Positions 1 through 64,000 of a stretch of DNA of 64,000 nucleotides are shown piece by piece (the stretch's first letter is position 1; every line of letters begins with the position of its first letter). This stretch comes from an uncultured delta proteobacterium (lineage in GTDB: Bacteria > Desulfobacterota > Binatia > Binatales > Binataceae): positions 1,216,001 to 1,280,000 of the forward strand of contig CAWCDG010000004.1 of assembly GCA_963794325.1 (NCBI GenBank). Direction: 5' to 3'. A model generated the notes under the pieces. The model saw nothing but the letters and a program-made list of their open reading frames with translations. It had not been told where the DNA came from and did no database searches. The position numbers and the translations under genes were made by a program.

Positions 1-22
1 GATTCGCTAAATCCTGAAAGAA

Positions 23-826
23 CTAGAACAGCGAGCCGACGAAATGCTCCAGTTCCAGATTGAACTTCACGATGACGCGGTCTGACCCGCGCGTCAGGCC
101 GATACCCGGGCCGAAGTTGTACTCGATTCCGTGCGGCAGCGCGCCCCTCACGACTGGGAAGATGTAGTGCTGCTGCGCGCGTAACGGATCGTTGTCGTCG
201 ATCAGGCCAAGTGCGCCGTAAAACTCGAGGCCCGGTGAAATCTCGCGCAGGTAGTCGTAGTAGATCCCGGCCGCATACCCGAACTCGAATCCCTTGTTCT
301 TGTTGGGCCCGACGAAAACGCTCTTTTCGAAAATCGGATTGAGTGAGATTTCGAATTTGCGGATGTCTTTCTCGATGATCGGCTTCAGCTCGAGTTCGAG
401 CTGGTTGTCGTCGAATTGCGGCGTCCGATGCCATTCCAGCTCGGCGTACCAGCCCAAATCGACCGGCAACTCACCCTGCTCGAACAGGCTTCCCCGCACG
501 CGAAACTTTGAGCCCGCATATTGAAACGACTCGGCATTGGGATGCGCGAGATTCAGGTAGGCGGCGCCCTCGACGCGGTCCGTGAAGCCGTAAGTGAGCT
601 CGAACGCGGTGCGGTACATATCCTGGCTCGGAAAATCGCCGGCCGAAGTGCCGCCGCCATGGTTGTGACCGTTCGGCACGAAGCTGTTGAGCGATTCCAG
701 CTCGACGACGCCCTTGCCCTCGGTCTGATACGGGTACACTTCGAACTCGAATGGATCGACTTGCGCGAGCGCACTAGAAGCGATCAGCGATAGCGCGGCA
801 GCGAGAAAGATCGCGCGCGTTTTCAT
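23..826 (-). CDS. Secreted/outer-membrane beta-barrel-like protein in iron-uptake operon
   Basis: Signal peptide, alternating aromatic/hydrophobic strands, C-terminal Phe; overlaps the upstream gene (ATGA). Confidence 0.65.
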   Translation of the reverse strand: MKTRAIFLAAALSLIASSALAQVDPFEFEVYPYQTEGKGVVELESLNSFVPNGHNHGGGTSAGDFPSQDMYRTAFELTYGFTDRVEGAAYLNLAHPNAESFQYAGSKFRVRGSLFEQGELPVDLGWYAELEWHRTPQFDDNQLELELKPIIEKDIRKFEISLNPIFEKSVFVGPNKNKGFEFGYAAGIYYDYLREISPGLEFYGALGLIDDNDPLRAQQHYIFPVVRGALPHGIEYNFGPGIGLTRGSDRVIVKFNLELEHFVGSLF

Positions 827-1308
827 CGCGATGACGACGGCGCGTGCGAAGATTTCTCATCGGCGATCCATCGCGTGATCGCGATGCGTTCATCGGATGT
901 CAGATGCGCACGAGGATGCATCGCGAGGTAGTACCACGGCGGCATCGCGCGGTTCGCGATCAGACGCGCGATCTCATCGAGCTTTTGATCTTCGGTGCCG
1001 GGATCGGATGTGTAATCGGTCCACGACGAGAAGTTGAGCCGTCGACGTCCTTGGTCAACGTCGTGATGAATCCACCATGAGAACGGCGCCACCGCGCTGT
1101 ACCAGGGCCACCGCGTTTGGTTCGAATGACAGTCGTAGCAGGAGCGCTCGAGGGCATCCTTAACCGCAGGTGGAGCGGTCAGGTCACCTTGCACGGTCGG
1201 ATTGGAACGAACGGGACGCACCAGCTGCGCTATCAAGACCGCGATTGCTACGAACCACAGGATCGCCCGAAATGCGCGGCGATCCCCAGCTGCTTCAGCG
1301 CGAGACAA
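823..1308 (-). CDS. Heme-binding domain protein (Haem_bd-type, c-type heme)
   Basis: N-terminal TM anchor, SCYDCH CxxCH, WPWYS..AP.SW, LNFS, MPP..Y motifs. Confidence 0.85.
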   Translation of the reverse strand: MSRAEAAGDRRAFRAILWFVAIAVLIAQLVRPVRSNPTVQGDLTAPPAVKDALERSCYDCHSNQTRWPWYSAVAPFSWWIHHDVDQGRRRLNFSSWTDYTSDPGTEDQKLDEIARLIANRAMPPWYYLAMHPRAHLTSDERIAITRWIADEKSSHAPSSSR

Positions 1309-1630
1309 TCTCGCCTTTGACGGCGCCGTTGCTGAAATCGTCGATGAACGAATAGGTGCCGGGCGGGAGCGCCGGGATGTACACGGTGATCGTCTGTCCC
1401 GGTTGCACGACGCGCTCGCGATGCAACTCGAAGCTCTCGAACTCTACCGCCGCATCGCCGGCGTTGGTGACCTGCAATTTGATCGGAGTATTGGCGGGCA
1501 GGGTCAGGCTTGCGGGCTCGACTGCGCCGCCGTGAAAGCGCAGCGCGGAGTCATCTGCCGCGCGCGCCGACGGCGAGGGGGCAACGAATAGAGCTAGGAT
1601 TGCGAGTGCAGCGATCGTTTTGAGAGTCAT
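1295..1630 (-). CDS. Cupredoxin domain protein (EfeO/FtrB-like)
   Basis: Signal peptide, EFESFEL..E.VV.PG and PGTY.F.DDF motifs. Confidence 0.85.
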   Translation of the reverse strand: MTLKTIAALAILALFVAPSPSARAADDSALRFHGGAVEPASLTLPANTPIKLQVTNAGDAAVEFESFELHRERVVQPGQTITVYIPALPPGTYSFIDDFSNGAVKGEIVSR

Positions 1631-1649
1631 TAAGCTGGCGGCTCCTGAG

Positions 1650-1668
1650 ATTGAGAATGATTCTCATT
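1650..1668. promoter_or_regulatory. Fur-box-like operator
   Basis: Perfect 7-1-7 palindrome TGAGAAT-G-ATTCTCA (1652-1666), ~20 bp upstream of the cupredoxin start; TTGACA on the minus strand nearby. Confidence 0.75.
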
Positions 1669-1894
1669 TACATCTCTGCGTGCTCCTTGTCAAGACGAAT
1701 TGTGGTTGGTCCTTCTCCATAGCGCGGAAAATGAGGGCCAAATGATGTGATTGGTCGACCTGTCATGTGCTTGGGCATCGAATTTGTTGACTACGGGAGC
1801 AATGGCGGCTAATCGTAGAGAGTGCTGTGTAAGTGGGCACCGGCCGTTTTGTAAGGTGCCGGGCGGGAATCGCGCCGACGGGGACTCGCGCGCG

Positions 1895-2980
1895 ATGGAG
1901 ACGTTGTTGTTTGTAGCGAAGGTCTCGGGAAACCGAATAGTCAGGGGAATCGCGCCGTTCGCGCTCGCGATCGCATTTGTGTTGGCGGTCGGCTCCAAGG
2001 CGTCCTCAGAAACCAAGCTCCCTTTCCCGCGTCCCCAAGTGATCCAGCCCAACGTTGATTTCTGGGTGAATGTTTTCACCAAGTACTCGGATCACGATTT
2101 CGTGGTCATGGATCGCGACAACGTCCAGCGCATCTACCACGTCTTTAATCTTCCCGGCGACGGCCGCCCGACCGCCACTGATATCGACTGGGCGAACTCC
2201 TATCTCAAAATCAAGTACGGCGACATTCTGAATCGCCTGGCGTCGGGACGAGAGCCCGCCAACGACGACGAACGCGAAGTCGCCGCTATGTTCAAGGGCG
2301 AGCCACCCAACGCTTACGCCGCCGCCGCGCAGAACCTGCGCGTGCAGGAAGGACTGCGGGAGGATTTCCACGACGGTCTCCTGCGCAGCAAGTACTACAA
2401 GCCGACGATGGAGCGGATATTCCGCACTGCGGGACTGCCGCCCGAGCTGGTAACCCTGGCGAGCGTCGAGTCGGGCTTCCACAGCGGGTCGCGCTCGAGC
2501 GCCGGAGCCGTCGGCATCTGGCAGTTCACGCGTGATACCGGCAAGCACTACATGAGAATCACGCGCTACCACGACGATCGCCTGAACCCCGACCGCGAGA
2601 CTCTCGCGGCCGCTAAGCTATTGCGCTCCAACTACGACACGCTGGGCGATTGGCCGCTGGCGATTACCGCGTACAACTACGGCACCGGCGGAGTGGCGCG
2701 CGCGGCAGGAATTTACGGTGGCGACTATTCCGAGATGGTCCAGCATTACCAAGGGCCGCACTTCGGCTTCGCCGTGAAGAACTACTACGCGGAATTCCTC
2801 GCCGCCTTGCAGGTGCATCGCGACGAAGACAAGTACTTCCCCGGCATCGAGGACGAACCCGCGATTCGCCCCGCGCCAATCAAGACCGACTTCGCGCCGA
2901 AGCACTCGAAGAAGTCGCACACCCATCACACTTCCGCGAAGACCCATCACTCGAAAAAGACCGTCGCGCAAAAGACCTGA
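1895..2980 (+). CDS. Lytic murein transglycosylase (MltD-like SLT domain)
   Basis: VES, AVGIWQF and AYNYG SLT motifs; His/Lys-rich tail; start uncertain. Confidence 0.85.
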   Translation: METLLFVAKVSGNRIVRGIAPFALAIAFVLAVGSKASSETKLPFPRPQVIQPNVDFWVNVFTKYSDHDFVVMDRDNVQRIYHVFNLPGDGRPTATDIDWANSYLKIKYGDILNRLASGREPANDDEREVAAMFKGEPPNAYAAAAQNLRVQEGLREDFHDGLLRSKYYKPTMERIFRTAGLPPELVTLASVESGFHSGSRSSAGAVGIWQFTRDTGKHYMRITRYHDDRLNPDRETLAAAKLLRSNYDTLGDWPLAITAYNYGTGGVARAAGIYGGDYSEMVQHYQGPHFGFAVKNYYAEFLAALQVHRDEDKYFPGIEDEPAIRPAPIKTDFAPKHSKKSHTHHTSAKTHHSKKTVAQKT

Positions 2981-3048
2981 ACCGCGCTCGTCGGCTGGCA
3001 CCGTAGGAGTCGCGGCGCGCGCCGCCTGCGTCTGTTATCGTTGATAGG

Positions 3049-6015
3049 ATGCAACGCGCGGCCACGCAATCCCCGCAACTCGCGGTCCTCGGCCAACGCC
3101 TCAAGGACCGGCTGGGCCACTCGCGCCTCGCGCAGAATGCGATTACGGCCGTCAAGGATCGCGCGCCTGACGATCAGTTGGCGCTCGCCTTCCTGACCAA
3201 GCTCGCCGAGAATTCCACCGATGCGCTGAAAGACCTGCTGAGCGATCGCCGTGCAGCCAGCGATCTGATCTTCTGCCTCGGCTCATCGGAACTGGTCGCG
3301 ACCGAGCTGTCCCTGGCCGGCCCGGAGTGGGCGGAAATCTTTCTCGATGCGCGCGCCCAGACTATCGATGGGCTGGTCGCCGCGATGCGCACCGAACGGG
3401 CCACGATCGACGCGCCTGACCGTCAGGCGGCCGCCGCGATGCTCGGGACTTTCATGCGCCGGATGATGGTGCGGGTTGCGATCGCCGATCTGCTCGACCG
3501 TCTCACCCCGGCCGAGACGGCGATGGCGATGTCGGAGCTGGCCGACGAATGCATTCGCACCGCGCTCGACCTGGCGACTCGATTTCTTGGCAAACGCGCG
3601 CGCGAGGTCGGCCGATTCTGCATCCTTGCGATGGGCAAGCTCGGCGCGCGCGAGCTCAACCTCAGCTCGGACGTCGATTTGATTTATCTTCATGAGTCCA
3701 CGGGTTCGTCGGACAGTTCAGAAGCGGCGGCGCGCCTCGGTGAATGGTTTACTGAAATTCTGTCCGCGCGATGCTTTCGAATCGATATGCGGCTTCGGCC
3801 CGGCGGGCGCTCCGCGCCGCTGGTGACCCCGATCGACGGCGCAATCAACTATTACGAGAACCTCGGCGCGCCCTGGGAGCGTGCGGCGCTGCTGCGTGCG
3901 CGGCCGGTCGCCGGCGACCTCGAAATCGGACTGCAATTGCGGACCGAGCTGAATCACTTCGTGTTTCGCAGCTACCTGGATTTCGACACGCTGCGCCAGT
4001 TGCGATCGATGAAGCATCAGATCGAGGCCGAGCTGAAAACGCCCGCGATGATCGAGCGCAACATCAAGCTCGGCCGCGGCGGAATCCGCGAGCTCGAATT
4101 TATCGTGCAGGCGCTGACGCTGATTTATGGGGGACGCGACCCGCGCCTTCGCATCGAGCAGACCGTCGCCGCGCTCGAGAAGCTCGACGCGCTCGGCTAC
4201 TTGCCGTCGAAGCGCGCGCGCGAACTCGGCGATGCGTACCTGTTCCTGCGCGACGTCGAGCACAAGCTGCAAGTTGTCGCTGGCCTGCAGACCCACGTCC
4301 TGCCCGCCACGGAAGACGGGATGCGCGCGCTGGCGGCGCGGATGGGTTTCGGCAAGGGACCGGCGGCGCTGAAGAAATTCAGCGAGCTGCTGAAATCTCA
4401 TCGCGCCCTGGTCGAGCTGCAATTTCGCGAGACCCTGGCCGGTGGCGACGAATTGTCGACGCGCTCGGTCTCTTCTTCCGCGGAACTGGCGTGGAACTCG
4501 GCGCTTAATCCCGATTCCGCAACCCGCTATCTGCGCGAGCTCGACTTCGCGCGCGCCGACGAAAGCGCGCGCCATCTCGAGCTGCTTGCGCGCGGGCCTT
4601 CGCATGCACCGACCAGCCCGCGCCGTCGCGAGCTGCTGGAGCGCCTCGGCCCGATGCTGATGGACGAGATCGGCCGCCTGCCCGATCCCGACTTGGCGCT
4701 GATGAACCTGGCCGAGTTTATCGCGGCGATCGGCGCCCGCACGTCGTTCCTGGCTCTGCTCGAGCAGCATCCGGCGACGCGGCGAGTTCTGCTGCGGCTG
4801 TTTGCCTCGAGCGCATACTTGTCGACTATCTTCATCCGCCATCCCGACATGCTCGACACGCTGGTGCGCTCCGACCTTGCCGCGACCCGGCGCAGTCCGG
4901 CCGAATTGCGCGACGAGCTGGCGGGACTTATCGCGGCGAGCCCCGACTTCGAGAGCAAGCTGGACGCGCTGCGCGCGTTTCGGCATCAGGAGTTTTTGCG
5001 CATCGCAATCGCGGACCTCGCCGGCGATCTTGAATTGTTCGACGTCGAGCGCGAGCTCACCACGCTCGCCGAAACGGTGCTGGACGAGGCGATGGCGCTG
5101 GCGCGAATTCAGACCGGGTCGCGCTTCGCGATTCCCGCCACGATGCGGCTGTGCGCGATTGCGATGGGCCGTCTCGGCGCCAGCGAAATGTCATACAACT
5201 CCGACCTCGATCTGATCTTTGTTTACGACGACCGCGCGGAAGTGGCTGGCGGCAGCCGCGAAATCGCGTCGCGAATCACGCAGAAGCTGATCGCGATCCT
5301 CGAATCGCGCACCCGCGAAGGATACGCGTACAAACTCGACTTGCGCCTGCGGCCATCGGGCAACGCGGGCCCGCTGGTCACGTCGCTGGCCGGGTTCCGC
5401 GAGTATCATCGGCAAAGTTCCGCGGTCTGGGAACGGCAAGCGCTGGTGCGCGCGCGCGTGATAACCGGCGACTCTGAACTGGGGCGCGAAGTCGAGGCGG
5501 CGCGCCAGGAATTCGTGTACGGCCGCGGACTGACCCCGCCTGAGGTAGGCGAAATAGCCGCCATGCGTCATCGGATGGAGATGGAGATAGGCGCCGAGGA
5601 CAAGACGCGGCTAAATATCAAGCAGGGCCACGGCGGCCTGGTGGATGTCGAGTTCCTGGTACAGATGATGGCGCTCAGCCATGGTCATCGGCATCCGGAA
5701 TTGCGGGTGCGCGATACGATGGGCCTGCTCGAAGCGCTCGACGGCCTCCATCTACTGACCGCCGCCGACGCGTCCATCCTCGAAGACGACTACCGCTTCC
5801 TGTCGCAGTTGGAGAATCGCCTGCGAATCGAGAGCGACCAGCCCTCGTGGGCGGTGCCAACATCCGTAATTGGCCTGCGCCCACTGGCGCGCCGGATGGG
5901 TTTCGAAGGCGCCGACGGCGCATCGCGACTGCTCGCCGAATTAGCACAACGCCGCAATCGCATCCGCGCAATCTTCGACCGCTACTTCGCGGCTACTCGG
6001 CCCTTGTCATCCTGA
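3049..6015 (+). CDS. glnE: Bifunctional glutamine synthetase adenylyltransferase/deadenylase
   Basis: Two NT domains: MGKLGARELNLSSDVDL and MGRLGASEMSYNSDLDL, DxRLRP, WER.AL. Confidence 0.95.
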   Translation: MQRAATQSPQLAVLGQRLKDRLGHSRLAQNAITAVKDRAPDDQLALAFLTKLAENSTDALKDLLSDRRAASDLIFCLGSSELVATELSLAGPEWAEIFLDARAQTIDGLVAAMRTERATIDAPDRQAAAAMLGTFMRRMMVRVAIADLLDRLTPAETAMAMSELADECIRTALDLATRFLGKRAREVGRFCILAMGKLGARELNLSSDVDLIYLHESTGSSDSSEAAARLGEWFTEILSARCFRIDMRLRPGGRSAPLVTPIDGAINYYENLGAPWERAALLRARPVAGDLEIGLQLRTELNHFVFRSYLDFDTLRQLRSMKHQIEAELKTPAMIERNIKLGRGGIRELEFIVQALTLIYGGRDPRLRIEQTVAALEKLDALGYLPSKRARELGDAYLFLRDVEHKLQVVAGLQTHVLPATEDGMRALAARMGFGKGPAALKKFSELLKSHRALVELQFRETLAGGDELSTRSVSSSAELAWNSALNPDSATRYLRELDFARADESARHLELLARGPSHAPTSPRRRELLERLGPMLMDEIGRLPDPDLALMNLAEFIAAIGARTSFLALLEQHPATRRVLLRLFASSAYLSTIFIRHPDMLDTLVRSDLAATRRSPAELRDELAGLIAASPDFESKLDALRAFRHQEFLRIAIADLAGDLELFDVERELTTLAETVLDEAMALARIQTGSRFAIPATMRLCAIAMGRLGASEMSYNSDLDLIFVYDDRAEVAGGSREIASRITQKLIAILESRTREGYAYKLDLRLRPSGNAGPLVTSLAGFREYHRQSSAVWERQALVRARVITGDSELGREVEAARQEFVYGRGLTPPEVGEIAAMRHRMEMEIGAEDKTRLNIKQGHGGLVDVEFLVQMMALSHGHRHPELRVRDTMGLLEALDGLHLLTAADASILEDDYRFLSQLENRLRIESDQPSWAVPTSVIGLRPLARRMGFEGADGASRLLAELAQRRNRIRAIFDRYFAATRPLSS

Positions 6016-6050
6016 CGGAGCGAGCAACGCGAGCGGCAGGAAGGATCTCG
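6004..6050 (+). repeat. REP-like element (GTCATCCTGA...GAAGGATCT family)
   Basis: Resembles the GTCATTCAGAGCGAAGCGAAGAATC repeats at 32160-32196 and 40751. Confidence 0.4.
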
Positions 6051-6097
6051 GACAGCGGGGCGCAAGCGCCGCCGGTTCCGGTTCTGCGTTGCTGCAA

Positions 6098-8197
6098 CTA
6101 CTCAAAATCCAGCTTCACCCCCGCCAGCACGTTGATTGTCGGCGCCTTGAATCCGAAGGCCTGCGAATAGTTACGGTCCATCAGGTTGTTCACTCGCGCG
6201 AACACCTCCTCATTGCTCACGTGGCTCAGCGGGACTCCCACCGTGTATGACACCACCGCGTTGACCAGGTTGTATGCGGAGTGATTCGCGACCGGCGGAA
6301 CTCCGCTCACCGTGAGGTCGTCGCGATCGCCGACGAAGATGTAGTTCACGTTGGCGGTGATTTTATCGTGAGGCAGAAAACTCCCGCTCCGCACGTATTC
6401 CAGCAGGGCTGACGCGGTGTGCTTCGCCACCCGCAGCGGACGGGGTGGGGTCAAAAACGCTTTTGTGAAGTTGAGCGGGGAATCGGCGTGCGTCTCGTCG
6501 AGCACGGTCACGTTGCCGCTGAGCGTCAGTCCCTTGAAGAGCGTGACGCTCGGCACGATCTCGACGCCTTGCGTGTCCACGCGCGAAGCATTGCCCGCTT
6601 CCGATCCAAATTCACAGGTCGGGCCAACCTTGCACGGCACCGTGACAATCAGGTTCTTCACGCGCCGCGAAAAAAAGGTCGCAGTTATCGAGGCTCGCTC
6701 GCCGAAGTTGGTGGTGAATCCGCCGTCCCACTCGCTCGAAATCTCCGGCTTCAAATCGGGATTGCCGAAACCCGGGAAGAATAGCTCGTTGAAGGCCGGC
6801 GCGCGAAAGCCTTCGGTATAGCTGCCGCGCAAGGTGGTAGAGATTTTTGTGATCGGAATCGCGACCGACCACGCGGGGCTGACCTCCTTGCCGAACTCGC
6901 TGTTGCCATCGACGCGAAATCCTCCCGTCACCAGAACGTGGCCCTGGAGAAAACTGCCCTCTTGCTCGAGGTAGCCCGCGTATTCCTGGCGGCGCGCGCT
7001 GAACAGGCTTATCGACGTTAACAGCGGCGGAGGCGGCGTGAAGTTCGCGAACGTGAAGATGCCATCCGAGCGGACCCATCGATCTTTGAAATCGAATCCG
7101 GCGAGCGTGCGAAAGCCCTCTAACCGGGGCCAGGTGAACACCGTCTCGATCAGCCCGCCGCGCGTCTCGTCGGGGATGCGATCTTCCTCGCTGCCCGCGA
7201 AGCCCAGATAAGGCGTCGAGGTCGCGCGTAAATCCTGCCGCACGAAATACGCGTTCGCGCGCACCAGTATGTTTTCGCCGAAGTGATGCTCGACTTCGCC
7301 CTTGAACAACATGAACTCGTTGCGTTGGTGCGCGGTCGGATCCAGCAGTGATCCGGAGAACTGGTTCAAATTCGGCAGGCTCACGTTCGATGCGATGTAG
7401 CGCGCGAAGCCGCGCAGGACAGTGTCGTCGCCAAGGTGATAGTCGAGCCGCCCGTTGAGCGCGAGATTGTCGGAGTTGTCGTTGACCGGACGAAACCCCT
7501 CAGTCGAAAAGTACGACACCGCGCCCGAGTAATGAAGATTTCCGTCGGCGCCGCTGACGGTTCCAACTTGATTGCTGGTCGCGCGATTGCCGCCCGCTGA
7601 CAGCAGGCTCGCCGTCGGCGGACCATCGCCCTCCTGGGACAGCACGTTGACGACGCCGCCGATCGCCTGCGAGCCGTACAGCGAGCCGCCCGCGCCGCGC
7701 AAAATCTCGACGCGATCGAGATTGTCTGTAGTCAGGTTCGCGAGGTCGAAGCTGCCGGTCGCGCCCGCGTTGACCTCGACCCCGTCGATCAGCACCAGCG
7801 TCTGCGACGGCGTAGCGCCGCGAATCGACACGTCGGTGACCGAGCCGGGCGAACCGCTCTGCGTGACCTGCACGCCGGGCACCTGGCGCAGCACGTCCGC
7901 GATGCGATCGATCTTCTGCTCCTGGATTTGCGGATCTTCGACGACCGTGATCGTCGTGCCGATCTCGCCGATCGGTTGCGGGATTCGCGTCGCGGTGACG
8001 ACCACCGGATTCAGCTTCTGCGCCTCTTCTTTTTTGGCGGGAGGCGACGTCTGAGTGGCCTTCTTCTTCTGTGGCGAAGCTTTCTGAGTTTGTGTTTGCG
8101 CTGGCGACGCGGCGGCGGCTGGCGTTTGAGCCAGTGCGATGGGCGCATAAGGCGCCAACGCAAAGACTGTCGACAGGATCAAAATAGGAAACCGCAT
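6098..8197 (-). CDS. btuB: TonB-dependent cobalamin receptor (BtuB-like)
   Basis: VVVTATR TonB-box region, plug motifs (LIDGV, RVEILRG..SLYGSQAIGGVVN), downstream of a B12 riboswitch; GGAGGGAG RBS before ATG 8197. Confidence 0.85.
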   Translation of the reverse strand: MRFPILILSTVFALAPYAPIALAQTPAAAASPAQTQTQKASPQKKKATQTSPPAKKEEAQKLNPVVVTATRIPQPIGEIGTTITVVEDPQIQEQKIDRIADVLRQVPGVQVTQSGSPGSVTDVSIRGATPSQTLVLIDGVEVNAGATGSFDLANLTTDNLDRVEILRGAGGSLYGSQAIGGVVNVLSQEGDGPPTASLLSAGGNRATSNQVGTVSGADGNLHYSGAVSYFSTEGFRPVNDNSDNLALNGRLDYHLGDDTVLRGFARYIASNVSLPNLNQFSGSLLDPTAHQRNEFMLFKGEVEHHFGENILVRANAYFVRQDLRATSTPYLGFAGSEEDRIPDETRGGLIETVFTWPRLEGFRTLAGFDFKDRWVRSDGIFTFANFTPPPPLLTSISLFSARRQEYAGYLEQEGSFLQGHVLVTGGFRVDGNSEFGKEVSPAWSVAIPITKISTTLRGSYTEGFRAPAFNELFFPGFGNPDLKPEISSEWDGGFTTNFGERASITATFFSRRVKNLIVTVPCKVGPTCEFGSEAGNASRVDTQGVEIVPSVTLFKGLTLSGNVTVLDETHADSPLNFTKAFLTPPRPLRVAKHTASALLEYVRSGSFLPHDKITANVNYIFVGDRDDLTVSGVPPVANHSAYNLVNAVVSYTVGVPLSHVSNEEVFARVNNLMDRNYSQAFGFKAPTINVLAGVKLDFE

Positions 8198-8250
8198 GAA
8201 CTCCCTCCGAGTCCAAAAGCTGCCATCGCGATGGAAGGAGTCGGGTACTG

Positions 8251-8288
8251 AAAAAAGACCCGACCTCTCGCGTATCGAGGGATCGGGC
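8251..8288 (-). terminator. Intrinsic terminator in btuB leader (riboswitch expression platform)
   Basis: Minus strand CCCGATCCCTCG-ATACG-CGAGAGGTCGGG followed by TCTTTTTT. Confidence 0.7.
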
Positions 8289-8340
8289 ATCAGGAATTCG
8301 TGTCTGACGCCACCCTCCCCGAGGAAGGCAGACAGTTAGT

Positions 8341-8480
8341 GACCCGGCCGGTCTCCTGGCTTGGGGTTCGTCCTTGGGCCCGCCTTCCCGCCGAAGCGGT
8401 GGCATGATGGGCCGTCGTCCCCCCACACAGTTGCGGGGCAGCGCCGGATTTAAACCGGCTTCCCGTGCACCGGGTGCGAC
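8341..8480 (-). ncRNA. Cobalamin riboswitch
   Basis: Minus strand GGGAAGCCGGT..AAATCCGG..CTGCCCCGCAACTGT..GCCACCG..CGGGAAGGC..AAGCCAGGAGACC.GCC (B12 box). Confidence 0.92.
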
Positions 8481-8549
8481 GCCGAAGTTACGCGCGGCAC
8501 CTCGCGCAGTCAACACGCGCCGCGCGATCGTGTACGCTCGATGATTCAC

Positions 8550-9071
8550 ATGGGCACTATCACGCTAATCACGGGCGGCGCGCGGAGCGGCAAGAGCATG
8601 CAGGCGTTGAAACTGGCGCGCCCTTATCAGCGCAAGTTCTTTGTCGCGACGGGAGAGGCGCTCGACGACGAAATGACGGCGCGAATCGAATTTCACCGAA
8701 CGACGCGGCCGCCGGAATTTCAAACCGTCGAGGAGCCGCTGAACGTCGTAGCGGCGATTGAGAAGCTGGGCAAAACCGCAGACCTGGTTGTGATCGATTG
8801 CCTCACCCTGTGGATGTCCAACCTGATGCTACGGCCGGCGATGAGCGAAGGGCCGATTCTCGCGGAGGCGGACAAGCTCGCGGCGGCGCTGAAGGCGGCG
8901 GCGTTCGCCAGCATCGTCGTAACCGATGAAGTGGGATCGGGAATCGTGCCGACCGATCATGCCGAGTCGCGCCGCTTCCGCGACCTGCTCGGATGGACCA
9001 ATCAGAAAGTCGCGGCGGTCGCCGACGATGTAGTCCTGATGGTTGCGGGTTATTCGGTGAAGATAAAGTAG
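8550..9071 (+). CDS. cobU: Adenosylcobinamide kinase / cobinamide-phosphate guanylyltransferase
   Basis: TGGARSGKS P-loop, DCLTLW, EVGSGIVP, R.FRD..G..NQ. Confidence 0.95.
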   Translation: MGTITLITGGARSGKSMQALKLARPYQRKFFVATGEALDDEMTARIEFHRTTRPPEFQTVEEPLNVVAAIEKLGKTADLVVIDCLTLWMSNLMLRPAMSEGPILAEADKLAAALKAAAFASIVVTDEVGSGIVPTDHAESRRFRDLLGWTNQKVAAVADDVVLMVAGYSVKIK

Positions 9072-9073
9072 GA

Positions 9074-9848
9074 TCACAACTGCATCGCGAGCAGGACGGC
9101 GATTTCGACCAGCTCGCCGCACGCACCGATCAAATCGCCAGTCACTCCGCCCAGCCATCGCCGATAGAAGATTCGCATAGCGAACACGATTGCGACTGTG
9201 ACTGCGGTGGCGAGAGCGATCGGACGCATCGCAGTAAGCATCACCATCACCAGCAGCGTCAAGACGGCGACGAACGCAGTTCGTGCGACTGAGATTTTGC
9301 CGCCGAGCAGCGCCGACCCGGAGCCGGAGGCGCGTAGATACGCTAGGCCCGCGGCAACGATGAGCATCGCCCAACGCGCGAGCATCGGAGCGACGATCAG
9401 CGCAGCGTAACGGCGATGACCCGCCAGCGTGGACAGCGCGAGAATCTTGAGCGTCAGGTCGAAGAAGATTGCGCTGGCGCCGAAGGTGCCGACACGGCTG
9501 TCGCGGAGAATCTCGAGAGCGCGTCGCATCGCGTCCGGCGCCGAGGGCGTCGGCCATGTCGGCCAGTCCGTCGAGATGAACTGCGCCGGTGATCACGGTA
9601 AGCGAGATGACAATGAGCACCGAACGAATCACCTGCGCGAAGACGTGAGCGAGAATCCAATCCTCGCCGACGAGCGCCACGCCGAGAAGGAAACCGACGA
9701 TCGGGAACCATGCAAACGATGCGGCGATGGTATCTTCGGAAGCGGGTCGCTGATCGATTACCGGCAGGATCGTAAGGAAGCTGATTGCGAGTAGCAGCTC
9801 GCTGAAGAATCCGCTCTTCGTTGTCGGCGCGACGGCGTCGTCGCTCAT
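9074..9848 (-). CDS. cobS: Cobalamin synthase, frameshifted near 9520 (pseudogene or assembly indel)
   Basis: N-half FLTILP..TGAVHLDGLADMAD in one frame; C-half LEILRDSRVGTFG..GGVTGDLIGA..E in another. Confidence 0.88.
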
Positions 9849-10909
9849 CGGACTTTGCCGGAGACGTCTGCGCTCTCGAAGGTCGCCATGTGGTTGAGCA
9901 GGTCGAGCGCCGAATCGATCACGTTCATCGCGAGCGCGGCCCCGGTGCCTTCGCCGAGTCGGAGGTCGAGATCGAGAATCGGACGGAGCTTGAAATGTTC
10001 GAGCGCGAGCTTATGGCCGCCCTCGGCTGAGCGATGGCTGAAAAAGAGATGGTCGAACAATCCCGGACAAATCTTTTCGGCAACCGCAGCGGCAGCGGTT
10101 GCGATGAAGCCGTCAACCACGACCGGAACTTTGGACGCAGCGCCGCCCAGGCATACGCCGGCCATCGCAGCGATCTCGAAACCGCCGAGCGCTGCCAACA
10201 TCGACTCTCCCGACGCGAGCGCATCGCGATGAATCTCGAGCGCGCGGGCGACGACCTCGATTTTGCGGCGGACGCCGGCGTCGTCGAGGCCGGTGCCACG
10301 CCCGACTATCGACTCAGGTCGCAGCCCAGTTAGCGCACACAGGAGCGCGGCGGCGGGAGTGCTGTTCGCGATGCCCATCTCGCCGATGCCTATCAACGTC
10401 GCGCCGTTGGCGGCGAGCTCGCGCGCGATCTCGATTCCCACTTCGAGCGCGCGCGTCGTCTCCTCGGGCGTCATCGCAGGACCGTCGAGGAAGTTGCGGG
10501 TGCCACTGCCGATGCGCCGATAGGTCACTCCTGCGAGCGGCTTAGCGCTTGTATCGATTTTGACCCCGAGGTCAACGACTTTCAGTGAAAAATCGAAGCG
10601 GCGCGCGAGCACGCTGATCGCGGCGCCGCCACTGGCGATGTTGCGAAGCATTTCGGCCGTGACAGCCTGGGGAAATGCGCTGACGCCTTCCTCCGCGACG
10701 CCATGATCGGCGACGAAGACGGCAATCGCGCCGCGGCCGGATTTCACCGATTCGTCATGGCGGATTGCGGCATAGCGGCGCACGAGCTCCTCGAGATGTC
10801 CGAGGCTCCCGGGCGGCTTGGTTAGCGAATTTAGCCGCGCATCGGCCGCCCACGCCGCTTCATTGTCGGGCGGCATGATCGAGGCGATAGTTTGTTTCAG
10901 CAAAGACAT
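9845..10909 (-). CDS. cobT: Nicotinate-nucleotide-DMB phosphoribosyltransferase
   Basis: LTKPPGSLG.LE, ADHGV, GEMGIANST, LRLGEGTGA; starts at the TAATG overlap with bluB. Confidence 0.95.
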   Translation of the reverse strand: MSLLKQTIASIMPPDNEAAWAADARLNSLTKPPGSLGHLEELVRRYAAIRHDESVKSGRGAIAVFVADHGVAEEGVSAFPQAVTAEMLRNIASGGAAISVLARRFDFSLKVVDLGVKIDTSAKPLAGVTYRRIGSGTRNFLDGPAMTPEETTRALEVGIEIARELAANGATLIGIGEMGIANSTPAAALLCALTGLRPESIVGRGTGLDDAGVRRKIEVVARALEIHRDALASGESMLAALGGFEIAAMAGVCLGGAASKVPVVVDGFIATAAAAVAEKICPGLFDHLFFSHRSAEGGHKLALEHFKLRPILDLDLRLGEGTGAALAMNVIDSALDLLNHMATFESADVSGKVR

Positions 10910-11685
10910 TAGTCGCGCGAGGGTTTGTCGGCGGAATCTTCGGGGAAGATCGAGCGCCAGATCGAATGGTCGTCGATTTTTTTCAACAACGATTCGGCGG
11001 CGGGTGAGGTTCGATCGGTTGCGTCGTTCCACGAATCGAAATGGATCAACGATTTCGGCGGCAGGCGCTGCGCCCAGTCTGCGCTGGCGAGAATCGGGCG
11101 GTCGGGAAATTCGCGCACATAGCCGACGCATAGATAGGCGATGGGAATAACGTCGCCGGGGATGCCGAAAATTTCGGCGAGCACGTCGTTGCGCATGATG
11201 CTGACCCATCCGACGCCGAGGCCCTCGGCGCGCGCGGTCAGCCACAGGTTCTCGACTGCCAGGCACGCCGAGTAGATCTCGACGTCGCGAATGCTGGTCT
11301 TGCCGAGCACGGCCGGGCCGAAGCGATCGGGCTTGCAGGTGACGATCAGATTCATCGGCGCTTCGAGAATGCCTTCGAGCTTGAGCGAGAGATATTTTTC
11401 GCGGCGTTCGCCGCTGAACTGGGCCGCATTCTTCTGGCGCTCGATTTCGAAAACTTCCTTCACCCGGCGGCGTCGCTCGAGGTCGCGCACGACGATGAAG
11501 TCCCACGGCTGAGTGAAGCCGACGCTGGCCGCATGATGGGCCGCGATCAGCACGCGCGCGAGCACGTCGTCGGGAATCGGATCGGAGATGAACTCGCGGA
11601 TGTCGCGGCGGCGGAAGACCGCCTCGTAAAGGCCGCGCTTGAGCGCGTCGGTGAAGGCGTGGCGATTGGGTACGGCGGTCGGCAT
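10909..11685 (-). CDS. bluB: 5,6-dimethylbenzimidazole synthase
   Basis: RRDIREF, SVGFTQPWDF, LKLEGILEAP, NLWL.ARAEGLGVGWVS. Confidence 0.93.
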   Translation of the reverse strand: MPTAVPNRHAFTDALKRGLYEAVFRRRDIREFISDPIPDDVLARVLIAAHHAASVGFTQPWDFIVVRDLERRRRVKEVFEIERQKNAAQFSGERREKYLSLKLEGILEAPMNLIVTCKPDRFGPAVLGKTSIRDVEIYSACLAVENLWLTARAEGLGVGWVSIMRNDVLAEIFGIPGDVIPIAYLCVGYVREFPDRPILASADWAQRLPPKSLIHFDSWNDATDRTSPAAESLLKKIDDHSIWRSIFPEDSADKPSRD

Positions 11686-11692
11686 ATCCTTC

Positions 11693-11817
11693 CTACCTCT
11701 CCCCTCGGGAGAGGTCGACGTGAGTTTGCGAGCGTCGGGTGAGGGCGCGCGCATCGAGCTGAATTCATGCGCCCTCACCCGCGCCCGGAGGCACGTCCTC
11801 TCCCGAAGGGAGAGGTA
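11693..11817. repeat. Palindromic intergenic repeat (CCTCTCCC..GGGAGAGG family)
   Basis: Two CCTCTCCC-n-GGGAGAGG hairpins flanking GGGTGAGGGCGC..GCGCCCTCACCC. Confidence 0.75.
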
Positions 11818-11837
11818 AGACTCGGACAAGGACGCCG

Positions 11838-12359
11838 TCAGGCTGCGGCTTTTTTTGCTGCTGCCAGCGCGGCTTCGTAGTTTGGCTGCTCGGCGACTTC
11901 CTTGACGTACTCGACGTAGGTCACGTTGTCGTTCTTGTCGACGACGAACACGGCTCGCGCCAGCAGATGCAATTCCTTGATCAACGCGCCGTAGCTGGTG
12001 CCGAAGCTCGCACTGCGCCAGTCGCTCAGCGTGGTGATCTTGTCGACGCCGGCCGCGCCGCACCATCGCGCCTGCGCGAACGGAAGATCCATCGAGACCG
12101 AGAGAATCTGCACGTCGCCCGGCAGGTTGCTCGCCTCGACGTTGAAACGGCGCGTTTCTGCATCGCATACCGGCGTGTCGAGCGAAGGTACGGTCGTGAT
12201 GATTTTGACTTTGCCCTTGAACTGATCGAGCGTCGCCGGCGCCATCCCCTTGCCGACCACGGTGAAGTTGGGTGCTTTTTGTCCGACCTTGATTTCGGGG
12301 CCGACCAGGGTCATCGGGTTTCCGCGCATCGTAACGGCGCCTTTGCGTTCTTCCGCCAT
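11838..12359 (-). CDS. tpx: Thiol peroxidase (atypical 2-Cys peroxiredoxin)
   Basis: VPSLDTPVC, SMDLPFAQARWC. Confidence 0.95.
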   Translation of the reverse strand: MAEERKGAVTMRGNPMTLVGPEIKVGQKAPNFTVVGKGMAPATLDQFKGKVKIITTVPSLDTPVCDAETRRFNVEASNLPGDVQILSVSMDLPFAQARWCGAAGVDKITTLSDWRSASFGTSYGALIKELHLLARAVFVVDKNDNVTYVEYVKEVAEQPNYEAALAAAKKAAA

Positions 12360-12445
12360 GAGTGAATTCTCCTTTGATGATGAATCGAAGATGGAATCGA
12401 GGACGAATCAGAGACTAGCGGCGTCGCTTGAAGAGGTAAAGGAGA

Positions 12446-12482
12446 AGAACCTAACCCCTTCCCGAGCGGGAAGGGGAACCGG
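12446..12482. repeat. AACCTAACCCCTTCCC..GGGAAGGGGAAC repeat copy
   Basis: Same motif at 13003, 32008, 32333 and 57453. Confidence 0.7.
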
Positions 12483-12517
12483 GAAAAAGAGAGGCGGCGC
12501 GATCTCTGGATTTGAAG

Positions 12518-12910
12518 CTACAGCGCTTTAATTGTGAGCGCGATCAGGCTGACGACAACCAGGATCGCGTTGATGACTGCGGTCGTGATTGCACCGGTCG
12601 AGCGCTTCGATGCCGCGCTCAGGTAGCCGCGCGCATATTCGATTCGCGCGATCAGGAATAGCAATCCCAGCAGCACGCCGGTGCGATAATTCACCGACAG
12701 CGAGAATATCCATACTGCAGGAAGGAAAACGATCAAGGCCTCGAGGGTATTCGCATGCACGCGGAAGTAGCGCTCGAAGTCGGGATTGCCGGTGGTGGCG
12801 GGCGCCTCGACGCCGTAAGTCAGTCGCGCGCGTCCGACCATCACGCCGAGTATCGAGTATTCTAGCAACGCGAGCAGCGTCACTATTTCGAGTCCATGGC
12901 CTCCAAACAT
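12518..12910 (-). CDS. MAPEG family membrane protein
   Basis: V.RAR..YGV.APA..G...FER.FRVH.NTLE; four TM helices. Confidence 0.9.
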   Translation of the reverse strand: MFGGHGLEIVTLLALLEYSILGVMVGRARLTYGVEAPATTGNPDFERYFRVHANTLEALIVFLPAVWIFSLSVNYRTGVLLGLLFLIARIEYARGYLSAASKRSTGAITTAVINAILVVVSLIALTIKAL

Positions 12911-13002
12911 TTGAATCGTACCTCCCCGTGAAGTTGTCGAGCGGCGCCGGCCGCTTGGGATGAAGGTACTCGCGCACGTTGAGAAGTGCGAGATGTGAAA
13001 GC

Positions 13003-13047
13003 GGGGGAACCTAACCCCTAACCACTTCCCTCGATGGAAGGGGAACA
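13003..13047. repeat. AACCTAACCCCTAACC..GGAAGGGGAAC repeat copy
   Basis: Near match to the copies at 32008 and 32333. Confidence 0.7.
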
Positions 13048-13063
13048 ATCGAGTCAGAAGAGA

Positions 13064-13912
13064 TCACGCGCGGCGGAATTTTGTTTGACGATCGGATTCC
13101 AGTTGGTCGGCGGCTTCGCGCGATGGGCGCGCGGGCATCCATCCTTTGGTGTAATCGATCTCTTCCCACGATCGATCGTTGGCGTCCCACACGTAAGGCA
13201 GCTCAACGATTGTCGCGGGAGCTGTGATCGTTTCGAACGCGCGCATCGCGTCCGTAACTATTCGGCGCTGTAGTTCAGGCTGATCGGGTGGTCCGGTCTG
13301 ATGGCCGAGCGGAAAATTTACGAACACGGCGCGCGGAGGTTTCACCGACTGCGTGATGTCGATAGCGGAAGTCATTGCGAGCGTGGGGATTCCCGCTTCT
13401 TCGACTGCGCGTGCGATCAGCCCAACGGACTGATGGCAAACGGGTCATGCAGGGACGAGGAAGAAAGCGTCGGCGTGCGCGCGCTTAAGTTCATCGACAA
13501 TCTGCGGCGCGAGCTCGTCGCGAACTTTGCGCGCCGAATAAATTCCGCCCATGAAACTGAACGCGGGATCGACGAGTTCACCGATGACGCCGGATGCGGC
13601 GAGCTCGCGCATCCGCTCCAGCGGGAAGACGCAGTTCACGTCACGCTCGGCGTCGCCAGTTGGATAGCCGAAGTGCCAAACGCTCAACTCGTCGCGGCGC
13701 GCATCGATCGGAATTCGGCGATACGACGCGTCCTCGCGGTGGAAGCGCGGCTGGTCGCGATACATTATTCCGCCCGAGCTCATCATGGCGATCCTGCACG
13801 CGGCGATGGGTTTGGAGAGCGGAGTGAATGGCGCGGAATCGTTCTCGACCCATCGGTAGGGAGTGAAATTGTTGTACAGATCGCGGGTGCGGGGAATGTA
13901 TGCGACTGGCAT
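13064..13912 (-). CDS. Selenoprotein, glycine/sarcosine/betaine or D-proline reductase selenoprotein B family (Sec at 13445-13447)
   Basis: Two in-frame ORFs joined by TGA: FFLVPA-U-PVCHQSVGLIARAVEEAGIPT; D.NCVFPL and PPRA.FV.FPLGH motifs; hairpin 3' of the UGA. Confidence 0.85.
13412..13438 (-). promoter_or_regulatory. Putative bacterial SECIS element
   Basis: TGC-C-ATCAGTCC-GTT-GGGCTGAT-C-GCA hairpin just 3' of the UGA, with a G in the loop. Confidence 0.7.
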
Positions 13913-14313
13913 GCGACTCACTTTATGACGGCGCATAAGGATTCGGCAAATGGGAAATCCTCAGCGCAGCGCGAACGAGTTCTTGACACTAACCTGGCTT
14001 AGCGAGACGTTGTAGCCCTGAAAATATTCATTCTGGGGGAGCCGTTTGGAGAGTCCGTGTCTTTGACAACGATCAAGCATCAGGCACTCCCCCAATAGAT
14101 GTCTAAACAACAGGGAAGTGCAAGATGCGACGGGTATCGACGGCTAGAGCTAAATACGTTTATCAGGGTCATTGACTCTAGATATGGTTTTCTGCGATGA
14201 ATGGTCCGGCAAAGTGTCCCGGGGGGGACTGCGATTGTAATATTCGGGTTCCCGATTTGGGCGAGGCAGGCCAGAAGCCTTTTCTGGCGCGAGTTTCTAG
14301 GGAGGGACGGTAA

Positions 14314-15264
14314 ATGCACGTATCACTTAAGCATGCGCGGCGCGTATTGCTAAGCGTCGCGGCGGGGGCGCTGTTACTCGCCGCTGCGCCGGGATCCGGT
14401 CAAGCGGATATTCTCACGCTCTGCATCTCGCCGCAGCGTCAGCATGTAGTTTTACCGCTTGGCGGAAGCTGCAATAAGCCGAATCGACTAATCACCTGGG
14501 ATAGCGATGGCGTGGAAGGCCCGAGCGGACCGCAGGGTCCAAAGGGTATGCAAGGACCGCAGGGACCGACCGGCACTCCTGGCGAAATGGGAGCGCAGGG
14601 TCCCGCAGGACCGGCTGGCCCGATCGGGCCGGTTGGAAACGCCGGAGCCACGGGTCCGATGGGCAATGCAGGACCAATGGGTCAGCAAGGACCTGAAGGA
14701 GTGACAGGACCGACCGGAGCAACTGGCCCGATGGGACCGACTGGACTCATGGGAGTAAACGGGATCAACGGCACCCAGTTCTACACCCTCGGCGGTGGCA
14801 ACCTGGGGAGCAACGTCGAACTGCTGTTTGGCTACCAGAGCGTATTGGGCGGCCCGTACGGTCCAACCGGCTATAACCCCTACTGCACGACGGATACTTG
14901 CAGCAATAGCCCGATTTACTACGGTCCGGGGAACGGCGCCGACACGCAACTCGAAAGCGAAGCAGTGCCAATCGACGCTTCAACAGCAACTCAACTCTGG
15001 GTGCAGGTGAAGAACGTGCCGGGGCCGGGCGAGTACTATAAGTTCCACCTCTGTATCAACAAAAACTGCTACTCATCGCCGATCAGCTGCAAAATCGATA
15101 TCCCGAACCTGACTGAGTGCAACGATTTGGTCGACATGCAGAAGTTTAATGCTGGCGACACGATCGCGCTCAAGGGCGAGGCATCCGATGGTGCGGCGCC
15201 TACAGAAGTTTCGTGGATGGTGGTGATGCATCAGACTGGCGGGGACATCCCCGTCGGGCCGTGA
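14314..15264 (+). CDS. Secreted collagen-like protein 1
   Basis: Signal peptide, 30 uninterrupted GXY triplets, Cys-rich globular C-domain ending IPVGP. Confidence 0.88.
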
Positions 15265-15329
15265 GCAGCCGGAACAGGGGAACGCGAATGTCGAGTACGC
15301 GAATGGTAACAGTCAGGGAGGGGACGAGA

Positions 15330-16343
15330 ATGCCTCAATCTTTTAGGAACGCGTGGCGCTGGCTCGTCGGAGTATCGGCGGCTGCGATGTTAATAGGAAT
15401 TGTGTCACCGGCGGCAAACGCCTGGGTTCCGGACACTGGCATCATCAGAATCTGTGTAGGCAACGGCGGCAGAATCGTTGGTGTCAATGTTCCTTGCAAA
15501 AACCACAATTTTGCATTGACCTGGAACATCCCGGGACCTACGGGTCCAGCAGGGGAGCAGGGCTATACCGGCCCGGCTGGCGCACCGGGTGCTGTAGGTG
15601 CGTCGGGTTCGCAAGGCCCGGTTGGGCCAATCGGTCCACAAGGCCCGATGGGCGCTCTGGGTCTTACCGGTCCTATGGGAGCGCAGGGAATGACAGGTCC
15701 GGCAGGGCCGACGGGTGACATGGGTAAACCCGGACCGACCGGACCTGCGGGTCCGATGGGAATGCAGGGACCAAACGCCACGCTTTCATTCGGTCCGGGC
15801 GACAACGTTGAGATCCTGAGCGGCGGAACGCTCGGCGCGACTATCGGCGCCGCTGCGTCGATTCAGCTGACCACGGAATCAGGTGATACGCCCGCCGGAG
15901 GGCCGACCTCCCCGATCTACATGGGACCGGGAAATGGTGCGGCCGCTGCGGGACTTACCTCGCTTCCTCCTGCTCCGACGGCTAATCCCCAGACCAGCGT
16001 CCAGGTGCCAACTCCGGGCGGCGTGGCGTTTAATATGACGGTTTCGATCACACCCCAGGACGCGGGTGCGTTGGGCTCGGATTACACCTTCATTCTGTGT
16101 AACGAAGGGGACTGCAACATACTGACCAATCCACATTGCAAAGTCGCTCATGATGCCCTTCCAGACCCGGATACGATGGTCTGCTCGACCAGCACCTTTA
16201 TTGGAAGCATCCCGACGCTGGCCTACCTGCCGGGCGACACTCTGTCGATACAGGCCTTCAAGTCTGAAGCTATGATACCGACCAACACCGTCGACGTAAG
16301 ATGGTCACTGGATTATGCAATCGACCCTGCGGATGCAATGTGA
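15330..16343 (+). CDS. Secreted collagen-like protein 2
   Basis: GGAGG RBS, signal peptide, 27 GXY triplets, paralogous C-domain (GG.LG, GPGNG, GDT). Confidence 0.88.
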
Positions 16344-16430
16344 TTCCGGGACGCGAGGAGGAAAAGAGAGATGAAGTCGCGATCGGAATTCAGCAAGGGT
16401 GGAGGGCAACAGAAAATGGAGGGCGTCAAC

Positions 16431-17420
16431 ATGCCTGCTTCGTTTAAATCCGCGTGGCGTTTGCTGGTCGGTGTGACCGCCGCTACGATACTTTGTCTGG
16501 CAGCACTTCCAGGTGTCGGCCGGGCCGAGAATATCGAGATCTGTATCAACAACACCTCCGGTAGGATCAAGGGCATCAACCTTGGGGTTGGCAACTGCAC
16601 TGGAAATACCAGCGAGCTCGATTGGGTTTCGATCGGGCCTGAGGGACCTACCGGAATGCAGGGCGTAGTTGGTGATCCCGGACTTCAGGGCACGCAGGGG
16701 CCGCAGGGCGGCGTCGGCAACCAGGGGCCATCGGGAGCGATGGGAGCCGCAGGACCGCAGGGTCCGCAGGGCGATATCGGCCAGACCGGACCGACGGGCC
16801 CGGCAGGAATCATGGGTGAGGAAGGAATCCGCGGAGCCACGGGGCTGGCTGGACCTACCGGCATGACCGGACCGTCCGGCACAAATGGAATCCCCGAGCC
16901 GAATATCTCCGTCTTCGCTGGCGGTTCGCTGGGGACGCTGGGAGCGGAAAACGGCACTGATCTATCAGGGAATAACAGTGTCTACGCCAACATCCTGATA
17001 CTTGGACCGGGCAACGGTTCGGACACGGCACCGCCACCGACGACCGACGTACCGATGTCAGAGCCTGGAACCGCGAAACGCCTGTTCGTTAATGTGGACG
17101 CCGATCCCGGAACCGATATGAATATCGGCCTGCCGTCTAGCTTCTATTTCTTTCTGTGCAAGAACGACGACTATCCCGCAAGTTGCGGCCTTTCCTGCAT
17201 CATAACCGCACCCGACACGACGTGCAGCGACCTGATTGGTTCACAGGCATACACTGTGAGCGTCACTCCTCCAGCGCTGCCTGGCCTCCAGCCTGTGCCG
17301 AATCCTGACGAAATGAGTCTGTGGGCATACGCCGACTATCCGGGAGCGAATCACGCCAACGTGAAATGGTCAGTGACCTACGATCACGGCAATCCTATCC
17401 TTATCCCTGTCGGGCCGTAA
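16431..17420 (+). CDS. Secreted collagen-like protein 3
   Basis: GGAGG RBS, signal peptide, 29 GXY triplets, C-domain ending IPVGP. Confidence 0.88.
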   Translation: MPASFKSAWRLLVGVTAATILCLAALPGVGRAENIEICINNTSGRIKGINLGVGNCTGNTSELDWVSIGPEGPTGMQGVVGDPGLQGTQGPQGGVGNQGPSGAMGAAGPQGPQGDIGQTGPTGPAGIMGEEGIRGATGLAGPTGMTGPSGTNGIPEPNISVFAGGSLGTLGAENGTDLSGNNSVYANILILGPGNGSDTAPPPTTDVPMSEPGTAKRLFVNVDADPGTDMNIGLPSSFYFFLCKNDDYPASCGLSCIITAPDTTCSDLIGSQAYTVSVTPPALPGLQPVPNPDEMSLWAYADYPGANHANVKWSVTYDHGNPILIPVGP

Positions 17421-17448
17421 TTGTAGAATCCACCGTTGAATTGAGAGT

Positions 17449-17485
17449 GAAAGCCCTTGGGTAACTCCAGGGGCTTTCTTTTATT
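17449..17485 (+). terminator. Intrinsic terminator
   Basis: GAAAGCCCTTGG..CCAGGGGCTTTC followed by TTTTATT. Confidence 0.7.
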
Positions 17486-17529
17486 GGACGAGGGGGATTG
17501 GACTGTTGGTCGGAAGAGGAGGACTTCCT

Positions 17530-19728
17530 TTGAAAGCACAGCCCAGATTGATTTCCAGCTACGAACGAGTCGCAATGCAAAGCACCTGGTCCGCAACCTT
17601 CAGAATCTTCGCCGGCGTGCTATTGGCGGCGGGCATGATCAGCGCGCCGAGTGCGTGGGCGTTCGACGTAAAGAGCGCAAAGCTGATCGATAAAGGATTC
17701 AAGATTTTCACCAACGAGACCTTCAATGGCAACGGCCGTACCTGCTCAACCTGCCATATACCCAAGGACGACTATACGATCAGCCCGGCGGATCTCGCCA
17801 CGCTGAGTGCCCATGACAAAGACCTTGTGTTTGCGACGCACAATTCGCAGCTCGAAAACCGGATCCTGGTAAATAAATACGGTCTGTTCAACATCACTAA
17901 CGAGACGCCTGGCGCAAGCGGAAGGGGGACAACCCCGACCGGTCCGTTCCGCGCCTCGATGCAGCTAAGCGGATTGGCGCTCACCACGCTGAACGATTGC
18001 CCAAACGCGACCTTGATTGCCTCGGCCACCGATACCGGCGCCACCGCCGAGATTACAACCGCTACGCCTCCCACCTTTCCGTTTGCGTTAAACGAGCAGA
18101 TAAGAATCGAGGGAGTCAGCGTCGCCGGTTACAATGGCAGCACGTTTGAGATCTCGAGCGTAATCAGTCCCACGACATTCCAGTACACGACGTTGACTGG
18201 AGCCGCTATCACGGGACTCCCCTCGGTAGGGCCAGGCGGCGGTGTCAGCGGGCTGCCCACTCCACCCACTACTACAACGGGGTCGGGAGTGTGTTCGACT
18301 GCACCTAATTTCGCAACGACCCCGACCACCACAGGCACCCGGTTCATAGAGCTCGGCTGGGCTGGAGATGGCGCACCCCTTGACCCCACGCTTTTCGAAG
18401 TTGGCAAACCTCGCGATTACGCGGATTGCGTGGCCGCCGTCAATAACGCGGACGCCAACCAGAGCGTTCTCAGCCCGGTGCTGAATGCGTTTTCGACCGG
18501 CGCCGTCAGACACCATTTCGCGCGCACCAACGCCCGCGTGCCGGGAAAGGATTTCCGCTGCCCGACTGCCGCGGAGTTGAATGCGCTCACAGCCTTTCAA
18601 GAGTACCTCGGGCGCCAATTTCCATCTGGCACACCTCTCGAACTCGCCTTGGAAGCTGGAACAACGTTCCCGGGGACGCAGGTCAGCTCCCTGCAGCCTG
18701 TGATCACTTTCAATGACTCCACGGCGGAGACAGGCAAGGCGATATTCCTGAATCCGAGCGCAGCCTGCAATTTCTGCCACTTCAATGCCGGCGCGAGCAT
18801 GACCACAACCCAGGTAAAAACGGAGCCGTTGGGAGACCCACCGCTGCCGTTTCCGGGACGCAACGAAAATAACTCGCAACTGGTGGACGTCTTGACCGAC
18901 ACCTCCTTTCTTATTCCGTCAACCGGAGAGACGGTCACCGGCGGGCTCAACGCCTCGACGCTGGTCACCATAGGCAAGGATCCCGGAGACGGAAATCCTT
19001 TCAGCGACAAGCATGGCGGGTTCCTACCGGTGTTCAACGTCCAATCAATCATCGAGGCGCCGCGCAAAAAGAGCTTTTTCCACAATGGCGCTTTCAATAC
19101 CAGCGTAGAGGACGCGGCTTCCTTCTACTTTGGCAACCCCACGGTCCAAACTTCGGGTAGCACGCTCGTCACGCCCGGATTCGACCTTGCCAGCGGCAAC
19201 TTTGCGATTGGCACTAACCAGGATGGCTCAGCCGTGACCCTCGCCGCTGGCTTGCCAAGTCCCCTGCCAAGAGCGGCGGGACAAAAAACCGGCACTCAGG
19301 CCCTTGTGGCTCTTGCCGGCACTTACTTTCCCGCCGATTCGGTGTCCGGCAATGTGCTCACTTCGCCGGGCGGGCAGGATGTGCTCAATACCCTTGGCTT
19401 CTTCATGAGGGCGCTTAACGTGGTTTACAGCCTGGCCGACTGCGAGCGGCTGGTGGACGACACGGTCAGCCGTCACGATGCGGGTTTGTCCACGGAGGTG
19501 CCGGTCCTCAACTGCACCACCGACCTGGGAGATGTGTACCGCGTCATTGCGGGCGCGCGCGTGACCGTTCCGGACAACTACGTCACCGTCCAGATGCAGG
19601 CTCAGAGCCTCCAGGGCGAGTTGAAGAAGTACGCGAGGCAGGGCAATCGCGCGAAGCTCAAAGGAGTTATCAATCAGCTGCAGGCCATGAGAAACTCGAT
19701 CGCATCGATCTCGCCAGACCTGCCGTGA
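17530..19728 (+). CDS. Secreted di-heme cytochrome c (bCcP/MauG-like superfamily)
   Basis: ETFNGNGRTCSTCH and CNFCH heme motifs, FFHNGAF.TSVEDA..FY; TTG start after GAGGAGG (alternative ATG 17575). Confidence 0.75.
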   Translation: MKAQPRLISSYERVAMQSTWSATFRIFAGVLLAAGMISAPSAWAFDVKSAKLIDKGFKIFTNETFNGNGRTCSTCHIPKDDYTISPADLATLSAHDKDLVFATHNSQLENRILVNKYGLFNITNETPGASGRGTTPTGPFRASMQLSGLALTTLNDCPNATLIASATDTGATAEITTATPPTFPFALNEQIRIEGVSVAGYNGSTFEISSVISPTTFQYTTLTGAAITGLPSVGPGGGVSGLPTPPTTTTGSGVCSTAPNFATTPTTTGTRFIELGWAGDGAPLDPTLFEVGKPRDYADCVAAVNNADANQSVLSPVLNAFSTGAVRHHFARTNARVPGKDFRCPTAAELNALTAFQEYLGRQFPSGTPLELALEAGTTFPGTQVSSLQPVITFNDSTAETGKAIFLNPSAACNFCHFNAGASMTTTQVKTEPLGDPPLPFPGRNENNSQLVDVLTDTSFLIPSTGETVTGGLNASTLVTIGKDPGDGNPFSDKHGGFLPVFNVQSIIEAPRKKSFFHNGAFNTSVEDAASFYFGNPTVQTSGSTLVTPGFDLASGNFAIGTNQDGSAVTLAAGLPSPLPRAAGQKTGTQALVALAGTYFPADSVSGNVLTSPGGQDVLNTLGFFMRALNVVYSLADCERLVDDTVSRHDAGLSTEVPVLNCTTDLGDVYRVIAGARVTVPDNYVTVQMQAQSLQGELKKYARQGNRAKLKGVINQLQAMRNSIASISPDLP

Positions 19729-19748
19729 CGCAGGATTGCGTGACGCTT

Positions 19749-19782
19749 GAAACCCCCGGGTAGAGCCGGGGGTTTTCTCTTT
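19749..19782. terminator. Intrinsic terminator between convergent genes
   Basis: AAACCCCCGG-gtagag-CCGGGGGTTTT. Confidence 0.75.
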
Positions 19783-19794
19783 GCGGGAGCGAAG

Positions 19795-20805
19795 TTACTT
19801 GAAGCGCGGCAGGACTTCAGTCCCGAATCGATCCAGCGACCGGCGCGCCTTGCCCGGATCGAGTCCCGGTAATTGCGTCACGACGATAAGCTCGGTCATC
19901 GGAGTTGATTCGAGTATTTCATCGAGCCGTGCGGCCACCTCCGACGCGGTTCCCAGCACGCTGGTGCGTCTTAGTCGCTCAGCGTCGGGACGAATCAGCA
20001 CCTTGCTCTGGTCGGTGGTGCCGGCCGCCGCGGAGAGCCATTTGCCGTAAAGCTCGGCTTGGTACATCAGCGCGTCGCGGGTATCGCGCCACGCCTGCTC
20101 CTCGCTGTCGGCGATGTAGACTACGCGGCTGTTGACGATACTGTAGCGCGCACAGTCCTTGCCGGCGGCCGCGAGCGCCTCGAGATAGATGCCGATTTCC
20201 CTGCGCCCGCCGACACATGCAAATCCGAGATCGAGCGCGGCTGCCCGCCGAATCGCCTTCGACGCACCTGCTCCCCACAGTAGTTCTGGATGCGGCTGAC
20301 TCGCCGGTCGTGGCAGCACGCGCACGTCTCGGAACTTAAAGTACTTGCCGTCAAAACTGAATCGCTCTCCAGTCCATGCGAGCTTCAGAATCTCGATAGT
20401 CTCGAGGGTGCGGCCAAGTCGCTGGGCGCGCGGCACGCCGAAACCCTCAAATTCCTCGGCACGATAGCCGAGACCAATTCCAAGACGCAAGCGGCCGCCC
20501 GAGAGTACATCGACGAACGCGGCGTCCTCGGCCAGCTTCAATGGATGAAAGAACGGCGCCAGCAGCACGTAGGTGCCGATGGTGACGCGGGTCGTGCGCG
20601 CCGCGATCGCCGCAGCCGCGGGCATCAGCGCGGGCAGGTAGCCGTCGTCGGTAAAGTGATGCTCGGTAAGCCAGATGGAATCGAAACCCAGTTGCTCGGC
20701 GGCCTCAACCTGCGCGAGCGACTCGCGGTAAAGGTCGCGAAACGAGATCGTCGAGCCGGGAGGATTTCGAAAATCGAGCTGGTAGCCAACTTTCACCTTG
20801 CGCAC
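19795..20805 (-). CDS. LLM-class flavin-dependent oxidoreductase
   Basis: AEQLGFDSIWLTEHHF, HPLKLAED..D.LSGGRL.LG.G.GYR..EF. Confidence 0.92.
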   Translation of the reverse strand: MRKVKVGYQLDFRNPPGSTISFRDLYRESLAQVEAAEQLGFDSIWLTEHHFTDDGYLPALMPAAAAIAARTTRVTIGTYVLLAPFFHPLKLAEDAAFVDVLSGGRLRLGIGLGYRAEEFEGFGVPRAQRLGRTLETIEILKLAWTGERFSFDGKYFKFRDVRVLPRPASQPHPELLWGAGASKAIRRAAALDLGFACVGGRREIGIYLEALAAAGKDCARYSIVNSRVVYIADSEEQAWRDTRDALMYQAELYGKWLSAAAGTTDQSKVLIRPDAERLRRTSVLGTASEVAARLDEILESTPMTELIVVTQLPGLDPGKARRSLDRFGTEVLPRFK

Positions 20806-20824
20806 GACTCACCTCATGGCTGCT

Positions 20825-21604
20825 TCAGCGGGCGGCGAGGCCGCCGTCGACGATCAGTTCGGTGCCGGTGATGTAGGACGCGTCGCCGGACAGGAGAAAG
20901 ACGATCGCATTTGCGATTTCCCACGGCGTGCCCTGCCGGCGCATCGGGATTCGCGGGGCGACAGTGCTCTCGCGGTCGCCGACCAGCCGCCGCACCATCG
21001 AGGAGTCGACGAGCCCGGGCAGGATCGTGTTGACGCGGATATTGTCGCGCGCATGCGAGACCGCGGCCGATCGCGAGAGTCCGAGAAGCGCGGCCTTGGT
21101 CGCCTCGTAGGAAATCTGAGTGTTGCTGCGGAGCGCGGCTAGCGACGAAACGTTCACGATCGAGCCGCCGCCGGCTTTCGCGATCTCGGGCACCGCATAA
21201 CGCATCATCAGAAAATGGCTGCGGAGATTGACCGCGAACATCTTGTCGAAGTCCTCAGTCGAGGTCTTCAGCAGATTGCCGCCGATTGCGATGCCGACGT
21301 TGTTGACGAGCAGATGGAGCGCGGAGAATGCGCGCGTGGTGGCTTCGACGGCGCCGCGGCATTGATCCTCGATGCTAACGTCGGCGGCGACCGCCTCGGC
21401 ACGCCCGCCTTCGTCGCGAATCGCAGCGGCGGTCTGCTGAGCGAGCTCGAGCGAGCGATCGGCGACCATCACGGCCGCGCCTTCGCGTGCGCACATGATT
21501 GCGGTGGCGCGCCCATTGCCGATCGAGAGTTTGTCGCCGGCCTTCGCCGGTCCGTCCGCGCCGCCTCCGACGATCAATGCTACTTTCCCAGTCAGCCGAG
21601 CCAT
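20825..21604 (-). CDS. Short-chain dehydrogenase/reductase
   Basis: NNVG, YEATK catalytic motif, IRVN.ILPG, YITG.EL.VDGG. Confidence 0.92.
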   Translation of the reverse strand: MARLTGKVALIVGGGADGPAKAGDKLSIGNGRATAIMCAREGAAVMVADRSLELAQQTAAAIRDEGGRAEAVAADVSIEDQCRGAVEATTRAFSALHLLVNNVGIAIGGNLLKTSTEDFDKMFAVNLRSHFLMMRYAVPEIAKAGGGSIVNVSSLAALRSNTQISYEATKAALLGLSRSAAVSHARDNIRVNTILPGLVDSSMVRRLVGDRESTVAPRIPMRRQGTPWEIANAIVFLLSGDASYITGTELIVDGGLAAR

Positions 21605-21648
21605 GATTTGCCTCCTGAGGATCGAGTGTTCAACTGGCTACGCGCGCG

Positions 21649-22026
21649 CTATTTGATCTCTTCGTCCGGTTCCTGGCAGAAGCATCCAGGGCGCATCCAT
21701 CCCACACATTTGAAACCGGGCCCTTGCGGCGTGCACTTGGGCTTCTTGACCTGCGTGTGAAGGAAGGTACAAGTTTCGGATTCGCTTTCTTCGCAATCGA
21801 GTTTGTCACAATCCGGCTTCGCCGCCGCGATCTTCTTGGCAAGATCGTTATCGTATGCCGTCTCCGCGTTCGCCTGACTGTCGCCGATTCCCTTTACCTG
21901 CACCTTCTTGAAAAAGCGGTTCGGACATTTTGCGCCCGCATGCGCTACCGAGGCGCTCGTCGCGGTTATCAGGATCGCGAGTGCCAAGGCGGCAGTCCGA
22001 AATCTAAAACGAGTGGATGCTGTCAT
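21649..22026 (-). CDS. Small secreted Cys-rich protein (8 Cys)
   Basis: Signal peptide ending AHA; eight Cys in ~95 mature residues. Confidence 0.7.
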   Translation of the reverse strand: MTASTRFRFRTAALALAILITATSASVAHAGAKCPNRFFKKVQVKGIGDSQANAETAYDNDLAKKIAAAKPDCDKLDCEESESETCTFLHTQVKKPKCTPQGPGFKCVGWMRPGCFCQEPDEEIK

Positions 22027-22047
22027 AGCCGAAGCACCTCGCTTTGC

Positions 22048-23034
22048 TTATTCCGCGGTGGGTCGCGCGGTTGGGAAGCGCCGTACGTATTGCAGGAAAC
22101 GCGCGAGCGCGCGGTCGGCGTCGATGAGCAGGCCGTCATGAAAGCGGATGGTCTTCATGATGGGCTCGTCTTCCTGGATCAGGCGGCGGAAGAACGCCTC
22201 GCCGATCTGAAGCCGTTGCTCGCGCTCAGCGTCATTGCCCTCGGAGCGCGGCGTCGCGGTGACCGACCATCCGTGGGTGCGGCCGTCGGGCGTCGGTGTT
22301 CCGGTCGCCATCGAGAGAATCGCCATGCCGTTGAGGCGTCCCGCCAGCGCGATCGTATTGGTGCCAGTCACGCGGATGCGCTGATCGAAAATGCCGAGGT
22401 TGGGATCTTCGAAGCGCACGTCGTATTGGATTCGGTAGTCGCCGACGTCGATCGCGTCAGGGTCGCATTCGATCTTTAGTCCGTGCAGCACGCGCAGATG
22501 CTGAAAGTCCATCGAGTTGGTGAACGGCACCCACGGCTCGACCGGCAGATCGAAGGCTTCGGCCGTGCGGATGTCGAGATCGGGCTCGGCGTAATCGACA
22601 AATTCGGGCACGTCGAAGAGCGGCTCGGCACCGTTGAATGCCCAGATCAATCCCCACTTTTCGGCGGTCGGGTATTTGAACATTCGAGCGGCCTTGGGAA
22701 TCTTCTCCGACGCGGGAATTTTTGTGCATCCGCCGTCGGGACCGTATTGCCAATGATGGAACGCGCATTGAATGTCGTTGCCGACGACTTTGCCCATGCT
22801 CAAGTCGGCGCCGAGATGACGGCAGTACGCGTTCATCACCACCGCCTCGCCGTTCTCGCCGCGATACGCGATTGCGCGGCCGTCGAGGAAGTCGCGGCCG
22901 ATCACTTCGCCGGCGCCGACTTCGTCGGAACGCGCGATCGCGTACCACGACTGATGGAATCCCGCCGGCTTCTTGTTACGGGTCCTGGAAGTGCGTGCGC
23001 TACGTGCGCGCGGTATTGCGGTGGTGGATGCCAT
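22048..23034 (-). CDS. Rieske non-heme iron oxygenase alpha subunit
   Basis: CRHLG..CAFHHW Rieske motif; N.MDFQHL..LH mononuclear Fe site. Confidence 0.9.
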   Translation of the reverse strand: MASTTAIPRARSARTSRTRNKKPAGFHQSWYAIARSDEVGAGEVIGRDFLDGRAIAYRGENGEAVVMNAYCRHLGADLSMGKVVGNDIQCAFHHWQYGPDGGCTKIPASEKIPKAARMFKYPTAEKWGLIWAFNGAEPLFDVPEFVDYAEPDLDIRTAEAFDLPVEPWVPFTNSMDFQHLRVLHGLKIECDPDAIDVGDYRIQYDVRFEDPNLGIFDQRIRVTGTNTIALAGRLNGMAILSMATGTPTPDGRTHGWSVTATPRSEGNDAEREQRLQIGEAFFRRLIQEDEPIMKTIRFHDGLLIDADRALARFLQYVRRFPTARPTAE

Positions 23035-23057
23035 CGTGAGTGCCTCGCAGTATTCGA

Positions 23058-23921
23058 TCAGGCGGCCGCGGATTTAGTATCGAACTTCGGAAGCTGGATG
23101 AAGAAGAGAACGCAGTCGTCCACGACTTCAAGCTCGCGCCCGGTGTCGGCGGGATCGACGCGGAACGCCGAGTGAGTATCGAGCACTTCGCCGGACGTGA
23201 CGTCGCGAATCGCGCCGCTCTCGACAAACAGCAGCTCGGGCGCGCGATGCCGGTCGACCTTGTGGCGTGAGCCGCGCGTCGCACGAATCTCGCCGATGTT
23301 CAAAGCGCGCTCGCCGAAGGTCGCCATGTGTTTCAACTCGAAGCCGGGATCGCGAGTCGCAAGCCATCCGAAGCCGTCCGGATACAGGATGATCGGATCT
23401 TCATAACGTGGCGGCGGATACTCAACGGCATGGCCGTTGACGAGTTCCCAAATCGCCTCGTAGCCGTCCTGGCGAATGAGGCGGCCGTCGGGAGTATGGC
23501 GCGTGAAGACCCCGCCGTCGAAGCGGCCGAGATCGGACAATTTCTGATAACCCGCGTTCAATTGCTGATAGCTCATGAAGCCGTAGCCGGCCGAGCCGCC
23601 CATCTGAAGCAGCAGCACGACCGACGTGCTGGTGTCGGACTGCGGGCCATAGAAGGTGCCTTCCGGAAAATAGCCGACGGTGCCGGCTCTCAGATCCTTG
23701 CCGGGCGCGTAGTTCATCGCGCCCTCGAGGCAGAAACGCACCTGGTCGAAATTGTGGCGATGGCGCGGCGTGAAATAGTCGCCGGCGGTTCGCACGATGC
23801 TCAGTTCAAAATTGTCGGGCGAGCCGGGCGTGCCCTGCAGCAGCCGCTTGAATTCGATGCGGCCCGAGCGATGCCCCGAGACCTCGCCCCATTCAACGTT
23901 TGCGCTGTGTACCGTATGCAT
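23058..23921 (-). CDS. Cupin-like hypothetical protein
   Basis: PRHRHNFDQVR, GYFPEG..YGPQ. Confidence 0.7.
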   Translation of the reverse strand: MHTVHSANVEWGEVSGHRSGRIEFKRLLQGTPGSPDNFELSIVRTAGDYFTPRHRHNFDQVRFCLEGAMNYAPGKDLRAGTVGYFPEGTFYGPQSDTSTSVVLLLQMGGSAGYGFMSYQQLNAGYQKLSDLGRFDGGVFTRHTPDGRLIRQDGYEAIWELVNGHAVEYPPPRYEDPIILYPDGFGWLATRDPGFELKHMATFGERALNIGEIRATRGSRHKVDRHRAPELLFVESGAIRDVTSGEVLDTHSAFRVDPADTGRELEVVDDCVLFFIQLPKFDTKSAAA

Positions 23922-23959
23922 AGCTGTGGGTAGCGCGGGCGTATGCGCCGCGTCAAGGA

Positions 23960-24547
23960 TTACGACGCTTGGGCAGGATGGTGCGTTTTCAGGATAGCGC
24001 CACATGCTGCGATAGCGTCGAGGACGCCGTCTGCGATTCGTCCCTCTTTCACGGTTGCCAGGAATCTGTCGACGATTTTGTTCCAGGCACCGTCTGGCGC
24101 CAGCGCATGGGTATCGTGGTCGGCGACGATCTCCACATAACGCTCGCCAAGCGACACGAACAGCAGGATTCGATGCGGTTGATTAGGATTTGCAATCACA
24201 TGCGCGTTGAATTCGCGATGGGCCAGTTGTTGGGCGCGATCATGCTTGGCGTGCTCTGGCACCAGCCGGAGGCGGAGCGGAAGCCAGTCGAGTAGTAGCG
24301 TCATTGCAATCACGAACCACAGTTGGAGCTCGATCACGGAGCGGCTCGCGATATCGGGCCGGAGCAGACTTACCAGCGCGCCGATCAGAATCGCGCCGAC
24401 GGCGGCCCACGTGACAGGATAAAGGGAATAACGATCGCTGGCGCGAGTTACGATGATGCGCATGTCGGCGGTGGTGTCGCGCTCGATTGCGGCCAACGCA
24501 GCATCGATGCGCTCGTGCTCGGCAGGTGTGAATGGACTCTTCACCAT
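23960..24547 (-). CDS. TPM domain membrane protein
   Basis: E..T..(ED)M.I, LLFVSL.ERYVEI.AD; follows the TPM/LemA genes. Confidence 0.82.
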   Translation of the reverse strand: MVKSPFTPAEHERIDAALAAIERDTTADMRIIVTRASDRYSLYPVTWAAVGAILIGALVSLLRPDIASRSVIELQLWFVIAMTLLLDWLPLRLRLVPEHAKHDRAQQLAHREFNAHVIANPNQPHRILLFVSLGERYVEIVADHDTHALAPDGAWNKIVDRFLATVKEGRIADGVLDAIAACGAILKTHHPAQAS

Positions 24548-25338
24548 CACCAGCTTCCCGAAGCGCCTCCGCCACCGAACGATCCTCCGCCGCCGGAGAA
24601 ACCGCCCCCACCGCCGCCGCGACCGCCGCCGGAAGATCCTGCTCCCCATCCGCCGGACCATCCTCCGCCGCCATAGGTCATCCAGTTGTGCGGGTCATGG
24701 CGATGACGGAACCAGGAAACCAGGAAAAATCCCCAAACGCCAAAAAATAACAGGCACCAGATGACGACTATCTCCCACGGACCCTGCCAGAACGTAAGCG
24801 GTTGCGGAGATGGTGGCGGGCTGATCGAATTCCCGCCGAGTACTTGGAGAATCGAGTTGGTACCGGCGAGGACGCCAGCGTTGAAGTCGCCGCGTTTGAA
24901 GCTTGGCAGGATATAGTTCTGAATTATCGTCGCGCTGATCGCGTCGGTGAGCGTTCCTTCGAGGCCGTAGCCGACCTCGATGCGAACCTTGTGCTCCTTG
25001 GGCGCGACGATCAGCAGCGCGCCGTTGTTGGTGCCTTTTTGTCCGATGCCCCAATGGCGGCCAAGCTGATAGCCGTAATCCTCGATGGTGTAGCCCTGGA
25101 GCGAATGCAGCGTGACCACCACGACTTGCTCGCCGGTTGCGCGCTCGTGCGCGACGAGCATGTTAGTGAGCTGGGTCTGAGTTGATGCGCTCAGGACACC
25201 CGCATCATCGACGACGCGACCCGTAAGCGGTGGAAATTTCGGTTCGGAGGCGAGAGCAGGTGACGCCAGGATCAGCAGAAGAATGAGCAGCGCCCATCGT
25301 GCGCCAGCGACATCAGTCCTTGCGCAGCGAATGGGCAT
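24547..25338 (-). CDS. TPM domain protein (YgcG-like)
   Basis: V.D.A.VL, WGIG....NG.L, RIEVGYGLEG.LTD, GGGSFGGGGASGSW tail. Confidence 0.92.
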   Translation of the reverse strand: MPIRCARTDVAGARWALLILLLILASPALASEPKFPPLTGRVVDDAGVLSASTQTQLTNMLVAHERATGEQVVVVTLHSLQGYTIEDYGYQLGRHWGIGQKGTNNGALLIVAPKEHKVRIEVGYGLEGTLTDAISATIIQNYILPSFKRGDFNAGVLAGTNSILQVLGGNSISPPPSPQPLTFWQGPWEIVVIWCLLFFGVWGFFLVSWFRHRHDPHNWMTYGGGGWSGGWGAGSSGGGRGGGGGGFSGGGGSFGGGGASGSW

Positions 25339-25943
25339 TAGAATTTGACCTGGGGCACCTGTTGAGCTTGCTCGGTGATCGTGAAAGTCTCGCGGACTTT
25401 CATGTCAGGGTAGAGGATCGATGCTACCCATCGGCCGGGAATGGTCCTGAGTGTGGTGTTGTAATTCTGCACGGCGAGAATGTAGTCGCGCCGCGCGACG
25501 GCGATGCGATTCTCGGTGCCTTCGAGCTGCGATTGAAGCGCGAGGAAATTCTGATTCGACTTGAGGTCGGGGTAGGCCTCGGCTACCGCGAGGAGACGGC
25601 CCAGCGCGCCGCTGACCGCGGCCTGATTTTGTTCGAATTGGTGAAACGCCTGCGGGTTCGACAGGATGTCCGCCGGAAGCTGCATCTGCGTCGCATGCGC
25701 GCGCGCTTCGGTGACCTGGGTCAACACCTGCTGTTCCTGGTGCGCGTAGCCTTTGACAGTCTCAACCAGGTTCGGGATAAGGTCGACGCGCCGCTGATAT
25801 TGATTCAGCACCTCGCTCCAGGCGGCCTTAACCTGCTCGTCGAGAGTCGGGATCTTGTTGACGCCGCATCCTGACAGCCCGTCGAGCACCAGCCCGAGAG
25901 TCAGCACGATAGCTAGCGCGCGAAAGTGCTTCGAGAGCATCAA
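25338..25943 (-). CDS. lemA: LemA family protein
   Basis: QYQRR.DLIPNLV.TVKGYA, EAYPDLK, LEGTENRI.VAR..Y. Confidence 0.95.
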   Translation of the reverse strand: MMLSKHFRALAIVLTLGLVLDGLSGCGVNKIPTLDEQVKAAWSEVLNQYQRRVDLIPNLVETVKGYAHQEQQVLTQVTEARAHATQMQLPADILSNPQAFHQFEQNQAAVSGALGRLLAVAEAYPDLKSNQNFLALQSQLEGTENRIAVARRDYILAVQNYNTTLRTIPGRWVASILYPDMKVRETFTITEQAQQVPQVKF

Positions 25944-25959
25944 GTTGGACGACGACGGG

Positions 25960-26487
25960 TCAGGCGCCTTCGCGGCTCTTGAAGCGATGCTGATGCGGCT
26001 CGGGCGGCATCGTCAATAGCTCGCGCGAATAGATCTCACCGAGATATTCGATCAAGTTGCGCATCGAGACCACCGCGGTCGGACGGCCGTCGTCGTCAAC
26101 CAGCGGGATGTGACGGAAACCCTCGAGCACCATCTTGCTGAGCGCGAAAGCGACATTCGCATCGGCCGGCAGCGTGAACGGATCCTCAGTCATCGACGCC
26201 GTCACAGGAGTGTGGATGAGATCGAGCGGTTGGCCGGCGACCTTCATCAGGATGTCGCGCTCGGTGAAGATGCCGATGAGCTGGTCGTTTTCCATGACCA
26301 GCACGCAGGCGCGGCGCTCCTGTTGCATCAGGTGAATCGTGTCGGCGAGGGTGGCCGATGCCGAAACTATAAGCGGCGGCTGCGATACGACCTCGCTGAG
26401 CGCAGTGTTGGCCAGCGCAGATTCAAGAACTTGGGGGCCGGGATGTTCATCGTCGAACAAGTCGCGATCGTCGTCGTCGCCAGGCAT
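25960..26487 (-). CDS. CBS domain protein
   Basis: GIFTERD, FRHIPLVD. Confidence 0.9.
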   Translation of the reverse strand: MPGDDDDRDLFDDEHPGPQVLESALANTALSEVVSQPPLIVSASATLADTIHLMQQERRACVLVMENDQLIGIFTERDILMKVAGQPLDLIHTPVTASMTEDPFTLPADANVAFALSKMVLEGFRHIPLVDDDGRPTAVVSMRNLIEYLGEIYSRELLTMPPEPHQHRFKSREGA

Positions 26488-26593
26488 GTCTCAGCCCTCC
26501 TGTTCCTTGGTCTGGAATCAGACAGCCTAGGCCGTTGTCAGATTTAGATCAAAGGGAACCTACCAGGCGCCGTCGCGCTGATTTGGGAGCCGG

Positions 26594-27199
26594 CTAGCCG
26601 GATGCGACGATCATTTCCTCGACGTCGCGCAGGCGATCCTTGCCGAAGAAGATCTCATTGCCAACGTAAAAGGTCGGTGAGCCAAAGGTGCCGCGCTCGA
26701 CCGAGCGATTGGTGTTCTCGATCAGTTCGTCCTTTACCGGCCTGGTTTCGATGAGCTCGAGGATTTTCGCGGTCGGCAGCCGCGCGTCGTCCAACGCGGT
26801 GCGGTACAGGTTGGGGTCGTCCATCTTTTTGGGATCAGCCCACATGTTCCGGTACATCTCGTCCACGTAGCGCTCGAACACGGCGAGCGACCGCGCGGCG
26901 ATCGCTCCCCGCATCATCATCAGGGTATTCACGGGGAAGAAAGGATTGCTCTGAAAGCGGGTAATCCCGTGACGCTTGATGAAGCGCTGCATCTCGAGCC
27001 GCTCATACTCGGGCTTGTTCTTGATGCCTGCCAGACTTTGCGCGGGCGAGCGATTGTTGGTCATCTTGAAAACGCCGCCGAGCAGCACGGGTACGTATTC
27101 GAACTTCACGCCGGTGCGTTTTTCTATTTCAGGAATGACGAGATGACTAAGATAGGCGTTGGGGCTGCCGAAGTCGAAATGAAATTCTACCTTGACCAT
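26594..27199 (-). CDS. 2-hydroxychromene-2-carboxylate isomerase / kappa-GST (DsbA family)
   Basis: FDFGSPNAY, PVLLGG, G.FGSPTF, FFGKDRL. Confidence 0.92.
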   Translation of the reverse strand: MVKVEFHFDFGSPNAYLSHLVIPEIEKRTGVKFEYVPVLLGGVFKMTNNRSPAQSLAGIKNKPEYERLEMQRFIKRHGITRFQSNPFFPVNTLMMMRGAIAARSLAVFERYVDEMYRNMWADPKKMDDPNLYRTALDDARLPTAKILELIETRPVKDELIENTNRSVERGTFGSPTFYVGNEIFFGKDRLRDVEEMIVASG

Positions 27200-27203
27200 G
27201 GCG

Positions 27204-27947
27204 TCACCATTTTTCTCCGAACGGACGGATTTCCAGCTCGAAGGTCCACGCGTCGCGCGGCTGCTGATAGAGCTGCCAGTAAGTCTCGGCGACGGCGGCC
27301 GGCCTCATGAGGCGGGCTGGATCGAGGTTCTTCATCGCCTCGTCGCCTTCGCGTTCCCTGATTCGATCGCGCACCCATGCGGTATCGACGCCGGCGTCGA
27401 TTATGAGATGCGCGACGTGGATATTCTTCGGGCCGAGTTCGCGCGCTGCGCTTTGCGCAACCGCGCGCAAGCCGAATTTCGCAGCCGCGAAGGCGGCGTA
27501 TCCAACCCCGCCGCGCAAGCTAGCGGTCGCGCCCGTGAAGAAAATCGCGCCGCGACCGCGCGGCACCATCAGGCGCGCCGCCTCCCTGCCCGCGATGAAT
27601 CCCGAATAGCAGGCCATCTCCCACACCTTGCGGAAGACGCGGTCGGTAGTCTCGAGCAATGGAAAGTTGACGTTCGCGCCAATATTGAAGATGCACACTT
27701 CGAGCGGCGCGTGCTTGTCGGCGTCATTGAGAAAGGCGGTCAGATCATCTTCCTTGCGTGCGTCGAGCGAGCGCGCGGAGATTCTGCCGCCATTCGCTTC
27801 CACCTCGGCGACCAATGGAGCGAGCTTGTCGCCCTGGCGTCGTCCGGCGAAAACGGTGAAGCCTTCCGCCGCGAATTTCTTCGCGATTGAGCCGCCGATG
27901 TAGTCGCCAGCTCCGATCACTGCCGCAGTGGCATTTCTGCGTTCCAA
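27204..27947 (-). CDS. SDR with FxxxK active site
   Basis: GAGDYIG, TGATASLRG, FAAAKF, IHVAH.IID. Confidence 0.9.
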   Translation of the reverse strand: MERRNATAAVIGAGDYIGGSIAKKFAAEGFTVFAGRRQGDKLAPLVAEVEANGGRISARSLDARKEDDLTAFLNDADKHAPLEVCIFNIGANVNFPLLETTDRVFRKVWEMACYSGFIAGREAARLMVPRGRGAIFFTGATASLRGGVGYAAFAAAKFGLRAVAQSAARELGPKNIHVAHLIIDAGVDTAWVRDRIREREGDEAMKNLDPARLMRPAAVAETYWQLYQQPRDAWTFELEIRPFGEKW

Positions 27948-27959
27948 GGGAATACCTCC

Positions 27960-28568
27960 TCACGTCGGGGAACGGCGAACGGCTCTGCGTGATGTGCTGC
28001 GCTTGATCACTCGCTTCGCCGTGCTCTTCAAGATCAAATCTGAAAGTTGCTCATCATTGACCGCACGCGCGAGAATCAGCGCACCGGCCATCGAAGCGAA
28101 GGTGGCGATCGCGTCTTCGTAGCGGCCATCCTTGCCGTCATCGGGCATCAGCCGCGACAGGAATTCGAGGTCGTCCTTTATCTCGGTCGTGAAAGCCTGG
28201 CGAACGCGACGCGGCTGCCGGGCGATGTCGGTACCAAGCGCGGCGAGCACGCACCCGGTGCCGGGCGCGTCGCGATGCGCGCGCGAGAGGTAACCGTCGA
28301 CGATCGCGGGGAGCGCCCGCATCCCGGGGTTGCGTTCCAACGCACGCTGCCAGACGCGCTTGCCGCGAGTCAGCGCGAAACGAATTGCCTCGGCCGCGAT
28401 AACTTCCTTGGAGCCGAACTGGCTGTAGAGCCCGCCGTGAGTGAGGCCGGCGTCTTTGGTGATCGCGTCAACGCCGGTCGCGGCGATGCCATGCTCGCGG
28501 AACAAACGCGCGGCCGAAGCCAGGATACGTTCGCGGTTCTGTGCGGCCTTCTGTTTAGAAACTCGCAT
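27960..28568 (-). CDS. TetR family regulator
   Basis: AARLFREHG...TGVD.I...AGLTHGGLY..F.SK. Confidence 0.93.
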   Translation of the reverse strand: MRVSKQKAAQNRERILASAARLFREHGIAATGVDAITKDAGLTHGGLYSQFGSKEVIAAEAIRFALTRGKRVWQRALERNPGMRALPAIVDGYLSRAHRDAPGTGCVLAALGTDIARQPRRVRQAFTTEIKDDLEFLSRLMPDDGKDGRYEDAIATFASMAGALILARAVNDEQLSDLILKSTAKRVIKRSTSRRAVRRSPT

Positions 28569-28667
28569 CAATCTCTTCCAATTCGATTGTTGGTGCTTGA
28601 CTCATATGATTACGAGCGTCATTAATATGCCAAACATGGCGGGCGTCATCAATAGGTGGTTTGAGCA

Positions 28668-29393
28668 ATGAGCGACTCGGTAAAATCGGACAAGGTGTGC
28701 GTCGTGGTCGGGGTCGGCGAAGGTCTTGGCGCTGCGCTGGCGGTGCGCTTCGCGGCGGGATACAAGGTTGCGCTGATCGCCAGGAGTCCCGAGGTTATCG
28801 AAAAAACCGCCGGCGAGATAAAGTCGGCTGGAGGTGTCGCGCTTCCAGTCCAGAGTGATGCAACAATCGAAGGGGAGATTGCGCAGGCTTACGATCGGAT
28901 CAAGCGCGAACTCGGGCCGGTCGAGATTCTAATATACAACGGCGGGCGGCGTCCGATGGGGCGGCTGATGGATACGACTCCCAAGGTATTCGAGGAGACG
29001 TGGAGACTGCATACCTTCGGCGCATTCCTGTGGGCGCGGCAGGTGGTGCCTGAGATGCTCTCGCGCGGCAGCGGCACGATTCTGATTACCGGCGCGACGG
29101 CGGGGGTCAGGCCGTGGCCGACCTCGGCGGGCTTTGCGCCGGCCAAGTTTGCGGTGCGAGGCCTGGCCGAAGTGATGTCGCGCGACCTGCATCCACAGGG
29201 AATCCACGTGGCATACGTGAACGTCGATGGCGGAATCGATATGCCGCTGCTCAGGAAGTTTCGGCCGGATTCGAAGGATGAAGACTTTCTCAAACCGCCG
29301 GCGATTGCCGACGCGTTCTGGTATTTGGCGCATCAGGATCGGAGTACGTGGAGTCACGAACTCGATATCAGGCCGTTCAAAGAAAAGTTCTAA
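28668..29393 (+). CDS. SDR with FxxxK active site
   Basis: GVGEGLG, TGATA, FAPAKF, W..ELDIRP. Confidence 0.9.
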   Translation: MSDSVKSDKVCVVVGVGEGLGAALAVRFAAGYKVALIARSPEVIEKTAGEIKSAGGVALPVQSDATIEGEIAQAYDRIKRELGPVEILIYNGGRRPMGRLMDTTPKVFEETWRLHTFGAFLWARQVVPEMLSRGSGTILITGATAGVRPWPTSAGFAPAKFAVRGLAEVMSRDLHPQGIHVAYVNVDGGIDMPLLRKFRPDSKDEDFLKPPAIADAFWYLAHQDRSTWSHELDIRPFKEKF

Positions 29394-29416
29394 GCAGAGG
29401 GCCGCGAACCAAGTCT

Positions 29417-30058
29417 ATGGCGAACGATCTAACTCTATGGGGAGTCGGGACCAGCCGCACGATGCGGCCTCATTGGATGCTGCTGGAATTAGGCCTGGAG
29501 TATGAGTTCCATGCGATAGGATCGCGGACCGGCGAGACGCGGACCGACGAGTTTATGCGCATCAATCCAAGGCATAAGATTCCAGTCCTTCGTCATGGGT
29601 CTTTTGTAGTGACCGAGAGCGCAGCGATTATCCAGTATCTTAGCGAAACCTTCACCGAGCCTGGATTGATAGCCGTACCGCGCGACGCTGAGACGCGGGC
29701 CGCGTTGAATGAGTGGTGCTATTTTATCGCGACGGAGCTGGATGCGGGCTCGCTCTATGTTATGCGACGCCATGTAGGTCTCGAGCACATCTATGGCGCG
29801 GCGCCGCAGGCGGTTGAAGCCGCCAGAAATTATTTCATGGAGAATGCGGAAGCGATGGCGCCGAGGATTGCGAAGTCGGGGCAATATCTTATGGGTGAGC
29901 AATTCAGTGTCGCCGATATCCTTTTGATGACATGCCTGGATTGGGCGGTTACGGACCGAATACCGTTGTCCGACACCTTGCATGCGTATCGCTCACGGGT
30001 AGCTAAACGGCCGGCCTATCATAAGGCGCTAGAGAGAAATTTTCCAGCAAGAGGTTAG
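29417..30058 (+). CDS. Glutathione S-transferase
   Basis: SR..R..W.L.ELG, INP..KIP.L, ESAAI..YL, FSVADI. Confidence 0.92.
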   Translation: MANDLTLWGVGTSRTMRPHWMLLELGLEYEFHAIGSRTGETRTDEFMRINPRHKIPVLRHGSFVVTESAAIIQYLSETFTEPGLIAVPRDAETRAALNEWCYFIATELDAGSLYVMRRHVGLEHIYGAAPQAVEAARNYFMENAEAMAPRIAKSGQYLMGEQFSVADILLMTCLDWAVTDRIPLSDTLHAYRSRVAKRPAYHKALERNFPARG

Positions 30059-30080
30059 CCTCGGACTTAGGAGCGACGGT

Positions 30081-31292
30081 ATGCCGGGTGCAATGGAAGG
30101 AGTGAGAGTACTCGATCTGTCGACGATGGTCGCGGGGCCGGTCGCGGCGATGATGCTCGCCGATCAGGGCGCGGATGTTATCAAGGTCGAGTCACCGCGC
30201 GGCGATCTCATGCGTCACTTCAGCCGCGGGCGCAACGGGATGAACGCATCCTTTCTGTCCTGCAACCGCAACAAGCGTTCGGTAGCAGTCGATCTCAAGT
30301 CGGCGGATGGTCTCGAGATTCTGAAGAAACTGATTGCCACCGCACAAGTGTTAGTTCATAACTTTCGTCCCGGAATTGCCGAGCGCATGGGCCTTGGCGA
30401 AGAGGCGGTAAGAGCTATCCGTAGCGACATCGTATATGTGTCGATAACCGGATACGGAACCAAGGGCCCGTATGCCAAGCAGCGCGCCTATGATCCGGTG
30501 ATCCAGGCTATGTCGGGGTTGGCGGATGTTCAGCGCGACCGCGACACCGGGCGGCCCAGGATGGTAAGAACCATCATTGCCGACTACACGACCGCCTTGA
30601 CCGCAGCTCAAGCGATCACAGCCGCACTTTTCGCGCGCGAGCGGACGGGAGTCGGACAGCACGTGCAGCTATCGATGCTGGACTCGATGATTTCCTACAT
30701 GTGGCCTGAGGCGATGCCGAGTCTGACCTTTGTCGGCAATGAGACCGATCCCTCAGACGGAGAGTTAGGCCCCGATCTCGTATTCGCGACGCAGGACCGA
30801 TATATCACGGCGGCGGCGCTGTCCGACGACGAATGGGCCGGAATGTGCCGGGCGCTCAATCGGGAGGAGCTGATCGACGATCCGCGCTTCAAGACGGCGC
30901 GCGATCGATCGATCAACGCGGTTGAGCGGCGCACGATAACCTCGAGCGAGTTGGAGAAGTGGCGGGCCGACGAAATCCTGCCGCGGCTGCTGGCCAACGA
31001 TGTTCCGTGCGCGCCGGTCCGCAGCCGTTTTGAATTGCTGCAGGACGAGCAGGTGCGCGAGAACCACATCCTGGAAGAGTTTGAGACCAAGGAATTCGGG
31101 AAAGTGCGGATGCCGCGGGCGGCGGCCCGATTCGATCGCACGCCGGCGACGGTTCGCACGATGGCGCCCGTTCTAGGAGCCGACAATGCGAGCATCCTGG
31201 CGGAACTCGGCTACGGCGCAGACGACATCAAGGGGCTGGGAAACGCTGGTGTCCTAAACAACCAATCGAAGAAGGAATCCGCTGGTGGATAA
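30081..31292 (+). CDS. CaiB/BaiF family III CoA-transferase
   Basis: RVLDLS...AGP...LADQGADVIKVE, NRNKRS, YDPVIQA.SG. Confidence 0.95.
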   Translation: MPGAMEGVRVLDLSTMVAGPVAAMMLADQGADVIKVESPRGDLMRHFSRGRNGMNASFLSCNRNKRSVAVDLKSADGLEILKKLIATAQVLVHNFRPGIAERMGLGEEAVRAIRSDIVYVSITGYGTKGPYAKQRAYDPVIQAMSGLADVQRDRDTGRPRMVRTIIADYTTALTAAQAITAALFARERTGVGQHVQLSMLDSMISYMWPEAMPSLTFVGNETDPSDGELGPDLVFATQDRYITAAALSDDEWAGMCRALNREELIDDPRFKTARDRSINAVERRTITSSELEKWRADEILPRLLANDVPCAPVRSRFELLQDEQVRENHILEEFETKEFGKVRMPRAAARFDRTPATVRTMAPVLGADNASILAELGYGADDIKGLGNAGVLNNQSKKESAGG

Positions 31293-31992
31293 GAAGAATC
31301 CAGTTGCAATCGTGACCGGGGTGGGTCCGGGGACAGGCGCGGCGATCGCGCGCCGCTTTGCGCAAGGCGGATACTCGGTTGCGATGCTCGCGCGCAACCG
31401 CGATCGTCTCGATTCGCTGCAGCGAGAGATTCCGAACTCGCACGCGTATCAATGCGATGTCACCGATGAAGCGCAGATCGACAAGACTCTTGATGCGATA
31501 CGCGCCAAACTCGGCGCGCCCAAGGTGTTGGTCCACAATGCGGTAGGCGGCGCCTTCGGGAATTTTTTGGAAATCGATCCCAAAGTCCTGAATCAGAACT
31601 TTCAGGTGAATACGATGGCGCTGCTGTATCTGGCGCGACGGCTCGCACCCGCAATGGTCGCCGCGGGAGAAGGCGCCATTATAGCCAGCGGGAATACCTC
31701 TGCGCTTCGCGGCAAGGCCAGCTTTGCCGGGTTCGCGCCGACCAAGGCCGCGCAGCGCATTCTTGCAGAGTCGATAGCTCGCGAGCTGGGACCTAAGGGT
31801 GTGCATGTCGCCTACGTCCTGATCGATGCGGTTATCGACCTTGAGTGGACGCGCAAGCGTTTTGCTGGCGCGCCCGACGATTTCTTTATCAAGCCGAGTG
31901 CTATAGCTGATGAAGTCTGGCATGTGGCGCATCAGGAGCGGTGCGCATGGTCGTTTAATGTAGAGATACGGCCGTTTCGGGAGACTTGGTGA
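31285..31992 (+). CDS. SDR with FxxxK active site
   Basis: GVGPGTG, FAPTKA, VHVAYV.ID. Confidence 0.9.
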   Translation: MDKKNPVAIVTGVGPGTGAAIARRFAQGGYSVAMLARNRDRLDSLQREIPNSHAYQCDVTDEAQIDKTLDAIRAKLGAPKVLVHNAVGGAFGNFLEIDPKVLNQNFQVNTMALLYLARRLAPAMVAAGEGAIIASGNTSALRGKASFAGFAPTKAAQRILAESIARELGPKGVHVAYVLIDAVIDLEWTRKRFAGAPDDFFIKPSAIADEVWHVAHQERCAWSFNVEIRPFRETW

Positions 31993-32005
31993 GTGGTAGG
32001 TCTTG

Positions 32006-32430
32006 AGGAACCTAACCCCTAACCCCTTCCCGCGCGGGAAGGGGGACCGGATGGAGAACGAAAGCTGTGCATGCGGAGGCGGAATCTTGAATCGCGCGCG
32101 AAAAATGCGCGCTGGACAAGGTCCCTCTCCTTAAATCCTCTCCCGACGGGAGAGGGGAAGAAGGATCCGGGATTCTTCGCTTCGCTCTGAATGACACAAG
32201 GATAGGAAGCAGAGGGTAAGAACAACCGTAGGCGGAATCTTGAATCGCGCGCGCAGCGCGCGCTGTGTAAGGACCCTCACCTTTGATCCTCTCCCTAACA
32301 GGGAGAGGGGAAGAAAGAGTGGCGGACGCGTCGGGGAACCTAACCCCTAACCCCTTCCCGAGCGGGAAGGGGAACCGGATTAGGGGGAGTAACCTTTTCC
32401 CAAGTGGGAAGGGGGACCGGATGGAGGACA
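32006..32430. repeat. Composite cluster of palindromic repeats
   Basis: 2x AACCTAACCCCTAACCCCTTCCC..GGGAAGGGG, 2x AGGCGGAATCTTGAATCGCGCGCG..CCTCTCCC..GGGAGAGGGGAAGAA, 1x REP-like (32160-32196). Confidence 0.85.
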
Positions 32431-32436
32431 GGAGCT

Positions 32437-33249
32437 ATGAGCGATTTACGAATATTTTCCTATTTGCCTAATCCTCGCATTTGGAAGGCTACTATTGCGG
32501 CGCGGCTTTGCGGGGTTGACGTAGAGGTAAGAGGGAGCTCGCCTAAGGAGTTGCAGGCATGGCTATGGGACTTTGACGCGCATCCTTTGTCGAGCAGTGA
32601 GCTTGCATCATCTGCTGATGCGCGGACTGGTAAGGTAGGCTTCAAGGGGACATTGCATAAGACGGCCGCGTTCATTGAGGCGCATCCGTTTGGCACTGTT
32701 CCAGCCGCGTTCAGTCCTGACGGGAAGATTGGCATTTTCGAATCTAACAGTGTTATGCGAGCGGTGGCGCGGCTCGGTGAAGAACGATTCCCGCTGTATG
32801 GCAGCGACGCCTATGAAGCGTCGCGCATCGACAGCTTCCTCGATGCTAGCCTGGTGTTCGCGCGCGACTCACAGATTTATCTGCTGTCGTTGATCAGTGG
32901 AACGGTATCGGTTGAGATTCACGCGAGGATGTGCGACGGATTCAAGGTCTATATGGGTGGAATCAATCAGGCGTTGTCGCCGGAACGCGATTTCATTGTG
33001 GGTGAGAGTGTGACTCTTGCGGACATATGCTTCGCGGCAGAATTAGCGCTGTTCTTTAACGAAAAGGCGAGACCGGGTGAGCTTCTGAAGAAAACCCTCG
33101 AGCCGATTCTGCATGATGGCGTTGATTCGGAATTTCCACTGGCCTTTGCCCATTTTACAAGGTTGAGCAAGCATGCAGCGTTTGCACCTGACATGGAGCC
33201 CTACCTGAAAAAAATAGAGTCATCGAGGACAACCCATCCTGGCCGGTAG
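32437..33249 (+). CDS. GST-like protein (EF1B-gamma-like GST fold)
   Basis: NPR..KA.IAA, PFGTVPA, FESN...RAVA, TLADI. Confidence 0.8.
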   Translation: MSDLRIFSYLPNPRIWKATIAARLCGVDVEVRGSSPKELQAWLWDFDAHPLSSSELASSADARTGKVGFKGTLHKTAAFIEAHPFGTVPAAFSPDGKIGIFESNSVMRAVARLGEERFPLYGSDAYEASRIDSFLDASLVFARDSQIYLLSLISGTVSVEIHARMCDGFKVYMGGINQALSPERDFIVGESVTLADICFAAELALFFNEKARPGELLKKTLEPILHDGVDSEFPLAFAHFTRLSKHAAFAPDMEPYLKKIESSRTTHPGR

Positions 33250-33252
33250 CAT

Positions 33253-33903
33253 TCAACTTGGGCGCAGCGATTCACGCATCATTCTAATCATTGCCTGAGT
33301 CGTGGCGGTGTCGTTGAGGCGCGGAAACGGCTCGTCAGGAACGGGGACGTCGAGGAAGCGGCACAGCGGGGCCCATCCTTCGCGCACGTCGAAGACCAGC
33401 AGGCGCGCGGGATCGATCGTATCGCAGACCTCCTGAGTGTGACGAGCGAAGACCTCGAGCGCGTGGGCCTTATCTTCGAAGCGGTTGTCGAATGTTTCAG
33501 CGAGAATCGACTTCCGGGTCATCTCACTTTGGAGGCGGATGATCTCGGGGGAATCGAGGGGCGCCGGCTCGCTCATCGCCTGATAGATAGTGTTGGTCAT
33601 GCTCTTGTACCAGGCTTCCGGATCGCGAACTGATAGCAGTACTTTGGCGTCCGGATAGTGAGCGGCGATTTCGCGCCACCATCGGGCGGTCGGCCAATCG
33701 ACGGTTGCATGGAAGCCGGCGAAGAGCTGATCCCAGTCGATCGGTTGGCCGAATGCCAACCTATGCCACATGGCGACGTGATCGGGTCGCGGGAAGACTT
33801 CCGCCATGTGGTAGCAGGGGCCGAAGCCGAGCTTTTCGAGCGCGGTTTTAAGTGAGAGCGTGCCGGTTCGTCCGAAGCCAGCGCCGACGATTTTCAATGC
33901 CAT
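33253..33903 (-). CDS. Sulfotransferase-family P-loop protein
   Basis: GAGFGRTGT.SLK.ALE.LG..PCYHM, VDWP, GW.PLC.FL..P.P..PFP..N. Confidence 0.9.
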   Translation of the reverse strand: MALKIVGAGFGRTGTLSLKTALEKLGFGPCYHMAEVFPRPDHVAMWHRLAFGQPIDWDQLFAGFHATVDWPTARWWREIAAHYPDAKVLLSVRDPEAWYKSMTNTIYQAMSEPAPLDSPEIIRLQSEMTRKSILAETFDNRFEDKAHALEVFARHTQEVCDTIDPARLLVFDVREGWAPLCRFLDVPVPDEPFPRLNDTATTQAMIRMMRESLRPS

Positions 33904-33909
33904 GACCTT

Positions 33910-33943
33910 TCCCCTAGCCCCTCTCCCTTCAAGGAGAGGGAAA
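33910..33943. repeat. CCCTCTCC..GGAGAGGG hairpin repeat copy
   Basis: Same family as the copies at 11693 and 32130. Confidence 0.5.
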
Positions 33944-34022
33944 ACGCGACATCCTAAGTTGAGGGAATAAATTCCGTCCTACGCAGTCTCCAGGCATGGG
34001 CGCGCGACCGCGAGCTGTGACG

Positions 34023-34349
34023 CTACTTCAGCGACGAGAATTTGGTCGGCGTCAGTATCGTAGTGTTGATCGACGCGACTATCGGGCCGCCTTCCTCGCT
34101 CTTGTTGCGTACTGCGATCCATTCCGGATCCGCCTGAAACGCCGCGAATTTCAATTGGCGTTCATCCAGCGAATCCCATTTCAGGATGTAGTAGAGGTCT
34201 GCGTTTGATTCGCCGATCGCTACAGTCCAGAAGCCGACGGGCTCGATGCCATGCTTCTCGAACAGCTTGACGGTAGCGGTCTCGAAGCGGGTCACCACGG
34301 CCGGCAGCTTGCCCGGCATACAATGATAAATTCGCAGTTCGTATAGCAT
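34023..34349 (-). CDS. NIPSNAP family protein
   Basis: YELRIY...PGK, F.KHG...VGFW, F..DPEW, L.PT.FS. Confidence 0.92.
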   Translation of the reverse strand: MLYELRIYHCMPGKLPAVVTRFETATVKLFEKHGIEPVGFWTVAIGESNADLYYILKWDSLDERQLKFAAFQADPEWIAVRNKSEEGGPIVASINTTILTPTKFSSLK

Positions 34350-34362
34350 CTGAAGATTATGT

Positions 34363-34439
34363 TGGTGGAGCTGACGCGGATCGAACGCGCGACCTCCTGA
34401 ATGCCATTCAGGCGCTCTCCCAAACTGAGCTACAGCCCC
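34363..34439 (-). tRNA. tRNA-Ala(GGC)
   Basis: GGGGCTGTAGCTCAG...CCTGA-ATGGCAT-TCAGG...GTTCGATC...CTCCACCA with G3:U70. Confidence 0.97.
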
Positions 34440-34510
34440 ACCGTTGGCAGGTTTTTCAGCTAATCGGATAGCGTCGACGGTGTCAACCGACCGGCGGAAA
34501 GCCGGCTACA

Positions 34511-35056
34511 TCACTTCAGCTTGCTGCGCCATTCGGTCCAATTGACTTTCCGCGATTCGATGACCTCGAGGTCGGCGAGCGCGATTTGATCGGTGAACAG
34601 GATCAGGTTGTCACATGACCAGCGAGCGTTCGGGGCGATGATACTGTCGAAGCCGAGGAAATAAGCGGCGTCGCCGATTGCCTGAGTCTGCTCATAGAGG
34701 ATCTCGCGATATCGGGCGGGGTCGACGCCAAGCGGAACCATCGCGTCTAAATTCGGAAGCCTGAGAGTCTTCGCAGTCCTGACCTTGATGCGATGTAATC
34801 CATACCTGATTTTCGACGGAAAGACCGGCTGACGTGAGAGATGAAATTGGACTTCCGCAACGGCGCCATCTGGATCCAGAGAAGTATAGAGTACGTCGAA
34901 CAGCGTGGGATCCCAGCGTCCGCCGGAAACGCTTCCCTGCAGAGGATCCCGACCGTCGCGCACGGTCCGCCAAGTCTCTCCAGCGTAAGGAACTCTATCG
35001 AAGGCGTCGAGCGCGTCGAGCAGTGCGGGATCGCGCGGCTTGCGTGCTCGCGGCAT
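34511..35056 (-). CDS. RES domain toxin (NAD+ phosphorylase-like)
   Basis: WR, GGRW, LYTS...A.AE, Y..TQ.IG.AA..LG...I..P.AR. Confidence 0.88.
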   Translation of the reverse strand: MPRARKPRDPALLDALDAFDRVPYAGETWRTVRDGRDPLQGSVSGGRWDPTLFDVLYTSLDPDGAVAEVQFHLSRQPVFPSKIRYGLHRIKVRTAKTLRLPNLDAMVPLGVDPARYREILYEQTQAIGDAAYFLGFDSIIAPNARWSCDNLILFTDQIALADLEVIESRKVNWTEWRSKLK

Positions 35057-35076
35057 CGCAGCTCAAGCCGCGGCAA

Positions 35077-35415
35077 TCATAGGTAGGCGCCGGCGTCCAG
35101 GCGCTCGATGACGGCCAGGACTTCCTGGGTGCGGTCGGCGATGATCACGTCGATCGCGCGCTCGTTGTTAAGCAGCGGATGTTTCGCATGAAGCCATAGC
35201 CGGGTCTCCGCTGGCGTGTAGAAGTCTGACAATCGATCGACGACGTAGCGCAGATCGGCAATGATGGTCTGGGTCGCGAGCGGCGGCGAGGCTTTACCGC
35301 TCTTCCATCGCGACACACTCGGTCGGGACGCATTGACGATGTTAGCGACGTCGGAGCCCTTGAGGCCGCCACGCTGCTCGAGGTCGTTAAGAATTCGGGC
35401 TACTGCGCTCTTCAT
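35077..35415 (-). CDS. Xre/MbcA/ParS-type antitoxin
   Basis: N-terminal HTH (VSRWKSG), WL...HP.L..ER.ID, G.Y C-terminus; upstream of the RES gene. Confidence 0.88.
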   Translation of the reverse strand: MKSAVARILNDLEQRGGLKGSDVANIVNASRPSVSRWKSGKASPPLATQTIIADLRYVVDRLSDFYTPAETRLWLHAKHPLLNNERAIDVIIADRTQEVLAVIERLDAGAYL

Positions 35416-35529
35416 GAAGGTTCCACCGTCTGAAGCTCAATCGTACCCTGTTGCATAACTATTTCACAAGAGGGGCTGGATGAAACTAAAATGCAAACAC
35501 GCGCAATCAGCCTATTGCCACCAAACACG

Positions 35530-37224
35530 TCACCCGCGGGCGCGATCGAGCAATTCGCGGGCGGCGCGGCGGAATTTATCGGACACTTCGCCGCCGAGCA
35601 TCCGCGCGATCTCCTCGGTGCGGTCGCCTTCCAGAATCGCAACGCGGCTGCGCGTCGAGCCGCGCCGCTCTTCTTTTTCGACGGTGAGATGACGGTCAGC
35701 GAACGCCGCGATCTGCGCGAGATGTGTGACGCACAGTATCTGATGGAAGTGCGAGAGCTGTTTCAGTTTGCGGCCTACCACTTGTGCGACCGCACCACCG
35801 ATTCCGGCGTCCACCTCGTCGAAGATCATCGTGGCGACGCCGCGACGCTGGGCCTCGAGGCGCTTGAGCGCGAGCATCACGCGCGAAAGCTCGCCGCCCG
35901 AAGCAATTCTCAACAACGGCATCGCGGGCTGACCGACGTTCGGCGACAGATGAAACTCGATCGTGTCTGCACCGAACGGACCTAGCGCCGCGCCGCCATG
36001 CATGAAGCCGGCGTCGTCGGGGCCGAGCGCGCCCAGTCGAGGCTCGAATCCCGGCGAGCGCATTCCGAGCGACTTCAGCTCAGCTTCCATCTTGCGGCCA
36101 AGGTCGGCGGCCGCGCGCTTGCGAATCGAGGACAGTTTGTTTGCGTGCGCGACGAGTTCGTCGAGCGCTGAATTCATGGCGGCTTCGACCTGGGCCTTCG
36201 ACTCGCCGATTCCTTCGAGATCGGCAATCTCGGATCGCGATCGTTGCAAGGTTTCGAGCGCGGTGTCGATTGAGCCGCCGTATTTTCGCTTGAGTCGGGT
36301 CAGTTCCTGGAGGCGGTTGTCGATTTCTTCGAGACGCGCGGGATCCGCCTCGATTTTCGATGCGTACGCACCAAGGGTGCGCGCCGCTTCCTCGAGGTTT
36401 GCGCGGGCCGATTTGATCATCTCGAGTGCGTCGCCGAGTTTTGGATCGAGCGCGGCAGCTTCGACCAGGCGCGCCTCTGCGCGCGAGACTGTGTCGGTCG
36501 CAGCGCCGTCGGCGCCGTAGAGCGCCTGCTCGGCTTCGAGCGCAGCGCTGGCGAGCTTGCTCGCGTTAACGAGCACGGTTCGCTCGCGCGACAGTTCCTC
36601 GTCTTCGCCGGCGACGAGGCCGGCGCGATCGAGTTCATTGGCGCGGAATTTTGCGAGTTCCAGCAAATCGGCACGTTCACGTTCGCGGCGGTTCAGGTCT
36701 TGAAATTGAGACTGGATTTCTTCGGCGTGGACGTATCGAGCCCGATACAACGCGAGTTCTTCGTCGAGGTTTGCGTAGCGATCGAGAATCTCGCGATGGC
36801 TCTCGGCGCGAAGCAACGAATGCTGCTCGTGCTGTCCGTAAACCTGGACCAGCGACGCGCCTATTCTGCCGAGGCTTTGCACGGTGGCGAGTTCGCCGTC
36901 GATGGTGACGCGCGAGCGTCCACCGCCCTCTGCTATAACCCGGCGCACGAGCAACTCGCGGCGCCCGCCGTCGCTTTTGCGCGCCGTCAGATCAGGAATC
37001 GCGGCCTCACCCTCTAGCTCGAACAAGCCCTCGACCACTGCTTCTTTTTCGCCGGCGCGAATCATATCGGGAGACGCGCGCGAGCCGAGCAGCAATCCGA
37101 GCGCGCTCAGGATGATTGTCTTACCCGCGCCAGTCTCGCCGGACAGAACGTTGAGACCGGCGCCGAACTCGAGATGAGCCTGCTCGATAATCGCGAAGTT
37201 GCGTATGTTCAGTTCGAGCAACAT
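35530..37224 (-). CDS. recN: DNA repair protein RecN
   Basis: SGETGAGKT, ASGGELSR.MLA, FDEVDAGIGG, CVTHLAQ. Confidence 0.97.
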   Translation of the reverse strand: MLLELNIRNFAIIEQAHLEFGAGLNVLSGETGAGKTIILSALGLLLGSRASPDMIRAGEKEAVVEGLFELEGEAAIPDLTARKSDGGRRELLVRRVIAEGGGRSRVTIDGELATVQSLGRIGASLVQVYGQHEQHSLLRAESHREILDRYANLDEELALYRARYVHAEEIQSQFQDLNRRERERADLLELAKFRANELDRAGLVAGEDEELSRERTVLVNASKLASAALEAEQALYGADGAATDTVSRAEARLVEAAALDPKLGDALEMIKSARANLEEAARTLGAYASKIEADPARLEEIDNRLQELTRLKRKYGGSIDTALETLQRSRSEIADLEGIGESKAQVEAAMNSALDELVAHANKLSSIRKRAAADLGRKMEAELKSLGMRSPGFEPRLGALGPDDAGFMHGGAALGPFGADTIEFHLSPNVGQPAMPLLRIASGGELSRVMLALKRLEAQRRGVATMIFDEVDAGIGGAVAQVVGRKLKQLSHFHQILCVTHLAQIAAFADRHLTVEKEERRGSTRSRVAILEGDRTEEIARMLGGEVSDKFRRAARELLDRARG

Positions 37225-37239
37225 TCGGGACGCGCGCGG

Positions 37240-38106
37240 CTATCCCCAGTGAAGCTTGTCGCGCCAGATTTCGAAATACGGATGAGCGGAGCGGATTAAC
37301 GAGACGAAGTGGCTACCGCGGTGAATTTTGATCACGTCGTCGGGTCCAAGCTGCGACGACTCCTGGCCGTCGACGGTGAAAGTCGTGTCGTGGTCGGGTG
37401 CCTTGACGTGAATTTCGATTTCGTAAGTGTCGGGCAAAACGACGGGGCGGTTGCTCAGAGTGTGCGGGCAGATGGGCGCCAGCACGATCGCGCCGAGAGT
37501 CGGATATACGATCGGACCGCCCGCGGAGAGCGCGTATGCGGTCGAGCCGGTGGGCGTCGCGATGATCAAGCCGTCGGCGCGATACGAGCAGAAGTGTGTA
37601 TGGTTGGCGAAAACGTCGAGTTCGAGCATCCTGCCGAGCGGACCTTTGCCGACCACCACGTCGTTGAAGGCCTGGAAGGATTGCGGGATCTCCTCGGAGG
37701 CGCGATCGACGATCGCCTCGAGCATGATGCGCCGATCGACCTCGTAGTCGCCGGCGAGGACGCGGCCCAACGCCGCGCGCGCTTCCGAGATAGTCACTTC
37801 GGTCAGGAAGCCGAGCCCGCCAAGATTCACGCCGAGAATCGGAGTGCCCTCCGACGCGACCAGCCGGGCGACGCCGAGCAGCGTGCCGTCGCCACCGAGC
37901 ACGACTATCAGATCGGCGCGATCGGCTAGGTGATGGCGCTCGACACCCTCGGCGCCGATTTTTTTTGCAGTTTCCGAGTCGGCAATCGGAGTCCTGTGCT
38001 TTGCACGAAGAAAGCGGGTGAGGGTGCGCGCAATCGCGATCGCTTCGGGCCGCTCGCGTTTGACGACGAGGCCGACGGTCTTTATGGGGCGCTTCGCCGA
38101 TGCCAT
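37240..38106 (-). CDS. nadK: NAD+ kinase
   Basis: GGDGT.L, G.LGFL, ND, DGLIIATPTGSTAY.LSAGGP. Confidence 0.97.
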   Translation of the reverse strand: MASAKRPIKTVGLVVKRERPEAIAIARTLTRFLRAKHRTPIADSETAKKIGAEGVERHHLADRADLIVVLGGDGTLLGVARLVASEGTPILGVNLGGLGFLTEVTISEARAALGRVLAGDYEVDRRIMLEAIVDRASEEIPQSFQAFNDVVVGKGPLGRMLELDVFANHTHFCSYRADGLIIATPTGSTAYALSAGGPIVYPTLGAIVLAPICPHTLSNRPVVLPDTYEIEIHVKAPDHDTTFTVDGQESSQLGPDDVIKIHRGSHFVSLIRSAHPYFEIWRDKLHWG

Positions 38107-38169
38107 CAGATGCTCATCATGCGCTGAAATTCCTAGCGACGCGAAGGCGACGAAATTGTGATTGCGCTC

Positions 38170-38616
38170 TCACTGAGCGGGTTTGGGAGGGAGCACAGCC
38201 TCCCTGGGGATTTTGTATGCGGTGCCAACGGCAGCCGGATTTTCTTTGCCGTACACAATGGCGACGGAGTTGATGTAGTAGCCGGTGGCGGACTCGGTAG
38301 TCTGCGCTGTGCTGGTGTTAATGACGATCGCATCAGCGCCGGTTTCGCAGGCCTTGCGCTGTACTGCGGGCAGCACCTCGGCCTCGGTCGCAAAGCGGTT
38401 GCCCAATGCCTCGACGATTGCGACCTTGCGAAAATCTCTCAGCGGTTCGTGGCGCAGCACAGGCATGTCGCAATCCGGCGGCTTGGCAGCGCGGCCAGAG
38501 GGCTCCACTTCGGAAAGGGTGACCTGCGGCGGCAGCGAAACCACGTGGGCGCATCCGGCGGCGGCAAGGGTCAGTAAAATGATGACGACGATTCGCACGA
38601 GTAATGAAGTATCCAC
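38170..38616 (-). CDS. Hypothetical lipoprotein
   Basis: Lipobox AAGC; KAC..GADAIVI. Confidence 0.7.
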   Translation of the reverse strand: MDTSLLVRIVVIILLTLAAAGCAHVVSLPPQVTLSEVEPSGRAAKPPDCDMPVLRHEPLRDFRKVAIVEALGNRFATEAEVLPAVQRKACETGADAIVINTSTAQTTESATGYYINSVAIVYGKENPAAVGTAYKIPREAVLPPKPAQ

Positions 38617-38741
38617 CGATACGTGTGGCGGGCAAGAGCGATTGGGTGTGTTCCGGCGGCTCGCTTTGGGCGTTGGTTGGTATAAAATCGCGATGCGCTC
38701 GCGTCGATCAGAACGTCGGCGGCGCAGGGCTGTACCTCACG

Positions 38742-39617
38742 ATGGCAAACACCGGCAAATCCAAGCGGCCGATGATCGGCGCGCATATGTCGATCGCCGG
38801 CGAAGTTGGCGAATCTTTGAATCGCGGCAAGCAAGCCGGCTGCGAATGTATCCAGATATTCACCAAGTCGTCGCGACAATGGGCGTCGAAGCCGTACACC
38901 GAGGAGGAAATCGAACGGTTCAAGCGCAATCGAATCGAAACCGGCATCACGACCGTGATCGCACACGACTCGTACCTGGTGAATCTGGGCGCGCCGGATG
39001 AAGCGATGCGACTGAAGTCGGTCAATGGAGTGATCGATGAGCTAAATCGATGTGAAGCGCTTGGCGTAGGCATCCTGGTTGCGCATCCGGGCGCGCATGT
39101 CGGATCGGGAATTGAGACGGGGATCAAAACGATTGCGAAATCGATCGACGAGGCGCATGCGGCGTGCAAAGGCTTCAAGGTGAAGATCGCGCTCGAAATC
39201 ACGGCGGGCCAGGGCAGTAATCTGGGGCATACGTTTGAGCAGATGGGGCAGATATTCGACGCCGTCGTGGAGAACGAGCGTATCCGGCTATGCTTCGACA
39301 CCGAGCATGCATTCGCCGCCGGTTACGACATCCGGACTCCGGAAGAGTATGAAAATACATTCGGCGAGCTCGACAAGTTTGTAGGCCTGAAGCGACTCGC
39401 GGCGTTTCATCTGAACGACTCGATCAAGGATTTCAATTCGCACGTCGATCGGCATCAGCATATCGGGAAAGGATTCATAGGACTCGACGCGTTTCGCCGG
39501 CTGCTCAACGATCCGCGATTCTTCGGATTGCCGATGTGCCTGGAGACGCCCAAAGGACCCGACATGAAAGAGGATATCGAGAACCTGGCGACATTACGCA
39601 GTCTGTTTGCGAACTGA
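38742..39617 (+). CDS. nfo: Endonuclease IV
   Basis: GAHMSIAG, HDSYL.NL, HPG, LE.TAGQG, DT.H, HLNDS, DRH. Confidence 0.97.
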   Translation: MANTGKSKRPMIGAHMSIAGEVGESLNRGKQAGCECIQIFTKSSRQWASKPYTEEEIERFKRNRIETGITTVIAHDSYLVNLGAPDEAMRLKSVNGVIDELNRCEALGVGILVAHPGAHVGSGIETGIKTIAKSIDEAHAACKGFKVKIALEITAGQGSNLGHTFEQMGQIFDAVVENERIRLCFDTEHAFAAGYDIRTPEEYENTFGELDKFVGLKRLAAFHLNDSIKDFNSHVDRHQHIGKGFIGLDAFRRLLNDPRFFGLPMCLETPKGPDMKEDIENLATLRSLFAN

Positions 39618-39628
39618 CTATTTGACAG

Positions 39629-40627
39629 ATGATTAAACGAATACTCACTGGGGACCGTCCAACCTCGCCGTTGCATCTCGGCCATTACGTAGGATCCCTG
39701 CAAAACAGGGTACGCTTGCAGGAAGAATACGATACCTACGTACTAATAGCCGACGTTCAGGCGCTGACCGACAACTTCGAGCATCCCGAGAAACTCGAAG
39801 CGAATATCTTCGAGGTCGCGCTCGACTACCTGGCGGTCGGTATCGATCCGGAAAAAACGAAGTTCGTCGTGCAGTCGATGGTCCCGGAGCTGACCGAGTT
39901 GACGATTTATTTTATGAACCTCGTCACGACCGCGACGCTCGAGCGCAATCCTACGCTGAAGGACGAAATCAAGCAGAAGAACTTCAGCAAAAATTTACCG
40001 GTTGGATTTTACACATATCCGATTTCGCAGGCCTCGGACATCACGATTTTCAAGGCTCACCTGGTGCCGGTGGGCGAAGATCAACTGCCGATGATCGAGC
40101 AGGCGCGCGAGATCGTGCGGCGCTTCAATCGTCTGTACGACAAAGTGCTTATCGAGCCGAAGGCGCTGCTTGGCGAAATGGCGCGGCTGCCGGGCACCGA
40201 CGGCGGCGCGAAGATGGGTAAGTCGCTCGGCAATTGCATTTACCTTGGCGATCCGCCCGAGGTGGTGCGCAAGCGCGTGATGTCGATGTACACCGATCCG
40301 ACGCGATTGCATCCGACGGACCCGGGCCATGTCGAAGGCAATCCGGTTTTCACGTACCACGACGTGTTCAATCCGGATAAGGCTGAAGTCGAAGATCTGA
40401 AAGAGCGCTATCGCAAGGGCACGGTCGGCGACGTCGAGGTCAAAGAGAAGCTGTTCAAGGCTCTTAACGCTTTTCTGGAACCGATTCGCGAGCGCCGCGG
40501 GGAATTCGCATCGAAGCCGGAGCGGGTGCGAGAGGTCATCGTCGAGGGCACGCGCAAGGGACGCGCGGTGGCGCAGGAGACGATGGCGGAAGTCCGCGCG
40601 GCGATGAAGATCAGTTACAAGTTTTGA
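39629..40627 (+). CDS. trpS: Tryptophanyl-tRNA synthetase
   Basis: TGDRPT..LHLGH, YP.SQA.DI, VPVGEDQ, KMGKS. Confidence 0.97.
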
Positions 40628-40776
40628 GGGAAGAGGAAATCACTTTATTTAATGTGAAACCCGCGGTGGGTTTCACGCTTCCTTCGGCAGGGCTAAGCCC
40701 TGCACTTTAGTACCAATCGCAAAATGGTGCGGACGCCATTTTGCTCCGTGTGTCATTTAGAGCGAAGCGAAGAATC

Positions 40777-40853
40777 CGGCAGTTTATACTTTATGTAACT
40801 TCGGGATCGCTCTTGTAGGTTCGAGGTTAGGTTGCGTAAAGTATATACTCGCG
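40777..40853 (+). repeat. Left MITE-like unit (own ~25-bp TIRs)
   Basis: CGGCAGTTTATACTTTATGTAACTT...AGGTTGCGTAAAGTATATACTCGCG. Confidence 0.8.
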
Positions 40854-40911
40854 AACGAAATCATTAAGGCTCCTGCCTGCTTGGTGGCACCGCGCCCTAG
40901 CGGAACGGACA

Positions 40912-41571
40912 TTACAGCGTTGCGTACTGACGTGGTTCGCTCGATCTTCGGGACTGATAGCGCCAGATCCATGCATCGAAGTCGCGGCGATTCAGCCCCA
41001 GTAAATCTGCCGCCCAAGACACTGCTGCTTGAATGTAATCATACTCGAGGATCCCCACCCCGGCATCTCGCGTAAACGTCCTTATATGTCTATCTACCGC
41101 AATACGATCAATGCCCACTAAGCAGCACATATAGTCGTAGGTCTTCGGCCCGACGCCTGATAGGCTCAGAAGCTGGTCCTTGGACCGCCTGTGCTTAAGC
41201 CACTGGCGAAGGTCGTTGGTGTCTTCCACGGAGTTTGCGCCGAGGAGAGAGGCGAGTCGCGTGAACCGTGAGACCTTTGTCGGGTGCTTCCATAGTAAAA
41301 AATCAGACACTAATCCCCTCTCGATTATCGAATTCACCCCCGAAAGCCTCGCCGCTTGTGGGTAATTTGTCTGTATGCGGGCGATCCGCGGTCTAATCAC
41401 CGTGCGATAATTTAGGCCCGCCTGTAGAACAGCGTCGGCCAACACGGCACCTAAGTGGCTTGCAGTTGGTCGCGGCGGAGTCGGTTTCACAACAATGCCT
41501 AAGCGCTCAGCGTGAGCAGCGACCTTACGGGCGGATGCGAGTACTTCCAGAGGGGCAGCTGACGGTGTCAT
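40912..41571 (-). CDS. HhH-GPD DNA glycosylase/lyase-like protein
   Basis: LLSLSGVGPKT HhH motif with Lys, AVDRH catalytic Asp. Confidence 0.75.
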   Translation of the reverse strand: MTPSAAPLEVLASARKVAAHAERLGIVVKPTPPRPTASHLGAVLADAVLQAGLNYRTVIRPRIARIQTNYPQAARLSGVNSIIERGLVSDFLLWKHPTKVSRFTRLASLLGANSVEDTNDLRQWLKHRRSKDQLLSLSGVGPKTYDYMCCLVGIDRIAVDRHIRTFTRDAGVGILEYDYIQAAVSWAADLLGLNRRDFDAWIWRYQSRRSSEPRQYATL

Positions 41572-42197
41572 ACAGACCGTCTGGTCATGTCAATCGCCAT
41601 GAGGCGTTCTACGCAGTTGGGACAGGCCCCGCAAGGCGTATCGCTCAGCAGTTGACATGAATAGGTTGATCCAATTGGGACCCGTAGGCGTTCGGCCTCC
41701 CTCACCACCTGCGCTTTTGACCAATTGCGGAACGGAATCTGGAACTTGACTGGTCCGACATCGGCAGCCAAGCTGTCGAGCTGGTTCAGAAATGTCGCCG
41801 AACAATCAATCTCTTTCGCGTGGTTACTATTTATGAAGCCACTGTAGACCTCGGTCAGGCCCCGCGTTTGGGCGCAGGAGGCGCCAGCCGAAAAGAACAG
41901 TAGGGTCCGGTATGGAACGTAAAGGTCCTCGTCCTCAACACGCTCACTCCAAAGGTCCGGCTCCCGAATAAGCCTTGAGCGAGAGCCTCTAAATATGCCG
42001 GAAATGTCAATCCTAGTGGGTGATGACAAGCCGCGATCTTTGGGAAGCACCTTCCGAACAGTGGCCCATTCCTTCTCAACGCAGTGTTGACCATAGTCGA
42101 AGAATACGGGTACGACCCCGATCTCACGCTCGCGAAGCCAATAGGCGACTGTGGTCGAATCCAGCCCGCCGGAGCATAGAAGTAGTACCTCAGGCAT
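41568..42197 (-). CDS. QueC-like PP-loop ATPase (7-cyano-7-deazaguanine synthase family)
   Basis: SGGLDS, DYGQ, YVP.R, SC....PCGACPNC Zn site. Confidence 0.9.
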   Translation of the reverse strand: MPEVLLLCSGGLDSTTVAYWLREREIGVVPVFFDYGQHCVEKEWATVRKVLPKDRGLSSPTRIDISGIFRGSRSRLIREPDLWSERVEDEDLYVPYRTLLFFSAGASCAQTRGLTEVYSGFINSNHAKEIDCSATFLNQLDSLAADVGPVKFQIPFRNWSKAQVVREAERLRVPIGSTYSCQLLSDTPCGACPNCVERLMAIDMTRRSV

Positions 42198-43525
42198 TAG
42201 TTCCCTCTCCTTTCGCCAAGCAGATAGAAAACGGCATTGAGGCAGGAGTCCAGGTCGCGAGAATAATGGGCGGAACCCGCCATGACCATGGTGTTAGCAT
42301 TCTCGCCCATAGGGTCGAAAACCACCACCGGGATTCTGGACTGGATGGCCAGGCCGATCTCAACCAGCGTTCCCGGATCACGCGCGCTCGGAACAGCAAA
42401 GACGAGCTGACAATGTATTAGAAGATCGATGTCTGCCTGGTAGGTTCCCTGCAGCGTAGCAGCGTCAGAGCTAGGTGGCAGCTCGCCGTTCTCTACTATT
42501 GGCCGACGGACGCGGAAATTGTGGTATTGCAGTGAAGCCAATACCCGGTCGATGGCCGCTCGCTCGGCTCCAGCGAAATCTGGCGCAGCGAGGTAGATTG
42601 ACAGCTCCTGCCGTCGCTCCCAAGGCAGGGACGCTCCCCAAAGACCTCTCATCTCCTCGAGAGAAAGCTTAAGGTCCCGTTGCACATACGTCTTGAAGAG
42701 ATCGGGGTAGGTTGTCTGCGAATAAGCGGAGCTCGCGTAAGTCGCTCGCCAGCCGGCCTCAGCAATTCCTTTGCCGAGATGGACTACATAGGCCGCTGCA
42801 AATACGTCACCAACGCCTACCGAGTTCTCGGTTGTTCCGAGCTGCGCCGGCAGTGCCTCAACTTCGCCGCTTGAGACAGATACTAACCTGGAGCCGCCTC
42901 GATTTTCTTTCAGAATCACGGTTGAGGGATTGCTGCTCGAAAACGCCCTTACTACACCCATGATCCCGCCCCCTTGGATCGATCTAAATAGTTCGGAAGA
43001 CGTGGAGATAAGAACAGTCTCCACCAATTGCGGCAGGCCAGCGATTTCGACCGGATCCCTGATGTCGTATGCCGCGTCCACATGAACGCGAGCGTTTTGA
43101 GGTAAGAGCGTACTGGCCTCTTTCAAGCTGTAAGTGCCGGGAAATAGCAGGATTTCACTGCCAGCTGTGCTCTCTACCCGCGTTCTCGAAAGTCGGACGG
43201 TCTTCTCGTCCCGCAGCAAGGTTTCGTACCCTTGGTCTGCTACCTCCGTGGGATCAAAGATTACCGTTAGATTGGGGGCTCCCTTGACGATGCCGAGGAT
43301 GTGGAAATCGACGCATCCGAGCGCCTTAAAGTATTTGTTCGCTGAGTCGACCAAGTACTCTGGCAGGATCAGGGCGGCCCTGAAGGGGGCACCAAGAGCC
43401 CAGAACCCACGGGCCGCGTGTGCAACCCCGCCCAATCTTAGCTTGTTTTCCGTCCCGGACGCCGTAACAGTGAAGTCTACAAAGAGTTCGCCGACCAGGA
43501 GCGGGGCGCTTTCCGAGGCGGTCAT
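42197..43525 (-). CDS. PfkB/ribokinase-like domain fused to nucleoside 2-deoxyribosyltransferase domain
   Basis: LKENRGGS, VGVGDVF (PfkB); IYLAAPDF..D.....C..DPGT.VEIG.A..N.M (NDT). Confidence 0.85.
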   Translation of the reverse strand: MTASESAPLLVGELFVDFTVTASGTENKLRLGGVAHAARGFWALGAPFRAALILPEYLVDSANKYFKALGCVDFHILGIVKGAPNLTVIFDPTEVADQGYETLLRDEKTVRLSRTRVESTAGSEILLFPGTYSLKEASTLLPQNARVHVDAAYDIRDPVEIAGLPQLVETVLISTSSELFRSIQGGGIMGVVRAFSSSNPSTVILKENRGGSRLVSVSSGEVEALPAQLGTTENSVGVGDVFAAAYVVHLGKGIAEAGWRATYASSAYSQTTYPDLFKTYVQRDLKLSLEEMRGLWGASLPWERRQELSIYLAAPDFAGAERAAIDRVLASLQYHNFRVRRPIVENGELPPSSDAATLQGTYQADIDLLIHCQLVFAVPSARDPGTLVEIGLAIQSRIPVVVFDPMGENANTMVMAGSAHYSRDLDSCLNAVFYLLGERRGN

Positions 43526-43914
43526 GGGCGATCTGGCACAAAATCAGCCCTCACGGACGCAAGTGGCGGGCCTGCCGTCCTAGCCGTCACACGACCTGGG
43601 TAAGTCCACCCATCTTGTAAGCAGGAAGCTAGATAGTTAAATGCCGTAGGGATGTTTCCTACGCTCTCACCGTTGACGGTCTCAGCTACCAGACGCTTCC
43701 TCAGCCGGATCCGGAGTTGCTCTCCGACTGGAGGCGGTGCACCGTGCGCCGCGTAGTAGTCAGAGTGTTCAATGTCCTCGAGGGACGTGCTCAAAGCCCG
43801 CCCACAACGATCCGATGGCGGGCTGCCGCCGCCCCCCTTGGGTCCGCCACCGCTCTTGTCCGTTTTAGAAGAGCCCGGATAGTCACTGATTCTGCCAGGA
43901 CCGCTGCTACCCAT
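43522..43914 (-). CDS. Small hypothetical protein with MGSSG N-terminus, first gene of the QueC operon
   Basis: GGGGG RBS-like run, ATGA overlap with the next gene, Gly-rich N-terminus then a beta-rich domain. Confidence 0.75.
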   Translation of the reverse strand: MGSSGPGRISDYPGSSKTDKSGGGPKGGGGSPPSDRCGRALSTSLEDIEHSDYYAAHGAPPPVGEQLRIRLRKRLVAETVNGESVGNIPTAFNYLASCLQDGWTYPGRVTARTAGPPLASVRADFVPDRP

Positions 43915-44048
43915 TGAAGTTCCCCCTCTCTAGCTATCCGTTTGCTAACGCTTCCCACCGGTCGCAGAACTCCGAAGGAGCGTAAGGTAAAGACAATATC
44001 AACCCCCGAGCTACACTAGTCCGTTCGGCGCGTCTCGAACAATCAAAT

Positions 44049-44126
44049 CGGGAGCATATACCTTGAGCAACCTAACCTCGAACCAATAAGTCCCGATCCC
44101 GAAGTTGCGTAAAGCATATACTCCCC
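44049..44126 (-). repeat. Right MITE-like unit (inverted copy of 40777-40853)
   Basis: Reverse complement GGGGAGTATATGCTTTACGCAACTTCGGGATCG..GGTTCGAGGTTAGGTTGC..TATATGCTCCCG. Confidence 0.8.
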
Positions 44127-44200
44127 GAAGAATCCCGGATCCTTCTTTGCGTCTCCGGCCGACGCGCGTCTGCGCGCGGCGGGTGAGAGATCAAATTTCG

Positions 44201-45674
44201 CTAGTAGGACTTCGCGAAGATACGCGCGCTCGGTGGCGGGTTCGCCGCAGGCCAGGCATTTGCCGGCGACGCCGTCGTTGGTGAGCGGGATCGCGCGGCA
44301 AGTCGCCTTGGTTTCTTCGCGAATTTTCGTCTCGCACGCTGGATTTCCGCACCAGTAGATGTCGGCGAATCCGCCGCCGCCCTCGCCTTCCATATGCTTA
44401 CGAAAGACCGCGTAGTCGTCGAACTTTCGTGTGTTCGCGACCATCGCGACCTTCGCCTGCGCGTAGAGATTTTTTTGAATCTCGGCGAGCAGCGCGACGA
44501 CGGTCTCCGCGATCGTTGCGAGCGACGCCTTGGTTTTCGATTCCGGTCCCGACTTGTCGCGCCGCGCGAGCACCGCTTCACCTGACGCGACATCGCGCGG
44601 TCCGATCTCGATTCGCACCGGGACGCCGCGCATCTCCCAGTCGTTGAACTTGAAGCCCGGCGTCATGCCCTCGCGCTCGTCGATGCGCGCGCGTATGTTC
44701 GCCTTCATCAGAGCTTCCAACGCGGCACGCGCCGCCGCCAGCACGGTCGCGCCTTCCTCGGGTTTGCGGAAGATCGGCACGATGACCGCCTGCGTTGAGG
44801 CGACGGTCGGCGGTAGGCGCAGTCCCTGGTCGTCGCCGTGCGCCATTACGATTGCGCCGAGCAGGCGGGTCGATACGCCCCAACTCGTCTGCCACACGAA
44901 TTGCATCTGATTCTGATCGTCGAGGTAGCGGATCTCGAACGGCTTCGCGAAATTCTGGCCGAGAAAATGCGAAGTGCCGCATTGCAGCGCGCGCCCGTCG
45001 CCCATCAGCCCTTCAATTGAGTACGTCTCGACGGCACCAGGGAATCGTTCGGCAGCGCTTTTGCGTCCGACGATCAGCGGAATCGCGAGAAAGTCCTCGA
45101 CGAATTGACGGTACACTTCGAGCATCCCGAGCGTTTCGCTTTGCGCTTCCTCGGCCGTCGCGTGCGCGGTATGGCCTTCCTGCCAGAGGAACTCGGTGGT
45201 GCGCAGGAACATGCGGGTGCGCATTTCCCATCGGACGACGTTGCACCATTGATTGACCATCATCGGTAAGTCGCGATGCGATCGAATCCATTGCGCGAAC
45301 ATGTGATTGATGATCGTCTCGGAGGTCGGGCGCACGATTAGCGGCTCTTCGAGCTCCTTGCCGCCGCCGTGGGTGACGACCGCCAGTTCGGGCGCGAAGC
45401 CCTCGACGTGTTGCGCTTCCTTTTCCAGGAAGCTTTGCGGGATGAACAGCGGGAAGTAGGCGTTGCGCGCGCCGGTCTTCTTGATGCGGCGGTCGAGCTC
45501 GTCGCGCAGCGCCTCCCAAATCGCAAAACCGTCGGGGCGAAACACGATGCATCCGCGCACCGGCGAGTAGTCTGCCAGCTCCGCGCGCAGGCAGATGTCG
45601 TTGTACCACGCGGCGAAATCCTCGCTGCGCGGCGTTACCTTCTTTTCGTTCTGCTTATTTGGTTTGTCAGCCAT
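44201..45674 (-). CDS. proS: Prolyl-tRNA synthetase (archaeal/eukaryote type), 1-nt frameshift near 44221
   Basis: HVEGFAPE, RPTSE, FLRTTEFLWQEGH, QTSWG.STR; the normal FAKSY* end lies in another frame ending at 44201. Confidence 0.95.
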
Positions 45675-45755
45675 TCGTCTTGCGTGACGACTTTGATTAT
45701 CGTCAATTGATACAGTCTCCGGATAAAAGCGGCTGGAATCAACTTAGTCCGGAGC

Positions 45756-46499
45756 ATGCCCGAGGTGAAAGTCATGAAGCTGGAAGCCTGTGCAGCGGCC
45801 GTGGGCCTTGCGATCGCGTTTGTTGTACCGATGTTCGCGTCGGCGGTGTCGGCGCAAAGCGGTGAGAATGTTTTCGCCAAGCGGACGATCGAAGTTGACG
45901 GCAATGGCGAGACGCGCACGTCGCCCGACACTGCGGATTTGGATCTTGCGATCGATACGCAAGCGAAAACTGCCGAGGGAGCCGCGGCCCGCAACGCTGC
46001 GCTGGCGACGAAGGTGATCGACGCGCTCAAGGCGAAGCTCGGCGACAAGGGCAAGGTTACCACCGGCGGCTATTCGCTGGATCCACAATACGACCAGCAT
46101 CCGAACGCGAACCCGACGATCGTCGGCTACAACGCGCAGAACTCGGTGACGGTGAATACCAGTGCGCTGGACCTGGTTGGCGCGCTGATCGATTCGGCGA
46201 TTGCGGCGGGCGCGAATCGCGTCAACTCGCTGAACTTCAGCGTCAAGGACGACACTAAGGCGCGCACCGAGGCGATCGCGATTGCGACTCGCGACGCGCG
46301 CGCACAGGCAGAAGCGCTCGCGTCGGCGTTGGACGTGAAGCTCGGCAAGGTCCTCAAGGCGACGACGGTGTCGGAGGCGCGGCCGATTCCGATTCGGATG
46401 GGAAGGGCGATGGCGATGTCGGCGAACGTCGCGACACCGGTCGAACCGGGCGAGGTCACGGTGCCGGCGACGGTTTCTCTGACCTTCGAGATTGAGTAG
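45756..46499 (+). CDS. SIMPL (DUF541) periplasmic protein
   Basis: I.V.G.G....PD.A, GY.A.N, AGAN, A..A..LA. Confidence 0.9.
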   Translation: MPEVKVMKLEACAAAVGLAIAFVVPMFASAVSAQSGENVFAKRTIEVDGNGETRTSPDTADLDLAIDTQAKTAEGAAARNAALATKVIDALKAKLGDKGKVTTGGYSLDPQYDQHPNANPTIVGYNAQNSVTVNTSALDLVGALIDSAIAAGANRVNSLNFSVKDDTKARTEAIAIATRDARAQAEALASALDVKLGKVLKATTVSEARPIPIRMGRAMAMSANVATPVEPGEVTVPATVSLTFEIE

Positions 46500-46510
46500 G
46501 TTTTGCTGCG

Positions 46511-47038
46511 ATGCTGAAGCCCGGCGATCCCGCTCCATCGTTCGATCTCGAATGTGCGCTTGACGGGCGTACTGCGCGCTGTAGTCTCGCTAAAATTGCC
46601 ACTCAGATGGTTCTGCTCTTTTTTTATCCGCGCGATTTTTCGTTCATTTGCCCGACCGAGGTCACCGGTTTCAACCAGGCGCTGAAGGAATTCGCCGCCG
46701 AGGACGCAACAATCGCCGGCGTCAGTATCGACAACGTGGACAGCCATCTTCGATGGGCGCGCGCGCTCGGCGGAATCAGCTACCCGTTGCTCGCCGATCC
46801 CGAGGGCAGTCTCGCGCGGGCTTACGGCGTTTTAGACGACGATGAAAAAGTTGCGTTGCGCGCGACGTTCATCCTCGATCGTAAACGCAACGTTGTGTAT
46901 GCCTCGTCGTGTCCGCTGAATATCGGGCGCAGCGTGAAAGAGACGCTTCGAATCGTGCGCGCGCTCCGCACCGGCCAACTTTGCCCTGCGGATTGGACGC
47001 CGGGCGTCGAGTTCGGTCCAACCGATCGCGACTTTTAG
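46511..47038 (+). CDS. Peroxiredoxin (AhpC-type)
   Basis: FYP.DFSFICPTE, RATFI, GR, CPADW. Confidence 0.92.
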   Translation: MLKPGDPAPSFDLECALDGRTARCSLAKIATQMVLLFFYPRDFSFICPTEVTGFNQALKEFAAEDATIAGVSIDNVDSHLRWARALGGISYPLLADPEGSLARAYGVLDDDEKVALRATFILDRKRNVVYASSCPLNIGRSVKETLRIVRALRTGQLCPADWTPGVEFGPTDRDF

Positions 47039-47045
47039 GGCGAGC

Positions 47046-47771
47046 TTGGCCACAATCGATCCTGCGGACAAAAGGCGGCTCTTCGAGCGCCTCTCGAGCG
47101 TCCGCGAAATCGTGTTCGGAGTGCAGGACGGGGTGCTGACGACCGCGGGCGTGCTGTGCGGGCTCAGCGGCGCAGTCTCACAACACTCGCAGGTCGCGCT
47201 CGCCGCGCTGGCATCCACCGCGGCCGGTGCGCTTTCGATGGGTGCAGGAGCCTACCTGGGCGCGCGTGCGGAAACCGAGGTGTTGCGCGCCGAGCTCGAT
47301 CTGGTTCGCGCCGACGCTGTGGAAAAACCATACACCGTGCAGGAAGGATTGCTCGACGAGCTGTGCAAGGAAGGCCTCAGCCGCGAGACCGCTTTTCGCG
47401 TGGTCCGGTTACTCAGCACTTCGCCGAGGGCGCTCGAATCGACCGCCGAAGCAAAGATGTTCGGACTTGGCGGCTCGTTGCTCAGCACTCCCGCGCTCGA
47501 CGGACTCGTGATGGGAATTGCATTCCTGGTGGGCGCGGTGGTTCCGCTATTGCCGTATATGCTGATTACAATTCAGCGCTACGACCTTGGCGGCGCGCTG
47601 ACCGCGACCGCGCTCACTTTGTTCGGTGTCGGATATTTTGAGGGATGGCTCGCGCATCGGAACGATCGATGGCGATCGGGAATTCGCTTTCTGGCAATCG
47701 CGATGAGCGCGGCCGCGGCCGGCTATCTGATCGGGCTTGCGATCTCGCCACTCGGTGCGACCGCAGGCTAA
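47046..47771 (+). CDS. VIT1/CCC1 iron/manganese transporter family
   Basis: REIVFG.QDG, AGALSMG.G.YL, G..VPLLPY. Confidence 0.9.
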   Translation: MATIDPADKRRLFERLSSVREIVFGVQDGVLTTAGVLCGLSGAVSQHSQVALAALASTAAGALSMGAGAYLGARAETEVLRAELDLVRADAVEKPYTVQEGLLDELCKEGLSRETAFRVVRLLSTSPRALESTAEAKMFGLGGSLLSTPALDGLVMGIAFLVGAVVPLLPYMLITIQRYDLGGALTATALTLFGVGYFEGWLAHRNDRWRSGIRFLAIAMSAAAAGYLIGLAISPLGATAG

Positions 47772-47781
47772 CCTTGTTTGC

Positions 47782-48033
47782 GTGAAAATTCCTGCGTATT
47801 CATCGCTGGCCGCATTTCTGGCTCATTATCGCGCGCTGAAGTCAGACTCTTCTCGCGGCGCTGACGACCAGCAACTATTTGCCGAAATGTCGGCGGTGTC
47901 TTCGACGCTCACGCCTGAGTCGCGTGCCGCGATCGATTCTATCGAGGACAGCGCCAGCGCGAAGCGTCATCGCGATCGCGCCGAAGTCCAGCTACGCCGC
48001 CAACTGGTAGCGCGCGGAATCCTCGCGGGCTGA
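47782..48033 (+). CDS. Small hypothetical protein
   Basis: Fills the gap between co-oriented genes with tight spacing. Confidence 0.5.
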   Translation: MKIPAYSSLAAFLAHYRALKSDSSRGADDQQLFAEMSAVSSTLTPESRAAIDSIEDSASAKRHRDRAEVQLRRQLVARGILAG

Positions 48034-48036
48034 ACG

Positions 48037-48966
48037 ATGCTCGCTTACCTGGTACGACGAATCGTTTTTGGCGCCGCAGTTCTGATTGGAACTTCGATTA
48101 TCACGTTTGCGATAGAGTTCGTGGTGCCCGCCGATCCCGCGGTCACGATGGCCGGGGCGAAGGCCGACCCGCAAACTCTCGCCACGATCCGGACCGAGTT
48201 GGGCCTCGATCAGCCGGTGTACGTCCAGTACGCGCGCTATCTCGATCGCGCGCTTCATGGCGACCTCGGCCGTTCGTATATCCGTCGCGAGAACGTGACG
48301 ACGCTTATCGCCGATCGTTTCCCGGCAACTGCGTTGCTGGCCGGCGCGGCGATGGCGCTCTCACTGATTCTGGGAATCGCGATGGGCGCAATTGCCGCCG
48401 CGTATCGCGGCCGCGCTGCCGACAACGTGCTCCTGGTGATATCGCTGGCTTTCGTGTCGCTCCCGGTGTTCTGGCTGGGCACGATGCTGCTGATTGCGGT
48501 CGCCGCCACAGTCCGATCTTTTCCGCTCGGCGGTTACAGCGGCGCGACCAGCTTGATCCTGCCGACACTGACGCTCGCGCTCGGATCGGCCGGCTACTAT
48601 TCGCGGGTTCTTCACACCAGCCTGTGCGAGGCGTTCGATCAGGATTACGTGCGCACCGCGCGCGGCAAGGGTCTCTCCCGCGCCCGCGTGATTTTGAAGC
48701 ATGCGATGGCGAACGCGCTGCTGCCGCTGATCACACTCGCGGGCCTCGATCTCGCGGGGCTGCTTTCGGGCGTCGTCCTGACCGAGACGGTCTTCAACTG
48801 GCCGGGGATCGGCCGTCTTGCGGCCGACGCGATCTTCAATCTCGACATTCCGGTGATCATGGGCACGGTGCTGTTCTCCGCGTTCCTGATCGTCGTGGTC
48901 AATCTGCTGGTCGATCTGCTTTATGCGTGGATCGATCCACGCATTCGCCTGGCGGAGACCGGATGA
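48037..48966 (+). CDS. Peptide/nickel ABC permease (DppB-like)
   Basis: GLD.P...QY, DLG.S, DYVRTARGKG, ETVF.WPGIG. Confidence 0.95.
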   Translation: MLAYLVRRIVFGAAVLIGTSIITFAIEFVVPADPAVTMAGAKADPQTLATIRTELGLDQPVYVQYARYLDRALHGDLGRSYIRRENVTTLIADRFPATALLAGAAMALSLILGIAMGAIAAAYRGRAADNVLLVISLAFVSLPVFWLGTMLLIAVAATVRSFPLGGYSGATSLILPTLTLALGSAGYYSRVLHTSLCEAFDQDYVRTARGKGLSRARVILKHAMANALLPLITLAGLDLAGLLSGVVLTETVFNWPGIGRLAADAIFNLDIPVIMGTVLFSAFLIVVVNLLVDLLYAWIDPRIRLAETG

Positions 48967-49775
48967 AAATCGGCCGCTACGTCACGCTCGAAACCGTCGG
49001 CGCCGCGATGGTCGCCGTGCTGGTGATCGTCGCCGTCTTTGCGCCGATTCTCGCGCCGCACGATCCCACGATCGTCGTTGCGCCGACCTTTGGCGATCCC
49101 GGCGCGCCGTCGCGCGCATTTCCAATGGGCACCGACGAACTCGGGCGCGACGTGCTCTCGCGAATCATCTATGGCGCGCGAATTTCTCTGACCGTCGGCG
49201 TCGCCGCGATGGCCGTCACGATGACCATCGGTATCGCCATCGGGCTGTGCTCGGGCTTCTTCGGCGGCGCGGTCGATTTTGTCCTGATGCGCTTCACGGA
49301 CCTGATGCTGTCGCTGCCGCCGCTGCTGCTCGCGATGGCTCTGGTAGCGGTGCTGGGCCCGAGTCTGCGCACAATCTTCATCGTCATCGGACTCGTTTCA
49401 TGGACCTCGATCGCACGCGTGGTGCGGGCCGAAACTCTTACGATGTCGAAGCAGGATTTCGTGGTCGGCGCCGAAGCAATGGGCGCGCGGTCGCGCCGCG
49501 TGATCGCACTGCATATCCTGCCCAACGTTTTGCCGATCATCATCGTGATGGCCGCGCTGCGAACTTCCGATACGCTGCTGCTTGACGCGGCGCTCAGCTT
49601 CCTCGGGCTGGGCGTGCCGCCGCCGACGCCGAGCTGGGGCCGCATGATCGAGGAGGCGACGATTTATTTCCGCACCGCGCCGTGGCTCGCGACGTTTCCG
49701 GGTCTCGCGATTTTCTGGGCGGTGCTCAGCTTCAATCTTTTCGGCTACGGATTTCTGCGCAGGCGATCGAAATGA
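48963..49775 (+). CDS. Peptide/nickel ABC permease (DppC-like)
   Basis: GTDELGRD.LSR..YGARISL, LSFLGLG..PP.PSWG. Confidence 0.95.
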   Translation: MKIGRYVTLETVGAAMVAVLVIVAVFAPILAPHDPTIVVAPTFGDPGAPSRAFPMGTDELGRDVLSRIIYGARISLTVGVAAMAVTMTIGIAIGLCSGFFGGAVDFVLMRFTDLMLSLPPLLLAMALVAVLGPSLRTIFIVIGLVSWTSIARVVRAETLTMSKQDFVVGAEAMGARSRRVIALHILPNVLPIIIVMAALRTSDTLLLDAALSFLGLGVPPPTPSWGRMIEEATIYFRTAPWLATFPGLAIFWAVLSFNLFGYGFLRRRSK

Positions 49776-51367
49776 ACCTTCGCGAAAGAATCATGGCGGC
49801 TCTCGTAGCATTCGCGCTCGTCGGATGCGGAGGCGGCCCGCCTCCGCTCAACTTACCACCGCACGCGACGGTGCTGCGCCTCGCCGATGCGGACGACGTG
49901 CCGACGCTCGATCCGGCGGCCGGCTACGACACCGTTTCGTGGACTTTCGAGCAGGCGATTTTCGACACGCTGGTGCGCTACGGCGACGGCAATATCGAGC
50001 TGGAGCCCGATATCGCGACCACTTGGGAAAGCTCGCCCGACGCGACGACTTTCACATTTCATCTGCGCGCGGACGCGCGCTTTTCCGACGGTCGATCGGT
50101 AACCAGCGACGACTTCCGTTACGGAGTCGAACGCGTTCTGAATCCCGCCACACGCTCGCGCGGGATGGAGTACTACCGGGGCATCGCGGGCGCGGCCGAC
50201 TTCGCGGCGCATCGGAGTGCGCACGTCAGTGGAATCGAGACGCCCGACAGTTCGACGATCATTTTCCATTTGAGCGCGCCCGACCCGATTTTCGGGCACA
50301 AACTCGCGATGCCGTTTGCGTCGGCGATACCGCGGGACGTCGCCGAGAAATGGGGCGACGATTTTTCGCGCCACGTGGTCGGCAGCGGCGCTTTCATGCT
50401 GCGCGACTGGATCGGCGGGCAGCGCATCGTGCTGGTGCGCAATCCCTATTACTTCGCGAAACCGTTGCCGCATCTCGACGCGATCGTCGAGTCGGTCGGG
50501 GTCAACCAGGAGCTGCAATGGCTGCGCTTCGACGCGGGCCAAATCGACGCGGTGGTCGATATTCCGCCGGCCGAGTTTCCCTACGTCATGAAAACTCCGG
50601 CGCTGCGGGATTTGACGCTGGCGAAAACGACGGTCACGACCCGCTACCTCGGCATGAACTGCCAGATGTGGCCGTTCACCGACGTTCGCGTGCGCCGCGC
50701 GCTCAGTTACGGGATCGATCGCCACAAGCTGATCGCAATACTGAACGGACGGGGCGTCGTTGCGCGAGGAGTGATGCCGCCGAACCTGCCCGGCTACGAT
50801 CCTAATCTCAAGGGTTACGATTACGACCCGGCGAAGGCGCGCGCGCTGCTCGAAGAAGCGCATCTCGGGCACGGCTTCGACATTGAAATATGGATGCGGG
50901 CCGACCAGACCGTTTTGATGCTCGCGCAATCGATACAGCAGGATCTCGCGCCGCTCGGCATCCACGCGAAGCTGAAGCCGGTCGCGTGGGGGCCGTTCCT
51001 CGAAGCGATTCGCCAGCCGAAGACGGTGCAGGTTTTCATGCAAGGATGGGAGGCGGATTTTCCCGATCCCGAAAATTTTCTCGGCGCGCTGCTCTCGCGC
51101 GCGCAGTGGGGTGCGAACAACGACAGTTTCTATTCGAATCCCGATGTCGAACAGCTACTAACTGAGGCCGAGCCGATCGCCGACATGAAAGAGCGCTACG
51201 CGCTGTACGATCGCGCCGAGAAAATCGTAGTTGCTGACGCGCCGTGGGTTTTCCTCTACTACCCGGTCACCTACATAATTCGACAGCCGTGGGTGCACGA
51301 CTACGTAATCAATCCGATGCGGCCGACGCGCTTCGAGCGCGTGTGGCTTTCGACGCATCCGCAGTAG
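49772..51367 (+). CDS. ABC substrate-binding lipoprotein (family 5)
   Basis: Lipobox LVGC, LDPA, F.DG..VT.DD, PF.D.RVR.A, W.AD.PDP. Confidence 0.93.
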   Translation: MNLRERIMAALVAFALVGCGGGPPPLNLPPHATVLRLADADDVPTLDPAAGYDTVSWTFEQAIFDTLVRYGDGNIELEPDIATTWESSPDATTFTFHLRADARFSDGRSVTSDDFRYGVERVLNPATRSRGMEYYRGIAGAADFAAHRSAHVSGIETPDSSTIIFHLSAPDPIFGHKLAMPFASAIPRDVAEKWGDDFSRHVVGSGAFMLRDWIGGQRIVLVRNPYYFAKPLPHLDAIVESVGVNQELQWLRFDAGQIDAVVDIPPAEFPYVMKTPALRDLTLAKTTVTTRYLGMNCQMWPFTDVRVRRALSYGIDRHKLIAILNGRGVVARGVMPPNLPGYDPNLKGYDYDPAKARALLEEAHLGHGFDIEIWMRADQTVLMLAQSIQQDLAPLGIHAKLKPVAWGPFLEAIRQPKTVQVFMQGWEADFPDPENFLGALLSRAQWGANNDSFYSNPDVEQLLTEAEPIADMKERYALYDRAEKIVVADAPWVFLYYPVTYIIRQPWVHDYVINPMRPTRFERVWLSTHPQ

Positions 51368-51445
51368 AGGAGCGACAACTGCGCGCGATATATAATGAGG
51401 GCGGGCACACTGGGCCGCCCCACTGATCCGAATGAGGAGCCAACC

Positions 51446-52537
51446 ATGATTACGCAGGGAGACGACTATCCGATTCATCAGACGCCGGAGCCGGTGCAGC
51501 AGGTCTTCACTAGCGACCGCAACTTTTACGATCGATTTTTTTTCAACGGATATTTCAGAGAGGGCGAGCCGTACTTCGCCGTCGCGATGGGAATTTATCC
51601 GAACGTCGGAATTATCGATTGCGCGTTCAGCGTTGTCGCGGGCGGCGTGCAACATTGCGTGCGCGCGTCGCGTGTGCTGGGCGCGGAGCGGATGGACACG
51701 CGAGCCGGCCCAATCTCAATTGAGATAGTGCGGCCAATGCGATCGATGCGTCTTCGCGTCAATCATGAAACGATAAAGGCAGACCTGATGTTCGAGGCCC
51801 GCGCCGATGCGATCGAGGAGCCGCGCTTTTCGCGGCGCGCCGGTCCGCGGCTGGTCATGGATCTGACGCGGTTCACGCAGCACGGCGGCTACAGCGGCAG
51901 TCTGACCGTTGCGGGCAAGACTTACGACGCGAAGCCATCGCGAGTGTGGGGTTCGCGCGATCGATCGTGGGGTGTGCGCGGAATTGGTCCGCAAGATCCC
52001 GCGGGAGTGCCGTCAGCCCCGATGGGGCAGTTCTACTGGCTGTGGTCGCCGACCAATTTCGAGGACGTCTGCACGCATTGCGACGCGATGGAAAATGCTG
52101 ACGGATCGCGATGGCATCAGTTCGGCGCCGTCACTCAAGCAGAGTTGGGTGCGCCGCTCGACCTCGCAACTGGCGTCGATTTCAACATCAACTATGCCTC
52201 TGGAACGCGCCACGCGAAGACCGCCGAGATAATTTTGCGCAGCCCGCGCGCCGGCGAGAGTCGCGTCGAGTTGAAAACGCTCTACAACTTTTACATGCAG
52301 GGCATCGGCTATTTTCATCCGAAGTGGGGCCACGGAATGTACGTCGGGCCCGATGCGTCGACCTACGAGTCATTCAAGACCGCCGAGGTCAACGAGCGCG
52401 ACATGATGCATCAGCACATCCAGGCGGTGTGTCAGGCGAAAATGGGATCGCGCGAAGGGATGGGAATTCTCGAGATGGCGATCCTCGGGCCGCATGAGCG
52501 CAGCGGCTTCAAGGAATTCCTCGACATGCACAAATAG
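51446..52537 (+). CDS. Conserved hypothetical (lipocalin/tocopherol-cyclase-like)
   Basis: DDYPIHQ, NFYDR.FFNG, RDRSWG.R. Confidence 0.7.
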   Translation: MITQGDDYPIHQTPEPVQQVFTSDRNFYDRFFFNGYFREGEPYFAVAMGIYPNVGIIDCAFSVVAGGVQHCVRASRVLGAERMDTRAGPISIEIVRPMRSMRLRVNHETIKADLMFEARADAIEEPRFSRRAGPRLVMDLTRFTQHGGYSGSLTVAGKTYDAKPSRVWGSRDRSWGVRGIGPQDPAGVPSAPMGQFYWLWSPTNFEDVCTHCDAMENADGSRWHQFGAVTQAELGAPLDLATGVDFNINYASGTRHAKTAEIILRSPRAGESRVELKTLYNFYMQGIGYFHPKWGHGMYVGPDASTYESFKTAEVNERDMMHQHIQAVCQAKMGSREGMGILEMAILGPHERSGFKEFLDMHK

Positions 52538-52548
52538 CGGATCGAAAC

Positions 52549-52851
52549 TCAGTTTCTGAGCTTGTCGAGAATGCGGCTGACGAAACCTTCCGGCTTCTTT
52601 ATTTCGACGGGCACGGGCTCGCGGCCTTCCTTAAGCGCCGCGAAAATCTCCTCGACCTCGCCCTCGACCGGGAATCGGCCGACGCTCGATTTCGAGAAGA
52701 CCAGCTTCCCGTTCACCAGCACGTCGAACTGCCCCGACTTGCCGGGCGTGATTTTGGCATTCTCGCCGAAGCTGGAATCCAGTGATGCGGCCAGACTGGC
52801 CGCGCGCGGTTTATAGCCTCAAGCAGAGCAGTAGAGAATTTCTGTCGCCAT
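52549..52851 (-). CDS. SelT/SelW/SelH (Rdx) family selenoprotein, Sec at 52819-52821 (absent from the ORF track)
   Basis: MATEILYCSA-U-GYKPRA...GKSGQFDV.VNG.LVFSK...GRFP (100 aa); CxxU motif. Confidence 0.9.
52787..52803 (-). promoter_or_regulatory. Putative SECIS element
   Basis: GCGGCCA-GTC-TGGCCGC hairpin 15 nt 3' of the UGA. Confidence 0.7.
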
Positions 52852-52887
52852 AGTTACAGCCTACGCGCCCATCGTGCGCTGTACAAA

Positions 52888-53451
52888 CTACTTGCCGTTG
52901 GGAATATCGACGAACACCGCGGCGGCTACCACTGAGGACCACAGGCCGTCGCGATCGCCAATCGCGGACTGCGTCACGTTGCGGGTCGTCACGATCTTGT
53001 CCGACATGCGCCATAGATCTTTGCGCTCGTCGTAGCTGAGATTCGGATCGAAATCGACGCCGAGAATCGTCGCGAGCATCATCGCCGCCAGGTCCTCTGC
53101 GTAGTCGCCGGCCTTCTGATCGGTCTCGCCGGTGCTGTGATGCTCGGACAGGTATCCGTATTGCGTCGGATTGCTGGGGAGCGCGACGCCGACCGACGAC
53201 GCGATGAGCCGATGCGGTTCGTTGGTCGCGTTGTCGCTCATCACGGCAAAGACAATTTGTCCCGGGGTGAGGTACTTCAGGCCTTCCTGCTGACTGAGCA
53301 GTTTGCAATTCGGCGGAAAGATCGATTTGACGCGCACGAGATTGAACTCGGCGATTCCAGCGGAGCGCAACGCGAGCTCAAACGAAGTCAGCTTCTCGCG
53401 ATGGCGCCCGACACCTTTAGTCAGAAACGTCCCCTTCGGGATCGGCCCCAT
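52888..53451 (-). CDS. Pyruvoyl-dependent arginine decarboxylase family
   Basis: L.SFE.ALR.AGI..FNLV.V.SI.PP, GY.SEH, A.DLAA.M, A.AVF. Confidence 0.88.
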
Positions 53452-53507
53452 TTGTTTCGTCTCCTCTCCGATGCCGTTTTCTTTTATACGAATCTGGCCG
53501 CCGAACG

Positions 53508-55181
53508 CTACACGGTATTCACCGGCGAATACTCGCCGAATACTTTGCGCATCGCGTCCGAGATTTCCCCGAGCGTGCACCATCCGCGGACCGCGTCGAC
53601 AATCGGCGGCATCAGATTGTTGCCGTCACGCGCCGCCGCCTCGACTCGCGCGAGCGCCTTGGTTGCCGCCTCTGCGTTTCGTTCCGCCCGCACGCGCGCC
53701 ACGCCGGCCTTCTGTTTGGCCTCGAGCTCCGGCTTGACCCGCAGAATTTCCCCGGGCGGTTCGCCGCCCCCGGTAAACTGATTGACCCCTACGATAATTC
53801 GCTGCTTGGTTTCAATCTCGCGCTGGTAAATAAATGCGGCGTTCTGAATTTCGCGCTGCATGTAACCGCGCTCGATCGCGGCGACCGCGCCGCCGAAGTC
53901 GTCGATTTTAGAAAGGTACTCGACCGCCTTTTTTTCGAGCTCGGTGGTCAGCCGCTCGACGTAGTACGAGCCGCCGAGCGGATCGATCGTGTCGCCAACG
54001 TCCGACTCGTGCGCGATAAGTTGCTGGGTACGGAGCGCGAGCAGCACTGAGGACTCGGTCGGCAGCGCGAGGGCCTCATCCTTGGAGTTGGTATGCAGCG
54101 ATTGCGCACCGCCCAACACCGCGGCCAGCGCCTGCATCGTCACGCGCACGACGTTGTTGTCCACCTGCTGTGCGGTGAGGGTCGAGCCGGCGGTTTGCGC
54201 ATGAAAACGCATCATCATCGAGCGTTCGTCTTTCGCTCCGAAGCGATCCTTCATTATTTTCGCCCACAGCCGCCGCGCCGCGCGGAACTTCGCCACTTCC
54301 TCGAAGAAATTGTTGTGCACGTTGAAGAAGAACGACAGGCGGCTGGCGAACGCGTCGATTTGCAGCCCAACTTTCAGCGCGGCATCGACGTAAGCGATCC
54401 CATCGGCGATCGTGAATGCGAGTTCCTGCGCCGCGGTCGAGCCGGCCTCGCGGATGTGGTAGCCGGAAATCGAAATCGTATTCCAGTTCGGAACTTCCTT
54501 TGTCGCGAAACTGAAAATGTCGGTGATGATCCGCATCGAGCCGCGCGGCGGATAGATGTAAGTCCCGCGCGCGACGTACTCCTTCAGGACGTCGTTCTGA
54601 ATCGTGCCGTTAACCTTGCTCCAGCTGACGCCACGGCGCTCCGCCACTACGAGGTACAGCGCGAGCAGGATCGATGCGGTCGCGTTGATCGTCATCGAGG
54701 TCGAAATTTTGTCGAGCGGAAGCTCGGCGAGCAACGTGTCCATGTCGGCGAGCGAGCAAATCGGCACGCCGACGCGTCCGACTTCGCCTTCGGCCAGCGG
54801 ATGGTCCGAGTCGCGGCCCATCTGCGTCGGCAAATCGAAAGCCACCGACAATCCCGTTTGCCCCTGATCGAACAGGTAGCGATAGCGGCGATTCGATTCC
54901 TCTGCGCTGCCGAATCCCGCGTACTGGCGCATCGTCCACAGCCGTCCGCGATACATGGTCGGCTGCACGCCGCGGGTGAACGGATACTCGCCGGGAAAAC
55001 CGAGGTCGTTCACGAAATCCAGGTCGGTCAAGTCTTCAGGATCGTAAGCGCGCTTGACGTCGATTCCGGAGCTCGTGACGAATTTCGGCTTGCGCTCGGG
55101 CCCGCGCTTAAGCGAGGGATTGAGTTTGCGGTCCTCCCAGTCTTTGCGCGCGTCAGCGATTTTGCGATCGTCTTCAGGCAT
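53508..55181 (-). CDS. Methylmalonyl-CoA mutase, large (substrate-binding) subunit
   Basis: [15 protein letters not shown] (Tyr = MCM type), [16 protein letters not shown]; no B12-binding domain. Confidence 0.95.
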
Positions 55182-55191
55182 TTTTATTGTT

Positions 55192-55695
55192 CTACTCGAT
55201 AACGATCATAAGTTGGCCCTTCTCGACCGCCTGCCCCGCGACCACCTTGACATCCACGACCTTGCCGGCCTTGGGCGATTTGACTTCGTTTTCCATCTTC
55301 ATCGCTTCGACCACGATAATTCCCTGGTCAGCTTTGACTTCGTCTCCGGGCGCGACCAGCACGTTGACGACTCGTCCCGGCATCGCGGATTTTATTTCAA
55401 CGCGGCCGCTGACTTCGCGCCGCTTGCCGGCCGCTCGGCGGCTCCGCCGCGCCGCATCGGCAACCGTCATCCGGGTCGATCCGCTTCGCGAGGCGACCAC
55501 GGTTTCGTCGCCGTCGCGCGCCACGTCGAAATCAAAGCAACGATTATCGACGATCACCGAAAACGAGACCGGACCGACTCTGCGCAAATCGGCTTCGAAA
55601 CTATTGTCGCCGAAACGAATCGCGAATGAGTCCACGGCGAGCTCTTCGATCTCGATTTCGTGATCCTGTCCGTCAATCGTCGCGACGTATCGCAT
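55192..55695 (-). CDS. Biotin carboxyl carrier protein
   Basis: [14 protein letters not shown]. Confidence 0.93.
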
Positions 55696-55709
55696 CTGTA
55701 AGTGTCCGG

Positions 55710-57224
55710 CTATCTCCGCAGCATGTCGAGCCGTCCGAGCATCCGCCACGCGGATGCGCTCGGCGCGGTTACCGGCTGCGCGCCGGCGCTGTTGCTGTGA
55801 TTGGCGTTCTTCTGCGCCGCGATCGCCGCGAGGAAAATCGCTGCCAGCTCGGCCCCGCGCGGCGCCGCGCCGTTCTGATTCGGATGGTACTCCTGGTTAA
55901 TAAAATTCGTATCGAAGTCGCCCTTCAGAAACTTCGGATGGGTCATGATCCAGCGATGGAAGTCCAGGTTCGTGCGAAGCTCTCCCGAGATAACGAATTC
56001 GCCGAGCGCACGACGCATCCGATCGATCGCCTGATCGCGATCCGCGCCCCACACCGCGAGCTTCGAGATCATCGGGTCGTAAAATACCGGCACTTCGGCG
56101 CCCGCGTAGACGCCCGCATCGTTGCGCACGCCCGGCCCGTCGGGAAATCTGAGCGTCTCGATCTTCCCAGGCGCCGGAACGAATCCGGCCATTGGATCTT
56201 CCGCATAGATTCGGCACTCGATCGCCCATCCGCGCTGCGCGAGATCCTTTTGCTTGAACGGAAGCTTCGCGCCGGCGGCAATTTCGATCTGCGCGCGGAC
56301 CAAATCGATGCCCGTGACCAGCTCGGTCACCGGATGCTCGACCTGGATACGGGTATTCATCTCGAGGAAATAAAAATTGCGATCGGCGTCGACCAGGAAC
56401 TCGATCGTGCCGGCACTGACGTAGTTCACGGCTTTGGCCGCGCGGACCGCGACCTCGCCCATCTCGGCGCGCATCTTCGCCGTGATAAACGGCGACGGCG
56501 ACTCCTCGACGACCTTCTGATTGCGCCGTTGAATCGAGCATTCGCGCTCGAATAGATGGACGGTGTTGCCGTGCGAGTCGGCCAGCACCTGCACCTCGAT
56601 ATGGCGCGGCTGCTTGAGAAATTTCTCGACGTAAAAGCGCCCGTCGCCGAATGACGACTTGGCCTCGCTGGTAACCGTGCGCACCACAGACGCGAGATCT
56701 TTGCCGTTCTCGACGAAGCGCAGTCCCTTGCCGCCGCCGCCGGCGGCCGCTTTCACCATGATCGGATATCCGATTTTTTTCGCGATTGCGGCTACTTCAG
56801 CTTCGGTCTCGAGCGTTCCCGGCGAGCCCGGCACGACGGGCACTCCGGCCTTGGACATCAGTTTGCGCGCGGCGACTTTGTCGCCCATCTGCTCGATCGC
56901 ATCGGGCGGCGGGCCGATCCAGGTGAGGCCGGCCTTCTGCACCGCGCGCGCGAATGCGGCGCGCTCCGAGAAAAATCCGTAACCGGGATGAACCGCGTCA
57001 GCCTTCAGCCGCTTGGCGGCTTCAAGAATTTTTTCGGTATTGAGGTAGCTCTCGGCCGCCGGCGCCGGACCGACCGGGTAGGCATGATCGGCTTCGCGCA
57101 CGTGCAGCGCGGCGCGATCGGCGTCCGAGTAAACGGCGATCGACTCGATTCCCAACTCGCGGCATGCACGGATGATCCGCACTGCAATCTCGCCGCGATT
57201 GGCGATTAGAATTCGCTTGAACAT
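55710..57224 (-). CDS. accC: Acyl-CoA carboxylase biotin carboxylase subunit
   Basis: ANRGEIA, HPGYGF, ERECSIQRR, EMNTRIQVEHPVTE. Confidence 0.95.
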   Translation of the reverse strand: MFKRILIANRGEIAVRIIRACRELGIESIAVYSDADRAALHVREADHAYPVGPAPAAESYLNTEKILEAAKRLKADAVHPGYGFFSERAAFARAVQKAGLTWIGPPPDAIEQMGDKVAARKLMSKAGVPVVPGSPGTLETEAEVAAIAKKIGYPIMVKAAAGGGGKGLRFVENGKDLASVVRTVTSEAKSSFGDGRFYVEKFLKQPRHIEVQVLADSHGNTVHLFERECSIQRRNQKVVEESPSPFITAKMRAEMGEVAVRAAKAVNYVSAGTIEFLVDADRNFYFLEMNTRIQVEHPVTELVTGIDLVRAQIEIAAGAKLPFKQKDLAQRGWAIECRIYAEDPMAGFVPAPGKIETLRFPDGPGVRNDAGVYAGAEVPVFYDPMISKLAVWGADRDQAIDRMRRALGEFVISGELRTNLDFHRWIMTHPKFLKGDFDTNFINQEYHPNQNGAAPRGAELAAIFLAAIAAQKNANHSNSAGAQPVTAPSASAWRMLGRLDMLRR

Positions 57225-57275
57225 CAGGCTTCCATTTCTTCCCAAATTTTATACTGAATCCGGCGCGCGCGAGCT

Positions 57276-57490
57276 AACTCACGCAAAGAAATAATCGCCT
57301 GCGCGGCGGGCGGCAGGGGTGACCCCTGCACCCAGTGAGAAGCGCGAAATGTTGAGGACAACCTTTCGCTCTCAGGGTCGGGGGGAGGACGGCGAGCGTA
57401 AAGGTGTGATGTTCGGCTTTCATCCATCCGGGGCGCGCAGCGCACTGATCAACTAACCCCTTTTTTCGGCCCACGCGGGAAGGGGAACAA
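57276..57490. repeat. Structured intergenic element with a degenerate TAACCCC..GGGAAGGGGAAC repeat
   Basis: GCAGGGGTGACCCCTGCAC hairpin (cf. GCAGGGCTAAGCCCTGCAC at ~40687) and a repeat copy at 57453-57490. Confidence 0.45.
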
Positions 57491-57520
57491 GAAAGAAGGG
57501 ACCATCCGCGAACTTTCACC

Positions 57521-59071
57521 TCAGAGTGGGATGTTGCCGTGCTTGCGCGGGGGATTCTTTTCGCGCTTGTTGGCGAGCGCCTTCAGCGCGCTAATCAGTT
57601 TGGGGCGCGTGTCGCGCGGCATGATCACTTCATCTATATAGCCAAGCTCGGCTGCCTTGAACGGATTCGCGAAAGTCTTGCGGTAGTCCTCGGCCAGGCG
57701 CGCCCGCTCCGCTACGGCGTCTTTGGCCTTGGCGAGTTCGTTGCGAAAGACAATATTGATCGCCTGCTCAGGTCCCATCACGGCGATTTCGGCGCTGGGA
57801 TACGCAAAATTGAAATCGCCGCGAATATGCTTCGACGACATGACGTCGTAGGCGCCGCCATAGGCCTTGCGCGTGATCACCGTCACCTTCGGCACGGTGG
57901 CCTCGCAGAACGCGTAGAGCAGCTTCGCGCCATGGCGGATAATTCCAAGGAACTCCTGCTGAGTACCGGGTAGGAATCCGGGGACATCCACGAAGGTGAC
58001 GAGTGGAATGTTGAACGCATCGCAGAAGCGCACGAAGCGCGCAGCTTTCACCGACGCGTCGATATCGAGCGCGCCCGCCAGGAACGACGGTTGATTCGCG
58101 ACGATACCAACCGAGTAGCCGCCGATTCGCGCGAACCCGATCAACATGTTCTGCGCGTAGTCCTTCTGCACTTCCAGCAAATGGCCCTCATCGATCACGC
58201 GCCGGATAATCTCGCCCATGTCGTAAGGCTTGTTGGGATTTTCGGGAACGATTGAATCGAGCGAGGCATCGACTCGGGCGGGATCATCATTGCTCGCGAC
58301 GAACGGCGGATCTTCGACGTTATTCGACGGCATGTAGGAGATCAGTTCGCGGATCATGGCGAGCGCGCCGGCGTCGTCGTCGGCCTCGAGATGGCACACG
58401 CCCGACTTCTGGCTGTGGGTGTCGGCGCCGCCCAGCTCCTGCATCGTAACCTCTTCGTGGGTGGTGGCCCTGATCACATCAGGGCCGGTGAGGAACATGT
58501 ACGAGGTATCGCGGACCATCACGATAAAGTCGGTGATCGCCGGCGAATAGACCGCGCCGCCCGCGCACGGTCCCATGATTGCGGAAATCTGCGGGATGAC
58601 TCCCGACGACATCACGTTGCGCTGGAAAATATCCGCATAGCCGGCCAGCGATACGACGCCTTCCTGGATTCGCGCGCCGCTGCCGTCGTTGAGGCCAATC
58701 ACCGGGCATCCGGTTTTGGTGGCGAGGTCCATCACCTTGCAGACCTTCTCCGCGAATGCGCCGGACAGGCTGCCGCCGAAGACCGTGAAATCGTGGCTGA
58801 AGATGCATACCTGGCGCCCGTCGATCGTGCCGTAGCCGGTGACGACGCCGTCGCCCGGGATTTTTTTCTCGGCCATGTCGAAGTCGGTGATTCGATGGGT
58901 CTTGAACTTATCCATCTCGACGAACGATCCGGGATCGAGCAGAAACTCGACGCGCTCGCGAGCGGTCATGCGTCCCTGGGCGCGCTGCTTCTTGACGCGA
59001 TCACTGCCGCCGGCCGCTTCCGCGTCGCGGGTGAGCTGCTGAAGTCGTTCGAGATTTTCTTTAAGGCCCAT
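57521..59071 (-). CDS. pccB: Propionyl/acyl-CoA carboxylase carboxyltransferase subunit
   Basis: [38 protein letters not shown]. Confidence 0.95.
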
Positions 59072-59199
59072 TTGTCACGACCACGATAAAGCTGGATAGA
59101 CGGCAAACAAAAAGGCGCCCGTCACGCGCCACGGCAAGATAGATACCGTATGTGGGCGGATGGTTAAAGCGCCCGCCGCTAGCCACTACTACGAATTCG

Positions 59200-59786
59200 C
59201 TAAGGGCGGAGCGACGAGATTCGGTTCTGGGCCGACCGTCGCGCTAGAAACACCAGATACTTAAAGGGGCGGGCTTCGAAAAGACTACCACCCTTCATTT
59301 CCAGCTCAACCTTGCGAGCAGCTTTGCTAAGATCGCGATAGATGGCGTCAAGTTCCGCTAGGTTTGGATCGTCAATTTTTCGACTCAGAGCGTTCGTCAG
59401 TCCTCGAAGAACACCGTGCGCTGTACCGTCGTGGACGTGCGGATCGGTCCCGTTGAGATCGCTCAGCGATTTTTGGAGTCGGTGGGCTCTAGATTCGAAC
59501 ACAAACCATTCGTGTTTAGGGTTGGCACCGAGTGCCCAATCGACCGCCAAGCCCAGCTCAAAGGGCATATTGAACCTGGGCGTTGCGGGCGAATTGCGAT
59601 CGGTCTGGACTCTCGATAAATCGTGAAACGAATATCGGCACTTTCGGATCAGTTTCACAATTCGGTCGAGCCTGCGGTCGCTGGTTGGAATTTCGAGAGT
59701 TGCCCTAGGCACGAGGCCAAAGCCGCACAGGCCAGCAATGAAGGCGAGGTATAGCGGCTCGTAGCCTTGGTCGTACGGGAGGTTTC
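59200..59786 (-). CDS. NDT/TIR-like fold hypothetical protein, 5' end disrupted near 59787
   Basis: NLPYD..Y, RL.RI..LI..C.YS.HDLSR, RFNMPFELG.A, SDL.G.D; homology-like text extends upstream of the GTG to an in-frame TGA. Confidence 0.65.
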
Positions 59787-59841
59787 AAAAACGCGGAGGG
59801 TTGCGTCGTGGTTCAACTCCCCTTTTTGGAATTCGGGTTGC

Positions 59842-60198
59842 TCAAGCTCTTAGCTTGCGACGCTTGATTGATTCGCCCAAAGAGTCGACGCCCTCCTGCT
59901 TTTTCATCTTCTCAAGCTTCGCGTCACTCCGATAGCCAGGTGCAAATTCAGATCCATACTCCTTCCTGAGAGTACGTACCCGGGTGTCTCCGCGCTTCTT
60001 TTCGGTGGTTCCGTCCGTGTCTCGATGGCGGCCGTCCAGTCCTCTGCGCATTCGTACACGCGGCTCAGATGTATCGGCCGCAATGATTCCTTCCACCAAC
60101 TTTTCGAGTTTCTTCTGGCGCGATTTCGAAATGCCTAGTTCTTTTGCGACGTCGTCGATAGATGGGAAAGGAGTGGTGATTAGAACTCTCTTATTCAC
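59842..60198 (-). CDS. Small basic protein with HTH-like N-terminus
   Basis: DDVAKELGIS; R.RD.DG...KRGDT...TLRK.YG..FA.G.RSD..L. Confidence 0.7.
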   Translation of the reverse strand: MNKRVLITTPFPSIDDVAKELGISKSRQKKLEKLVEGIIAADTSEPRVRMRRGLDGRHRDTDGTTEKKRGDTRVRTLRKEYGSEFAPGYRSDAKLEKMKKQEGVDSLGESIKRRKLRA

Positions 60199-60204
60199 AA
60201 TTTG

Positions 60205-60234
60205 AGGTTACCGATCTAGACAACCGCTTGTCAA
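60205..60234 (-). promoter_or_regulatory. Sigma70-like promoter with overlapping palindromic operator
   Basis: TTGACA-18-TAACCT, 6 nt before the GTG start; GACAA-CCGC-TTGTC palindrome overlaps the -35. Confidence 0.55.
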
Positions 60235-60262
60235 AGTTGCGTCAATCCCGGCCGGCACAGGG

Positions 60263-60745
60263 TTATTCTGAGCCGTGGGGATAGAAATTCAGAAACTGGA
60301 ATCGATCGCCCGGTTTGATTCCATTTTTAGCGCAGAAACCGCCGTTCACTTCGAGCACATACTCTGAGGCGCCCCCAACGCTGAGCAGTTTATCGGAAAA
60401 CGGCTCCGCGTTAGCGACGATTCCCGTCACCCGGCCCGACGCGTCAGCGAAAATCATGTCGAGCGGGATCGGCGTATTGTGCATCCAGAAATTGCGCGGC
60501 GCTGAATCCGGGAAGACAAAGATCATTCCGGCGTTGTCGTCGAGATGCTTGCGAAACATCAGGCCCACTTCGCGCTGCGGCCCGGTGCTTGCAACTTCGA
60601 CTGCGACCGTGGCGCGCGGCTTGCCGTCGGCCGCGACGATTGAGACGCAGGGACCGCGCGCGCATCCGAGTAACGCGAGCAGAACGATGCCGAACGCGAA
60701 TGGGGTTATCCGGGCGCGAGCGCGACGATGCAAAGTTTCTGTCAT
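60263..60745 (-). CDS. DUF192 family protein
   Basis: VEVA......GLMFR, GM.F.F, FWM.NT.IPLDMIF, YVLEVNGG. Confidence 0.92.
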   Translation of the reverse strand: MTETLHRRARARITPFAFGIVLLALLGCARGPCVSIVAADGKPRATVAVEVASTGPQREVGLMFRKHLDDNAGMIFVFPDSAPRNFWMHNTPIPLDMIFADASGRVTGIVANAEPFSDKLLSVGGASEYVLEVNGGFCAKNGIKPGDRFQFLNFYPHGSE

Positions 60746-60780
60746 GGCTCGCCGCAATCTAGCGCGTCGATGAGGGAAAA

Positions 60781-60803
60781 TCACAGGCTAAAGCCTGTGC
60801 CAC
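60781..60803. repeat. REP-like hairpin CACAGGCTAAAGCCTGTG
   Basis: Short imperfect palindrome just 3' of the MFS stop. Confidence 0.45.
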
Positions 60804-60807
60804 CAAA

Positions 60808-62124
60808 TCAGTTCACGTTGGCCTCGGGCGAGATCTCTTCGAGCTCGCGACCCGAGGTCTCCGGGAAGAACCACAGGATGGCCGGCGCGATCATCCAAAA
60901 GACGGTCAAGTAGCAGACTGATCGCGAAAGGGAGCCGGTCAGATTGTACAGCACACCTTCGAAGAAGAGACCGAGTGCGCCGCCCGTGGTTCCAGCGATC
61001 GCGAGGGCGCTCCCTGCGGTCGAGCGATAGGAGGTTGGAAACAGCTCCGCGCTATACGCGCTAAGGATCATGCTTGCGGCAAAATCGAAAAATGTCTGCA
61101 ATATCCACGCAGGCACGATTGACCATCCCGAAGCGGTGTACATCCAGATGGTCAACAACGGCGACAAGAACAGAAATGCGGTGCCCATGATGCGCCGCCC
61201 GAAACGATCGCTCATCCGGCCGGCGACAATCGAACCGACGATCCCGAGTGCGCCACCGAGGAAAAACAACGACGAGACGTTTGCGGGCGACCAATGATGC
61301 GCGTCCTGCAGGAACTTCGGGAACAGAAAGCCTGAAGCGTTGCCACCCATATTACTCAGGAATGCGATCGAGAGCATCATGGCCAAGCGTTTGGGATACG
61401 CGGTGTACAACTGCGCGAGCGGTTCCCAAATTTTCGCCGGCTTGAGTCCTTCGAGCTTTTCCTTCTCGAAGCGCGCGCTTTCCGGCAGCACGCGGCGCAG
61501 CGGTATAACGACTGCCAACGGAATGAGCGCTATCGCATACATCCCACGCCAGCCGTAGGGAATCATGTTGATAAAAGCGAACGCGATAGCGGCGAGGCCG
61601 TAGCCGATCGAAGATACGGAAGCCAGAAGGCCAATCGCCCAGCCTCGATAGGCCGCGTCGACTTCCTCCGCGACTATCACCATCGCGATCGCGGCTTCTG
61701 CACCCGCGAAAGCGCGGGCAATGATTTCGAAAACGACGAAAGTCCGCTCGTTCGGAGCGATCGCAATCAGGCCGGTAAAAATCGTGTAGCCGACAACCGT
61801 GTAGAGCAGCAGGCGGCGCCGACCGAAGACGTCGGCGAAGGGGGTCATAAGGAGAGAGAGCAGATAGCCTAGCCGGATCACAGAGAGCATCGCGCCCAGG
61901 TGCGACTCGGCTATTTTCAAACTGGACTGGATTTGCTTGAGAGCGAGACTCAACAGCGCGCGATCGTACTGGTCGAAGAATCCCGCGGTCGATGCGATCC
62001 AGAATACGCGTCGCTGCCGCCTGGTGAACGGCGGCGTTCTGCCGAGGAAGCCAAGGTGGATACTCTTGCGGTCCTCATCCACAGTCTCCGGACCGGGCTC
62101 TACGATGATTGCGGGATCGCTCAT
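60808..62124 (-). CDS. MFS transporter
   Basis: AD.FGRR motif twice, ELFPT..RSTA, PET. Confidence 0.93.
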   Translation of the reverse strand: MSDPAIIVEPGPETVDEDRKSIHLGFLGRTPPFTRRQRRVFWIASTAGFFDQYDRALLSLALKQIQSSLKIAESHLGAMLSVIRLGYLLSLLMTPFADVFGRRRLLLYTVVGYTIFTGLIAIAPNERTFVVFEIIARAFAGAEAAIAMVIVAEEVDAAYRGWAIGLLASVSSIGYGLAAIAFAFINMIPYGWRGMYAIALIPLAVVIPLRRVLPESARFEKEKLEGLKPAKIWEPLAQLYTAYPKRLAMMLSIAFLSNMGGNASGFLFPKFLQDAHHWSPANVSSLFFLGGALGIVGSIVAGRMSDRFGRRIMGTAFLFLSPLLTIWMYTASGWSIVPAWILQTFFDFAASMILSAYSAELFPTSYRSTAGSALAIAGTTGGALGLFFEGVLYNLTGSLSRSVCYLTVFWMIAPAILWFFPETSGRELEEISPEANVN

Positions 62125-62128
62125 TGGA

Positions 62129-63325
62129 TTAGTCGATTGCCATCGGCAGTGAACCGAGGCCGCGCAAAAAATACGATCCTTTGTAGGCAGGTTTCATTGC
62201 AAGATCTTTTAGTCTGAGCCGCGGAAAGCGATCGAACATCGCCTCGAACGCGAGTAGCGCTTCCATCCGCGCGAGCGGCGCGCCGATGCAGAAATGGATT
62301 CCCTCGCCGAACGCGATATGTTCATTGGGATCGCGCGTGATGTCGAAACTTTCGGGATTCTTGAATTGCGCGGGGTCGCGATCCGCCGCGGCGACGATCA
62401 TCATCGCGAAGGCGCCCGCGGGAATCTCGCTTCCGCCGAGCTGTACCGGCTGTTTGGTGAATCGCACCGTCGATTGCACGGGGCCGTCGTAACGCAGCAT
62501 TTCTTCGATCGCGCGCGGCAGCATCGCAGGGTCGCGCTTGAGTGCCTCGAACTGATCGGGATGACGCCCGAGCGCGAGCGTGCCGTTGCCGATCAGATTC
62601 GTCGTCGTTTCGTTGCCCGCAACCAGCAGCAGCGTCACGAAGCTGAGCAGATCCGCCGCCGACATCACCTCGCCTTCGTCATGCGCGGCGACGAGAGCAC
62701 TGACCAGGTCGGGTCCGGGATTCGAGCGGCGCTTTTCGATCTCGGCGGTGAAGTAGTCGCCTAGTTCGTCGATCGCGCGGATGGTGGCAGGCGGTTGTGG
62801 AGAACCGGGAACATTGTTGTCGCCGCCGATAATCGTGTCGGACCAATGCTTGAACTTCGCGTTCAACTCCGGCGGCACGCCGAGCATCTCCGCGATCACC
62901 GTGACCGGCAGCACGTTGGCGAGATCCGCCATCACATCGAAGGAGCCTTTCGCTTCGACCTTATCGAGCAGCTCCTTTGCGATCTCGCGGATGCGCGGCT
63001 CGAGCTCGCGGATTCGGCGCGGCGTGAAGTCGCGGGACACCAGCCGTCGCAGTCGCGAATGTTGCGGCGGATCGGAACCCAGCATATTGCGCGAGCCCGC
63101 GAAGCGGCCCTGATAGGCCTGAGGCGGTGGCGGCGGCCCCACGCTCGAGAAATGCTCATGGTCGCGAAGAGCGGCGGTGACGTCGGCGTAGCGCGCCACC
63201 AGCGCGAAGGTCATTGGGCCCATATTTAGGATAGGCGGCGGACCGGCCAGCAGCGGAGCGTAGTGCGGATATGGATTGGCCCGAAATTCGGGATCCCAAA
63301 TGTTGAAATAAACTTCCGCTGCCAT
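62129..63325 (-). CDS. Cytochrome P450
   Basis: AGNETT, EE.LR, FGEGIHFCIG. Confidence 0.96.
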   Translation of the reverse strand: MAAEVYFNIWDPEFRANPYPHYAPLLAGPPPILNMGPMTFALVARYADVTAALRDHEHFSSVGPPPPPQAYQGRFAGSRNMLGSDPPQHSRLRRLVSRDFTPRRIRELEPRIREIAKELLDKVEAKGSFDVMADLANVLPVTVIAEMLGVPPELNAKFKHWSDTIIGGDNNVPGSPQPPATIRAIDELGDYFTAEIEKRRSNPGPDLVSALVAAHDEGEVMSAADLLSFVTLLLVAGNETTTNLIGNGTLALGRHPDQFEALKRDPAMLPRAIEEMLRYDGPVQSTVRFTKQPVQLGGSEIPAGAFAMMIVAAADRDPAQFKNPESFDITRDPNEHIAFGEGIHFCIGAPLARMEALLAFEAMFDRFPRLRLKDLAMKPAYKGSYFLRGLGSLPMAID

Positions 63326-63337
63326 GAATGCTCCCGC

Positions 63338-64000
63338 TTAGTCAGTCGCCATTGTGAGAGACGCCAATCCGCGAAGGAAGTAGGAACCTTTGTAGGTCAC
63401 CGGCGCGGCGGCGTCCTTCAGACGCAGGCGTGGAAAACGCTCGAGCATCGCGGCGATCGCGATCGCACCTTCTATCCGGGCCAGCGGCGCGCCGATACAA
63501 AAGTGGATGCCCTCGCCGAGCGCGACGTGATCGCGAGGCGGGCGCGTGATGTCGAAGCGATCGGGATCTTCGAACTGCGCGGGGTCGCGATTCGCGGCGG
63601 CCAGAATTATGAAGCATCCGTGATTGGCCGGGATATCAGTCCCGCCCAGATTTACGTCTTCCCTGGTGAAACGAATCGTGGATTGCACCGGTCCGTCGAA
63701 GCGCAGGATCTCTTCGATCGCGCGCGGCATCAGTTCAGGAGTGTCGCGAAGCAGATTCATCTGTGCCGGGTTGCGGCCGAGCGCGAGCATCCCGTTGCCG
63801 ATCAGATTGGTGGTGGTTTCGTTGCCGGCCAGCAGCAGGAGCAGCACGAAGGCGAGCAATTCGTCGGCGTTCATCGCCTCGGCGTCGTCGTGGGCGGCGA
63901 CCAGCGCGCTAATCAGGTCAGGGCCGGGAGTTTTGCGGCGCCGCTCGATCTCGTCGGCGAAATAGGTCCGCAGCGCATTTTTGGCGGTATGAAATTCCTC
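63338..64000 (-). CDS. Cytochrome P450 (5' part outside the window)
   Basis: AGNETT, EEILR, LGEGIHFCIG; the frame stays open to the window end. Confidence 0.93.
   Translation of the reverse strand, partial: EEFHTAKNALRTYFADEIERRRKTPGPDLISALVAAHDDAEAMNADELLAFVLLLLLAGNETTTNLIGNGMLALGRNPAQMNLLRDTPELMPRAIEEILRFDGPVQSTIRFTREDVNLGGTDIPANHGCFIILAAANRDPAQFEDPDRFDITRPPRDHVALGEGIHFCIGAPLARIEGAIAIAAMLERFPRLRLKDAAAPVTYKGSYFLRGLASLTMATD

Follow-up and report, generated by a model that had tools for sequence, protein, structure and literature searches.

How did a compact four-gene operon, bracketed by two small inverted units and accompanied by no transposase gene, come to lie between trpS and proS, and what could have moved it? 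This question is raised by one locus of the window, by which we mean the whole stretch of 64,000 nucleotides that was analysed. The first-pass annotation had described the locus as a transposase-free composite transposon made of two inverted MITEs of about 78 bp with a target duplication. The features of the locus are listed below by their positions in the window.

39629-40627, + strand: trpS (tryptophanyl-tRNA synthetase), left neighbour, outside the element (PF00579, 2.1e-62)
40625-40776, no strand: target repeat, left part; genus-wide modular intergenic repeat with many copies in every genus genome
40769-40776, no strand: left target duplication GAAGAATC; occurs once at each of 22 uninterrupted paralogous sites
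40777-40853, + strand: left MITE-like unit, 77 bp; hairpin fold of -9.7 kcal/mol, z -2.76
40912-41571, - strand: cargo gene 4, 219-aa HhH-GPD DNA-glycosylase-like protein (weak PF00633; AF2 model)
41568-42197, - strand: cargo gene 3, 209-aa QueC paralogue (PF06508, 1.6e-30; PADLOC QueC, 1.5e-27)
42197-43525, - strand: cargo gene 2, 442 aa, PfkB-like kinase fused to a nucleoside 2-deoxyribosyltransferase-like domain (PF05014, 7.8e-13; weak PF00294)
43522-43914, - strand: cargo gene 1, 130 aa, without a known family; conserved along with the cassette
44049-44126, - strand: right MITE-like unit, 78 bp, inverted relative to the left; hairpin fold; inner end 44049-44071, outer end 44104-44126
44127-44134, no strand: right target duplication GAAGAATC, 8/8 match to the left copy
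44127-44200, no strand: target repeat, right part; genus-wide repeat
44201-45674, - strand: proS (prolyl-tRNA synthetase), right neighbour, outside the element (PF00587, PF09180, PF03129)

The element, its two units and their ends

The transposon extends from 40777 to 44126 (3,350 bp) between trpS and proS, which converge on the insertion site, and its cargo is enclosed by two mutually inverted units of 77 bp (40777-40853) and 78 bp (44049-44126). In a global alignment the left and right units are identical in 62 of 78 columns, or about 79%, and the core blocks AACTTCGGGATC and GGTTCGAGGTTAGGTTGC are common to both. Each unit is built as an end, a 31-nt core and an inverted end. The inverted ends, of about 23 nt, are complementary at 18/23 and 17/23 positions inside the respective units, and the four end copies at 40777-40799, 40831-40853, 44049-44071 and 44104-44126 (left outer, left inner, right inner and right outer) differ from the end consensus of the group of related elements by 4, 1, 4 and 1 mismatches, respectively. 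The earlier picture of inverted units of about 78 bp, each with terminal inverted repeats of its own and with no transposase ORF between them, is borne out by these figures.

None of the ORFs inside 40777-44126 matched a transposase, and none carried either the PF12762 catalytic domain or the PF12760 zinc ribbon. Because no transposase ORF lies inside, the element is classed as a non-autonomous IS1595 derivative and not as an insertion sequence, and it is very probable that the locus represents an IS1595-type non-autonomous insertion. When the whole 4.45-Mb genome was scanned with the end consensus at up to 4 mismatches, 5 matches were obtained, 4 of which were the element's own ends; at up to 5 mismatches there were 14 matches versus 10 for the reversed-pattern control. 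The paired ends at this locus exceed chance. An end-like pair in contig G000:C5 (4 and 5 mismatches, 4.8 kb apart) consisted of ordinary sequence with no target motif and was put down to chance. No Rfam family was found in 40400-44400 at E up to 0.1, and a consensus scan gave 0 promoter-like and 2 terminator-like sites, which is at or below the shuffle expectation.

Both units are short, non-coding, bounded by IS-type inverted repeats and hairpin-forming, and to this extent the label MITE holds; a MITE family is multi-copy, however, and the only known copies of the 78-bp unit are the two at this locus. The solo copies that the first-pass annotation had hoped to see did not turn up in the own genome or in 46 genus genomes, and an exact 18-mer of the unit core, which diverged copies would escape, gave no solo unit when one genome per species was scanned. 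Two 18-mer matches, in cyanobacterial and Bryobacterales MAGs, had no end sequences nearby and were dismissed as chance. Since no solo unit was found, MITE is used here as a structural description and not as the name of a demonstrated multi-copy family.

Relatives of the element and its target site

The end consensus at up to 3 mismatches occurred in 31 of the 46 other genomes of the genus, versus 1 control match in all 47. Complete elements with the same ends numbered 14 and ranged from 45 bp to 5.7 kb, and their 8-bp duplications were perfect in 10, matched at 7/8 in 3 and at 5/8 in 1. An 8-bp target duplication is the rule for the IS1595 family (ISfinder), and the ends of the group presumably resemble those of the ISNwi1 subgroup of IS1595. 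A transposase is encoded by 8 of the 14 complete elements, at 55-100% identity to the transposase of genome G005; the seven transposase-bearing elements besides that of G005 are at 55-82%. The G005 element itself is 2,455 bp long, has matching ends and a GAAGAATC duplication, and encodes a 395-aa protein with PF12762 (8.7e-37) and PF12760 (1.4e-10); it is an autonomous element with the same terminal inverted repeats, of the kind that the earlier reading had sought. Compared to the consensus of the 8 transposase-bearing elements, the outer ends of the window's element have 1 and 4 mismatches in 21 nt. The IS1595 assignment, which had been tentative, is upheld by these transposase-bearing elements with shared ends and by the perfect 8-bp duplications.

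Passengers are carried routinely in this environmental IS1595 group and its derivatives. Those of the transposase-bearing relatives are methylase-Mrr fusions, HNH and unknown ORFs, and the members without a transposase are of 45, 218, 587 and 834 bp, together with a 2.2-kb element that has an NYN-domain ORF. A conserved small ORF of the group, of about 60 aa, is missing from the window's element. When the search with the end pattern was extended to the whole phylum, matches outside the window's family resembled those of the reversed-pattern control, except in genomes G424 and G448, which have three 1-mismatch end matches each, with pairs 343 and 227 bp apart.

The octamer GAAGAATC directly abuts both ends of the element and matches 8/8, in agreement with the duplication first described, and the repeat identity stretches to CGAAGAATCC because the first and last bases of the element happen to equal the neighbours of the target. 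No individual duplication surrounds either unit, the inner flanks being AACGAAAT and AATCAAAT, which is expected if both units moved together and argues that the element moved as a whole. The left flank repeat has about 80 short-BLAST matches in the own genome, and at 22 places there the flanking repeat is uninterrupted and has one GAAGAATC at the position of the element. In 20 of these copies the last 8 nt of the left flank are also the first 8 nt of the right flank, in the other 2 the shared stretch is 7 nt, and a one-octamer overlap at empty sites was also seen in the genus genomes G011, G007 and G003. The locus is a true insertion, and this is established through many paralogous empty sites and not through a sister strain. 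The trpS-proS distance is at most 789 bp in 21 of 24 genus genomes. Among the 11 relatives inspected none offered an exact orthologous empty site, because the trpS-proS spacer differs in 11/11; the empty site with a single GAAGAATC that had been predicted thus exists in paralogous copies but not as an orthologous one. A 2.5-kb trpS-proS gap in G010 was considered as an element and rejected, as it contains three genes in tandem, each of about 270 aa, and no element ends. By homology the usual stop of proS is at 44201-44203, where the proteins of relatives end in ...FAKSY followed by the stop; in the window proS shows an apparent frameshift around 44221.

Insertions of the group have repeatedly hit a single motif within a multi-copy intergenic repeat. 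Related elements L028, L029, L049 and L056 are independently inserted in the same octamer in other genomes, and GAAGAATC is the target in 8 of 24 other insertion events of the group, a share that is biased because 6 of those 8 events were reached via similarity to the window's locus. Among events found by end pattern alone, 2 of 18 use GAAGAATC. The use of this octamer is a preference and not a strict specificity.

Public sequencing data bearing on the junctions comprised six soil-metagenome runs from three studies, each with at most 0.23 of the sampled words, and four of the six were examined as short contigs. Exact flank and cargo pieces are present in runs X1-X3, which may include the source sample. 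In the public runs examined no contig or read bridged either junction or skipped the element; the junctions therefore rest on a single assembly, and the runs say nothing on polymorphism.

Probable origin and movement of the element

The sole trace of a cognate transposase in the own genome is a decayed relic (G000:C2:510498-510931), which is 72% identical over 79 aa and has an internal stop. No intact cognate transposase was found in this assembly, which is 85% complete, so its absence is not proven. The intact IS1595-family transposase L035 of the same genome (G000) was considered as the mobiliser and rejected, being 32% identical and having no matching ends. Since the relic stands alone in the own genome, any movement would have been in trans and in the past, and we infer movement in trans. 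In its own genome the element can probably no longer move, because the cognate transposase is reduced to a relic and one outer end, the left one with its 4 mismatches, is degenerate.

The account that we favour, with a probability of roughly 0.7 for the whole of it, is that of a non-autonomous IS1595-group transposon with paired mini-element ends that moved as a unit. The two units would have started out as separate mini-elements and, at some other place, would have come to lie on either side of the operon, forming a composite transposon. A group transposase from another copy in the cell would then have bound the two outermost ends, and the whole 3,350 bp would have moved into the octamer GAAGAATC within the multi-copy intergenic repeat between trpS and proS, duplicating the octamer. 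That the same core blocks are present in both units points to the same internal junction in both and hence suggests that the mini-element is older than the composite.

As to the origin of the ends, on balance we lean towards two mini-elements rather than one cassette with long structured ends. The alternative, which we rate as less likely, is a single mobile insertion cassette with structured terminal inverted repeats of 78 bp, in which the inner end copies would belong to the long ends and might, for example, give the transposase an additional site to bind or descend from a nested insertion that was copied to both ends. Such a cassette would agree with a solo unit being found nowhere, with the resemblance of the outer halves of the units (end plus CGGGATC motif) to the subterminal regions of the full-length elements L047, L050 and L057, and with a cargo that is exactly one compact operon separated from the units by spacers of 58 and 134 nt. 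What speaks against it is that an inner inverted end copy, at up to 4 mismatches, occurs in 0 of 14 complete relatives and 0 of 10 further ends inspected, and that the anatomy of the units exactly matches that of the other mini-elements of the group, of 45 and 218 bp. The two readings predict the same transposition of the whole.

It is very improbable that the element began as a classical composite transposon with a full-length IS on either side, each of which lost its transposase in place after arrival. The shared core blocks amount to the same deletion junction, which two independent deletions would not yield, and a transposase remnant is present in neither unit; nevertheless, deletion derivatives do exist in the group, L028 (777 bp) retains a 36-aa transposase relic, and the flanks of L045 (587 bp) and L048 (5.7 kb) are homologous, with the same target. 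The flanks are multi-copy repeats, and the short-read contigs of the public runs break at them with none bridging a junction, as might also be seen if there had been no transposition at all and the arrangement had come from repeat recombination or an assembly mis-join with an incidental resemblance of the ends. We find this scarcely credible, given that the 8-bp duplication lies exactly at the element ends, that these ends match a transposase-bearing family of the same duplication length, that the four related elements named above are independently in the same octamer in other genomes, and that exact cargo and flank pieces are present in run X1.

IS1595-family 'transporter' insertion sequences with passenger genes were reportedly described by Siguier, Gagnevin and Chandler in 2009. 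The window's element shares its ends and 8-bp duplication with transposase-bearing, passenger-carrying IS1595-type relatives but, unlike them, has neither a transposase nor the small ORF. MIC231 of Bacillus cereus is said to be a mobile insertion cassette of the IS4/IS231 family, from which the window's element differs in its IS family and in that each of its ends has the form of a complete mini-element and not of a single inverted repeat. In mobile insertion cassettes, as outlined in the relevant part of PMC3129680, IS ends bracket transposase-less passenger genes that a related IS can mobilise, and the window's element likewise consists of IS ends around passengers with no transposase. Class 1 integrons of Acinetobacter bounded by two 439-bp MITEs have been reported (PMC3934969; reviewed in PMC10969869). 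As these are described in the sections concerned, both systems have two copies of a small transposase-less inverted-repeat element flanking a cargo, a target duplication around the whole and an inferred mobilisation in trans. On the same descriptions, the window's units differ from the 439-bp MITEs in being 78 bp long, mutually inverted and only 79% alike, and in having no other known copies; the element has IS1595-type ends and an 8-bp duplication whereas that of the Acinetobacter integrons is 5 bp, and it carries a QueC-paralogue cassette, in a genome from a soil metagenome, rather than a resistance integron. In its repeated, independent insertion at a single motif of an intergenic repeat with many copies, the group is like IS1111, which, in the passage of PMC10969869 devoted to it, inserts into QMITE2 of Coxiella, a repetitive extragenic element. 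MITE-pair composites, mobile insertion cassettes and passenger-carrying IS1595 elements have thus all been described already; the window's element belongs among them and leaves the known categories of mobile elements unchanged. What it provides is a clean, fully bounded case of a complete foreign operon riding on IS ends alone.

The cargo cassette

The cargo is a tightly packed operon of four genes, all on the - strand. Cargo gene 1 had no match in Pfam, NCBIfam, PADLOC or PHROG, and in 5 metagenome loci a homologue of it, 45-69% identical, stands immediately upstream of the fusion gene. The fusion gene, cargo gene 2, has 1060 homologues, with a best non-self identity of 81% and a Mesorhizobium protein at 78%, and was found in 2 genomes, at 34-37% identity, when 400 others of the phylum were searched. 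Relatives of the cassette at 77-81% identity are P0004/P0246 and P0005/P0247. Cargo gene 3 scored 93.5 bits against TIGR00364, below the cut-off of 150.3 bits, and is for this reason a QueC paralogue and not canonical QueC; the cargo had earlier been called a QueC operon, which is right as to a QueC-related gene but not as to its being QueC itself. For cargo gene 4 the AF2 model has a pLDDT of 88.9, its top PDB matches are all MagIII, Ogg, EndoIII or MutY (best E 2.7e-3, TM 0.61-0.65), and the motif GxGPKT...D is invariant in 41 homologues; Lys143 and Asp160 are conserved residues of this protein. The cargo genes matched none of the 46 other genus genomes, and the metagenome loci L058 and L059 have the four genes in the same order without the element's ends. 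This distribution marks the cargo as a widespread cassette that was acquired horizontally and is foreign to the lineage.

With PADLOC the cargo gave only the generic QueC model, and no known defence system was assigned. The mobility of the cargo and the restriction-type passengers of the sister elements are together a reason to test for DNA modification or phage defence. A more far-reaching conjecture, which we hold to be improbable, is that the IS1595 group might be a dedicated shuttle for nucleic-acid-targeting genes with the genus-wide repeat as a safe landing pad, and the cassette a DNA-modification or anti-phage system in transit. The passengers on which that conjecture draws are the methylase-Mrr fusions and the HNH and NYN proteins.

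The cargo matches a gene neighbourhood recently described for an uncharacterised cluster of QueC paralogues. In the section of PMC13329287 that treats it, this 'Cluster 4' has an SGGxDS loop, an operon with a PfkB-PF05014 fusion gene, and the motifs YGQ(x)6E and CH(x)5CxxCxGCxK. Cargo gene 3 carries CSGGLDST and has the fusion gene directly upstream, so that both the loop and the neighbourhood of Cluster 4 are present. Its YGQHCVEKE and CQ(x)6CxxCxxC are similar to the two motifs but differ from them in spacing and residues.

Structure of the element and of its target site

The 3,350-bp element between trpS and proS (40777-44126) is a real, well-bounded, non-autonomous transposon of the IS1595 type that carries a foreign four-gene cassette. 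Its parts and surroundings are listed here.

Features of the element and its flanks
40625-40776: left flank, part of a modular intergenic repeat that is multi-copy in all genomes of the genus
40769-40776: left copy of the target duplication GAAGAATC, immediately outside the left unit
40777-40853: left unit, inverted relative to the right unit
Between the units, minus strand, first in order: 130-aa protein without a known family
Minus strand, second: 442-aa fusion of a PfkB-like kinase and a nucleoside 2-deoxyribosyltransferase-like domain (PF05014, 7.8e-13)
Minus strand, third: 209-aa QueC paralogue (PF06508, 1.6e-30, below the canonical equivalog cut-off)
Minus strand, fourth: 219-aa protein
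44049-44126: right unit, inverted relative to the left unit
44127-44134: right copy of GAAGAATC, immediately outside the right unit
44127-44200: right flank, part of the same modular repeat
44043-45674: proS ORF, including 58 residues beyond an apparent frameshift; these extend across the target duplication and the right unit as far as 44043

When the two units were aligned globally, 62 of 78 columns were identical, with two long core blocks in common, and each unit is bounded by inverted 23-nt ends (18/23 and 17/23 matches within the units) and is predicted to fold into a hairpin. The direct repeat extends to 10 nt, as the terminal bases of the element happen to equal those adjoining the target. 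The four cargo ORFs overlap, and no transposase ORF was found among the ORFs of 40777-44126. When the end consensus was searched approximately (up to 4 mismatches) in the full 4.45-Mb assembly, five matches came up, four of which are the element's own ends. Thus, the alignment, the ORF search and the genome-wide scan bear out the first-pass annotation, which had described inverted paired units with their own terminal inverted repeats, a direct repeat outside and no transposase inside.

The intergenic repeat has no Rfam match. Its modules form hairpins and are combined differently from copy to copy, and each flank has about 80 short-BLAST matches in the window's own genome (for example, the copy at G000:C2:117094-117180). 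At 22 uninterrupted copies in this genome the end of the left flank overlaps the start of the right flank, by 8 nt in 20 and by 7 nt in 2, and therefore a single GAAGAATC stands where the window has the element; the identical overlap is found in three other genomes (G011, G007 and G003). Judged from these sequence comparisons, the element is an insertion, and the empty paralogous sites make this an exceptionally clear case. An exact orthologous empty site was not found in the 11 relatives inspected, where the spacer differs in all and the target module is present in none, and the public sequencing runs gave no contig that spans a junction or skips the element. At the orthologous place the distance between trpS and proS does not exceed 789 bp in 21 of 24 genus genomes, the exceptions being G010 (2.5 kb) and G015 and G019 (separate contigs), and the cargo is matched in 0 of 46 other genus genomes; these tallies and that of the end consensus take in the unpublished genomes G019 and G024, the loci of neither of which were inspected. 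The trpS-proS interval is a variable spot within the genus, and in G010 (L067, G010:C47:266600-269500) it holds three tandem paralogous genes of 262-279 aa and no short spacer.

Related elements and family assignment

The outer end with its flank matched short stretches in other genomes that are ends of related elements lying in the same octamer. The 21-nt end consensus (up to 3 mismatches) was present in 31 of 46 other genus genomes, against one match in all 47 for the reversed-pattern control; among 401 genomes of the phylum sample it was about as rare as the control outside the window's family, except in G424 and G448. Fourteen complete elements of 45 bp to 5,707 bp were compared, and their 8-bp duplications are perfect in ten, 7/8 in three and 5/8 in one. 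Eight encode a transposase that shares 55-100% identity with the 395-aa protein of the G005 element (PF12762, 8.7e-37; PF12760, 1.4e-10); one more has kept a transposase relic of 36 aa, and the other five gave no transposase match. An 8-bp target duplication is the rule in the IS1595 family, and the ends presumably resemble its ISNwi1 subgroup. The matching ends, the transposases and the duplications of these relatives support what had been a tentative IS1595 call.

The window's target motif was used in 8 of 24 other insertion events inspected, a share that is biased because 6 of the 8 came via this locus; among events found by end pattern alone it was used in only 2 of 18. Two elements with homologous flanks, L045 (G014:C6, 587 bp) and L048 (G008:C101, 5.7 kb), have the target octamer AATTGCTC in common; the site may be a hot spot used by both, or one of the two may have arisen from the other's type by decay in place. 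Nine elements share a conserved small ORF (about 60 aa, 45-75% identity) that belongs to no known family and lies beside or downstream of the transposase (L029, 1863-2054; homologues in L028 and L046-L052); the window's element lacks it. Three transposase-bearing relatives have as passenger a fusion of a DNA methylase (PF01555) with an Mrr-type nuclease domain, and one such relative has an HNH endonuclease; in G042, a 2.2-kb element that lacks a transposase has an ORF with an NYN domain.

Passenger genes of relatives
L047: 527-2263
L048: 3716-5338
L050: 3421-5022
L048: 1083-1610
L053: 448-966

That the group lands in one repeat motif and carries restriction-type passengers are points of interest.

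Movement and the nature of the ends

No duplication flanks either unit singly: on their inner sides stand AACGAAAT and AATCAAAT, which are A/T-rich, as are other targets of the group. A perfect duplication around the whole and none around the single units is the signature of one transposition event, which would have mobilised the whole structure by its two outermost ends. The transposase would have come from elsewhere. In the window's genome the cognate type is represented only by a decayed transposase fragment (G000:C2:510498-510931; 72% identical over its final 79 aa, interrupted by a stop and with no recognisable ends nearby), besides which there is one intact distant IS1595-family gene (32% identical, without matching ends); this assembly is 85% complete, and an intact cognate copy could lie in the missing part. 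The units have diverged by 21% while the 16 duplicated bases are intact, which suggests that they already differed from each other when the composite arrived.

The common core, and hence the same internal junction in both units, argues for a 78-bp mini-element that may have predated the composite, and against a pair of insertion sequences that decayed in place. The group does make mini-elements, namely L042 (G012:C1:264253-264468; 218 bp) and L043 (G022:C6:407972-408014; 45 bp, two abutting inverted ends). The first-pass claim of two MITEs agrees with these and with the unit structure, but no third copy of the unit was found in the window's genome or in 46 genus genomes, and an exact 18-mer of the unit core, searched in one genome per species, gave two matches only, both by chance. 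This absence would fit a single cassette with 78-bp structured ends, for which the predicted movement is the same; however, none of the relatives inspected has the inner end copy that such ends would include, and the small mini-elements also speak against it. The composite and this alternative cannot be separated on present data.

The element belongs to already established categories of mobile DNA. In the available text of the sources these include composites bounded by two MITEs (PMC3934969, PMC10969869), mobile insertion cassettes and IS1595 elements with passenger genes (both PMC3129680), and insertion sequences that target repeats (PMC10969869). A shallow literature search found no MITE-pair composite of the IS1595 type, which leaves printed examples possible. 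The structure is neat.

The cargo and the proS 3' end

A model of the 219-aa protein built on 41 sequences has a pLDDT of 88.9, and all its top PDB matches were HhH-GPD DNA glycosylases (MagIII, Ogg, EndoIII, MutY) with TM 0.61-0.65 and a best E-value of 2.7e-3, none reaching 0.001. The protein's GxGPKT...D motif is invariant and would correspond to endonuclease III's catalytic Lys and Asp. Of 7999 candidates scored against the fusion protein, 1060 were homologues; apart from the protein itself, the closest match was 81% identical, and a Mesorhizobium protein reached 78%. When 400 other genomes of the window's phylum were searched for the fusion protein, 2 had it, at 34-37% identity. This rarity in the phylum, with close relatives elsewhere, indicates that the cassette was acquired horizontally. 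Metagenome loci L058 and L059 have all four genes in the window's order (53-78% identity) but lack the element's ends, and three more metagenome loci hold cargo gene pairs at contig ends. An obvious guess is that the cargo performs nucleoside or DNA-base chemistry, and its function is a point of interest. According to the available text of a survey of QueC proteins from 2026 (PMC13329287), about 89% of the neighbourhoods of one uncharacterised group, 'Cluster 4', include a PfkB-PF05014 fusion; the window's paralogue has the P-loop and the fusion neighbour in common with this cluster, whereas two other motifs are differently spaced.

Compared with 11 relatives, the 3' end of proS (44201-44260) has one extra base near 44221. 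The relatives' proteins finish ...TERAYFAKSY*, and the window's frame shifts after ...TERAY. The assembly has one proS only, and the extra base, which is absent from related-strain contigs in two public soil-metagenome runs (X2 and X3), is either an assembly error or a genuine mutation.

What the first reader, a model, noticed from the sequence alone, without database searches (positions are those of the whole stretch)
40912..43914. Candidate undescribed deazaguanine-based defence operon: MGSSG protein + PfkB-NDT + QueC + HhH glycosylase
Seen: four translationally coupled genes (ATGA, TAATG and ATGA overlaps) sit between trpS and proS, inside a mobile element. They encode a 130-aa protein starting MGSSG, a PfkB kinase (GVGD) fused to a nucleoside 2-deoxyribosyltransferase (GT.VEIG), a QueC-like PP-loop/Zn enzyme, and an HhH-GPD glycosylase/lyase. 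No queD/E/F or tgt is present, so this is not a queuosine operon. Established: QueC-like proteins occur in the QatABCD and type IV CBASS anti-phage systems, the latter with a TGT and an N-glycosylase. As I recall, they attach a deazaguanine to the N-terminal Gly of a partner protein. Inference: the Gly-start small protein is the QueC target, the glycosylase or NDT frees a modified base (possibly from phage DNA), and PfkB re-phosphorylates a nucleoside. There is no CD-NTase, KAP ATPase or TatD, so it matches neither known system.
Basis: partly seen in the sequence, partly recalled or inferred. Interest (0 to 1): 0.9.

Follow-up and report, generated by a model that had tools for sequence, protein, structure and literature searches.

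The report
Mobile four-gene QueC-like cassette
A horizontally acquired four-gene cassette, kept in the same order in many unrelated bacteria, probably attaches a modified guanine base to the tip of a small partner protein and likely acts against phages, which would extend a recently discovered kind of bacterial immunity.

Summary
Four overlapping minus-strand genes lie at 40912-43914. A is a 130-aa protein starting MGSSG. B is a PfkB-like kinase fused to a nucleoside 2-deoxyribosyltransferase (NDT). C is QueC-like. D is an HhH-GPD glycosylase.

- **Acquired:** they sit in a 3.57-kb insertion (40628-44202), bounded by ~81-nt inverted repeats. It is missing from the same trpS/proS site in 5 of 5 congeners. 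B was not found in 40 relatives.
- **Conserved:** the order A-B-C-D recurs in 80 of 80 fetched genomes from several phyla. It also recurs in 23 IMG/VR contigs and on plasmids. Flanks are unrelated and often carry known defence or mobile genes.
- **A:** its start is M-G-S-[ST]-G in all 73 copies found. It has a disordered tail and a HIRAN-like domain (Z 8.5-10.7).
- **C:** its best solved relative is Cap9. A complex model supports A-C binding (0.85; best control 0.00).
- **Not a known system:** it has no CD-NTase, TGT, KAP ATPase or TatD.

My best reading is a third deazaguanylation-type module. It is a new variant and is untested. Caveats: a sister subfamily starts M-E-S in the same cassette, and no experiment exists. 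A distant sister cassette fits the published "Cluster 4", which was read as purine salvage.

The parts
43522..43914 (-). Gene A: 130-aa protein. It has the N-terminal motif MGSSG..SDY, a disordered Gly/Ser-rich tail and a HIRAN-like beta domain.
   Evidence: ORF. No family in Pfam, NCBIfam or PADLOC. Homologue found in 73 of 80 loci. Invariant M1 G2 D11 Y12 in a 46-sequence alignment.
43813..43914 (-). A residues 1-34: flexible N-terminal tail, the proposed acceptor of the base.
   Evidence: pLDDT 44-55 over residues 1-30. The start is M-G-S-[ST]-G in 73 of 73 genome loci. The 21 viral loci whose start was readable show the same.
43531..43809 (-). A residues 36-128: HIRAN-like domain.
   Evidence: pLDDT 95-98. 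VIA-align: 3k2y Z 10.7 (rmsd 2.3, 89 aligned), HLTF HIRAN 4xzg Z 9.0, Rad5 6l8o Z 8.5, and the next row Z 5.2. Foldseek top hits are HLTF HIRAN, E 3.2e-3, prob 1.0.
42197..43525 (-). Gene B: 442-aa fusion of a PfkB-like kinase and a nucleoside 2-deoxyribosyltransferase.
   Evidence: Homologue found in 79 of 80 loci.
42641..43525 (-). B residues ~1-295: PfkB-like kinase domain. The invariant NSVGVGD motif (residues 234-240) lies at 42806-42826.
   Evidence: Pfam PfkB E 0.0033, below the cut-off. Ribokinase 6ilr E 0.0024. Atlas named clusters are PfkB, score 0.92-0.94. Invariant columns.
42200..42613 (-). B residues ~305-442: NDT domain. The invariant D383-P-G-T-x-x-E389-x-G391 lies at 42353-42379.
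   Evidence: Pfam PF05014 E 7.8e-13. The profile aligns to solved NDTs (6evs E 1.7e-8, 8rh3 and others), with E389 on the Glu of their D.GT..E.G motif.
41568..42197 (-). Gene C: 209-aa QueC-family, Cap9-like ATP-dependent ligase. The P-loop SGGLDS lies at 42156-42173 and the Zn Cys motif C181..C195 at 41613-41657.
   Evidence: Pfam QueC E 1.6e-30. TIGR00364 scores 93.5 bits against a cut-off of 150.3. PADLOC QueC model E 1.5e-27. Best PDB hit is Cap9 9nto_B, E 2e-14. Alignment.
40912..41571 (-). Gene D: 219-aa HhH-GPD-superfamily glycosylase. The HhH motif with invariant K143 and D160 lies at 41086-41190.
   Evidence: Invariant G139 G141 K143 T144 D160 R161 H162. PDB profile hits to MagIII, Ogg, EndoIII and Ogg2. 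Foldseek hits are all HhH-GPD glycosylases, TM 0.5-0.68.
40628..44202 (.). 3.57-kb segment absent from the trpS/proS site of congeners (the insertion).
   Evidence: In 5 of 5 congeners, query bases 1-2024 and 5600-7896 lie 0-20 bp apart. GC is 0.55-0.57 here against 0.60-0.63 in the flanks.
40775..40854 (.). Left arm of the terminal inverted repeat.
   Evidence: Pairs I1 and I2, 83-84% complementary. blastn gives 81 nt at 80%. Only these two copies exist in the genome.
44048..44128 (.). Right arm of the terminal inverted repeat.

Best explanation
This is a self-contained, horizontally mobile four-gene module. It belongs to the same functional class as type IV CBASS Cap9 and QatBC, that is protein deazaguanylation, but has different partner proteins.

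Proposed mechanism:
1. C is a Cap9-like ATP-dependent ligase. It docks on A and joins a 7-deazaguanine carboxylate to the free amino group of A's Gly2 after Met removal. The base is most likely host-made 7-carboxy-7-deazaguanine.
2. A carries this base on a flexible ~34-residue tail attached to a HIRAN-like domain. That fold binds DNA in its solved relatives.
3. B acts on the still-free N9 of the tethered base, or on the matching free nucleoside. Its NDT domain would exchange a base on a deoxyribose, and its kinase domain would phosphorylate the product.
4. D is an HhH-GPD glycosylase with the Lys/Asp pair of glycosylase/lyases. It either removes such bases from DNA or reverses the conjugate, as has been proposed for Cap11.

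The biological role is most likely anti-phage defence.

What is shown here: the gene anatomy, the conservation, the acquisition by insertion, the folds and the catalytic motifs. Supported by a model only: A-C binding. Inferred: the adduct, the substrates of B and D, and the defence role.
For: **Unit and mobility**
- Of 80 loci from other species, tblastn found A in 73, B in 79, C in 80 and D in 80. They are always in the order A-B-C-D on one strand.
- An all-against-all clustering of flank ORFs found no fifth conserved gene. The next most common family occurs in 14 of 81 loci.
- B was not found in 24 same-genus or 16 same-class genomes.
- The site is empty in 5 of 5 congeners.
- The cassette is bracketed by ~81-nt inverted repeats.
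- It also occurs on plasmids: 12 records, 7 of them full length.
- It occurs in 23 IMG/VR loci in the same order, beside portal, tape-measure and endolysin genes.

**C acts on A**
- A starts M-G-S-[ST]-G in 73 of 73 genome loci, with the start codon directly before the Gly.
- Of the best 150 family representatives, 110 start MG. Another 11 carry M-G-[ST] internally after a probably miscalled start.
- The tail is disordered.
- The substrates of Cap9 and QatC begin MGGS and MGTS on unstructured N-termini. A G2D change abolishes defence in both (PMC13279940, passages).
- C's best solved relative is Cap9, at 56.7 bits against 45.9 and 41.3 for QueC.
- C shares the Cap9-type spacings YxQ(x)5E, PF(x)4K and C(x)7CxxCxxC (against PMC13329287 section 7).
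- Complex model: ipSAE 0.85 in 3 of 3 runs, best of 3 controls 0.00. The runs agree in at least 94% of contacts and the partner's pLDDT is at least 84. This mark was reached by 58 of 80 solved complexes and 2 of 110 mismatched pairs.

**B works with C**
- B and C are fused into one 658-aa protein on a Bacillus mycoides plasmid, downstream of an A-like gene starting MGSTGTG.
- B's catalytic motifs are invariant.

**Deazaguanine link**
- The host has queD, a queE-like gene and tgt.
- A distant sister cassette on a Roseivivax plasmid holds an OGG-like glycosylase, a small Gly-rich-start protein, a PfkB-NDT fusion and a QueC-like protein. It sits beside a VUT-family gene annotated as queuosine salvage.

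**Defence context**
- Among the two nearest ORFs upstream (127 scanned): Septu PtuA 7 and PtuB 6, phage integrase 4, GmrSD 2, Mrr 2.
- Among the two nearest ORFs downstream (127 scanned): dGTPase 6, mad3 3, type IIG RM 3, a DRT reverse transcriptase 2, type I S subunit 2.
Against: - There is no experiment of any kind.
- Start of A. About 14 of the best 150 A-family representatives start M-E-[ST], two start M-D and one M-C. One M-E-S copy sits in a complete A-B-C-D cassette (L121). A free N-terminal Gly is therefore not universal, and a G2D change kills the known systems.
- Complex model. Its confident contacts are A 5-9, 11-15, 46-50, 72-74, 87-90, 96 and 115-119 with C 82-88 and 168-203. Gly2 to Ser4 and C's P-loop are not among them. 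It supports docking, not entry of the tip into the active site. C is Cap9-like and a Cap9 complex has been solved, so part of the score may be memory.
- CDG pocket. C lacks the aromatic residue of the YPDC motif (it has E-[IL]-D-C). That residue is needed for QueC activity (PMC13329287 section 6 passage). The substrate may therefore not be CDG.
- Defence context. In the window itself the neighbours are housekeeping genes. The defence-neighbour counts have no background control.
- D is not matched by any PADLOC model.
- The only published reading of a related pairing is purine salvage.
Confidence: 0.55

Rival explanations
1. Sensor variant. D is a Dag-like glycosylase that excises 7-deazaguanine bases from modified phage DNA. 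The freed base is then ligated by C onto A, which switches on B or A as the effector.
For: - Standalone HhH-superfamily glycosylases (Dag1, Dag2 and others) defend against phages with 7-deazaguanine DNA. Dag1 has a catalytic Lys and Asp (bioRxiv 10.1101/2025.10.29.685425, passages).
- D has invariant K143 and D160 and an HhH-GPD fold.
Against: - D is missing from the Bacillus form of the cassette, which keeps A and the B-C fusion. D therefore looks accessory.
- The host makes CDG itself, so a freed base would not be a clean signal.
- No comparison of D with Dag sequences could be made.
Confidence: 0.15
2. A module that serves the mobile element: DNA modification, anti-restriction or repair. 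A base or a protein-base conjugate is put into, or removed from, the element's own DNA. D or B would act as a transglycosylase and A as the DNA-binding carrier.
For: - The cassette rides on plasmids and in 23 IMG/VR contigs beside phage structural genes.
- All four proteins have nucleic-acid or nucleotide folds.
- 7-deazaguanine DNA modification is a known anti-restriction strategy (PMC6884629, abstract seen in the listing).
Against: - B was found in 0 of 50,697 isolated phage records.
- There is no DpdA/TGT-type transglycosylase in the cassette.
- Neighbours such as Septu, dGTPase and RM systems are typical of defence islands.
- Prophages commonly carry defence genes as cargo (my own knowledge).
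Confidence: 0.15
3. A metabolic pathway, the published reading for 'Cluster 4'. C amidates a small molecule and B salvages purine or deazapurine nucleosides. A and D would be incidental.
For: - PMC13329287 section 8 (read) describes a QueC-like cluster with PfkB-NDT neighbours in about 89% of neighbourhoods and calls it purine salvage.
- A VUT-family 'queuosine salvage' gene lies beside the sister cassette.
- B is annotated as a nucleoside 2-deoxyribosyltransferase in public records.
Against: - It does not explain the strictly co-conserved A, with its invariant N-terminal motif, or the A-C model.
- It does not explain D.
- It does not explain the patchy distribution (0 of 40 relatives), the insertion or the carriage on plasmids and prophages.
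- Our C does not carry the motif printed for Cluster 4.
Confidence: 0.1

Closest known systems
Type IV CBASS accessory proteins Cap9, Cap10 and Cap11 (bioRxiv 10.1101/2025.04.06.647259; abstract and passages read)
   Same: - A small Cap9-like QueC-family enzyme of about 190-210 aa is the best solved relative of C.
- The partner protein has a Gly right after the start Met.
- An HhH/OGG-type glycosylase accompanies the system, and it can be absent (Cap11 in about one third of operons; D absent in the Bacillus form).
- A base-exchange-type enzyme sits next to the ligase.
   Different: - There is no CD-NTase, no effector and no TGT-family Cap10.
- The partner is a 130-aa HIRAN-like protein.
- The base-exchange enzyme is an NDT fused to a PfkB-like kinase.
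- D is not matched by any PADLOC model.
QatABCD, core QatB-QatC complex (PMC13279940, abstract and passages read; PMC13329287 section 7)
   Same: - A QueC-family protein is paired with a small protein of no Pfam family.
- That small protein has a conserved M-G-[TS]-S start on a long unstructured tail.
- It is a four-gene operon.
   Different: - QatC is about 400 aa, has N- and C-terminal extensions and a remodelled active site. C is 209 aa and keeps the Cap9/QueC-like motifs.
- QatB is described as helical, whereas A is a beta-rich HIRAN-like domain.
- There is no KAP-type ATPase (QatA) and no TatD nuclease (QatD).
'Cluster 4' of the PF06508 similarity network (Libby et al., Biochem J 2026, PMC13329287, section 8 read)
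   Same: - A QueC-like protein about 10 residues shorter than QueC.
- Found mostly in Proteobacteria.
- Encoded next to a PF00294-PF05014 (PfkB-NDT) fusion.
   Different: - The printed motif CH(x)5CxxCxGCxK is not in our C, which has CQ(x)6CxxCxxCxE.
- That motif is found letter for letter in the QueC-like gene of a distant sister cassette on Roseivivax plasmid pTHAF30_b. That protein is only 26% identical to C.
- In the sections and passages I read, the paper mentions neither the small protein nor the glycosylase, and it proposes purine salvage.
Dag glycosylases (bioRxiv 10.1101/2025.10.29.685425, passages read)
   Same: They are HhH-superfamily glycosylases with a Lys/Asp active site, used in defence and linked to 7-deazaguanine.
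   Different: The Dag proteins tested there act as single genes. D is always the last gene of a four-gene operon. No sequence comparison was possible.

Membership tests
Type IV CBASS | Cap9-type QueC-family ligase | tested here: met
   The best PDB profile hit is Cap9 9nto_B (E 2e-14, 56.7 bits), above QueC 2pg3 and 3bl5. The PADLOC model named QueC matches at 1.5e-27. C has the Cap9-type motif spacings.
Type IV CBASS | CD-NTase as the modified partner, plus an effector | tested here: not met
   None of the four proteins matches a CD-NTase or effector model in Pfam or PADLOC. No further gene is conserved in 81 loci.
Type IV CBASS | Cap10, a TGT-family protein | tested here: not met
   The only PF01702 match in the genome is a canonical tgt on another contig. 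None lies in the cassette.
QatABCD | QatC: a QueC-like core with N- and C-terminal extensions (~400 aa) and a remodelled active site | tested here: not met
   C is 209 aa and keeps the YxQ, R, DC and PF(x)4K motifs. No Qat model was among its PADLOC hits.
QatABCD | QatA (KAP-type ATPase, PF07693) and QatD (TatD, PF01026) | tested here: not met
   Neither is in the cassette, and neither is among the recurrent flank families (only the top 25 of each list were shown).
QatABCD | QatB-like partner: M-G-T-S start on a long unstructured tail | tested here: inconclusive
   A has an M-G-S-[ST] start and a disordered tail of ~34 residues. Its folded domain is HIRAN-like, whereas QatB is described as helical. 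No sequence comparison with QatB was made.
Housekeeping QueC (preQ0 synthase, TIGR00364) | Score above the equivalog cut-off, and the motifs YxQxHxxE, VPxRN and YPDC | tested here: not met
   C scores 93.5 bits against a cut-off of 150.3. Its motifs read YGQHCVEKE, VPYRT and E-[IL]-D-C.
PF06508 'Cluster 4' (Libby et al. 2026) | C-terminal motif CH(x)5CxxCxGCxK | tested here: not met
   C has CQ(x)6CxxCxxCxE. The motif is present in the sister cassette, as CHTGNLACGQCRGCVK.
PF06508 'Cluster 4' (Libby et al. 2026) | A PF00294-PF05014 fusion in the same operon | tested here: met
   B is present in 79 of 80 loci, directly upstream of C.
Nucleoside 2-deoxyribosyltransferase (PF05014) | Score above the Pfam cut-off, and the catalytic Glu in D.GT..E.G | tested here: met
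   49 bits against a cut-off of 28.8. The invariant D383-P-G-T-x-x-E389-x-G aligns to solved NDTs. That this Glu is the nucleophile is my recollection.
PfkB kinases (PF00294) | Score above the Pfam cut-off, and the GxGD anion-hole/catalytic Asp motif | tested here: inconclusive
   17.3 bits, below the cut-off of 25.8. The motif NSVGVGD is invariant. Ribokinase 6ilr matches at E 0.0024. Atlas named clusters are PfkB at 0.92-0.94.
HhH-GPD DNA glycosylases | HhH motif followed by a catalytic Asp, with a Lys for lyase activity, and the fold | tested here: met
   G-x-G-P-K143-T and V-D160-R-H are invariant. Profile hits go to MagIII, Ogg, EndoIII and Ogg2. All listed Foldseek rows are HhH-GPD glycosylases. 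Activity was not tested.
HIRAN domain | The fold, and a sequence-profile match | tested here: inconclusive
   The fold is met: Z 10.7, 9.0 and 8.5 for three HIRAN structures, with the next row at 5.2, and Foldseek prob 1.0. No Pfam family matches at E <= 0.1. DNA binding was not tested.

The most novel reading that the evidence does not exclude
The cassette makes a protein-tethered nucleotide. C puts a 7-deazaguanine on the N-terminus of A. The NDT domain of B then installs a deoxyribose on the free N9 of that base, and the kinase domain phosphorylates it. A's HIRAN-like domain carries the tethered deoxynucleotide to the 3' ends of replicating phage DNA. There it blocks or caps synthesis. D removes or proofreads such adducts. 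This would be a third deazaguanylation immune system and the first with a worked-out downstream use of the N9 position, a use the Cap9 authors only proposed as possible.
Probability: 0.12. Interest if true: 0.95.

Novelty: new variant of a known kind. Interest (0 to 1): 0.78.

Why it matters
Protein deazaguanylation was described only in 2025-2026, for two systems (type IV CBASS and QatABCD). In both, what happens after the base is attached is still open.

This cassette pairs a Cap9-like ligase with three enzymes or domains whose chemistry is well understood: base exchange on deoxyribose, nucleoside phosphorylation and N-glycosidic bond cleavage in DNA. It adds a DNA-binding-type domain on the modified protein. 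It therefore makes the question of what the tethered base is for directly testable.

It would also correct a published 'purine salvage' label on a related family. It would add a compact (3 kb), widely spread module to the list of candidate defence systems. A relative of C was found in 161 species genomes. B has at least 1060 protein clusters at 90% identity.

Tried and rejected
- **Rfam:** a scan of 40500-44400 at E <= 1 gave no match, so no preQ1 riboswitch or other known RNA.
- **Promoter and terminator scan, 40600-44300:** no sigma-70-like site. There were 2 terminator-like sites inside genes, fewer than the shuffles gave. This is not informative.
- **Sequencing runs:** no RNA holder is listed. 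The six DNA holders have small shares (0.05-0.16), so I laid no reads. This says nothing about expression.
- **Shared ends:** the window's inverted repeat is not found beside the cassette in the other 80 loci. Of 71 loci tested for flanking repeats within 700 bp, only 5 had any: direct repeats of 224-264 bp in L031, L034 and L045, and short ones in L009 and L018. There is no common mobilisation signature.
- **Target-site duplication:** a possible 4-bp AGAA duplication lies at the ends of the window's repeat. It is too short to count.
- **Atlas search** of B residues 1-300 only repeated 'PfkB'.
- **Ruled out:** housekeeping QueC, Qat or CBASS membership, and a queuosine operon (see the membership rows).
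- **Closed:** the supplementary files of PMC13329287 (network membership, neighbourhood table, Figure S5). They may show whether our family was in its Cluster 4.
- **Closed:** The search of earlier findings.

Full report
**What is there**

Four ORFs lie head to tail on the minus strand:
- A, 43522-43914, 130 aa
- B, 42197-43525, 442 aa
- C, 41568-42197, 209 aa
- D, 40912-41571, 219 aa

A purine-rich stretch (GAGAGGGGGA) ends about 6 nt before A's ATG.

Family searches gave the following:
- A has no family in Pfam, NCBIfam or PADLOC.
- B matches Pfam Nuc_deoxyrib_tr over residues 310-408 (E 7.8e-13). It matches PfkB only weakly over residues 191-268 (17.3 bits, below the cut-off).
- C matches Pfam QueC (E 1.6e-30). 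Against NCBI's QueC equivalog it scores 93.5 bits, where the cut-off is 150.3. It is the only one of the four that PADLOC recognises, through a model named QueC (E 1.5e-27).
- D has only an HHH motif and faint glycosylase hits.

The neighbours in the window are housekeeping genes. They are a RecN-like protein, NAD kinase, an AP endonuclease, TrpRS, ProRS, a SIMPL protein, a peroxiredoxin, a VIT-family protein and an ABC permease.

**It is an acquired insertion**

B was not found in 24 genomes of the same genus or in 16 of the same class. 29 of these 40 are at least 90% complete.

In 5 of 5 congeners examined, the DNA up to the trpS stop (window 40627) and the DNA from window 44203 onward (proS) lie 0-20 bp apart. 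Window 40628-44202 is therefore a 3.57-kb insertion. Its GC content is 0.55-0.57, against 0.60-0.63 in the flanks.

The cassette is bracketed by an imperfect inverted repeat of about 81 nt, at 40775-40854 and 44048-44128 (80-84% identity). These are the only two copies in the genome. No recombinase lies inside. The element resembles a passenger cassette between inverted repeats, but this signature is not shared by other loci.

The first 150 nt of the insertion (40628-40777) are a copy of a short repeat that occurs dozens of times in each congener.

The insertion removed the native end of proS. ProRS homology stops at residue 486 of the 543-codon ORF.

**It is a conserved unit**

I scanned one genome for each of 185,579 species with two peptide patterns from C. 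This gave 161 genomes with a relative, of which the best 80 loci were kept.

tblastn with the four window proteins found A in 73, B in 79, C in 80 and D in 80 of these 80 loci. They are always in the order A-B-C-D on one strand. Of the seven loci without A, five are cut by a contig end just upstream (L019, L026, L066, L070, L071). I did not resolve L010 or L012.

By my reading of the record titles, the hosts are:
- about 47 Alphaproteobacteria
- 11 Betaproteobacteria
- 13 Gammaproteobacteria
- 3 Acidobacteriota
- 2 delta-type or Desulfobacterota
- one each of Actinomycetes, Chthoniobacterales and Chlorobiota
- one unclassified proteobacterium

An all-against-all clustering of greedy ORF calls from 81 loci found no fifth conserved gene. 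The next family, an HD-domain dGTPase, occurs in 14 loci.

The cassette is also found elsewhere:
- On plasmids: 12 records, 7 with a full-length B.
- In 23 IMG/VR contigs: 21 hold all four genes and two end before D. Their flanks include portal, tape-measure, endolysin and anti-repressor genes.
- Not in isolated phages: none of 50,697 records matched.

**Context in relatives**

I scanned the two nearest ORFs on each side of the cassette.

| Side | ORFs scanned | PADLOC or Pfam families (members) |
|---|---|---|
| Upstream | 127 of 132 listed | Septu PtuA 7, PtuB 6, phage integrase 4, rve 3, GmrSD 2, Mrr 2, HipA 2 |
| Downstream | 127 of 141 listed | dGTPase 6, mad3 3, type IIG RM 3, a DRT reverse transcriptase 2, type I S subunit 2, resolvase 2 |

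I dropped near-duplicate loci (5 upstream ORFs, 14 downstream) to fit the size limit. Only the 25 commonest families per search are shown, and I ran no background control. The enrichment is therefore suggestive and not measured.

**The proteins**

*A.* In a 46-sequence alignment, M1, G2, D11 and Y12 are invariant and S3, G5 and G7 nearly so. A Gly/Ser-rich linker follows, and then a conserved ~90-residue domain. In all 73 genome loci the start codon sits directly before the Gly, and the sequence upstream is not conserved. The model is disordered up to about residue 34 and confident from there (pLDDT 95-98).

The folded domain matches HIRAN domains in two searches:
- VIA-align over 48,161 chains gives lp_0118 (Z 10.7), HLTF HIRAN (Z 9.0) and Rad5 (Z 8.5). 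The next row is Z 5.2.
- Foldseek's top rows are HLTF HIRAN bound to DNA.

That HIRAN binds 3'-OH DNA ends is my recollection.

*B.* The invariant residues include NSVGVGD in the kinase part. In the NDT part they include YLAAPDF, D365 and D383-P-G-T-x-x-E389-x-G. The last motif aligns with the D.GT..E.G motif of solved NDTs.

*C.* It keeps SGGLDS, YGQ(x)5E, R97, D131-C132, PF(x)4K and C(x)7CxxCxxC. These spacings are the ones the literature gives for Cap9, not for QueC. Its best solved relative is Cap9.

*D.* G-x-G-P-K143-T and V-D160-R-H are invariant. The model (pLDDT 93.7) matches only HhH-GPD glycosylases, namely MagIII, Ogg, Ogg2, EndoIII, MutY and OGG1.

**Links between the parts**

A complex model of C (with ATP and Zn riding along) and A residues 2-130 scored ipSAE 0.85 in all three runs. 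The best of three controls scored 0.00. The runs agree in at least 94% of contacts and the partner's pLDDT is at least 84. This mark was reached by 58 of 80 solved complexes and 2 of 110 mismatched pairs. The tool notes that these counts hold only roughly here.

The confident contacts involve A's tail (5-9, 11-15) and its folded domain, and C's residues 82-88 and 168-203. Gly2 to Ser4 and C's P-loop are not among them. A Cap9 complex has been solved, so some of the score may reflect likeness.

On Bacillus mycoides plasmid p509, B and C are one 658-aa protein. An A-like gene starting MGSTGTGRFGDY and a NUDIX gene precede it. No D follows, and a Septu-like pair lies nearby. Two Bacillus cereus plasmids carry the same annotation under the match, but I did not inspect them.

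**A distant sister cassette**

Roseivivax plasmid pTHAF30_b encodes the following:
- an HTH regulator
- an OGG-like glycosylase
- an unannotated 123-aa protein starting MSGGGGGRDDY
- a PfkB-NDT fusion
- a QueC-like protein
- nearby, a VUT-family gene annotated as queuosine salvage

Each of my four profiles hits its counterpart there. The scores are 62.8 and 46.3 bits for B and C, and only 12.8 and 14.6 bits for A and D, in a five-protein search.

Its QueC-like protein carries exactly the motif printed for 'Cluster 4' in PMC13329287. Ours does not. The published cluster is therefore this sister family, or includes it. Whether it also includes ours I cannot tell without the supplements.

**What argues against the simple story**

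A profile search of 1.84 billion representatives found 320 A relatives at E <= 0.001. Of the best 150:
- 110 start MG
- 11 carry the M-G motif after a probably miscalled start
- about 14 start M-E-[ST]
- two start M-D and one starts M-C
- the rest are fragments

One M-E-S copy (L121) sits in a full A-B-C-D cassette with an intact-looking C. 26 of 27 metagenome loci fetched with M-E-S-type queries were of the M-G type.

Since G2D abolishes the known systems, the M-E-S branch is either modified differently or not modified at all. I have no explanation for it.

**Host supply**

The genome has queD, a queE-like gene (286.5 bits against a cut-off of 300) and tgt. CDG is therefore plausibly available.

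A second QueC-like gene lies on another contig. It also scores below the equivalog cut-off (79.7 bits).

**Literature**

I searched for:
- QueC, QatC and deazaguanine
- QueC-like, NDT and PfkB
- deazaguanylation with defence-system terms
- QueC with deoxyribosyltransferase
- deazaguanylation alone: 14 papers, 8 listed after merging copies
- HIRAN, QueC, 7-deazaguanine and anti-phage

Among the papers these searches listed, only PMC13329287 links a QueC-like gene in an operon with a PfkB-NDT fusion. None of the listed titles or abstracts describes this four-gene cassette, its small protein or a HIRAN link.

**Verdict**

The defence and deazaguanylation reading is the best supported one, but it rests on homology, conservation, context and one complex model. 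I rate it a new variant of a known kind.

Noticed in passing
window 40624-40777 (also a partial copy at 32149-32202): A short dispersed repeat of about 80-150 nt lies directly after the trpS stop. By eye it holds three hairpin-forming segments. It matches dozens of places (73-98% identity) in each of five congeneric genomes. It looks like a REP- or MITE-type element and forms the left edge of the insertion.
   Followed up: partly
window 44043-44202: The last 57 codons of the 543-codon proS ORF lie in the inserted DNA. ProRS homology with five congeners ends at residue 486, and the Pfam ProRS C-terminal domain ends at residue 485. The insertion replaced the native stop and gave ProRS a foreign tail.
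   Followed up: partly
G000 contig C7:33216-33815 (L002 1465-2133): A second, lone QueC-family gene (222 aa). It has LPGRN and C(x)8CxxCxxC, but FPDA in place of YPDC. It scores 79.7 bits against the TIGR00364 cut-off of 150.3. Neither QueC-like gene of this 85%-complete genome passes the equivalog cut-off, so it is unclear which one makes preQ0.
   Followed up: partly
L020, L021, L038, L051, L057, L069, L074, L078, L079 (just after D); also L012, L030, L037, L039, L063: An HD/HD_assoc dGTPase (PADLOC dGTPase, best E 1.3e-150) lies within 7 kb of the cassette in 14 of 81 loci. In nine it comes directly after D, on either strand. This could be defence-island clustering. It could also be a functional tie, since a dGTPase releases deoxyguanosine, a possible NDT substrate.
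   Followed up: partly
L121 3312-3707; proteins P0339, P0341, P0347, P0351 and others: A sister subfamily of A has invariant M-E-S at the start instead of M-G-S. It sits in the same four-gene cassette. This is unexplained.
   Followed up: partly
L096 5121-7974 (Bacillus mycoides plasmid p509): The Firmicute form of the cassette: a NUDIX gene, an A-like gene, and B fused to C as one 658-aa protein. There is no D.
   Followed up: partly
L148 1770-6428 (Roseivivax sp. plasmid pTHAF30_b): A distant sister cassette lies among type IV secretion genes. It holds an HTH regulator, an OGG-like glycosylase, an unannotated 123-aa protein starting MSGGGGG, a PfkB-NDT fusion, a QueC-like protein with the published Cluster 4 motif, and a VUT-family transporter gene.
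   Followed up: partly
L012 6459-8277; L007 5674-6783: These may be decayed copies. In L012 (Bradyrhizobium sacchari) A and B are not found, and a 181-aa fragment of the HD/dGTPase family (clustering) lies in front of C and D. In L007 the B reading frame stops after 368 codons.
   Followed up: no
L031, L034, L045: Direct repeats of 224-264 bp (86-96% identity) flank the cassette in two Halomonadaceae loci and one Stenotrophomonas locus. This is a different footprint from the window's inverted repeats.
   Followed up: no
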